Origin: Sandaracinaceae bacterium
Lineage (GTDB): Bacteria > Myxococcota_A > Polyangia > Polyangiales > Sandaracinaceae
DNA: 32,000 nucleotides
Reading direction: 5' to 3'
Assembly: GCA_019637095.1 (NCBI GenBank)
Contig: JAHBWG010000023.1
Span: 39,145-71,144 of the forward strand
A model generated the notes under the pieces. It saw only the letters and a list, made by a program, of their open reading frames with translations, searched no databases and had not been told where the DNA came from. Below, one piece after another: positions 1-32,000 of this stretch. Numbering within the stretch: the stretch's first letter is position 1; every line of letters begins with the position of its first letter. Made by a program: the position numbers and the translations under genes.

Positions 1-1
1 C

Positions 2-940
2 GAGGCGGTGAAGGCCCGCGTGCGCGCCGAGGTGGAGAAGGCGGTGCCCGGCATCGAGCTGACGATCGAGACGGTCGTGCCGACGCGCGAGGTCATGGGC
101 GGCGACCCGATCCCGGGCGTCAAGAACGTGATCCTCGTGATGAGCGGCAAGGGCGGCGTCGGCAAGAGCACGACGGCCGTCAACTTGACGCTCGCACTCC
201 AGGCGATGGGGACTCGCGTGGGCCTGCTCGACGCGGACATCTACGGTCCGTCGATCCCGACGATGATGGGCATCGACGGCCACCCGGTGAGCAAGGACGG
301 AAAGCGCATCGATCCGCTCGCCCGCTTCGGCGTGCCGATGATGTCGATGGGCTTCCTGCTCGAGTCCGCGACCCAGGCGGTGGTCTGGCGCGGCCCGATG
401 CTCCACGGGGCGCTCAAGCAGTTCCTCGAGGACGTCGCCTGGGGCGAGCTCGACTACCTCGTGCTCGACCTGCCGCCGGGCACCGGCGACGTCGCGCTGA
501 CCATGGCCCAGCAGCTCAAGGTCACCGGCGTGGTGATGGTGACGACGCCGCAGGAGGTCGCGCTGCAGGACGTCTACAAGTCGGTCTCGATGTGCGAGAA
601 GCTGAACCTGCCCATCCTCGGCGTGATCGAGAACATGAGCTGGTTCGTCGACAGCGCCGGCGTCAAGCACGAGCTGTTCGGCGCCGGCGGCGGCAAGAAG
701 GTCGCCGACTTCGCCAAGGCCCCCCTGCTCGCGCAGGTGCCACTCGACACCGAGGTCCGCCGCTGGGGCGACGAGGGCATGCCGATCGTGAAGGCGGCCC
801 CGGACACCGAGGTCGCCCGCGCGTTCCTCGCCGCCGCCGACGCGCTCGCCGAGGCGATCGCGAAGCGCCACTTCGAGCGCACCGGCGGCGAGAAGGCGCC
901 CAAGGGAGAGGGCCCCAAGCGCCTCAAGATCGTGCGCTAG
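2..940 (+). CDS. apbC: Mrp/ApbC/NBP35-family Fe-S cluster carrier ATPase (5' end cut by window edge)
   Basis: ORF track 8..940, with the frame open back to base 2. Deviant Walker A 'SGKGGVGKST', 'LDADIYGPS' and 'LVLDLPPGTGD' are typical of the MinD/ParA-like Mrp family. GC3 is high. Confidence 0.85.
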   Translation, partial: EAVKARVRAEVEKAVPGIELTIETVVPTREVMGGDPIPGVKNVILVMSGKGGVGKSTTAVNLTLALQAMGTRVGLLDADIYGPSIPTMMGIDGHPVSKDGKRIDPLARFGVPMMSMGFLLESATQAVVWRGPMLHGALKQFLEDVAWGELDYLVLDLPPGTGDVALTMAQQLKVTGVVMVTTPQEVALQDVYKSVSMCEKLNLPILGVIENMSWFVDSAGVKHELFGAGGGKKVADFAKAPLLAQVPLDTEVRRWGDEGMPIVKAAPDTEVARAFLAAADALAEAIAKRHFERTGGEKAPKGEGPKRLKIVR

Positions 941-950
941 CCAGCCGTCG

Positions 951-3515
951 TCAGCGCGGCGTGATCGCCTGGCAGACCAGGCCGAACCGCTCCAACACGT
1001 CCGGCGTACCGGTGGAGTACGCGCCGCGGATCCCGCGCGCGACGGAGCCCGCGGGGCAGTGGTGAGGGCCGAAGGGGGTCGCGGGCTCCATCACCGGCGG
1101 CGGCGGCCCATCGGCGAGCACCGAGTCGCCTGGCGTGAGCGTCAGCGTCACGCCAGGCATGGTGCGCCCGTTGGCCGTGATCACCGAGCAGTGCAGCGTC
1201 AGCGTGTCGATGACGGTGCGGCCCATGTACGTCATCTGCGACCCGCTGAACCCGGTGAGCAGCTGCCCCGTCGGGCACTCCCACGTGCCCCATCCGTCGC
1301 CGCCGCGCTCGGGGAACGTGTGGATGGGGATCCGGCGCTCGACACGGTAGCGCGGCTCCGATGTCGAGCGGTCGGGCGCGAAGCCCACCGTCCAACACTG
1401 GGTCACGAGGCCTTCGAAGAACTGCGAGCCGACCTGATCGAGCGTCAGCCAGAAGATGGCCATGTCGTCCGGGCAGACGTCCTCGAAGGCGACGCCGCTG
1501 CCGTTGCCGACCTGGGGCGTGTAGCTGGCCGACCCCGCGGTGATCCCCACCGGGACGGGGCCGCAGTCGGCGCTACACGTGTCGCCGAGCTCGCTGCCGT
1601 TGCAGCACGCGTCGGGGCACGTCGCCGAGCGCGTGCAGCTCTGCATCTCGGTGCGCATCGTCGCGCCGGTGCAGGCGCCGCCCGTGCACGCCGGCGTCGT
1701 GCAGGTCGCGCTGCGGGTGCCCATCGTCAGGTCGCAGCCCATCCCGGTGCAGGCGCCGAACGGCCCGCACGACTCCATCCCGCAGGCGGTCCCGTTGGGT
1801 CGCGTGGCGTCCGCCGGGCAGCTCGCGCTCGAGCCCGTGCACGCCTCCGCGGGGTTGCATGCGTCGCCCGCGGGGCGGCACTCCGTGCCGGCCGCGACGA
1901 AGCCATCCGTCGGGCAGCTCGTCGCGCTGCCGTTGCACACCTCGGCGACGTCGCACGCGCCGCTGACCGGCCGGCACTCGAAGCCCATCGGCCGGCGCTG
2001 GTCCGCCGGGCACGTGGTCGCGAGACCGTCGCACACCTCCGCGACGTCGCACGGTCCCGCCGCCGCGCGGCACTCGCTGCCGCCGGCGCGCACGAGGTCG
2101 CCGGGGCAGGCCGAGCCTCCGGCGCACAGCTCGGCGACGTCGCACGGCCCCGCCGCCGCGCGGCACTCGGTCCCGGGCGCCGCGAACCGGTCGGTCGGGC
2201 ACGCCGCCGCGTTGCCGGGGCAGACCTCGGCCACGTCGCAGCCGCCGCTCGCGGGGCGGCACGTCGTGCTCGCGCCGAGGAACCGATCCATCGGGCAGCT
2301 CGTCGAGGTCCCGTCGCACTGCTCCGCGACGTCGCAGGGTCCGGCCGCCGCGCGGCACGGGGTGCCGGCCGGCGCGGGCGTCGAGCCGGCGCAGGTCGGC
2401 GTCGCGGTCGAGCAGTCGATGGTCCCGCGCTCGCAAGGGCCGCGCTCGCACGAGAGGCCAGGCGTGCAGGCCACGCACGCGCCGGCGATGCAGACGCCGG
2501 CCCCGCACACCGCGCCGTCCGCGCGTGGGCGGTCGGCGGGGCACTCGGCGCTCGCGCCGGTGCAGGACTCGGCGGCGTCGCACTCGCCGCGCGCGGCGCG
2601 ACACTCGGTGCTCGCGGGCGCGAGCTCGTCGGGCGGACAGGTGGTCTCACCCGCGCACGTCTCGGCGACGTCGCACGGGCCGATCGCGGGACGGCAGACG
2701 GTGTCGCCCGGCGCCGCGCGGTCGACGACGCAGACGGGCTCCCCGTCGAGGCAGTCGATGCGCCCGATCGCGCAGACGTCGCCGACGTCGCAGGCCGCGC
2801 CTGGGACGCAGCCGCCGCCGGCGTCGAGCCCGGCGTCCGCCGTCGGCGCCCCGGCGTCGACGCCGCCGTCCGCGGCCGGCGCGCCCGCGTCGAGGCCGAG
2901 CGTCCGGCAGCCCACCTCGACGTCGCAGTACTCGCCCGCCGCGCACGCGCCCGTCGGCTCGAGCAGGCACGCGCCCTCGAGGCACGCCGCGCGTACGCAG
3001 GGGACGCGCGCCGCCGGGCAACCGGTCGGGCTCTCGCACGCGGCGACGGGGCACGCGCTCGGGTCCGCGCCGCACCGCGGATCCACGCAGCGCCCTCCGA
3101 AGCACGACGACGCCTCCGCGGCGTCGCTCGGGCCGGGGCACACCACGTCGGCGCAGGTGCGCGTGATCACGACGGTCAGCGCGTAGGAGCGCGGCGCGGC
3201 GAGGCGCACCGTCCGCTCCGCGAGGGTGGTCCCATCGGCGCGCAGCAGCTGCACGCGCACCGAGTAGTCACCACCGCTGAGGCTCGAGAGCTCCGCCACG
3301 CGCTCTCCGTCGAACCATCGCCGGCCCGCCGCGAACGCGGGCCGCTCGGCGCCGCCGAGGCGAGACCCCGTCACCGGTCCGGCGAACACGTCCGTGCGCA
3401 CCGCCGTGAACTCGACCCCGCCGACGAGGTCGGTGCGCAGGTCGACGGTCAGCGTCGAGGGCTCCTCGCACCCGAGCAGGACGAGCATCAGCGCGAGAGA
3501 CGACCGCGTCCTCAT
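951..3515 (-). CDS. Secreted Cys-rich lipoprotein with tandem disintegrin-like repeats and a C-terminal triple CP-x-G...L-x-C repeat domain
   Basis: 854-aa ORF. N-terminal 'MRTRSSLALMLVLLGC' is a signal peptide plus lipobox. There are eight copies of C-R-x-A-x-G-x-C-D-x-A-E-x-C-x-G-x-S-x-x-C-P-x-D. A DAGAP-type low-complexity linker is present. The gene is convergent with apbC. Confidence 0.85.
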   Translation of the reverse strand: MRTRSSLALMLVLLGCEEPSTLTVDLRTDLVGGVEFTAVRTDVFAGPVTGSRLGGAERPAFAAGRRWFDGERVAELSSLSGGDYSVRVQLLRADGTTLAERTVRLAAPRSYALTVVITRTCADVVCPGPSDAAEASSCFGGRCVDPRCGADPSACPVAACESPTGCPAARVPCVRAACLEGACLLEPTGACAAGEYCDVEVGCRTLGLDAGAPAADGGVDAGAPTADAGLDAGGGCVPGAACDVGDVCAIGRIDCLDGEPVCVVDRAAPGDTVCRPAIGPCDVAETCAGETTCPPDELAPASTECRAARGECDAAESCTGASAECPADRPRADGAVCGAGVCIAGACVACTPGLSCERGPCERGTIDCSTATPTCAGSTPAPAGTPCRAAAGPCDVAEQCDGTSTSCPMDRFLGASTTCRPASGGCDVAEVCPGNAAACPTDRFAAPGTECRAAAGPCDVAELCAGGSACPGDLVRAGGSECRAAAGPCDVAEVCDGLATTCPADQRRPMGFECRPVSGACDVAEVCNGSATSCPTDGFVAAGTECRPAGDACNPAEACTGSSASCPADATRPNGTACGMESCGPFGACTGMGCDLTMGTRSATCTTPACTGGACTGATMRTEMQSCTRSATCPDACCNGSELGDTCSADCGPVPVGITAGSASYTPQVGNGSGVAFEDVCPDDMAIFWLTLDQVGSQFFEGLVTQCWTVGFAPDRSTSEPRYRVERRIPIHTFPERGGDGWGTWECPTGQLLTGFSGSQMTYMGRTVIDTLTLHCSVITANGRTMPGVTLTLTPGDSVLADGPPPPVMEPATPFGPHHCPAGSVARGIRGAYSTGTPDVLERFGLVCQAITPR
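1782..2357 (-). repeat. Six tandem ~96-nt coding repeats (32-aa disintegrin-like units, aa 387-578 of the lipoprotein)
   Basis: Manual alignment of CRAAAGPCDVAEQCDGTSTSCPMDRF, CRPASGGCDVAEVCPGNAAACPTDRF, CRAAAGPCDVAELCAGGSACPGDL, CRAAAGPCDVAEVCDGLATTCPADQ, CRPVSGACDVAEVCNGSATSCPTDGF and CRPAGDACNPAEACTGSSASCPADA. Confidence 0.85.
2508..2696 (-). repeat. Two further copies of the same 32-aa Cys repeat (aa 274-336)
   Basis: CRPAIGPCDVAETCAGETTCPPDE and CRAARGECDAAESCTGASAECPADR. A different Cys-rich segment separates them from the six-copy block. Confidence 0.8.
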
Positions 3516-3566
3516 CCGCGACCATGGTGCCGGAGCGCGGCGCGCGCGACAACCGCGCGCGTCGCT

Positions 3567-4058
3567 TCAGGCGACCATCGGGTCGGCGGGATCCTCGCCG
3601 AAGCGCAGGTGCTTCTTCCACACGCCGGTCGAGTCCTCGTAGAGATCCGAGCGGCTCGGCACGCCATCGAGCGCGACGCCCATGCGGCCCGGGCCCCGCA
3701 GCGCGCGCCAGCGCACGGCGCACGGGAACACGTACTCGCAGCCGGCCTGCGGATCCTCGACCCGCACGATCACGCGCGTGCCCACCTCCTGCGGGCGCGC
3801 GGTCAGGATCAGGAAGCCGCCGCCGGACAGGTCGCGGATCTCGCCCGACTCGAACCCGCCGGGCCGCGTGAACTGGACGGGGAGCGTCAGCTTGACGCGC
3901 GCGAACGCGCGCTGGCGCGTGTCGGGCGTCTCGCCGCGCAGCAGGCGGGCGAGGCCCATGAGCCGCACGCGTTCGGCGTCGTCGAGGACGATGTCGAGGT
4001 CTCGCTCCTTGCTCGAGAGGAGCTGGTGCTCGTAGATCATGGAGAGGAGGTTGCGCAC
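3567..4058 (-). CDS. PilZ domain protein (putative c-di-GMP receptor)
   Basis: 'RQRAFAR' (RxxxR) and 'DLSGGG' (DxSxxG) motifs. GTG start at 4058 is preceded by GGAG with a 7-nt spacer on the minus strand. An alternative ATG lies at 4040. Confidence 0.75.
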   Translation of the reverse strand: MRNLLSMIYEHQLLSSKERDLDIVLDDAERVRLMGLARLLRGETPDTRQRAFARVKLTLPVQFTRPGGFESGEIRDLSGGGFLILTARPQEVGTRVIVRVEDPQAGCEYVFPCAVRWRALRGPGRMGVALDGVPSRSDLYEDSTGVWKKHLRFGEDPADPMVA

Positions 4059-4186
4059 GGTCTTGCTCCGAAGGTTCGCAAGGATTGTTCCTTCACGGGC
4101 TCGTCGCGGATCGAAGACGTTCGAGCGCGCGGGAAGTTTCGAGGCGTGTAATCCGCCTGACAGCTAGAGTGGGCGGCCGGACACGG

Positions 4187-5500
<1,314 letters not shown>

Positions 5501-5504
5501 GCGC

Positions 5505-5894
5505 TCAGGCGCCCGCGGCGCGGCGCAGCGTCGAGCGGTGCTCGACCGCGTGCCGCACGAGGGACGCGAGCGCCTTCTCGATCTCGCCGAAGTCGAGCGA
5601 CTCGGTCGGGAGCTCGACGGTGAGCACCACGTCGCCGTCCTCGTCGTAGGCGAACTTGCACTGGTACATGTCGCGGTTCATGCGCAGCAGCCAGCGCGCG
5701 AGCTCGAACGAATTGTCGCCGCGCGTGGTCAGGAACGGCACGATCGAGGCGATGAGCCAGTTGTCGGTGAGCCGGACGTAGGCGACGAGCTCGCCCTCGT
5801 CGGTCTCGTGGGTCGACCGGAACGTCCCGTTCCCGTGGGGCTGGGGGTTCCAGCCGAGCTTCGAGAGCGTGCGCGACACCGTCGCCTCATCCAT
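5505..5894 (-). CDS. YbjN-like / type III secretion chaperone-like small cytoplasmic protein
   Basis: Only the C-terminal 129 aa of ORF 5505..6770 look protein-like ('MDEATVSRTLSKLGWNP...LVAYVRLTDNWLIASIVPFL...YQCKFAYDEDGDVVLTVELP'). The upstream part is Arg-rich shadow sequence. ATG at 5894. Confidence 0.65.
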   Translation of the reverse strand: MDEATVSRTLSKLGWNPQPHGNGTFRSTHETDEGELVAYVRLTDNWLIASIVPFLTTRGDNSFELARWLLRMNRDMYQCKFAYDEDGDVVLTVELPTESLDFGEIEKALASLVRHAVEHRSTLRRAAGA

Positions 5895-5949
5895 AGTTCC
5901 GGAGCATCGAAGCGCAGCGCACGAGCTGTCAAGCGAGGAGTCCCGACAC

Positions 5950-6168
5950 GTGAGCATCACCGGCACCATCCGCAAGATCGGCATCGAGGGGGGCGTGTGG
6001 GCGCTCGTCACCGACGCGGGCGCGCAGGTCGAGCTGATCGACCCGCCGGCCGCGTTGAAGCAGGACGGCGTGCGCGCCGAGATCGAGCCCGACGCCGACC
6101 GCCCCGTCGACGTGAGCATCGGGATGCTCGGCCGCGCGGTACGCGTGCGGCGCTTCACGATCCTCTGA
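5950..6168 (+). CDS. Small hypothetical protein (72 aa)
   Basis: GTG at 5950 is preceded by GAGGAG with a 9-nt spacer. GC3 is almost uniformly G/C. Divergent from the YbjN-like gene. I recognise no family. Confidence 0.5.
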   Translation: MSITGTIRKIGIEGGVWALVTDAGAQVELIDPPAALKQDGVRAEIEPDADRPVDVSIGMLGRAVRVRRFTIL

Positions 6169-6220
6169 GTCGGCGGGGGAGCACTCCCAACGTTCCAACC
6201 CTCCTCGTCTCCCCTTCTCG

Positions 6221-6251
6221 CTTCGTCTCCCGTGAACGACGGGAGACGAAG
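6221..6251. terminator. Perfect 13-bp stem / 5-nt loop hairpin between convergent genes (candidate bidirectional terminator)
   Basis: cttcgtctcccgt-gaacg-acgggagacgaag. It lies in a 151-bp gap between the 3' ends at 6168 (+) and 6320 (-). There is no U-tract on either side. Confidence 0.5.
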
Positions 6252-6319
6252 AGAGCCGGAGGCGAGGAGAGTGCGCCTACGGCGCGAGCAAGGATCTCGC
6301 GCAGCTCCCGGGTCGTGCG

Positions 6320-6970
6320 CTACGCGCGGATCCGCGCGAGGGCCACGCCGTCGCGCTCGTCGAGCTCGAGGGCGACGCGCGCGAGCTCGGCGAGCCGCGC
6401 GAGCGCGTACATCCCGCCCGCGCGGACGTAGCGGCCGCTCGGGCTCGCCTTGAGCGCGCGCTGACCGCGGGCGCTGAGCGCGCTCGCGCGCAGCTCCGCG
6501 GGCAGCGGGGCGCCGCGGTCGGCGATCTCGATCACTCCGTCGGCGGCGAGCGAGACCCGCACCTCGCCGTGCCGCGCGGCGGCGCGCACGAGGCGATCGA
6601 CGAGCACGGTGAGCAGGCCCGCGGAGACCGCCCGCTCGACGGGCGCGTCCGGCAGCGTGAGCGCGGCGTCGACGCCGCTGCGAGCCACGGCCGCGCGCAC
6701 GCACGCGCCGAGATCGGTCGGCGCAGGGCTCGGCGGCGCGCTCGCGGCGCCGGCGGCCTCGCCGATCCACGCGAGCTGCTCGAGCCCGCGCGCGAGCTGC
6801 CCGAGCGCCTGCTCGCAGTCGTCGAGGACGTCGCGCGACTCGCCCTCCGCGCTCGCCGTCACCCGCAGCAGCTCCACGTTCGCGCGCAGGACGGCGAGCG
6901 GGCTCCGCAGGTCGTGCGCGACGAGGCCGAGGAGCGAGCCGAGCGCGGCGTCGTCGGGCGCGTCGCTCAC
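6320..6970 (-). CDS. Soluble histidine-kinase-like protein (HisKA H-box with a degenerate ATPase domain)
   Basis: H-box 'VAHDLRSPLAVLRANVELL'. The C-terminal half aligns to HATPase_c, but the N-box Asn is not evident ('VDRLVRAAARH'), G1 is 'ADRGAP' and G2 is degenerate ('AGGMYAL'). The GTG start at 6970 overlaps the upstream stop (GTGA). Confidence 0.65.
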   Translation of the reverse strand: MSDAPDDAALGSLLGLVAHDLRSPLAVLRANVELLRVTASAEGESRDVLDDCEQALGQLARGLEQLAWIGEAAGAASAPPSPAPTDLGACVRAAVARSGVDAALTLPDAPVERAVSAGLLTVLVDRLVRAAARHGEVRVSLAADGVIEIADRGAPLPAELRASALSARGQRALKASPSGRYVRAGGMYALARLAELARVALELDERDGVALARIRA

Positions 6971-7311
6971 GCGCCCTTCTCCTCGAGCTGCTCGCGCGCC
7001 GCCTGCAGCGTGTCGCCGAACGGGAGATCCTGGGATTCCTCGTGGTGCTTGATCGCGCGGCCGAGCGTCGCGACGAGCGCGAGCGTGCCGTCTCCGTCGT
7101 CGCCGCGGTCGCGCGGCGGGATCCCGAGCACCGCGGCGCGCCGCTCGAGGACCGGGAGCACGTCGCGGCGCAGCCTGGTCTCGAGCTCGAGGCGGCGCCG
7201 CAGCTCGGCGCGCGCGCGCTGCCCGCCGACGAGCACGGCGACGGATGCGCCGAGCACCAGGCCTCCGAGCGCCGCGATCACCGTCTCCCAACCGGGCACG
7301 TCGCGCAGCAT
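6967..7311 (-). CDS. Small N-terminally membrane-anchored coiled-coil protein (114 aa)
   Basis: One TM helix ('WETVIAALGGLVLGASVAVLVGG') followed by a charged helical region. GC3 is high. Its stop overlaps the start of the HK-like gene by 4 nt. Confidence 0.55.
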   Translation of the reverse strand: MLRDVPGWETVIAALGGLVLGASVAVLVGGQRARAELRRRLELETRLRRDVLPVLERRAAVLGIPPRDRGDDGDGTLALVATLGRAIKHHEESQDLPFGDTLQAAREQLEEKGA

Positions 7312-7377
7312 ACCTCAGCCGCGCGTCGCGACCGTCCGGGTCCGGTGCGGTCCGGCGAGCGCGAGGGCGAAGCAGGT

Positions 7378-8322
7378 TCACTCCCACACGAGCACGCGCT
7401 CGGCGCCGTGCACCGCGACGAGCGCCGCGACGTACGACAACAGCGCGCGGCGCCGCGCCGAGAACGCGGCGATCTGCGCGTCGTCCAACACCGCGCGGCC
7501 GCCGAGCGCCTCGCCGTCGGCAGCGAGGCTGGCGCGGAGCGCGGTCGCGTCGAGCGCCGCGAGCCGCGCCACGAACCCGCGCGAGAAGCGCTGCGTGCGC
7601 TCGAGCGTCTGGCGCAGGCGCTCGTAGCGCGCCGGGACGAGCTGGCCGAACGCGACGTTGTGGTCGCGCACGAAGAGCCGGTCGCCCTGCGCCGTCGTCG
7701 AGACGTTGCCGCCGCTCAGCCGGTCCCAGTTCGCGATCAGGTAGTCGAACGCGAGCATCGTCGACAGATCGCGCGCGACGCCCTGCGCGCCCTCGGGCAC
7801 CTCGCCCTCGAGCCGCAGCCACGGGGTGCTCGCGTCGAGCCCGGCCTCGGTCGCGAGCTCGCTCGGCCGCATCGCGGGGATCCAGTAGATCGCCGCGCCG
7901 CGGACCGTCGCGCCCTCGTCCCAACGGATCGCCGCCTCGATCGGCGGCCAGTCCTCGGCGTGGTCGCTGCGGAAGCGCTCGCGCATCATCGCGCGACCGA
8001 GGCGCAGACCTCGCACGGGCGGCACGTTGTCCATCCCGAGGGCGCGGGCGATGCGGTAGGCGGCGATCTCGGCGAGGTAGCCGCGCGGGTGCAGGTCGGT
8101 GCGCGGCTTGAACGCGACGCGCACGGCGGCGAGGTCCGCGCGCAGCGTCACGCTGCTCGTCCCGACCTGGCGCAGCTCGCGCACGAAGTGCGGGCTCATC
8201 CGCTCGAGGATCTCGTCCTGATCGAGCTCGCCCCCGACGAACGGGAGCGGCGCCTCCTGCGCCGACGCGCCGGAGCCGACGAGCGCGAGCGCCAAGAGGA
8301 GGGACCGTCGCACCGTGGCCAT
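7378..8322 (-). CDS. Secreted FAM20 / Golgi-casein-kinase-like protein kinase homologue
   Basis: Signal peptide 'MATVRRSLLLALALVGSGASAQ'. 'VAFKPRTD...YLAEIAAYRIARALGMDNVPPV' resembles FAM20C 'VLKPMRQ...[22 protein letters not shown]'. 'AFDYLIANWDR...LFVRDHNVAFG' resembles 'IFDFLMGNMDRHHYE...IIHLDNGRGFG'. I start at ATG 8322 rather than the TTG at 8358. Confidence 0.7.
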   Translation of the reverse strand: MATVRRSLLLALALVGSGASAQEAPLPFVGGELDQDEILERMSPHFVRELRQVGTSSVTLRADLAAVRVAFKPRTDLHPRGYLAEIAAYRIARALGMDNVPPVRGLRLGRAMMRERFRSDHAEDWPPIEAAIRWDEGATVRGAAIYWIPAMRPSELATEAGLDASTPWLRLEGEVPEGAQGVARDLSTMLAFDYLIANWDRLSGGNVSTTAQGDRLFVRDHNVAFGQLVPARYERLRQTLERTQRFSRGFVARLAALDATALRASLAADGEALGGRAVLDDAQIAAFSARRRALLSYVAALVAVHGAERVLVWE

Positions 8323-8397
8323 GCGCGGAATCTGCGACGGCTCCCCGCGAGGCGGCAAGATCGTGCGCGAACGCCGCAGGCGGTCACGCCCGCGCGT

Positions 8398-8523
8398 TCA
8401 CTTCTTGCGCTCCCGCTTGCGGCGCTCGAGCTCGGCGCGGGCGGCGCGCGCGCCGAGCACGTAGCCGATCGCGGCGCCGACGAGGAGGATGCCCGGGATG
8501 TAGATCAGGTGCTCGACGGGCAC
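8398..8523 (-). CDS. 41-aa single-TM protein with a basic tail (hypothetical)
   Basis: GTG at 8523 lies 2 nt after the ccmD-like stop and is preceded by GAGGA with a 6-nt spacer. The sequence is 'VPVEHLIYIPGILLVGAAIGYVLGARAARAELERRKRERKK', with uniformly high GC3. Confidence 0.45.
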   Translation of the reverse strand: MPVEHLIYIPGILLVGAAIGYVLGARAARAELERRKRERKK

Positions 8524-8525
8524 GA

Positions 8526-8921
8526 TCAGTCCTCGGACGCGCCCTTCTTCGGCTTCTTCTTGGTCGCCGCGGCCTTGGGCCCCGCGGCCTCGGGCTCCGC
8601 CTTCGACGCGGCCTTCGAGGAGGCCCTGGCGATGTCGTCGCTCAGCCGCGCGAGATCGCCCGCGAGCTTGCTCTGGCGCATGCCGAGCCAGCCGACGTAG
8701 CCGAACACGAGGGCCCAGACGACCCCGTACGCGACGACCATCAGCATCCCGCCCGGGATGTTCTCGGTCTGCGCGCCGGTCGCCGCCTCCATCGTCATCG
8801 CGCGCTCTTCGCCGGCGCTCTGCTCCTGCGCGAGCGCGCCGAGCGGCAGCGCGCTCAGCGCCGCGAGCGCGCCTGCGAGCAGCCACCCCAACCGCCTCGC
8901 TCGTCCCTCACGGGGGGTCAT
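8526..8921 (-). CDS. ccmD: CcmD-like (alternative-family) heme exporter subunit with extended N- and C-terminal regions
   Basis: TM segment 'MLMVVAYGVVWALVFGYVGWLGMRQSKL' fits the CcmD pattern. ATG at 8921 overlaps the ccmC stop (ATGA). An internal start (MTMEA or MLMVV) cannot be excluded. Confidence 0.6.
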   Translation of the reverse strand: MTPREGRARRLGWLLAGALAALSALPLGALAQEQSAGEERAMTMEAATGAQTENIPGGMLMVVAYGVVWALVFGYVGWLGMRQSKLAGDLARLSDDIARASSKAASKAEPEAAGPKAAATKKKPKKGASED

Positions 8922-9631
8922 GTGTCCTCCAAGAGGCCGACCTCGGCCGCCTCGACCTCGAGCCGCGCCAGCTCCTGGCGCGTGCGCTCGTGCCGCGTCC
9001 GCGTCCAGATGAGCCACGCCACCAGCGCGGTGAACGCGCCGATGCTGAAGAGCAGCGTCTGCAACATCTCGGGCGCGAGCCCGCCGCCCTGCGACGTGAT
9101 CACCGTCGGGTGCGTGCCGCGCCAGCGCTGCACCGAGTAGTGGATGATCGGCAGCACGAACAGCCCGACGATCGCGAGCGCCGACGCGAAGCGCCGCTCC
9201 GCCTCGCCCGCGTCGCCGAACGAGCGCAAGACGACGTACGCGGCGAAGATCATCCCGGCGAGCATCGTCGTGGTGAGCCGCGGGTCCCACGTCCACCAGA
9301 CGCCCCACGCCTTTCGCGCCCAGAGCGGGCCGGTGATCAGGACGATGAGGCAGAACAAGAGCCCGATCTCCGCGCCCGCGACGGCGACCGCGTCCCAGCG
9401 CTCGGTGCGCCGCACGAGGTAGCCCGCCGAGGCGATCCCGCAGATCGCGAACCCGACGTACATCGCGTACGCGCTCGGGACGTGGAAGTAGAAGATCTTC
9501 TGCACGATCCCCATGCGCAGCTCGACCGGCGCATAGATGAAGATCATGTAGAGGTCGGCCAAGAGGAGCGCCGCGGTCAGCGCGCCCAGGCCCAGCCAGA
9601 TCGGCGACGGTCGCGTGGCGGGGGTGCTCAT
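8918..9631 (-). CDS. ccmC: Heme exporter protein CcmC (cytochrome c maturation system I)
   Basis: 237-aa polytopic protein carrying the tryptophan-rich heme-handling motif 'WGVWWTWDPRLT' and conserved His residues ('FYFHVP', 'IIHYSV'). Confidence 0.9.
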   Translation of the reverse strand: MSTPATRPSPIWLGLGALTAALLLADLYMIFIYAPVELRMGIVQKIFYFHVPSAYAMYVGFAICGIASAGYLVRRTERWDAVAVAGAEIGLLFCLIVLITGPLWARKAWGVWWTWDPRLTTTMLAGMIFAAYVVLRSFGDAGEAERRFASALAIVGLFVLPIIHYSVQRWRGTHPTVITSQGGGLAPEMLQTLLFSIGAFTALVAWLIWTRTRHERTRQELARLEVEAAEVGLLEDT

Positions 9632-9659
9632 CGGCGTCCGAAGGGTATACCCCGCGTCG

Positions 9660-10802
9660 ATGACATGGGAAGCGTGGCTCGAGGTCGTGGAGGAGGTCGC
9701 GCCGCGCGTGCTCGGCCCGGCGGACCGGCGCGGCGACGCCCTCGCCGCCGAGGTGAGGCGGCTGAGCGAGCTCTACACGCGCGAGCGCCACGCGCTCGAC
9801 GCGGCGGCGGCGGCCCACGCCGCGCGGCTGCGCTTCTTCTTCCTGCGCGACCTGCCCAAGATCGAGGGGCCGCTCGCCGAGCTCGAGGGCGCGCTGCCCG
9901 AGGGCCCGCGCTGGCGCGTGCTCGACGTCGGCGCGGGGCTCGGCGCGAGCTGCCTCGGCGTCGCGGCCTTCGCGAAGCGCCGCGGGGTCGAGCGCGTCGA
10001 GGTGATCGCGCTCGAGCGCGACCCGGCGGCGCTCGACGCGCTCGAGGCGCTCGCCCGCGCGGCGCACCGGCGAGGCCTCGTGCCCGAGCTCGTGATCGAC
10101 GCGCGCCGCGCCGACGTCGACGGGCTCGAGCTCGGGACCCTGCCCAAGGCGGACCTCGTGGTCGCGGGGTTCGTGCTCAACGAGCTGTTCCGCGACCGCG
10201 ACGAGGTGGACCGGCTCGACGCCGCCGAGGGCCTCTTGCGCGCGCTCGTCGGCCGCCTCGCGCCGGGCGGCAGCGCGATCGTGCTCGAGCCCGCGCTGCG
10301 CACGGAGGCCCGCGCGCTCCAGGCGTTGCGCGACCGGCTGGCCGCGCAGGTCTACGCGCCCTGCCTGCGCGCGGGCGAGTGCCCGCTCACGCGCCGCGAG
10401 CGCGACTGGTGCCACGCCGCGCTGCCGCTCGAGCTGCCCCCTGCCCTCGCCGCGCTCGCGCTGCGCGCCGGCCTGCGGGCGAGCCGCCTCACGTACGCGT
10501 ACCTCACGCTGCGCGCGGACGGCCGCCGCCTCGCGGGCTACGAGGACCCGCGCGCGGTGCGCGTCGTCGGCGGCCCGGTCGAGAGCAAGGGCAAGGCGGA
10601 GTGGGACGCGTGCGGCGCCGCCGGCCTCGTGCGCCTGCGGCGCCTCGACCGCGAACGCGGCCCCGACAACGCCGCCCTCGACGGCGCGCTCCGCGGCACG
10701 CTCCTGCGGCTCGCGAGCGCGCCCGAGGACGGCGCGAGCGTGCGCGCGCGCGCGGGCGTCCCGATCGAGCGGATCGGCCCGGTGGCACGCCCCGGCACGT
10801 GA
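9660..10802 (+). CDS. Rsm22-like SAM-dependent methyltransferase
   Basis: SAM motif I 'VLDVGAGLGAS', 'VVAGFVLNEL', and a C-terminal Cys cluster 'APCLRAGECPLTRRERDWCH' as in Rsm22-family proteins. ATG 9660 is chosen over GTG 9615, which would overlap ccmC. Confidence 0.7.
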   Translation: MTWEAWLEVVEEVAPRVLGPADRRGDALAAEVRRLSELYTRERHALDAAAAAHAARLRFFFLRDLPKIEGPLAELEGALPEGPRWRVLDVGAGLGASCLGVAAFAKRRGVERVEVIALERDPAALDALEALARAAHRRGLVPELVIDARRADVDGLELGTLPKADLVVAGFVLNELFRDRDEVDRLDAAEGLLRALVGRLAPGGSAIVLEPALRTEARALQALRDRLAAQVYAPCLRAGECPLTRRERDWCHAALPLELPPALAALALRAGLRASRLTYAYLTLRADGRRLAGYEDPRAVRVVGGPVESKGKAEWDACGAAGLVRLRRLDRERGPDNAALDGALRGTLLRLASAPEDGASVRARAGVPIERIGPVARPGT

Positions 10803-10833
10803 TCGAGCCGGCGGGGAGCCGCGCCTCGCACCC

Positions 10834-10849
10834 TGGCATGCGGCTCGCT
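10834..10849 (+). promoter_or_regulatory. Candidate sigma-54 (-24/-12) promoter upstream of the DUF2330 gene
   Basis: TGGCATgcggcTCGCT against consensus TGGCAC-N5-TTGCW, with correct GG-N10-GC spacing. The predicted TSS (~10860) would leave only about 3 nt of leader before ATG 10863, which weakens the call. Confidence 0.25.
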
Positions 10850-10862
10850 ACGATGAGCGCTC

Positions 10863-12137
10863 ATGACCAAGCGCCTCTGCGTCGCGCTGTGCGCGTGCGC
10901 CCTCGCGGGCCTGCCCCTCGCGCCCGCGCCTGCCGCTGCGTGCGGCGGCTTCTTCATGCCGCCGACCGGCTCGCCGAGCCCGGTGACGCGGCATCGCATG
11001 GCGATCTCGATGTCGATGCACGAGACGACCCTCTGGGATCAGATCCAGTACGAGGGCGCGCCGGAGGACTTCGTGTGGGTGCTGCCCGTCGCGGGCGGCG
11101 TACCGGTCGAGCTCGCGGACAACGCGTTCTTCGAGGCGCTCGAGCAGCACACGACGATCGTGATGGAGGCGCCGCTCCCGCCGCGCACGTTCTGCAACGA
11201 CCCTTGCGGGGGCTTCTTCGGCGCGGCCGCGGAGTCGGGGGACTTCCGCGGCGGCCCGATGAGCGGCGAGGTGACCGTCCACCACCAGGGCGCGATCGGC
11301 CCGTACGAGACGGCGACCATCGGCTCGGACGACCCCGACGCGCTCGTGGCGTGGCTGCGCGAGCACCACTACGGGGTGCCGGACGAGGTCCTGCCGATCA
11401 TCGCGCACTACACGGCGCAGGGGCTGGACTTCGCGGTGCTGCGCCTCTCCTCCAACTTCGGGGTCGACCGGATGCAGCCGGTGCGCGTGACGGTGCCGGG
11501 CTTCGGCACGAGCTTCCCGCTGCGCATGGTCGCGGCGGGCGTCGAGGGCTCGGTCGGCCTCGAGCTCTTCGTCTTCGGCGAGGGGCGCTACGGGCCGATG
11601 AACTTCGCGTCGGCCGAGGTCGACCGCGACGCGCTCACCTACGACTGGGCGAGCGGGACCTTCGACTACGAGGCGCGCTACGCCGCGGCGCAGGCGACGG
11701 CCGACGGACGCGTCTGGATCACCGAGTTCGCCGCGCCGGCACCGGCGTCCATCGGCTCGTGGACGAGCGTGTCGCCGCGGGGCGAGTACCACTACGCGGC
11801 CGAGGACTGGAGGGTCGCGACGCGCCACGTCCCGGACCCGTACCTCACGCGGCTCACCGCCGATCTTCGCGTCGAGCACCTCGACGAGGACCTGATCCTC
11901 GGAGCGGTCGCGGGCGGTGACCTCGAGGCCCGGATCCGCGTGACCCGCGAGCTCAACCGCGCGCGCGACGTCGCGTGCCCGACGACGTGCACCGAGCCCT
12001 ACGGCGCCGGCGGCACGCTGCGCGGCGACGGCCGCGGCGACGGGCTCTGCGCCACGAGCCCGGCGCGTCCGGGGCCGTGGGGCCTCTCGGTCGTCCTCGC
12101 GCTCGCCGGCCTCGCGCTGGCCCTGCGCCGCCGCTGA
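10863..12137 (+). CDS. DUF2330-family secreted protein with an N-terminal lipobox-like Cys and a MYXO-CTERM-type C-terminal tail
   Basis: Signal peptide ends '...APAAAC-GGFF', and I recall ACGGFF as a DUF2330 hallmark. The last 33 aa, 'GDGLCATSPARPGPWGLSVVLALAGLALALRRR', show the Cys / TM / RRR pattern of the GC_trans_RRR sorting signal. Confidence 0.75.
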   Translation: MTKRLCVALCACALAGLPLAPAPAAACGGFFMPPTGSPSPVTRHRMAISMSMHETTLWDQIQYEGAPEDFVWVLPVAGGVPVELADNAFFEALEQHTTIVMEAPLPPRTFCNDPCGGFFGAAAESGDFRGGPMSGEVTVHHQGAIGPYETATIGSDDPDALVAWLREHHYGVPDEVLPIIAHYTAQGLDFAVLRLSSNFGVDRMQPVRVTVPGFGTSFPLRMVAAGVEGSVGLELFVFGEGRYGPMNFASAEVDRDALTYDWASGTFDYEARYAAAQATADGRVWITEFAAPAPASIGSWTSVSPRGEYHYAAEDWRVATRHVPDPYLTRLTADLRVEHLDEDLILGAVAGGDLEARIRVTRELNRARDVACPTTCTEPYGAGGTLRGDGRGDGLCATSPARPGPWGLSVVLALAGLALALRRR

Positions 12138-12180
12138 CGCGCTCGCAGACCGTCGATCGATCGAGCGGCCCCTCCAGCGA

Positions 12181-13302
12181 TCACAGCACCTTGACGCGCG
12201 TCTGCTCGGCCCGCTGCGCCTCGGTGAGGGCGCCGGTCTCGCGGTACGCGAGGTGCTCCTCCCACTTGCGTACGGTCAGCTCGTTGAAGCGCTTCACCAT
12301 CGGGTTCGGCTCCGGGATCGGCCGGTGGCCGTGGAGGAACCAGCTCTTCTGCTCCTCCTCGACGGTGAAGCCGTCCTGCCGGAAGATCTCCTTCGCGACC
12401 GGCGCGAGCAGCGGGATCGCGACCCGCTGGAACAGCGCCTTGGGCACGCCGCGCGGCGGCTCCCAGAGCTGGTAGGTGAACACCTTGGTGTGCGTGTCGT
12501 CGATCGGCAACATGAAGTTCGTCGAGCGGATCCGCTCGTTCGAGAGCGCCGATTGGTACGGGTAGTCGTAGATCATGAACGTGTCGCTGAGGTTCTCGCC
12601 CTTGCTGCGGCGGAACACCGGCGACGTGAACGGGTGCAACAGATCGCGGCGCAGGTCGTGCTCCCAGCGCAGCGTGAGGCGGTCGCCCTCGGCGGACGAG
12701 TCCGCCAGGATCGTGTCGCCGTACGGCACCCAGCGGCCGTGCACCCAGAGGTGGGTGAGGTTGCAGAGGTTGTCGATGATCATCGAGTGGTGCGCCGCCC
12801 ACGTGTAGGCGAAGCGCATCGACGGCCACTCGTCGGCGTGCGGGATCTCGACGAGCGGCGTGATCTTCGCGAGCTCGGGGTCCCCCGGGAAGAACCACAC
12901 GATCCCGTACTTCTCGCGGACCGGGTAGCTCGCGATGGAGATGACGGGGAGCTTCTTGCCGAAGTCGTCGTGCTTGAAGCCGGCGAGGCGCCCGTCCGGC
13001 TCGAACGTCCAGCCGTGGTAGAGGCACACGACGCGGCAGCCCTCGACCGAGCCGTGCGAGAGCTTGATCTGGCGGTGAGGGCAGCGGTTCTCGACCGCGT
13101 GCGCGGTCCCGTCCTCGGCGCGGTACACGGCGATCGACTCGCCCATGAACGTCACGTCGAGGAGCTGCTTCTTCTTCACCTCGCCGCTGAACGCGGCCGG
13201 ATACCAGTGGTTCGGGCTCATCCCGGCCTCGCGGGCGCGACGCGCGAGCGAGGCGGGCGCGGGGTCGTTTCCCGAGACGGCGCGGGAGACAGGCGTGCTC
13301 AC
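12181..13302 (-). CDS. Rieske [2Fe-2S] non-heme iron oxygenase, alpha-subunit type
   Basis: Rieske motif 'CPHRQIKLSHG...CLYHGW'. Mononuclear-iron-like 'DNLCNLTHLWVHG'. Start is uncertain: GTG 13302 or ATG 13221. The ORF-track start at 13362 would leave only 5 nt to the divergent EBP gene. Confidence 0.8.
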   Translation of the reverse strand: MSTPVSRAVSGNDPAPASLARRAREAGMSPNHWYPAAFSGEVKKKQLLDVTFMGESIAVYRAEDGTAHAVENRCPHRQIKLSHGSVEGCRVVCLYHGWTFEPDGRLAGFKHDDFGKKLPVISIASYPVREKYGIVWFFPGDPELAKITPLVEIPHADEWPSMRFAYTWAAHHSMIIDNLCNLTHLWVHGRWVPYGDTILADSSAEGDRLTLRWEHDLRRDLLHPFTSPVFRRSKGENLSDTFMIYDYPYQSALSNERIRSTNFMLPIDDTHTKVFTYQLWEPPRGVPKALFQRVAIPLLAPVAKEIFRQDGFTVEEEQKSWFLHGHRPIPEPNPMVKRFNELTVRKWEEHLAYRETGALTEAQRAEQTRVKVL

Positions 13303-13367
13303 GGCCCCCGGTGTACCCACCGCGGGGCCGGTTGCCAATCGGAAGCTGCTCGGGATAAGCACCGGCC

Positions 13368-14732
<1,365 letters not shown>

Positions 14733-14754
14733 CGCGCCCAGTAGCCTCGCGCCT

Positions 14755-15324
14755 TCACCGCGCCCAGGGGTCGCGGATCTCGGAGCCTTCGGCGGGCGGC
14801 GCGGGCTCCGGCGCCGGGCGCGCGGCCGGCGGAGCCTCGAGCGCGATGGTGGGGACCTCCGCGCCGGGCTCGCTCGGGACGCGGATGAAGGGGACGTTGC
14901 ACCCCGCGTGGCAGCCGTTGCAGCTGCCGCTCGCGGTGGCGAGCTCGCGCGCGAACGCCTCGGCGTCCTGGCCGTGCGCGGCGGCGCGCAGCGCCGGGAG
15001 CTGGCGCAGGAGGCTCTCGTACATGCCGTCCGCGACCGCGTCGTTGCAGTCCCCGGGGAGCGCCGCGCGCGTCATGTCGGCGTCGAACATCTCGAGGATC
15101 TCCTGGACCTGGTACTCGGCGTAGCCCCAGTTGCGCGCCTGGGCCGCACGGCCGGCGCTCTCGAAGCGATGGCCGACCTCGAACATGACGTGGCCGATCC
15201 GCAGGTTCGGATCGACCCCCGGCGCGGGCGCGCCCTCCTCGGGCTTGTCGTCCTCGGCGCCGGGCTCCGCCTCGCAGGCGAACAGCGCGAGGCCGCACAG
15301 CCAAACGATCGCGTGTCGGCTCAC
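14755..15324 (-). CDS. Lipoprotein with a single CXXCH heme-binding motif late in a helical region (class II / cytochrome c-prime-like topology)
   Basis: GTG 15324 overlaps the kinase stop (GTGA). Lipobox 'LALFAC'. 'CNGCH' is encoded at 14908..14922. The predicted helical region upstream resembles the four-helix cytochrome c-prime layout, and a Pro/Ala-rich tail follows. Only the last 189 aa of ORF 14755..18051 are credible. Confidence 0.6.
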   Translation of the reverse strand: MSRHAIVWLCGLALFACEAEPGAEDDKPEEGAPAPGVDPNLRIGHVMFEVGHRFESAGRAAQARNWGYAEYQVQEILEMFDADMTRAALPGDCNDAVADGMYESLLRQLPALRAAAHGQDAEAFARELATASGSCNGCHAGCNVPFIRVPSEPGAEVPTIALEAPPAARPAPEPAPPAEGSEIRDPWAR

Positions 15325-18300
15325 GTCCCCTCCCCATCGAGCTCGATCAGGCGCCGGTTCGTCGCCACCTCCACGAGGAACCGCGCGCGCCAGTCCACGT
15401 CCGCGATGCGGCCGGCCAGGAACTCGAGCCGGCTCGCGCCTCGCGCGACCACCTCGCTCGCGCGCGCCGCGTGCCCCGTCGCGCGCAGCGCCTCGGCGAG
15501 CGCGAGGAAGAGCTCCGCCTCGTCCTCCTCCATCGTGCCGATCTCGTCGCGCAGGGCCATCGCGCGCTCCGCGTCCTCGAGCGCGGCGTCCGCGTCGTCG
15601 CCGGCGAGCGCCGCGCGCGACGCGATGGCGAGCGCGCTCGCCTCGATCGCGGGGACCTGCGTCTCGCGCGCCGCGCGGGCGACGCGGCGCGCCTCCTCGG
15701 CGACCTCGAGCGGCGGCTCGCGCAGGAGCAGCGCGCGGGCGCGGTACGCGCGCACCGCGAGCGCGAGGCGCGGCTGGTCGAGCGCGCGCGCCGCCTCGAG
15801 CGCGGCGTCGAACGCGGCGAGCGCCTCGTCGAGCCGCGCCTGCCCCGCGAGCGCGTAGCCGAGGTTCGCCTGGGCGTAGCCCTCGACGACGCGGTTGCCG
15901 ACGCGGCGGCACGACTCGAGCGCCGCGCGCAGCGAGGCCTCGGCTTCGTCGTAGGCGCCGATGCGGTTGAACGTGTCGGCGAGGTTCACCTCGCACGCGG
16001 CGGCGCGGCGCAGATCCCCGATCGCGCGGTAGCGCTCGATCGCGTCCTGCATCGCGATCTTGCGGCGGTGCAGGTCGCCCAGCGCGGTGTAGAGCTGGCC
16101 GCGCCAGGTCGCGACGAGCGCCGCCGTCTCCGGCGAGACGTCGTCGAGGCTCGACGCCTCGCCGATCACCTCGGCCGCCTCCGTCACGCGCCCCGCGTAG
16201 AGGAGCACCCAGCCGTGGCGGGCGAGCGCGATCGCGAGCGTCTCGCGGTCGCCGACCGCGCGCGCGACGGCGACGCCCTCGGTCGTCAGGCGCAGGCCCT
16301 CGTCGGTCTGGCCCGCGGAGGCGACGAGGCTTCCGTCGAGGCTCAGCGCGGCGGCGCGCTGCGTGTCGTCGACCGCGCACGCGAGCGCGGCGTCGAGGGC
16401 CGCGCGTCGCGCGTCTTTGTCGCCGCCGAAGGAGAGCGCGTCCGCGCGCGCGAGGTGCAGCTCGCACGCGGTCTCTCCCTCCACGCCGAGCTCGAGCGCG
16501 CGATCGGCGCAGCGCAGCACGCTCGAGCCGTCCCCGCGCACCGACGCCTCGAAGGCCGCCTGCGCGTAGGCGGCGGCGGCCCGCTCGGGCTCGCCGCCGA
16601 GCGCGAGGTGACGCGCGAGCTCCTCGCGGTCGACGCCCGGCGCGCGCTCGAGGAACGCCGCCGCCATGCGGTGCAGCTCGCCGCGCGCCTCGTCGGTGTT
16701 CATCCGGTAGGCGACGTCGGCGACGAGCGAGCTGCGGAACCGGTAGACGTGCCCCTCGACCCCGCCGCGCCTCGCGCTCACGAGGCCGCGCTTGGCGAGC
16801 GCGCCGAGGTGCCGCGCCGGCTCGGTCAGCTCGAGCGCCTCGAGCGCCGGCTCGCTGAACGCGGTCGCGAACACCGACGCCTTCTTGCAGAGCTGCTTCT
16901 CGGGCGCGGGCAGGTGATCGAGGCGCGACTGCACCGCGCCCTCGACGTCGAGCGGGATCGGGAGCTCGGCGAGCTCGCGGTCGAGGAGATCCTGCTCGAC
17001 GAGCTCGCGCACGATCTGCTCGACGAAGAACGGGTTGCCGCCGGTCCGCGCGGCGATCTCCTGCGTGAGCGCCGCGGGGACGTCGCGGCCCGCGATCGCC
17101 GCGGCCGCCGTCGCGACCTCGGCCGCGCTCAGCCCGTGCGGCTCGATGCGCCGCAGGTCGCGCCCGGCGAAGAGGTCCGGCCGCGCCTCCGCGAGCTCGG
17201 GGCGCGACGCGACGAACACCAGGAGCGGCCGCGAGGCGAGGCGGTCGAGCAGGTCGTCGAGCAGCGCGAGCGACGGCGCGTCCGCCCACTGCGCGTCGTC
17301 GAGCACGATCGCGAGCGGCGCGCGCGCGAGCTCCGAGAGCACGTCGGCGAGCGAGACGCGCAGGCGGTCCGCGAGCAGCTGCGGGTCGCTGCGCCGCGTG
17401 CCCGCCGCGTCGAGCCCGATCGGCAGGCCGAGCAGGCGCCCGAGCGGCTCGATGCACTGGCGCGCCCAGGTCGCGTCCGCGAGCACGCGCTCGAGCAGCT
17501 CGCGCAGCGCCCGCTCGCGCCGCCCGGGCGAGACGCCGGCGTTGGTGAAGAACGGCTCGAGCGTCGCCTCGCTCCGCAGGAGCTGCGCGAACGCGTGGTA
17601 GGCCGCGTCGCGCCGGTGGGACTCGCACCGCGCGGAGAGCACCGTCACCTCCCCGCGCGCGGCGAGGCGTCGCTCGAGCTCGGCGCGCAGGCGCGTCTTG
17701 CCGATGCCGGGCGGGCCGCTCACCCAGATCGCTGTGGCGTGCGGCGTCGCGAACGCGCTCTCGATCGCGCGCTCCATCGCGGCGAGCTCCGCGTCGCGCC
17801 CGAGGAGCGGGAGATCCTCCCGCAGCGACGGGAAGTTGCCCGTCTCGCGGCGCGTGAGCGCGCGGGGGACCTCGAACAGCGCGTCGCCGACGGGGACGAG
17901 CTCGAACTGCGCGCGGAGCTGGCGGGCCGCCGCCGCGTCGACCGCGACGCCCGCGACCTTCGCCGCGACCGCGCGCTCGACCGCCGTCACCGCCTCGCCG
18001 CTCACCGTGCCACCGCGCCCGGTCGCGCGCCCCGTCGAGACCGCCACCCACGCGACCGCGTCGCGCGCCTCGAGCGCCGCGCGCACCGCGCGGCTCGCCT
18101 CGTCGCCCTCGTAGGTGCGCCCGCCGAAGACGCCGATCGCGCCGCCGAGCATCGGGATCAGCTCGCCGCCGAGCTCCTCGACGACCGCGCGCACCCGCTC
18201 GAGATCGCGCACCTCGCTCGCGAGCAAGAGCGCGACGACGCGCCGCTCGTCCTCCGGGATCGTCGCCGTCAGCGCGGCCGGCGCCTCCGTCACGAGGCTC

Positions 18301-19112
18301 GCGGCGAGGTCGATCCCCTCGAGCGCGCGCAGGAGCTCCTCGGCGCTGCTCACCCGCGCGGTCGGGCTCTTCACGAGGCAGCTCGCGACGATCTCCGCGA
18401 GCCCGCGCGGCAGGCCGTCGGCGCGCTCGAGCGGCGGCGCCTCCTCGAGCACGACGGCGAGGATCGTCGCGACCGCCGTCTGCCGCATGAACGGGTTCTG
18501 CCCCGAGAGCGCCTGGTACAAGATCACGCCGAGCGACCAGAGGTCGGCGGCCGGCGCGATGTTCACGTCGCCCTTGGCCTGCTCGGGCGAGAGGAAGCCC
18601 GGCGTGCCGATCACGGAGCCGGCCATCGTGAGCTGCGGGCCCGCCTGGCTCATCGGCCGCGCGATCCCGAAGTCGAGGATCTTCACGGCGCCGTCCTCGC
18701 AGCAGAACACGTTGCCGGGCTTCAGATCGCGGTGGACGATCCCGCGCGCGTGCGCGGCGGCGAGCCCGGCGCAGATCTGCTTCGCGATGCCGAGCACCTG
18801 CGCGGCGGGCAGCGGCGCGCTCTCGAGCACCGTGGACAGCGGCCGGCCGACGAGCAGTTCGAACGCGATGTAGGAGACCCCGTCGTCCCGGCCTGCATCG
18901 ATGACGCGCACGACGTTGGGGTGCTCGATGCGGATCGTCCCCTCGCGGTGGAAGCGCTCGACGGTCTCGCGGCTGTCGACGTGCGGCGCGAGGAGCTTGA
19001 GCGCGACCTCGGCGCCGTCCGGCCCGACCGCGCGGTAGACCGTGCCGAAGCCGCCGGAGCCGATGACGGCGCCGAGGCGGAACGGTCCGACGGTCTCGGT
19101 GCGGCGCGCCAC
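15321..19112 (-). CDS. Multidomain Ser/Thr protein kinase: Hanks kinase + degenerate cyclase-homology-like region + STAND/AAA_16 P-loop NTPase + TPR array
   Basis: 'GSGGFGTVY', 'VALK', 'HRDLKPGN', 'DFGIA' and 'GTPGFLSPE'. Next comes 'ERRVVALLLASEV...', which resembles a class III cyclase start. Then 'LLGRDAELAAM...VSGPPGIGKTRL' and 'LAIVLDDAQWAD'. A long TPR-like C-terminus follows. The GTG start at 19112 is tentative, because the ORF-track N-terminal 390 aa are shadow sequence. Confidence 0.85.
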   Translation of the reverse strand: MARRTETVGPFRLGAVIGSGGFGTVYRAVGPDGAEVALKLLAPHVDSRETVERFHREGTIRIEHPNVVRVIDAGRDDGVSYIAFELLVGRPLSTVLESAPLPAAQVLGIAKQICAGLAAAHARGIVHRDLKPGNVFCCEDGAVKILDFGIARPMSQAGPQLTMAGSVIGTPGFLSPEQAKGDVNIAPAADLWSLGVILYQALSGQNPFMRQTAVATILAVVLEEAPPLERADGLPRGLAEIVASCLVKSPTARVSSAEELLRALEGIDLAASLVTEAPAALTATIPEDERRVVALLLASEVRDLERVRAVVEELGGELIPMLGGAIGVFGGRTYEGDEASRAVRAALEARDAVAWVAVSTGRATGRGGTVSGEAVTAVERAVAAKVAGVAVDAAAARQLRAQFELVPVGDALFEVPRALTRRETGNFPSLREDLPLLGRDAELAAMERAIESAFATPHATAIWVSGPPGIGKTRLRAELERRLAARGEVTVLSARCESHRRDAAYHAFAQLLRSEATLEPFFTNAGVSPGRRERALRELLERVLADATWARQCIEPLGRLLGLPIGLDAAGTRRSDPQLLADRLRVSLADVLSELARAPLAIVLDDAQWADAPSLALLDDLLDRLASRPLLVFVASRPELAEARPDLFAGRDLRRIEPHGLSAAEVATAAAAIAGRDVPAALTQEIAARTGGNPFFVEQIVRELVEQDLLDRELAELPIPLDVEGAVQSRLDHLPAPEKQLCKKASVFATAFSEPALEALELTEPARHLGALAKRGLVSARRGGVEGHVYRFRSSLVADVAYRMNTDEARGELHRMAAAFLERAPGVDREELARHLALGGEPERAAAAYAQAAFEASVRGDGSSVLRCADRALELGVEGETACELHLARADALSFGGDKDARRAALDAALACAVDDTQRAAALSLDGSLVASAGQTDEGLRLTTEGVAVARAVGDRETLAIALARHGWVLLYAGRVTEAAEVIGEASSLDDVSPETAALVATWRGQLYTALGDLHRRKIAMQDAIERYRAIGDLRRAAACEVNLADTFNRIGAYDEAEASLRAALESCRRVGNRVVEGYAQANLGYALAGQARLDEALAAFDAALEAARALDQPRLALAVRAYRARALLLREPPLEVAEEARRVARAARETQVPAIEASALAIASRAALAGDDADAALEDAERAMALRDEIGTMEEDEAELFLALAEALRATGHAARASEVVARGASRLEFLAGRIADVDWRARFLVEVATNRRLIELDGEGT

Positions 19113-19199
19113 GCCCCGTTTGGTACCGCGTTCCGGGGGGCGGACGCCAGAGGCGGGGTCGCGTTGAGCGGGCGCCCGGCGCCTGGTACGGATGGCCCC

Positions 19200-20384
19200 A
19201 TGACCGTCTCGCTCTGGCAGGACCGCTCGGCGGAGGCGACCCACCGGTTCGACTTCGTGGTCGTCGGCGCCGGGATCAGCGGCGCGAGCGCCGCGTATTG
19301 GCTCGCCTCGCGCGGCGAGCGCGTCGCGCTGCTCGACGCGGGCGGCGTCGCGGCGGGCGCGTCCGGCAAGAGCGCCGGCATGCTCCTGCTCGGCACCGCG
19401 GACCCGTACTCCCGCGTGGTCGATCTCTACGGTCGCGAGCGCGCGCGCGAGGTGTGGGCGTTCACCGCGGAGTGCCGCGCGCTGCTCGCGCGCGAGGTGC
19501 TCGGCGGCGGGGAGCTCGATCGGGAGCTGCGCCTGGTCCGGCGCGGCACGGTGAGCGCGTCGGTCTCGGCGCACGAGCAGCTCGAGCTCGCGCGCTCGGG
19601 CGCCCTGCTCGCCGAGGACGGCTTCCCCCACGAGACGCTCGACGCCGCCGCGATGCGCGAGGCGTTCGGCTCGGACGTGTTCCTCTCGGGCCTGCGCGAT
19701 CCGAGCGCGATGACCGTCGACCCCGCGCGGCTCACCCGCCGCGTGGTGGCGCTCGCGCAGGCGCGCGGCGCCGAGCTGTTCGAGCACCACGAGCTCTTCG
19801 GCCTCGAGGCGGACGCGGACGGCGCGCAGCTCCTCACCTCTCGCGCGCGCTTCGAGGCGGAGATGGTGCTCCTCTGCGCGAACGCGTACTCGCCGCTCCT
19901 GCACCCGCACTTCGAGGACAAGGTCTACCCGGCGCGCGGGCAGATGCTGGCGACCGAGCCGCTCGCCGAGCGCGTCGTGCCGTGGGGCGTGTACTGCGAC
20001 TTCGGCTACGAGTACTTCTGGCAGCTCGACTCGGGCGAGGTCGTCGCCGGCGGCTGGCGCCAGCACGCGCAGGACGCGGAGAAGGGCTACCGCGAAGAGA
20101 CGACGAGCGCGATCCAAGACGGCGTGTGGGACTTCATGCAGCGCGCCGTGCCCGCCCTGCGCGGCAAGCGCGTCACGCACCGCTGGGCGGGCGTGATGGG
20201 CTTCTCGGGCGATGGCCTCCCGTTCGTCGGCGAGCTGCCGGGCAAGCCGCGCGTGAAGTACCTCGCGGGCCACACCGGGCACGGCTTCGGGTTCGGGCTC
20301 CTCGCGGCGAAGAAGCTCGTCGAGCTCGCGCTCGACGGCGCGCCGATCGGCTGGCTCGGCGCGGGCCGGCTCGCGCGCAAGTGA
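19200..20384 (+). CDS. FAD-dependent oxidoreductase (DAO / glycine-D-amino-acid oxidase family)
   Basis: ATG 19200 (MTVSLWQDRS) with GGATGG 4 nt upstream. Dinucleotide fold 'DFVVVGAGISGASAAYWLA...RVALLDAG'. C-terminal 'GHTGHGF'. Only the 3' 394 codons of ORF 15471..20384 are credible. Confidence 0.85.
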   Translation: MTVSLWQDRSAEATHRFDFVVVGAGISGASAAYWLASRGERVALLDAGGVAAGASGKSAGMLLLGTADPYSRVVDLYGRERAREVWAFTAECRALLAREVLGGGELDRELRLVRRGTVSASVSAHEQLELARSGALLAEDGFPHETLDAAAMREAFGSDVFLSGLRDPSAMTVDPARLTRRVVALAQARGAELFEHHELFGLEADADGAQLLTSRARFEAEMVLLCANAYSPLLHPHFEDKVYPARGQMLATEPLAERVVPWGVYCDFGYEYFWQLDSGEVVAGGWRQHAQDAEKGYREETTSAIQDGVWDFMQRAVPALRGKRVTHRWAGVMGFSGDGLPFVGELPGKPRVKYLAGHTGHGFGFGLLAAKKLVELALDGAPIGWLGAGRLARK

Positions 20385-20436
20385 AGGTCTGTCAGCGCCA
20401 TCGACGCGGACCGCGTGCGTTTGGCATCATGGCGCC

Positions 20437-20988
20437 ATGCGCGCGTCCCTGATCCTGTCCCTCTCGCTGCTCGCGAGCGCCTGCGCCGCGAGCTACTCGG
20501 CCGGCGTCGACGGCGACAAGCCGATCTCGATGCTGACCGTCGCCGAGGCGCGGCTCGCGTGCACCAACCTGAGCGCGCACCTCCAAGACCAGTTCGGCGG
20601 TGATCGCCGCGACCGCTTCAACTGCTACGTCCGCGCGCTCTCGACGACGCTGACCCCGGACGAGTGTCGCGTCGCCTTCGACGCGTGCATGGCCGCGCCG
20701 CCAGCCGGCCCGCTGAACATCGAGCCGATCGACTGCTCGACCGCCGGTCCCGATCCCTCGTGCTCGGCGCGCGTCTCGGAGGTCGAGGACTGCCTGAACG
20801 CGTCGGTCGACGCGTTCCGCGAGCGCATCGACGGAGTCGACTGCGCGATCGCCGGCGACGCGGCGGCGCTGATGCGGGTCCAGGATCCGATCCCCGCGCG
20901 CGCGGAGTGCACGCGGCTGCGCGAGGTCTGCCCGAGCTACGCGGATGGCCCGTTCGCGTCCGACGACGGCCCGCCCCCCGAAGGCTGA
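20437..20988 (+). CDS. Cys-rich lipoprotein, hypothetical
   Basis: 'MRASLILSLSLLASAC' is a signal peptide plus lipobox. The mature part contains 10 Cys. The patatin gene starts 13 nt downstream, so the two are probably an operon. Confidence 0.65.
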   Translation: MRASLILSLSLLASACAASYSAGVDGDKPISMLTVAEARLACTNLSAHLQDQFGGDRRDRFNCYVRALSTTLTPDECRVAFDACMAAPPAGPLNIEPIDCSTAGPDPSCSARVSEVEDCLNASVDAFRERIDGVDCAIAGDAAALMRVQDPIPARAECTRLREVCPSYADGPFASDDGPPPEG

Positions 20989-21001
20989 GAGCCGAGCGCG
21001 C

Positions 21002-22225
21002 GTGACGACGGCGATCGTTCTGTCCGGAGGAGGCGCGCGGGGCGCATACGAGGCCGGCGTGGTCGCGGGCGTCGTCGAGGTGCTCGGGCCGCGCGAGCGC
21101 GCGCCCTTCTCGGTCTTCACCGGCACGAGCGTCGGCGCGATCAACGCCACCTACCTCGCCGCGCACGCGGACCGCCCCGACCTGAACGTGAGCGGCCTGC
21201 TCGACGAGTGGCGCCGCCTCGAGCTCGCGCGCCACCTCTCCCTCGACCCGCTGCGCCTGCTCGCCTCGGGCCGCGTGCGCGAGCGCCTCGCCCGCTGGCG
21301 CGAGGGCGGCGACACGCGGTTCGGCCGCTCGCTGCTCGACCCGCGCGCCCTCGAGTCGCTCGTCGAGCGGACCATCCCGTACGAGCGCCTGCACGACAAC
21401 GTGCGCGCGGGCGTCGTGCGCGCGCTCGTCGTCGCCGCCCTCGAGATCTCCACCGCGCGCACCACGCAGTTCGCCGAGCTCGCCCCCGGCGCGACGTTCA
21501 CGCCCTCGCGCGATCCGCGGCGCCTCCTGCGCCTCGCGGCGATCGAGGCGCCCCACGTGCTCGCGTCGGCGGCGCTCCCCTTGCTGTTTCCAGCTCGGCG
21601 CGTCGGGCGCCACTACTACTGCGACGGCGGGATCCGCTTCAACACGCCGATCGCGCCCGCCATCCGCTGCGGCGCAGACCGGCTGGTGATCGTCTCGCTC
21701 CTCTATCCGCGCACGCTGGGCGCGGTCCCCGACAGCGAGGAGGCCGCGGGCAACGTCGCCGCCTACCCGAGCCCGATCTTCCTGCTCGGCAAGGTGCTCA
21801 ACGCGCTGCTGCTCGACCCGGTGCGCTACGACCTCGACGTGATGGGGCGGCTCAACGACCTGCTCGGCGCGCTCGAGGCGAACGTCGCGGCCGAGGAGCT
21901 GCGCCGCATCGAGGAGGTGCTGTCGCGCACGCGCGGCGCGCCCTACCGCAAGGTCGAGGCGCTCGTGTTCGCGCCCTCCGAGGACATCGGCCGCATGGCG
22001 CACGAGCACGCGCACGGCCTGCGCGCACGCACGCTCTCGACCCTGCTCGTCCGGCGCCTCGCCGACCTGCGCGAGGAGATCGAGGCGGACCTGCTCAGCT
22101 TCGTGCTGTTCGACGGAGAGTTCGCCGACCGGCTCGCGCGCCTCGGCCACGGCGACGCGCTCGCGCGCGCAGACGAGATCCGAGCGTTCTTCGGCGCCCC
22201 GGTGGACTGCGCGCATCACGCGTGA
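21002..22225 (+). CDS. Patatin-like phospholipase
   Basis: 'LSGGGARGAYEAG' (oxyanion GGGxRG), 'GTSVGA' (GxSxG) and 'CDGG' (catalytic Asp). GTG start at 21002. Confidence 0.85.
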   Translation: MTTAIVLSGGGARGAYEAGVVAGVVEVLGPRERAPFSVFTGTSVGAINATYLAAHADRPDLNVSGLLDEWRRLELARHLSLDPLRLLASGRVRERLARWREGGDTRFGRSLLDPRALESLVERTIPYERLHDNVRAGVVRALVVAALEISTARTTQFAELAPGATFTPSRDPRRLLRLAAIEAPHVLASAALPLLFPARRVGRHYYCDGGIRFNTPIAPAIRCGADRLVIVSLLYPRTLGAVPDSEEAAGNVAAYPSPIFLLGKVLNALLLDPVRYDLDVMGRLNDLLGALEANVAAEELRRIEEVLSRTRGAPYRKVEALVFAPSEDIGRMAHEHAHGLRARTLSTLLVRRLADLREEIEADLLSFVLFDGEFADRLARLGHGDALARADEIRAFFGAPVDCAHHA

Positions 22226-22268
22226 CACAAACCTATGAAATCACTCCTCTTTCCTCGTTCTCCACACG

Positions 22269-22299
22269 TTGTGCACAAGCTGTGTGCAAGCGCTGCGCA
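22269..22299 (+). promoter_or_regulatory. Direct-repeat motif in the relatively AT-rich leader of the K+ channel gene (candidate operator or promoter element)
   Basis: ttGTGCACAAGC tgtGTGCAAGC gcTGCGCAC. Two copies of TGTGCA(C)AAGC are spaced about 11 bp (one helical turn) apart, followed by a related half-copy. This lies inside a 98-bp gap whose GC content is visibly lower than its surroundings. Confidence 0.3.
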
Positions 22300-22323
22300 C
22301 GGGCCGTGGGCTAGGCTCGCGCC

Positions 22324-24036
22324 GTGAAGTTCATCCCGGCCCAGCTCGCCGCGTTCGCGAGCAACCGGACCGCGCGGCGCAACCTGCGCGGGCTTCTGCG
22401 CTACCTCCTGCTCTTGTGCGCGCTGATCGCGATCTACAGCGTGCTCTTCCACGTGCTGATGGCCGCCGAGGGGCAAGAGCACACCTGGCTCACCGGCGTG
22501 TATTGGACGCTCACCGTGATGTCGACGCTCGGCTTCGGCGACATCACGTTCCACACGGACCTCGGGCGGACGTTCTCCGTGATCGTGCTCCTGAGCGGGG
22601 TCGTGTTCCTGCTGATCGTCTTCCCGTTCACGTTCATCCACTTCTTCTACCAGCCGTGGCTCGAGACGCAGGACCGCTTGCGCGCTCCACGGGAGCTCCC
22701 ACCGAGCGAGCGCGGGCACGTCATCTTGACGGGCGCCGACCCGGTCGTGCTCGCGGCGGCGTCTCGCCTGCGCACGCTCGGCCGCCCGTACGTCGTGCTC
22801 GTCGACGACGTCGCGCGCGCGCTGCACCTCTTCGACGAGGGCTTCCGCGTCGCGGTCGGGAGCGCGGACGACGCGCAGACGTGGGCGCACATGCGCGTGG
22901 AGCAGGCCTCGCTCGTGCTCGCCGCCGCCGACGACTTCCTCAACACGAACATCACGTTCACCGTGCGCGAGCGCTCCGAGGAGGTGCCGATCCTCGCGCT
23001 CGCGCGCTCGGTGGACTCCGTCGACGTGCTCCAGCTCGCGGGCGCCAACCGCGTCGTGCAGCTCACCGAGCTGCTCGGGGCCTCGCTCGCGCGGCGCGCC
23101 TACGGAGGCGGCACGCGCGCGAACGTGGTCGGTCGCATCGACGGGCTCGTCGTCGCCGAGGCGCCGGCGACGCACTCGGCGCTCGTCGGGCAGACGCTCG
23201 CAGAGAGCGGCATCGGCGCCGCGACCGGCGTGACGGTGCTCGGCGTGTGGGAGCGCGGCCACTTCCTGCTCCCGCACGGCGCGACCGAGATCCACCAGGA
23301 CACGGTGCTCGTGCTCGCAGGGACGGACGAGTCGCTCGCCCGCTTCGACGAGGTGGCGCAGACGCCCGCGTGCGACTTCGCGCCGCTCGTGATCCTCGGC
23401 GGCGGCCGCGTCGGGCGCGTCGTCGCGCGCGAGCTCCACGAACGAGGGCTCGACTACCGCGTCGTCGAGCTCTGCCGCGACCGCCTCGAGGGCGCGATCG
23501 ACGCCTCGAAGTGGGTCATCGGCTCGGCCGCCGACCTCGCGACGCTCGAGCGCGCGGGGATCCGCGAGGCGCCGACCGTCGTGGTCACGACGCGCGACGA
23601 CGCCACGAACATCTACCTGACGATCTACTGCCGCCGGCTGCGCCCCGATCTGCAGATCGTGGCGCGCGCGAACGAGGACAAGAACGTCTCCACGCTGCAC
23701 CGCGCGGGCGCGAACCTCGTGATGAGCTACACGTCGCTCGGCGCGAGCGCGGTGCTCGGCTACGCGGACTCGCGCAGCGCGCTTCACGTCGCGGAGGACC
23801 TCGAGATCTTCCGCCAGCCGCTGCCGCCGGCGCTCGCGGGCCACACGCTGCTCGAGAGCTCCATCCGCGACACGGCGGACTGCAGCGTCCTCGCGATCGA
23901 GCGGGGCGAGGAGAAGATCCTCGCGCCCAAGGCGCTCGAGGTGCTGCGCGAGGGCGACGTGCTCCTGCTCGCCGGCGCGCCCGAGAGCCGCACCGCGTTC
24001 GCGACGTGCTTCGAGGTCGCGCCCACCAAGCGTTGA
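22324..24036 (+). CDS. Two-TM potassium channel with tandem RCK (TrkA-N/TrkA-C) domains
   Basis: Pore helix and selectivity filter 'YWTLTVMSTLGFGD'. The second RCK has 'VILGGGRVGRVVA', whereas the first has a degenerate dinucleotide motif. GTG start. Confidence 0.88.
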   Translation: MKFIPAQLAAFASNRTARRNLRGLLRYLLLLCALIAIYSVLFHVLMAAEGQEHTWLTGVYWTLTVMSTLGFGDITFHTDLGRTFSVIVLLSGVVFLLIVFPFTFIHFFYQPWLETQDRLRAPRELPPSERGHVILTGADPVVLAAASRLRTLGRPYVVLVDDVARALHLFDEGFRVAVGSADDAQTWAHMRVEQASLVLAAADDFLNTNITFTVRERSEEVPILALARSVDSVDVLQLAGANRVVQLTELLGASLARRAYGGGTRANVVGRIDGLVVAEAPATHSALVGQTLAESGIGAATGVTVLGVWERGHFLLPHGATEIHQDTVLVLAGTDESLARFDEVAQTPACDFAPLVILGGGRVGRVVARELHERGLDYRVVELCRDRLEGAIDASKWVIGSAADLATLERAGIREAPTVVVTTRDDATNIYLTIYCRRLRPDLQIVARANEDKNVSTLHRAGANLVMSYTSLGASAVLGYADSRSALHVAEDLEIFRQPLPPALAGHTLLESSIRDTADCSVLAIERGEEKILAPKALEVLREGDVLLLAGAPESRTAFATCFEVAPTKR

Positions 24037-24054
24037 GCCCGGCCGCGGAGCTCG

Positions 24055-24810
24055 TCAGGTGGCGTGCGGCGCCCCGCAGTTGGGGCATGCGTGCCGGAGC
24101 GCGAGCGGGAACGAGGTCCCGCAGTAGCGGCACCGAGCCCGCGCAGCGAGCGCGGGCGTCGGCGCCGCCGCGACGGGCAGCGCGCTCGCGAAGCCGCGCG
24201 CGAGCGCGATCAGGCGCCGCAGCCGCTCGACGGGCGCCGCGATCTTCGGGAGCGGCGGCGCGAGCTCGACCTCGAGGGAGTCGCCCGCGACCTCGAGGAG
24301 CTCGACCTCGAGCGCGTCGAGCTCCGTGAGCAGCGCCTCGCGCGTGCGCGGCGCGATCCGCGACAGCGTCTCGAGCCCCTCGGCGAGCGCAGCGCGGTCG
24401 CCGTGCAGGAACACGCCGCGCGCGACGAACAGCCGCAGCGGCGCGTCGTCCGCGAGCTCGTCGTCCGGCGCGGCCGCGGCCGGGATCGCGGCGGGGTCGC
24501 GGCGCAGCGAGAGGCGCCCCGCCTCGTGCGGCAGGCGCAGCGCGAGCCGCACCTCGGGATCGACGACGTAGATGCGCAGCCGCACCGGCACCTCGCCCGC
24601 GCGGCCGCGCAGCTCGACCTCCTCGTCGACCCGACGGATCGCCGCGCCCTCGAGCCCGACGGCGACGTGCGTGAGGAGGGTCTCGCAGAGCTCGAAGCCG
24701 ACCTCGGGCTCGCTCGTGTCCGGGTCCCACGCGGCGAGTCGCTCGTCGAGCGAGCGCGGCGGCGCCTCTGGCGGCTCCTTGGCGCTGCGCCTGTCGCCGA
24801 ACCAGCGCAC
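24055..24810 (-). CDS. Hypothetical protein with a C-terminal zinc-ribbon (CxxC-N11-CxxC)
   Basis: 'CRYCGTSFPLALRHACPNCG' at the C-terminus. GC3 is high. It begins 5 nt after the Nudix gene, so the two are probably an operon. Confidence 0.6.
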   Translation of the reverse strand: MRWFGDRRSAKEPPEAPPRSLDERLAAWDPDTSEPEVGFELCETLLTHVAVGLEGAAIRRVDEEVELRGRAGEVPVRLRIYVVDPEVRLALRLPHEAGRLSLRRDPAAIPAAAAPDDELADDAPLRLFVARGVFLHGDRAALAEGLETLSRIAPRTREALLTELDALEVELLEVAGDSLEVELAPPLPKIAAPVERLRRLIALARGFASALPVAAAPTPALAARARCRYCGTSFPLALRHACPNCGAPHAT

Positions 24811-24815
24811 GCGGC

Positions 24816-25268
24816 TCAGCGCCCCTCGAGGTACTCACAGAGGTGCGGGACGATGTCCATCGCGCGCGCCTGCGCGGGCGTCCTCCACCCAGCCCACACG
24901 ATCTCGACCTGGTCGATGCGCACCTCGGGCTCGACGTCGAGCTCCGCTTCGTAGATGTCGAGCGTGTCCTTGCGGAACTCGAAGGGCCGCGTGCCGTGGT
25001 AGGCGAGCTCGAAGCGCGCCGGCGCGATCTCGACGCGGATCTCCTCACGCACCTCGCGGCTCGCGGCGGCGCGCGGGTCCTCACCGGGGCGCACGTAGCC
25101 GCCGGGCAGCGAGTACTGCCGGCGGTAGCTGTTCTTCACGAGCAAGAGGCGCCCGTCGTGCCACAGCGCCGCGAGCGCGCCGTTGGTGCGCGGCCTGCGC
25201 ACGAACCAGTAGCTGCGCAGCATCAGGTGCGCGCAGCGGTAGGCGGTCCGAATCGCCGGCTCGAGCAT
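24816..25268 (-). CDS. NUDIX hydrolase
   Basis: Nudix box 'GGYVRPGEDPRAAASREVREEIRVEI'. ATG 25268 (MLEPAIR) is preferred, with an alternative GTG at 25286. Confidence 0.8.
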   Translation of the reverse strand: MLEPAIRTAYRCAHLMLRSYWFVRRPRTNGALAALWHDGRLLLVKNSYRRQYSLPGGYVRPGEDPRAAASREVREEIRVEIAPARFELAYHGTRPFEFRKDTLDIYEAELDVEPEVRIDQVEIVWAGWRTPAQARAMDIVPHLCEYLEGR

Positions 25269-25329
25269 GCGCGCGCATCTTCGCACAGCGTCTCGCCACC
25301 GTCACCGAGCGCTGGCATCCTCGGCGCCG

Positions 25330-26538
25330 ATGCGCGTCCTCATCGCCGACAAGCTCGCCCCCCTCGTCGCCGGCCGGCTCCAGGACCTCGGGTGCGAGGT
25401 GCACAGCGAGCCGGGCCTCGACCCGTCCGCCCTCACCGCGCGGCTGCGCGCGCTCGACCCGAACGTGCTCGTCGTGCGCAGCACGAAGGTGTCGGAGGCC
25501 GACCTCGCGGCGGCGCCCGCGCTCGCGCTCGTGATCCGCGCCGGCGCCGGCGTGAACACGATCGCGCTCGAGGCGGCGAGCGCGCGCGGGATCTACGTCA
25601 CGAACTGCCCGGGCAAGAACGCTTGCGCGGTCGCGGAGCTGACGATCGGCCACCTCGTGAACCTCGACCGGCGCATCGCGGACAACGTGGCGGCCGCGCG
25701 CGAGGGGCGCTGGGACAAGAAGGCGTTCTCTGCCGCGCGCGGGCTGAACGGGCGCGTGCTCGCGATCCTCGGGATGGGCGCGATCGGGCGCGAGGTCGCG
25801 AGCCGCGCGCAGGCGCTCGGGATGCGCGTGCGCGCGTGGTCGCGCAGCCTCGACGAGGCCACCGCGCGGGCCCTCGGCGTCGAGCGCTGCGAGACGCCCG
25901 AGGCCGCCGCGGAGGGCGCCGACGCGCTGAGCGTGCACCTCGCGCTGACCCCCGAGACGCGCGGCCGCGTCGGCGAGAGCATCTTCATGGCGCTCAAGCC
26001 CGGGGCGTACTTCGTGAACACGGCGCGCAGCGAGGTGGTCGATCACCGAGCGCTCGCGCGCGCGCTCGACGAGCGCGGCCTGCGCGCGGGGCTCGACGTG
26101 TTCGAGGCCGAGCCGGCCGAGGGCACCGGCGCGCTCGCCGACGCGCTCGCCGCGCACCCGAGCGTCTACGGGACGCACCACATCGGCGCGAGCACACAGG
26201 AGGCGACGGACGCGGTCGGCGAGGAGGTCGTACGGATCGTGGACGCGTACGCACGTGGCGCGCTCATCCCGAACTGCGTGAACCTCGCCGACCGGACCGA
26301 AGCGACGCACGTGCTCGTCGTGCGGCACGCGGATCGGGTCGGCGTGCTCGCGGGGGTGCTCGCGATCCTGCGCGAGGCGGGGATGAACGTGCAGGAGATG
26401 CAGAACATCCTGTTCTCGGGCGGCGACGCCGCGATCGCGCGCATCGGCGTGATCGGCGAGCCGAGCCCCGAGGCGCTCGCGCTGATCCAGCGGGCCGCGC
26501 ACGTGTTCGACGCGTCGGTCGGCCCCAAGGGCGCCTGA
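25330..26538 (+). CDS. serA: D-3-phosphoglycerate dehydrogenase-like 2-hydroxyacid dehydrogenase with a C-terminal ACT domain
   Basis: ATG 25330 (MRVLIADKL). NAD fold 'ILGMGAIGREVA'. Catalytic region 'NTAR...VD', 'DVFE.EP', 'THHIGAST'. ACT-like tail 'VLVVRHADRVGVLAGVLAILREAGMNVQEM'. Confidence 0.8.
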   Translation: MRVLIADKLAPLVAGRLQDLGCEVHSEPGLDPSALTARLRALDPNVLVVRSTKVSEADLAAAPALALVIRAGAGVNTIALEAASARGIYVTNCPGKNACAVAELTIGHLVNLDRRIADNVAAAREGRWDKKAFSAARGLNGRVLAILGMGAIGREVASRAQALGMRVRAWSRSLDEATARALGVERCETPEAAAEGADALSVHLALTPETRGRVGESIFMALKPGAYFVNTARSEVVDHRALARALDERGLRAGLDVFEAEPAEGTGALADALAAHPSVYGTHHIGASTQEATDAVGEEVVRIVDAYARGALIPNCVNLADRTEATHVLVVRHADRVGVLAGVLAILREAGMNVQEMQNILFSGGDAAIARIGVIGEPSPEALALIQRAAHVFDASVGPKGA

Positions 26539-26546
26539 GGACCGCG

Positions 26547-26912
26547 TCATCCGCGGCAGAACACGGCGACGTCGATGCGGACCGGCGTCGTCTCGCACGC
26601 GCGCACCTCGACGCGCTCGAAGCTCGTCGTGCAGTTGCCGGTCGCGTCGTCGCCGCGCACCTCCCACGTGCCGGCCTCGAGCTCCTCGCGCGCGCAGCCC
26701 TCGGGCGCGCGGATGAGGAAGGGCACGTCCGCCTCGCCGCGCCGCGCGGTGACCTCGGCGCCGGCGAGCGGGCGCTCGCTCGTCGCGTCGAGGTACACGC
26801 AGACCTCGATCACGCCGTAGCCCGGCGTGCAGCCGCCCGCGTCGCCCGGCGCGGGGCCGGTGCCCGAGCAGCCGGCGAGGAGGAGCGCGAGGAAGCCGAG
26901 GTACGCTCGCAT
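26547..26912 (-). CDS. Small lipoprotein, hypothetical
   Basis: 'MRAYLGFLALLLAGC' is a signal peptide plus lipobox. The mature domain looks beta-rich and contains 6 Cys after the lipidated Cys. ATG 26912. Confidence 0.6.
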   Translation of the reverse strand: MRAYLGFLALLLAGCSGTGPAPGDAGGCTPGYGVIEVCVYLDATSERPLAGAEVTARRGEADVPFLIRAPEGCAREELEAGTWEVRGDDATGNCTTSFERVEVRACETTPVRIDVAVFCRG

Positions 26913-26980
26913 GGCGCCCAGCATAGCCGACGCGCGCGGCTTGACCCGGGCGGCGCCGGGGCACAACGTCGAGGCAGCGC

Positions 26981-27289
26981 ATGGAACGACGCAGCAGCCC
27001 GCGGATCGATGCCGGCGTCCCCGCCGAGCTCGACGCGCCGTCCGGCAAGGGGCACGCGGGGATCCTGCAGGACGTGAGCGAGACGGGCGCGCTCTTGCTG
27101 AGCCGCGTCGAGCACCACCCGGGCGACGTCCTCACGCTGCGGTTCCGCGCCGCGGGCGCGGGCGCCGCGCTCGTCGAGCGGCGCGCGCGCGTGCTGCGCT
27201 CGGGGCCGAACGACGCCGAGTCCGTGTGGCCCGTGCGCAGCGCGCTCGAGTTCGACGAGGCGGTCCCCCTCGATCGCGACGCGCTGTAG
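26981..27289 (+). CDS. Stand-alone PilZ domain protein (putative c-di-GMP receptor)
   Basis: 'RRSSPR' (RRxxxR) and 'DVSETG' (DxSxxG). 102 aa. Confidence 0.75.
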   Translation: MERRSSPRIDAGVPAELDAPSGKGHAGILQDVSETGALLLSRVEHHPGDVLTLRFRAAGAGAALVERRARVLRSGPNDAESVWPVRSALEFDEAVPLDRDAL

Positions 27290-27295
27290 TTTGCC

Positions 27296-27602
27296 CAGGG
27301 GCGCTTCTTACCCCTGCCCCGCGGCGGCAGAGCCGCGGCGGCGCCCCCGGTCCGAACGCGGCGGAGCCGCGTTCGACCCATCGCGGGGCGATGGGGCCCC
27401 TCGACCGACGCCCGGCGCGGCGCGGCGGGCTGGTCTCGATGTCTTCGGAGGGGCTGTTCCAGCCCCTCCCCCCATCGCGGCAAAGCCGCGATGGGTCCCC
27501 CCTCCCAAGTCGAACGCGGCGAAGCCGCGTTCGACCCCATCGCGGGGCGATGGGGGCCCCTCGGCCAACGGCCATCGCTACGCGATGGCCTGGCCTCGAT
27601 GG
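27296..27602. repeat. Array of nine perfect GC-rich hairpins: two diverged ~150-bp copies of a four-hairpin module (X-Y-A-B), plus a ninth hairpin embedded in the tail of copy 2
   Basis: X1 27296-27316 CAGGGG/CCCCTG. Y1 27319-27338 CCGCGGC-ggcaga-GCCGCGG. A1 27353-27375 CGAACGCGGC-gga-GCCGCGTTCG. B1 27377-27395 CCCATCGC-ggg-GCGATGGG. X2 27447-27469 GGAGGGGCT-gttcc-AGCCCCTCC. Y2 27471-27495 CCCATCGCGGC-aaa-GCCGCGATGGG. A2 27509-27535 GTCGAACGCGGC-gaa-GCCGCGTTCGAC. B2 27536-27554 CCCATCGC-ggg-GCGATGGG. Ninth hairpin 27570-27590 GGCCATCGC-tac-GCGATGGCC. Both units end in tgg(t/c)ctcgatg. Confidence 0.85.
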
Positions 27603-27759
27603 CGCGCCCCGAGGGCGTGGGCGCGCGCCCAAACGCGCAGCGGCTCATCGACGGTGCTCGAGCCCCGCGCTCGACAGAACGGCAGGGCCGAGACCGCGAG
27701 CGACGACGGCATGGCGAGCCCGCGCCACGACCTGACGCGCTCCGCGCGCGAGGCTCGGC

Positions 27760-27775
27760 TGGCATCGCCGTTGCC
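27760..27775 (+). promoter_or_regulatory. Candidate sigma-54 (-24/-12) promoter for the downstream membrane protein gene
   Basis: TGGCATcgccgTTGCC against consensus TGGCAC-N5-TTGCW, with exact GG-N10-GC spacing. The predicted TSS (~27785) is followed by GGAGG (27793-27797) and ATG 27802. Confidence 0.45.
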
Positions 27776-27801
27776 AGACGCGTCGGGTCGACGGAGGCCC
27801 C

Positions 27802-29196
27802 ATGCAACGAGACCCCGCGCGCGCGGCGCGCGCCCTCTTCGACCGCTGGTTCATCGAGTACAACCCCCTCTTCCTCGCGAGCGCCGCGCTGGTGCTCGGC
27901 GGCACCATGCTCATCGCGCGCGAGGTCGCGCAGCACCGCACCCCGTACGGTGGCGTCTGGGTCGGCGCGCTCGCGGAGCTCTACGCGCTCGCGCTCATCG
28001 GCGGGGCGGCGGGCCTGGCGCGGCTCGGCATGACGAGACCCGCGGTCCTGCTCACGCTCATCGCGCTCGTGTTCCAGGCCGACGTGACGCTGCAAGTCGA
28101 GACCAACCCGTGGTACGGCGGCGTCGGCCTCATCGCGTCGGCGGCCTGGCTCGGGCTCTTCGCGATCAAGCTGCGCCTGATCGCCCTGGCGCTCGGCCTT
28201 CGCCTGTCGCGCTCGGCGTTCCTCGTGCCGTGCGCGGGCGCGGCCGGCCTCGCGGGCTTCCCGATCGTCCTGCGCTCGCTCGATCCGGTGAGCGGCTCGG
28301 CGCTGCTCGGCGGCTGGCTCTTCGCGCTCACGCTCGCGGCGCGCTCGACGTCGCGGCGCGTCGAGCGCGCCGGCGGGCTCGACGCGCGCGGCCTGCGGTG
28401 CGTGGACGGCGCTTGGATCGGCGGCGGGCTCGCCGTCGCGGCGCACCTCGCGATGTGGGCGCGCGAGCCGGATCTCGTCCTGCACCTCGCCCCGCTCGCG
28501 CCGGGCGTCGCCCTCGCGCTGGCGCGACGCGCGTCGCGCGAGCGTCACCTGTGGGCGGCGTCCGCCGGCGCGCTCGCGATCACCGCCGTGCTCGCGCCGC
28601 GCTTCACGTGGCTGGTCGCGCTCGAGATCGCGGCGGTGCTCGCGCTCTACGCGTGGCGGCGCCCGATGCGGTGCGGCGACGCGCCCGCGGCGATGCCGTC
28701 ATCGCCGTACCGCGCCGCCGCGGCGGAGCTCGCGACCTCGACACCCGAGCTCTCGTTCGCGCGGGCCGCAGCGCCCGCCGCGGGGCGGCTCGCGGTCGGC
28801 GTCGCGTGCGCGCTCTACGCGAGCGCGTGGCTCGCGGGCTGGCGCGGCGGCGCGCTCCCCGCGCACGCGCCGCTGCTCGACGCCGCGCTGCTGCTCGCGT
28901 GCGCGGCGCTCCTCTGGCGCGCGCGGGCGTGGCTCGCGCTCGCGCCGTGGGCGCTCGTCCCGCTCCACCTCGCGCTCGCGCGCGGGTGGGTCGGTCCTCC
29001 GAGGACGGCCCTCGAGCTCGGCGGCGCCGCGGTCGGGCTCGGCTTCGTGCTGCTCGCCACCGGGCTCGGAGCCTCGCTCTGGGCGCGGTGCCGCGGCCAC
29101 CTCGGCCCGCTCGCCGCGCCCGCGGAGCCGGTGGGTCTCGGCGAAGCGGCGGCTCACGCGAGCAGCCACGCGTCGCCGAGCTCGTGCCCGAGGTAG
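27802..29196 (+). CDS. Uncharacterised polytopic inner-membrane protein (464 aa)
   Basis: There are many Ala/Leu/Gly-rich hydrophobic segments and high GC3, and a strong GGAGG lies 4 nt upstream of the ATG. I recognise no family. The 3' end overlaps the convergent QueA-like gene by 43 nt. Confidence 0.7.
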   Translation: MQRDPARAARALFDRWFIEYNPLFLASAALVLGGTMLIAREVAQHRTPYGGVWVGALAELYALALIGGAAGLARLGMTRPAVLLTLIALVFQADVTLQVETNPWYGGVGLIASAAWLGLFAIKLRLIALALGLRLSRSAFLVPCAGAAGLAGFPIVLRSLDPVSGSALLGGWLFALTLAARSTSRRVERAGGLDARGLRCVDGAWIGGGLAVAAHLAMWAREPDLVLHLAPLAPGVALALARRASRERHLWAASAGALAITAVLAPRFTWLVALEIAAVLALYAWRRPMRCGDAPAAMPSSPYRAAAAELATSTPELSFARAAAPAAGRLAVGVACALYASAWLAGWRGGALPAHAPLLDAALLLACAALLWRARAWLALAPWALVPLHLALARGWVGPPRTALELGGAAVGLGFVLLATGLGASLWARCRGHLGPLAAPAEPVGLGEAAAHASSHASPSSCPR

Positions 29197-30203
29197 CCGA
29201 GCGCGGCGGAGACGCGGACCGCCTCCGCGAGCAGCGACGCGGGCGCGAACGCGCAGAGGATCTGGTAGTGCGAGCTCGACGGATCGTGCGCGCCCGTGAG
29301 GAGCGCGCTCACGACGGCGCGGGGGGTAGCGGGCCCGAGGACGAGGTCGGTCTCGTGCTCGCCCGGCACGAGCCGGCCGAACGCGCGCAGGTTCCCCTCG
29401 AGCGCCCGCGTGACCGACGTGCCGACCGCCACCACGCGGCGCCCCTCGTCGAGCGCGCGCGCGATGGCGTCCGCGCTCGCGGCCGGGAGCTCGTAGCGCT
29501 CGGGGAGCGGGAGGCGCGCGTCGAGCGCGGGGTCGCCCGTCGCGCTCAGGCCCGCGGCGTGCGTGAGCGTGACGAGCGCGGCGCCCGCGCGCCGCAGCGC
29601 GCCGAGGGCGCGCGCGGTCAGCGGGCGGCCCGCGCTCGGGGGCTCGACCGCCCACGGCCGCGTGGCGTAGCTCGTCTGCACCTCGTCGAGCGCGAGCTCG
29701 CGCGCGAGGTAGCTGTACTGCACGGGGCGGCCGAGCGCGTAGAGCGAGCCCCAGAACGCGTCGCCCGCCGGCTCGAAGCGCACCTCGAGCAAGCGCGGCG
29801 AGCGTCCGTCGACGGCGACCACGCGCGCGCCGAGCCCCTCGCCGAGGGTGAGCCGATCGCCCGGCGCGAGCACCGGCGGCGGTGGGCGGCGGTCGGTGTC
29901 GTCGCGCCAGCTCCCCTCGCCGAAGAGCACCGCCCACCACGTGCCCTCGGGGCGCCGGCCCGCGAGCCGCAGCTCGATGGCGCGCCCCGCCGCCCGACCG
30001 GCGAGCGAGGCGGGCAGCGTCGCCGCGTCGTTGAGCACCCACACGTCCCCCGGCCGCGCGAGCGCCGGGAGCTCCTGGGCGCTCCGATCGACGATCGCTC
30101 CCGACGCGACGTCGATGTGCAAGAGTCGTTGCGCCTCTGCGCCCAGGAGCGGCGCCCGCGCCGGGGCGAGCGCCGGGCGCGGCAGGGCGAGCGCGGCGCT
30201 CAC
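29154..30203 (-). CDS. Divergent QueA-like protein (S-adenosylmethionine:tRNA ribosyltransferase-isomerase family)
   Basis: 'PGDVWVLNDAATLPASL' against QueA 'pGDllVlNdTrVipARl'. 'VQTSYATRPWAVEPPSAGRPLT' against 'YQTVYA..GSVAAPTAGLHFT'. 'VVAVGTSVTRALE' against 'viAVGTTs.RtLE'. 'LLTGAHDPSSSHYQILCAFA' against 'LiTNFHLPkSTLlmLvsAF'. The GTG start at 30203 overlaps the SDR stop (GTGA). Confidence 0.7.
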   Translation of the reverse strand: MSAALALPRPALAPARAPLLGAEAQRLLHIDVASGAIVDRSAQELPALARPGDVWVLNDAATLPASLAGRAAGRAIELRLAGRRPEGTWWAVLFGEGSWRDDTDRRPPPPVLAPGDRLTLGEGLGARVVAVDGRSPRLLEVRFEPAGDAFWGSLYALGRPVQYSYLARELALDEVQTSYATRPWAVEPPSAGRPLTARALGALRRAGAALVTLTHAAGLSATGDPALDARLPLPERYELPAASADAIARALDEGRRVVAVGTSVTRALEGNLRAFGRLVPGEHETDLVLGPATPRAVVSALLTGAHDPSSSHYQILCAFAPASLLAEAVRVSAALGYLGHELGDAWLLA

Positions 30204-30925
30204 GACGCCACCTCCGCGACGCTCGAGGCGAGCACGCGCACGCCCGCGGTCACCGGCCGCTCGATCAGCGCGACGAGCCGCGCCGCGACGGCCTCCGGGC
30301 GCGCGAGCGTCGCCGGATCCGCGTCCGGGAGCGCGTCGGCGTGCATCCGGGTGTCCATCTCGCCCGGGTCCACGGCGAGCACCCGCACCCCCGAGCCGTC
30401 GAGCTCCGCCGCCCAGACGCGCGCGAGGTGATCGGCCGCCGCCTTCGACGCGCCGTAGGCGCCCCAGCTCGGGTAGGCCTCGACGGCGGCGTCCGAGCTC
30501 ACGAAGAGCACGAGCCCGCGGCCGCGCGCGACCATCGAGCCGACGAGCGCGCGGGTGAGCGCGAACGCGCCGCGCACGTTCACCGCGAAGACCTCGTCGA
30601 GCGCCGCCTCGCTCGTCTCGCCGAGCGGGCGCAGCGGGACCGGCCCGAGCGCGCTCGCGTTGTTCACGAGCACGTCGATCGGGCCGACCATCGCCGCCGC
30701 CGCGCCCGCGATCCGCGCCGCCGCCCCCGGCTCGCCGACGTCGGCGACGAGCGCGTGCGCGTCGCCTCCCTCGTCGCGGATCGCGCGGACCGCCTCGAGC
30801 AGCGGGCCGCGCGTGCGCGCGACCATCACGACCCGCGCGCCGCGCGCCGCGAGCGCCGCGGCGAGCGCCCTGCCGAGGCCCCGGCTCGCGCCGGTGATGA
30901 GCACGTTGATCCGTCGTTCGTCCAT
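30200..30925 (-). CDS. Short-chain dehydrogenase/reductase (SDR)
   Basis: 'ITGASRGLG' (TGxxxGxG), 'NNAS' and 'YGASKAA' (YxxxK). ATG 30925 is preceded by GGGAGG with an 8-nt spacer, so it is preferred over the ORF-track GTG at 30934. Confidence 0.85.
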   Translation of the reverse strand: MDERRINVLITGASRGLGRALAAALAARGARVVMVARTRGPLLEAVRAIRDEGGDAHALVADVGEPGAAARIAGAAAAMVGPIDVLVNNASALGPVPLRPLGETSEAALDEVFAVNVRGAFALTRALVGSMVARGRGLVLFVSSDAAVEAYPSWGAYGASKAAADHLARVWAAELDGSGVRVLAVDPGEMDTRMHADALPDADPATLARPEAVAARLVALIERPVTAGVRVLASSVAEVAS

Positions 30926-30980
30926 CGGGGTCACCTCCCACCCGGAACGTAGATCGGGGCATCCCGTTGGTTGGCTCGCG

Positions 30981-30996
30981 TGACAACAGATTGTCA
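30981..30996. promoter_or_regulatory. Inverted repeat TGACAA-N4-TTGTCA upstream of the SDR/QueA-like operon (candidate operator or -35 region)
   Basis: tgacaacagattgtca lies 56-71 nt upstream of ATG 30925, in a comparatively AT-rich 109-bp gap. Confidence 0.3.
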
Positions 30997-31043
30997 GTCG
31001 GCCCAGCGCCTGGAGTCGGGGGCGCTCGGCTTCGAGCTCGCGG

Positions 31044-32000
31044 TCAGCGGGCGCAGTCGGCCCAGCGGGCCGCGAGCGCGCCGGCGTCGTCGAGCCACGC
31101 GACGAGGAAGCGCGCGCCGTCGCGGACGAGCGCGGCGCCGCGGACGCGGCCCTCGACCACGGTCTGTCGCGGGCCGAGCGGGTCGCCGGCGGCGTCCGCG
31201 CGCTCGAGGTGCACGCCCGCCTCGTCGATCGCGAGCGTGCCGCGCGCGCGGTCGGCGAAGCGCGGAGGGACCTCCCCGGGCGCGAGCGGGCTCGCCTCGA
31301 GCGGCTCCGCCGAGCCCGGCTCGAGCAAGAAGTGTTGCGGGCGCGACATCTCGAAGCCGGCGACGAGCGCGACGCGCGCGCCCTCGAACGCGATGGCCTC
31401 GACGACGAGCGCGTCGTGGAGCGCCTCGACCGAGACGTGGCGCGTCTCGGTGGTGAGCCAGACGCGCGCGCGCGTGTCCTCGCCCGCGCCGCGGCGATGC
31501 ACCGCCGCCCAGCGCTCGCCGTCGGCGACGAGACCGAGCACCTCCGCGGGCAGCTCCGCGTCGGCCGGCTCGGGGCCGAGCGCGCGGCGCACGCGGCCGA
31601 GCCCGCCGCCGACGAGGAACATGTCGATCCCGCGGTGCCCGCCGGCCGCCGACCACGCGAGGTACAGGCGCTCCCCGGTGCGCGCGCGGCGCGTCGTCGT
31701 CAGCTCGCCCGGGAGCGACGCAGCGATCGGCTCGCCCGCGAGCGCGCGGCGCGCGAGGACGCAGTGGGCCGCCTCCGCGCAGGATCCGCGCGCGAGGACG
31801 AGCGCGTCGCCGCCGGGGAGCGGCTCGAGCGCGAGCAGGTCGCCCGCGAGCGCGACCTCGCTCGGCGCACCCTGCGCGTGGCCGGCCGCGTCGAGCACGA
31901 GCACGCGCGCGCTCGTCCCGTCGGCGACGGCGGCGCGGACCCCGTCGTCCGCGCGCGCGAGCGCGACGGTGCGCGCGGTGGGCCACGCCGCCGCGAGGGC
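31044..32000 (-). CDS. Hypothetical protein (5' end beyond the window)
   Basis: ORF track 31044..31904. The same frame stays open to base 32000 by my manual translation (...ALAAAWPTARTVALARADDGVRAAVADGTSAR-VLVLD...). GC3 is high. I recognise no family. Confidence 0.6.
   Translation of the reverse strand, partial: ALAAAWPTARTVALARADDGVRAAVADGTSARVLVLDAAGHAQGAPSEVALAGDLLALEPLPGGDALVLARGSCAEAAHCVLARRALAGEPIAASLPGELTTTRRARTGERLYLAWSAAGGHRGIDMFLVGGGLGRVRRALGPEPADAELPAEVLGLVADGERWAAVHRRGAGEDTRARVWLTTETRHVSVEALHDALVVEAIAFEGARVALVAGFEMSRPQHFLLEPGSAEPLEASPLAPGEVPPRFADRARGTLAIDEAGVHLERADAAGDPLGPRQTVVEGRVRGAALVRDGARFLVAWLDDAGALAARWADCAR

What the first reader, a model, noticed from the sequence alone, without database searches (positions are those of the whole stretch)
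27296..27602. Tandem pair of four-hairpin modules with stem covariation: a structured RNA or REP/BIME-like element of unknown family
In about 300 bp of the largest intergenic gap I count nine perfect hairpins with 6-12-bp stems and mostly 3-nt loops. They fall into two consecutive ~150-bp units of the same order, X-Y-A-B-tail. The A-B core (27351-27410 versus 27509-27570) is nearly identical, differing by a few substitutions and two 1-nt indels in my manual alignment. The X and Y hairpins differ in sequence between the units yet each remains perfectly self-complementary. X is CAGGGG/CCCCTG versus GGAGGGGCT/AGCCCCTCC, and Y is CCGCGGC/GCCGCGG versus CCCATCGCGGC/GCCGCGATGGG. That pattern is what selection on structure rather than sequence would produce. 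Hairpin A2 contains GCGAAGC, which is known as an exceptionally stable mini-hairpin sequence in single-stranded DNA. The hairpins share sub-motifs (ATCGCG/CGCGAT and CGCGGC/GCCGCG), as if they recombined from two stem families. I see no coding potential: all frames give repeat-driven Arg/Gly/Pro sequence. There is no adjacent RAYT-type transposase. The spacing and self-complementarity are wrong for CRISPR. Possible explanations include a REP/BIME-like dispersed element, a multi-hairpin sRNA or mRNA-stabilising 3' UTR of the PilZ gene, an upstream activating or architectural region for the sigma-54 promoter about 170 bp downstream, or a hairpin-recognised recombination or replication site.
Basis: seen in the sequence. 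Interest (0 to 1): 0.75.

Follow-up and report, generated by a model that had tools for sequence, protein, structure and literature searches.

The report
Dispersed multi-hairpin repeat family in Sandaracinaceae
The hairpin cluster is real, but it is two tandem copies of a repeat that is scattered behind the stop codons of unrelated genes in Sandaracinaceae (myxobacteria), so it is a new REP/BIME-like repeat family rather than a special RNA or control site of this locus.

Summary
Window 27290-27602 holds two tandem ~155-nt units, each an ordered string of hairpins (X-Y-A-B-C-tail). It folds far better than shuffles (z = -7.8).

The element is not locus-specific. The same ordered composite occurs as 8 further units on 6 contigs of another Sandaracinaceae MAG, next to unrelated housekeeping genes. 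Five of those units are cut by contig ends.

Hairpin A's stem is identical in all but one copy. Hairpins B and C keep pairing through compensatory changes (97.7% paired against 33-44% in slid controls).

Wherever the 5' end is preserved next to a gene, module X starts 4-6 nt after the stop codon of a co-oriented gene (once ~24 nt). 3' ends often abut convergent stop codons.

Homologues of the downstream gene keep the sigma-54-like promoter but have no hairpin array. There is no Rfam match, no canonical terminator, no terminal inverted repeats, and no transposase in the window.

Best reading: a new REP/BIME-like dispersed intergenic repeat family, inserted here as a dimer behind the PilZ gene. 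How it spreads, and any effect as a 3'-UTR RNA, is inferred only.

The parts
26981..27289 (+). Context: PilZ-domain gene (102 aa). Its TAG stop (27287-27289) lies 6 nt before the first stem of the repeat.
   Evidence: Pfam PilZ E = 6.6e-10. The identical protein is on Logan contigs L001 and L002.
27290..27441 (+). Repeat unit 1, the more degenerate copy: spacer TTTGCC, modules X1-Y1-A1-B1-C1, tail TGGTCTCGATG.
   Evidence: nhmmer with the family profile E = 2e-26. CM R1 gives 85 bits for 27351-27442.
27296..27316 (+). X1 hairpin, CAGGGG/CCCCTG, 9-nt loop.
   Evidence: z = -1.9, weak.
27319..27338 (+). Y1 hairpin, CCGCGGC/GCCGCGG.
   Evidence: z = -2.4.
27353..27375 (+). A1 hairpin, CGAACGCGGC-GGA-GCCGCGTTCG. 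This is the conserved core of the family.
   Evidence: z = -4.4. The stem is identical in all but one family copy.
27377..27395 (+). B1 hairpin, CCCATCGC-GGG-GCGATGGG.
   Evidence: It covaries with CCCCACGC/GCGTGGGG and CCCCGCGC/GCGCGGGG in the other MAG.
27403..27435 (+). C1, an imperfect two-tier hairpin. The outer helix GACC/GGTC is a compensatory variant of GGCC/GGCC.
   Evidence: z = -2.4. Pair 57/87 is GC in five copies and AU in one.
27442..27602 (+). Repeat unit 2, well preserved: spacer TCTTCG, modules X2-Y2-A2-B2-C2, tail TGGCCTCGATGG.
   Evidence: nhmmer E = 8e-35. CM R1 gives 106.8 bits for 27509-27602.
27447..27469 (+). X2 hairpin, GGAGGGGCTG-TTC-CAGCCCCTCC.
   Evidence: z = -4.9.
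27471..27495 (+). Y2 hairpin, CCCATCGCGGC-AAA-GCCGCGATGGG.
   Evidence: z = -7.1.
27509..27535 (+). A2 hairpin, GTCGAACGCGGC-GAA-GCCGCGTTCGAC.
   Evidence: z = -5.3.
27535..27555 (+). B2 hairpin, CCCCATCGC-GGG-GCGATGGGG.
   Evidence: z = -4.5.
27563..27595 (+). C2 two-tier hairpin: outer GGCCA/TGGCC, inner GGCCATCGC-TAC-GCGATGGCC.
   Evidence: z = -6.0.
27761..27776 (+). Context, not part of the repeat: sigma-54-type promoter-like site TGGCAT-N5-TTGC, 26 nt upstream of the ATG at 27802.
   Evidence: Seen in the sequence. The same GGCAY-N5-TTGC lies 27-47 nt upstream of homologues of the 464-aa gene in L190, L102 and L105-L108, which have no hairpin array.

Best explanation
The 313-nt cluster is a tandem dimer of a non-coding, dispersed, modular palindromic repeat that is specific to some Sandaracinaceae (Myxococcota). 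It is functionally a REP/BIME-like element.

**Shown**
- One unit is an ordered, single-orientation string of five hairpins (X, Y, A, B, C) plus a short tail. In the other genome the tail is a longer D module.
- Units occur singly, in tandem, or with internal deletions.
- They sit in gene 3' flanks. The X end lies a few nucleotides behind a stop codon.

**Inferred**
- Copies are spread or homogenised by a trans-acting factor that recognises the conserved hairpin A. The likeliest form is single-stranded DNA recognised by a RAYT or IS200/IS605-like enzyme.
- The other stems only need to stay paired. That would explain why they covary and swap between variants.
- At this locus the dimer was inserted, or carried in together with the PilZ and 464-aa gene block, directly behind the PilZ stop codon. 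It would therefore be transcribed as the PilZ 3' UTR.
- There its very stable stem-loops would most likely block 3'-5' exonucleases. Because X starts 6 nt after the stop codon, it may also interfere with translation termination, as shown for E. coli REPs lying closer than 16 nt to a stop codon.
- It is not part of the downstream sigma-54 promoter.
For: **Dispersal**
- A pattern scan for hairpin A found six separate contigs of MAG NJ_NJASGE3bin.19 (Sandaracinaceae) among otherwise chance hits.
- Their flanks carry the same order of modules as the window.
- nhmmer and CM searches give 8 units there, with E from 1e-12 to 1e-35, and none in 1.25 Mb of other fetched loci.
- The window itself comes from a Sandaracinaceae MAG.

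**Unrelated neighbours**
- The flanking genes are a sigma-54 activator, glucokinase, YceG/MltG, APS kinase, and a Ser/Thr kinase-thioredoxin fusion.

**Repeat behaviour in assemblies**
- Five of the 8 MAG units are cut by contig ends.
- Both Logan contigs of the window's own organism stop inside A1.
- Copies within the MAG are 75-100% identical, and the closest (L059, L039b, L067, L028 unit 2) 94-100%. The window against the MAG is 69-82%.

**Structure is maintained**
- 97.7% of cells are paired, against 33-44% with the partner slid.
- Six pairs changed on both sides; 0 of 500 shuffles reach this.
- Nine of the ten A stem pairs never vary.

**Position**
- X begins 4-6 nt after the stop codon in the window, L059, L039b and L039, and ~24 nt after in L078.
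- 3' ends abut convergent stop codons in L039 and L067, and candidate convergent ORFs without Pfam support in L078 and L024.

**The array is an addition here**
- Homologues of the 464-aa gene have 150-190-nt upstream gaps. Most keep the sigma-54-like promoter, and none has the array.

**Precedent for stop-codon proximity**
- E. coli REPs closer than 16 nt to a stop codon down-regulate translation (PMC12306157).
Against: - **No enzyme.** No transposase or RAYT was found. None is among the window ORFs I scanned, and whole genomes could not be searched.
- **REP marks missing.** The REP hallmark GTAG is absent; GTAC, GTCG or TCCG precede hairpin A. The hairpins are not arranged as inverted REP doublets.
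- **Copy number unknown.** Only about 10 units were seen.
- **Absent from other searches.** There were no copies in 59 kb of three related MAGs whose SerA is 84-87% identical. A JGI metagenome pattern scan returned only chance or coding hits.
- **Dispersal in the window's own genome is indirect.** The Logan contig ends could also reflect a coverage drop at GC-rich hairpins.
- **No transcription data.**
- **Weak statistics.** The covariation rests on 7 paralogous sequences in an alignment that was fitted to the structure.
Confidence: 0.7

Rival explanations
1. The family exists mainly because it is useful as RNA. In this view it is a reusable 3'-UTR cassette that ends or protects transcripts, or tunes translation termination, in a 75% G+C genome where classical U-tract terminators are rare. 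Each copy would be kept by selection at its own gene rather than by selfish spread.
For: - The cassette has a fixed polarity, and X lies 4-6 nt behind co-oriented stop codons in four of five loci.
- Copies fill the gaps between convergent genes.
- G.U pairs occur on the sense strand: pair 60/84 is G.U in four copies, and L067 hairpin B has one. These would be A.C mismatches on the other strand.
- E. coli REPs provide a precedent (PMC12306157).
Against: - No hairpin is followed by a U tract, and no terminator-like site was found.
- Identity of 94-100% over 35-110 nt between copies behind unrelated genes, together with assembly breaks, points to recent copying rather than independent selection.
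- Truncated and internally deleted copies are tolerated.
- Both strands fold equally well.
- This rival is not exclusive of the best explanation.
Confidence: 0.25
2. It is a MITE, meaning a deletion derivative of a DDE-type insertion sequence that targets TGA or TNA sites and duplicates them. That would explain the stop-codon adjacency and the TGAG seen at both ends of some units.
For: - TGA or TAG followed by a constant 6-nt spacer precedes X in the window, L059 and L039b.
- The D tail of MAG copies ends in CTCTGAG or CTTGAG, so TGAG flanks both ends of some units.
- Element size is 150-190 nt, and there are internal deletion variants.
Against: - Comparison of the 5' end (GTYTTCGAAGGGGG) with the 3' tails shows no terminal inverted repeats (inspection).
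- Tandem head-to-tail arrays are atypical for MITEs.
- No transposase is nearby.
- The window copies lack the D tail.
Confidence: 0.08
3. It is locus-specific regulatory DNA: an upstream activating or architectural region for the sigma-54 promoter at 27761-27776, or a recombination or replication site.
For: - The array lies about 160 nt upstream of a conserved sigma-54-like promoter.
- One MAG copy follows a sigma-54 activator gene.
Against: - The same element sits between convergent genes and behind unrelated housekeeping genes.
- Homologues of the downstream gene keep the promoter but not the array.
- The 199 nt between the array and the gene already match the full length of the upstream gap in homologues.
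Confidence: 0.03
4. It is a compositional artefact: chance palindromes in very G+C-rich non-coding DNA.
For: G+C is 74.8%. Markov simulations give about 5 hairpins with a stem of at least 8 bp and a 3-nt loop per 32 kb.
Against: - Seven such hairpins fall within 240 nt.
- z is -7.8 against dinucleotide shuffles.
- The whole composite recurs in another genome with E down to 1e-35.
Confidence: 0.01

Closest known systems
E. coli BIMEs (bacterial interspersed mosaic elements, clusters of REP palindromes plus accessory motifs)
   Same: - Extragenic and dispersed.
- Built from several short G+C-rich palindromes combined in a modular, mosaic way, often in tandem.
- Located at gene 3' ends, within operons and between convergent genes.
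- Many lie within a few nucleotides of stop codons.
- Stems are kept by compensatory change.
   Different: - All hairpins here are different modules in one fixed order and one orientation. They are not alternating inverted copies of one REP.
- There is no GTAG/CTAC motif.
- The unit is long (155-190 nt).
- There is no sequence similarity, and the host is a myxobacterium.
- Binding of IHF, gyrase or Pol I is untested.
REP/RAYT systems and REPINs (Pseudomonas, Stenotrophomonas SMAG and others)
   Same: - Short hairpin-forming repeats with conserved and covarying stems.
- Dispersed in intergenic DNA.
- One strongly conserved hairpin (A) preceded by GT(A)C could play the part of the enzyme-recognised REP.
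   Different: - No RAYT gene was identified.
- The tetranucleotide is not GTAG.
- There is no inverted doublet arrangement.
- Copy number is unknown.
Pneumococcal BOX elements (boxA-boxB(n)-boxC)
   Same: - A modular intergenic repeat made of distinct sub-elements in a fixed order, with a variable number or absence of modules.
- Strong predicted secondary structure.
- No coding capacity.
   Different: - No sequence relationship.
- BOX occurs in low-G+C Firmicutes.
- BOX modules are not simple perfect hairpins.
- Stop-codon adjacency is not, to my knowledge, a described BOX feature.

Membership tests
REP/RAYT (REPIN) repeats | Short (about 20-40 nt) imperfect palindromes able to form hairpins. 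| tested here: met
   Ten hairpins of 19-35 nt.
REP/RAYT (REPIN) repeats | Tens to hundreds of extragenic copies dispersed in one genome. | tested here: inconclusive
   Eight units on 6 contigs of one MAG and 2 in the window.
REP/RAYT (REPIN) repeats | Conserved GTAG (or CTAC) tetranucleotide at the foot of the palindrome. | tested here: not met
   Hairpin A is preceded by GTAC in most MAG copies (GTTC in L039) and by GTCG or TCCG in the window. No GTAG lies next to any module.
REP/RAYT (REPIN) repeats | A cognate RAYT (Y1 transposase, PF01797) gene in the genome, usually flanked by its REPs. | not testable with these tools
   No Y1_Tnp hit among 26 window ORFs and 10 ORFs flanking MAG copies. 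The rest of the genomes could not be searched.
REP/RAYT (REPIN) repeats | REPs paired as inverted doublets (REPINs). | tested here: not met
   The modules are distinct and co-oriented. Reverse-strand CM hits are weak, at or below 31 bits.
BIME-type mosaic elements | Mosaic of palindromic units plus conserved non-palindromic motifs, with variable module content between copies. | tested here: met
   X-Y-A-B-linker-C-tail(-D). Variants lack Y (L078), X/Y (L028 unit 2) or parts of B/C (L039, L078).
BIME-type mosaic elements | Successive palindromic units in alternating orientation. | tested here: not met
   All units and modules are head-to-tail.
BIME-type mosaic elements | Extragenic location at 3' ends of genes or between convergent genes. 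| tested here: met
   Element ends lie next to stop codons at six Pfam-confirmed gene ends and next to ORF ends without Pfam support at three more; the window 3' end is the only one facing a gene start.
MITE | Terminal inverted repeats. | tested here: not met
   The 5' end GTYTTCGAAGGGGG has no inverted match in the 3' tails (inspection).
MITE | Target-site duplication flanking each copy. | tested here: inconclusive
   TGAG is seen on both sides of some MAG units. Too few complete copies and no empty sites are available.
Known structured RNA family (Rfam 15) | A match at or above a family's gathering score. | tested here: not met
   No hit at gathering thresholds in the window. Only E = 0.3-0.5 chance hits appear in evalue mode.
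Intrinsic (Rho-independent) terminator | G+C-rich hairpin followed by a U tract. | tested here: not met
   No terminator-like site in 26900-27900 on either strand.
CRISPR array | Identical direct repeats separated by unique spacers of similar length. | tested here: not met
   The repeated parts are contiguous units 152-160 nt apart with no unique spacers. The CRISPR-DR29 hit is far below threshold.
Integron attC site | A single long imperfect hairpin with R''/R' core sites (GTTRRRY), following short cassette ORFs near an integrase. | tested here: not met
   There are multiple separate perfect hairpins. Neighbours are large housekeeping genes, and no integrase is present.

The most novel reading that the evidence does not exclude
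The family could be a so far undescribed kind of mobile cassette. It would be a 155-190-nt ordered string of five or six hairpins that is placed precisely 3' of T(G/A)(A/G) stop codons with a constant 6-nt spacer. The enzyme would recognise the conserved hairpin A and would not be a classical GTAG-dependent RAYT. The transcribed form would tune translation termination and 3'-end stability of the host gene, here a c-di-GMP-related PilZ protein.
Probability: 0.15. Interest if true: 0.65.

Novelty: new member of a known kind. Interest (0 to 1): 0.35.

Why it matters
- **Literature gap.** My full-text searches found no paper describing REP-like repeats or RAYTs in Sandaracinus or other Myxococcota.
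- **Practical use.** A defined family with a consensus, a covariance model and known module structure explains why Sandaracinaceae MAGs fragment at these sites. It also stops the hairpins being mistaken for sRNAs, riboswitches or regulatory sites, and gives a marker for strain typing.
- **Biology.** The fixed polarity and the 4-6-nt distance from stop codons make the family a good test case. It could show whether REP-type elements choose stop-codon-proximal sites or are merely tolerated there, and whether they modulate expression of the upstream gene.
- **Limit.** It does not point to a new class of system.

Tried and rejected
- **Genome pattern scan.** The pattern GAACGCGGCNNNGCCGCGTTC was too permissive.
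- **Metagenome scan.** The three-anchor pattern returned 81 hits. All 80 loaded and inspected were chance or coding, and none was a family member.
- **Six-frame protein trick.** I searched concatenated six-frame translations of the repeat against the protein database, hoping to catch spurious ORFs called over other copies. Nothing was found.
- **Other collections.** Viral contigs gave 0 hits and plasmids gave no match.
- **Orthologous locus via the 464-aa protein.** The closest relatives are at most 47% identical and not syntenic.
- **Orthologous locus via SerA.** Relatives that are 84-87% identical keep NUDIX, SerA and the 125-aa gene. Two of the three (L192, L194) also keep QueA next, and all three lack PilZ, the array and the 464-aa gene. 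No filled-versus-empty comparison of the exact site was therefore possible.
- **Source contig.** Look-ups of the NCBI source contig failed, so the window could not be extended.
- **Tandem Repeats Finder.** It does not detect the 158-nt period.
- **Readings rejected.** I rejected CRISPR, attC, intrinsic terminator, a known Rfam RNA, a sigma-54 upstream activating site, and a coding repeat. The coding reading fails because the flanking genes end at the element boundary.
Full report
**1. What is in the sequence**

The window has 74.8% G+C. The PilZ-domain gene occupies 26981-27289 (Pfam E = 6.6e-10). A 464-aa ORF of unknown family starts at 27802. Between them lies a 512-nt gap, and its first 313 nt (27290-27602) consist almost entirely of stem-loops.

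There is also a tenth, imperfect two-tier hairpin (C1, 27403-27435) that is homologous to C2 (27563-27595).

- The region folds at -228.4 kcal/mol against -186.3 +/- 5.4 for dinucleotide shuffles (z = -7.8). The opposite strand gives z = -7.2.
- Seven of the nine perfect hairpins in the 32-kb window with a stem of at least 8 bp and a 3-nt loop fall within 240 nt here. Markov simulations give about 5 per 32 kb.
- Matching segments recur at 152-160 nt. This defines two head-to-tail units, 27290-27441 and 27442-27602, that are 77% identical overall and 96% identical in the A and B hairpins.
- Tandem Repeats Finder misses the pair because it is too diverged.

Unit 1 is the more degenerate copy; X1, Y1 and C1 have z of only -1.9 to -2.4.

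**2. It is a dispersed family, not a property of this locus**

A scan of one genome per species for hairpin A (GAACGCGGC-N3-GCCGCGTTC) mostly returned chance matches. However, six different contigs came from one MAG, 'Sandaracinaceae bacterium NJ_NJASGE3bin.19'.

Their flanks show the same ordered composite as the window:
- X, a G-run/C-run hairpin
- Y
- a C-rich spacer
- A
- B
- the linker GGCCCCTCGGCCNACGGCC
- C
- the tail TGGCCTCGAT, in that MAG often followed by a D tail, CGATTYATCGACACCCTCTGAG

A profile built from nine units finds 8 units in the MAG loci, with E from 1e-12 to 1e-35. These include a tandem pair (L028) and a second copy on L039. The profile finds nothing comparable in 1.25 Mb of other fetched DNA.

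The window itself comes from another Sandaracinaceae MAG. The 464-aa protein is annotated KF729_14180.

The neighbours of the MAG copies are unrelated housekeeping or regulatory genes: a sigma-54 activator, glucokinase, YceG/MltG, APS kinase, and a Ser/Thr kinase-thioredoxin fusion.

Five of the eight MAG units are cut by contig ends. The two Logan contigs that carry the identical PilZ gene both stop inside hairpin A1. That is the usual behaviour of multi-copy repeats in short-read assemblies, although loss of coverage at G+C-rich hairpins could contribute.

Copies within the MAG are 75-100% identical, and the closest (L059, L039b, L067, L028 unit 2) 94-100%. The window against the MAG is 69-82%.

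**3. Structure is maintained**

I used a structure-guided alignment of the seven copies that keep A, B and C (A4, from model R1).
- 97.7% of cells are standard pairs, against 33-44% when the partner is slid by 1-3 columns.
- Six pairs show changes on both sides. No shuffle out of 500 reaches the observed covariation.
- Nine of the ten hairpin A stem pairs never vary.
- B switches between ATCGC/GCGAT (window), ACGC/GCGT and GCGC/GCGC (MAG).
- C switches between CATCGC/GCGATG, CGGCGC/GCGCCG and GTCGC/GCGAC.
- The outer helix of C has a GACC/GGTC variant in window unit 1.
- X and Y exist as different, internally complementary variants, and some copies lack whole modules.

The X/Y 'covariation' between the two window units is therefore better described as different module variants placed in tandem than as slow in-place compensation.

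Caveats: there are only seven sequences, they are paralogues, and the alignment was fitted to the structure.

A few G.U pairs on the sense strand weakly favour the sense strand as the folded one. These are pair 60/84 in four copies and the L067 B stem.

The GCGAAGC mini-hairpin motif occurs in one copy only, so it is incidental.

**4. Position**

Where the 5' end is intact, X starts a few nucleotides after the stop codon of a co-oriented gene.

| Locus | Upstream gene | Stop codon and spacer before the X stem |
|---|---|---|
| Window | PilZ | TAG + TTTGCC |
| L059 | sigma-54 activator | TGA + GTTTTC |
| L039b | glucokinase | TGA + GTCTTC |
| L039 | YceG | TGA + TCTC |
| L078 | ORF without a Pfam match | TGA + a 17-nt extra hairpin + GGTCTTC (~24 nt) |

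3' ends touch convergent stop codons in L039 (APS kinase) and L067. In L078 and L024 they lie next to candidate convergent ORFs that have no Pfam match. In L039 the element fills the whole 145-nt gap.

In all, element ends lie next to stop codons at six Pfam-confirmed gene ends and next to ORF ends without Pfam support at three more; the window 3' end is the only one facing a gene start.

No hairpin has a U tract, and no terminator-like or sigma-70-like site is predicted.

**5. Relation to the neighbouring genes**

The sigma-54-type site TGGCAT-N5-TTGC at 27761-27776 is conserved 27-47 nt upstream of homologues of the 464-aa gene in four of five distinct relatives. Their upstream gaps are only 150-190 nt and contain no hairpin array. 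The 199 nt between the array and the ATG therefore already make up a complete promoter region, and the array is an addition behind PilZ.

In three related Sandaracinaceae MAGs (SerA 84-87% identical), NUDIX, SerA and the 125-aa gene are followed by a 75-aa gene; in two of them (L192, L194) QueA comes next. The window instead has about 2.26 kb, holding PilZ, the array and the 464-aa gene, in place of the 75-aa gene. No orthologous PilZ 3' flank exists for comparison. Those 59 kb of relatives hold no family copy.

**6. What it is and how it probably works**

*Shown:* it is a lineage-restricted, dispersed, modular, non-coding palindromic repeat that sits in gene 3' flanks. It is present here as a dimer.

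*Inferred:*
- One conserved hairpin (A) among covarying hairpins is the pattern expected if A is recognised in a sequence-specific way by a protein, while the other stems need only fold. The best precedent is REP recognition by RAYT or IS200/IS605-type enzymes acting on single-stranded DNA.
- Because the element directly follows PilZ in the same orientation, it is expected to be the PilZ 3' UTR. Its -10 to -17 kcal/mol stem-loops should hinder 3'-5' exonucleases.
- A stem that starts 6 nt after the stop codon is within the distance (less than 16 nt) at which E. coli REPs reduce translation of the upstream gene (PMC12306157).

None of these functional steps could be tested here.

**7. Comparison with known families**

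It works like E. coli BIME/REP clusters and, in its modular build, like pneumococcal BOX elements. It cannot be filed as a REP/RAYT member:
- the GTAG motif and the inverted-doublet arrangement were tested and not met;
- no RAYT could be looked for beyond the 36 ORFs I scanned.

There are no terminal inverted repeats, which argues against a MITE. TGAG on both sides of some units leaves a target-duplication question open. There is no Rfam match. CRISPR, attC and terminator definitions are not met.

**8. Novelty and score**

Full-text searches found no description of such repeats, or of RAYTs, in Sandaracinus or Myxococcota. That is absence in the held library, not proof.

It is a new family of a well-known kind of element. 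The mildly unusual features are the fixed order of five different hairpins, the single polarity, and the constant short distance from stop codons. Interest is 0.35.

The most novel reading still open is a stop-codon-targeting hairpin cassette moved by a non-classical enzyme that modulates the upstream gene. I give it about 15%.

Noticed in passing
window ~26889-29151, compared with L192:11431-12066 and L194:9885-10515: In two related Sandaracinaceae MAGs (SerA 84-86% identical) a 75-aa gene sits between the 125-aa gene and QueA. The window lacks that gene and instead carries about 2.26 kb holding PilZ, the hairpin array and the 464-aa gene. This is a lineage-specific block in an otherwise syntenic region.
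   Followed up: partly
window 27761-27776; L190:609-624; L102, L105-L108 upstream of the homologous genes: A sigma-54-type promoter-like site (GGCAY-N5-TTGC) is conserved 27-47 nt upstream of homologues of the uncharacterised 464-aa protein in four of five distinct relatives. This suggests a sigma-54-dependent gene family with no Pfam domain.
   Followed up: partly
window 951-3515 (-): An 854-aa ORF has five matches to the Disintegrin domain (PF00200, E = 2.9e-29). This domain is mostly known from animal ADAM and snake-venom proteins and is unusual in bacteria.
   Followed up: no
window 1128-1158, 6221-6251, 28337-28372: Three other long perfect hairpins (11-, 13- and 14-bp stems) are unrelated in sequence to the repeat family. 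The last one lies inside the 464-aa ORF.
   Followed up: no
L028:60-115, L078 (minus strand) ~5190-5250, L059:4446-4460, L039:5920-5935: In the other MAG the unit carries an extra D tail (CGATTYATCGACACCCTCTGAG). TGAG is found both just before module X and at the end of D. It may be a target site or a duplication, but too few complete copies are available to decide.
   Followed up: partly
L001:8581-8667 and L002:1352-1433 (equivalent to window 27290-27376): Two independent Logan assemblies (SRR29149422 and SRR29149423) of the same organism both break inside hairpin A1. This is consistent with further copies in that genome or with a loss of coverage at the hairpins.
   Followed up: partly
window 3567-4163 (-) and 13359-14732 (+): The window also holds a second PilZ-domain ORF and an NtrC-type sigma-54 activator (receiver, AAA+ and HTH_8 domains). 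No link to the repeat was found.
   Followed up: no
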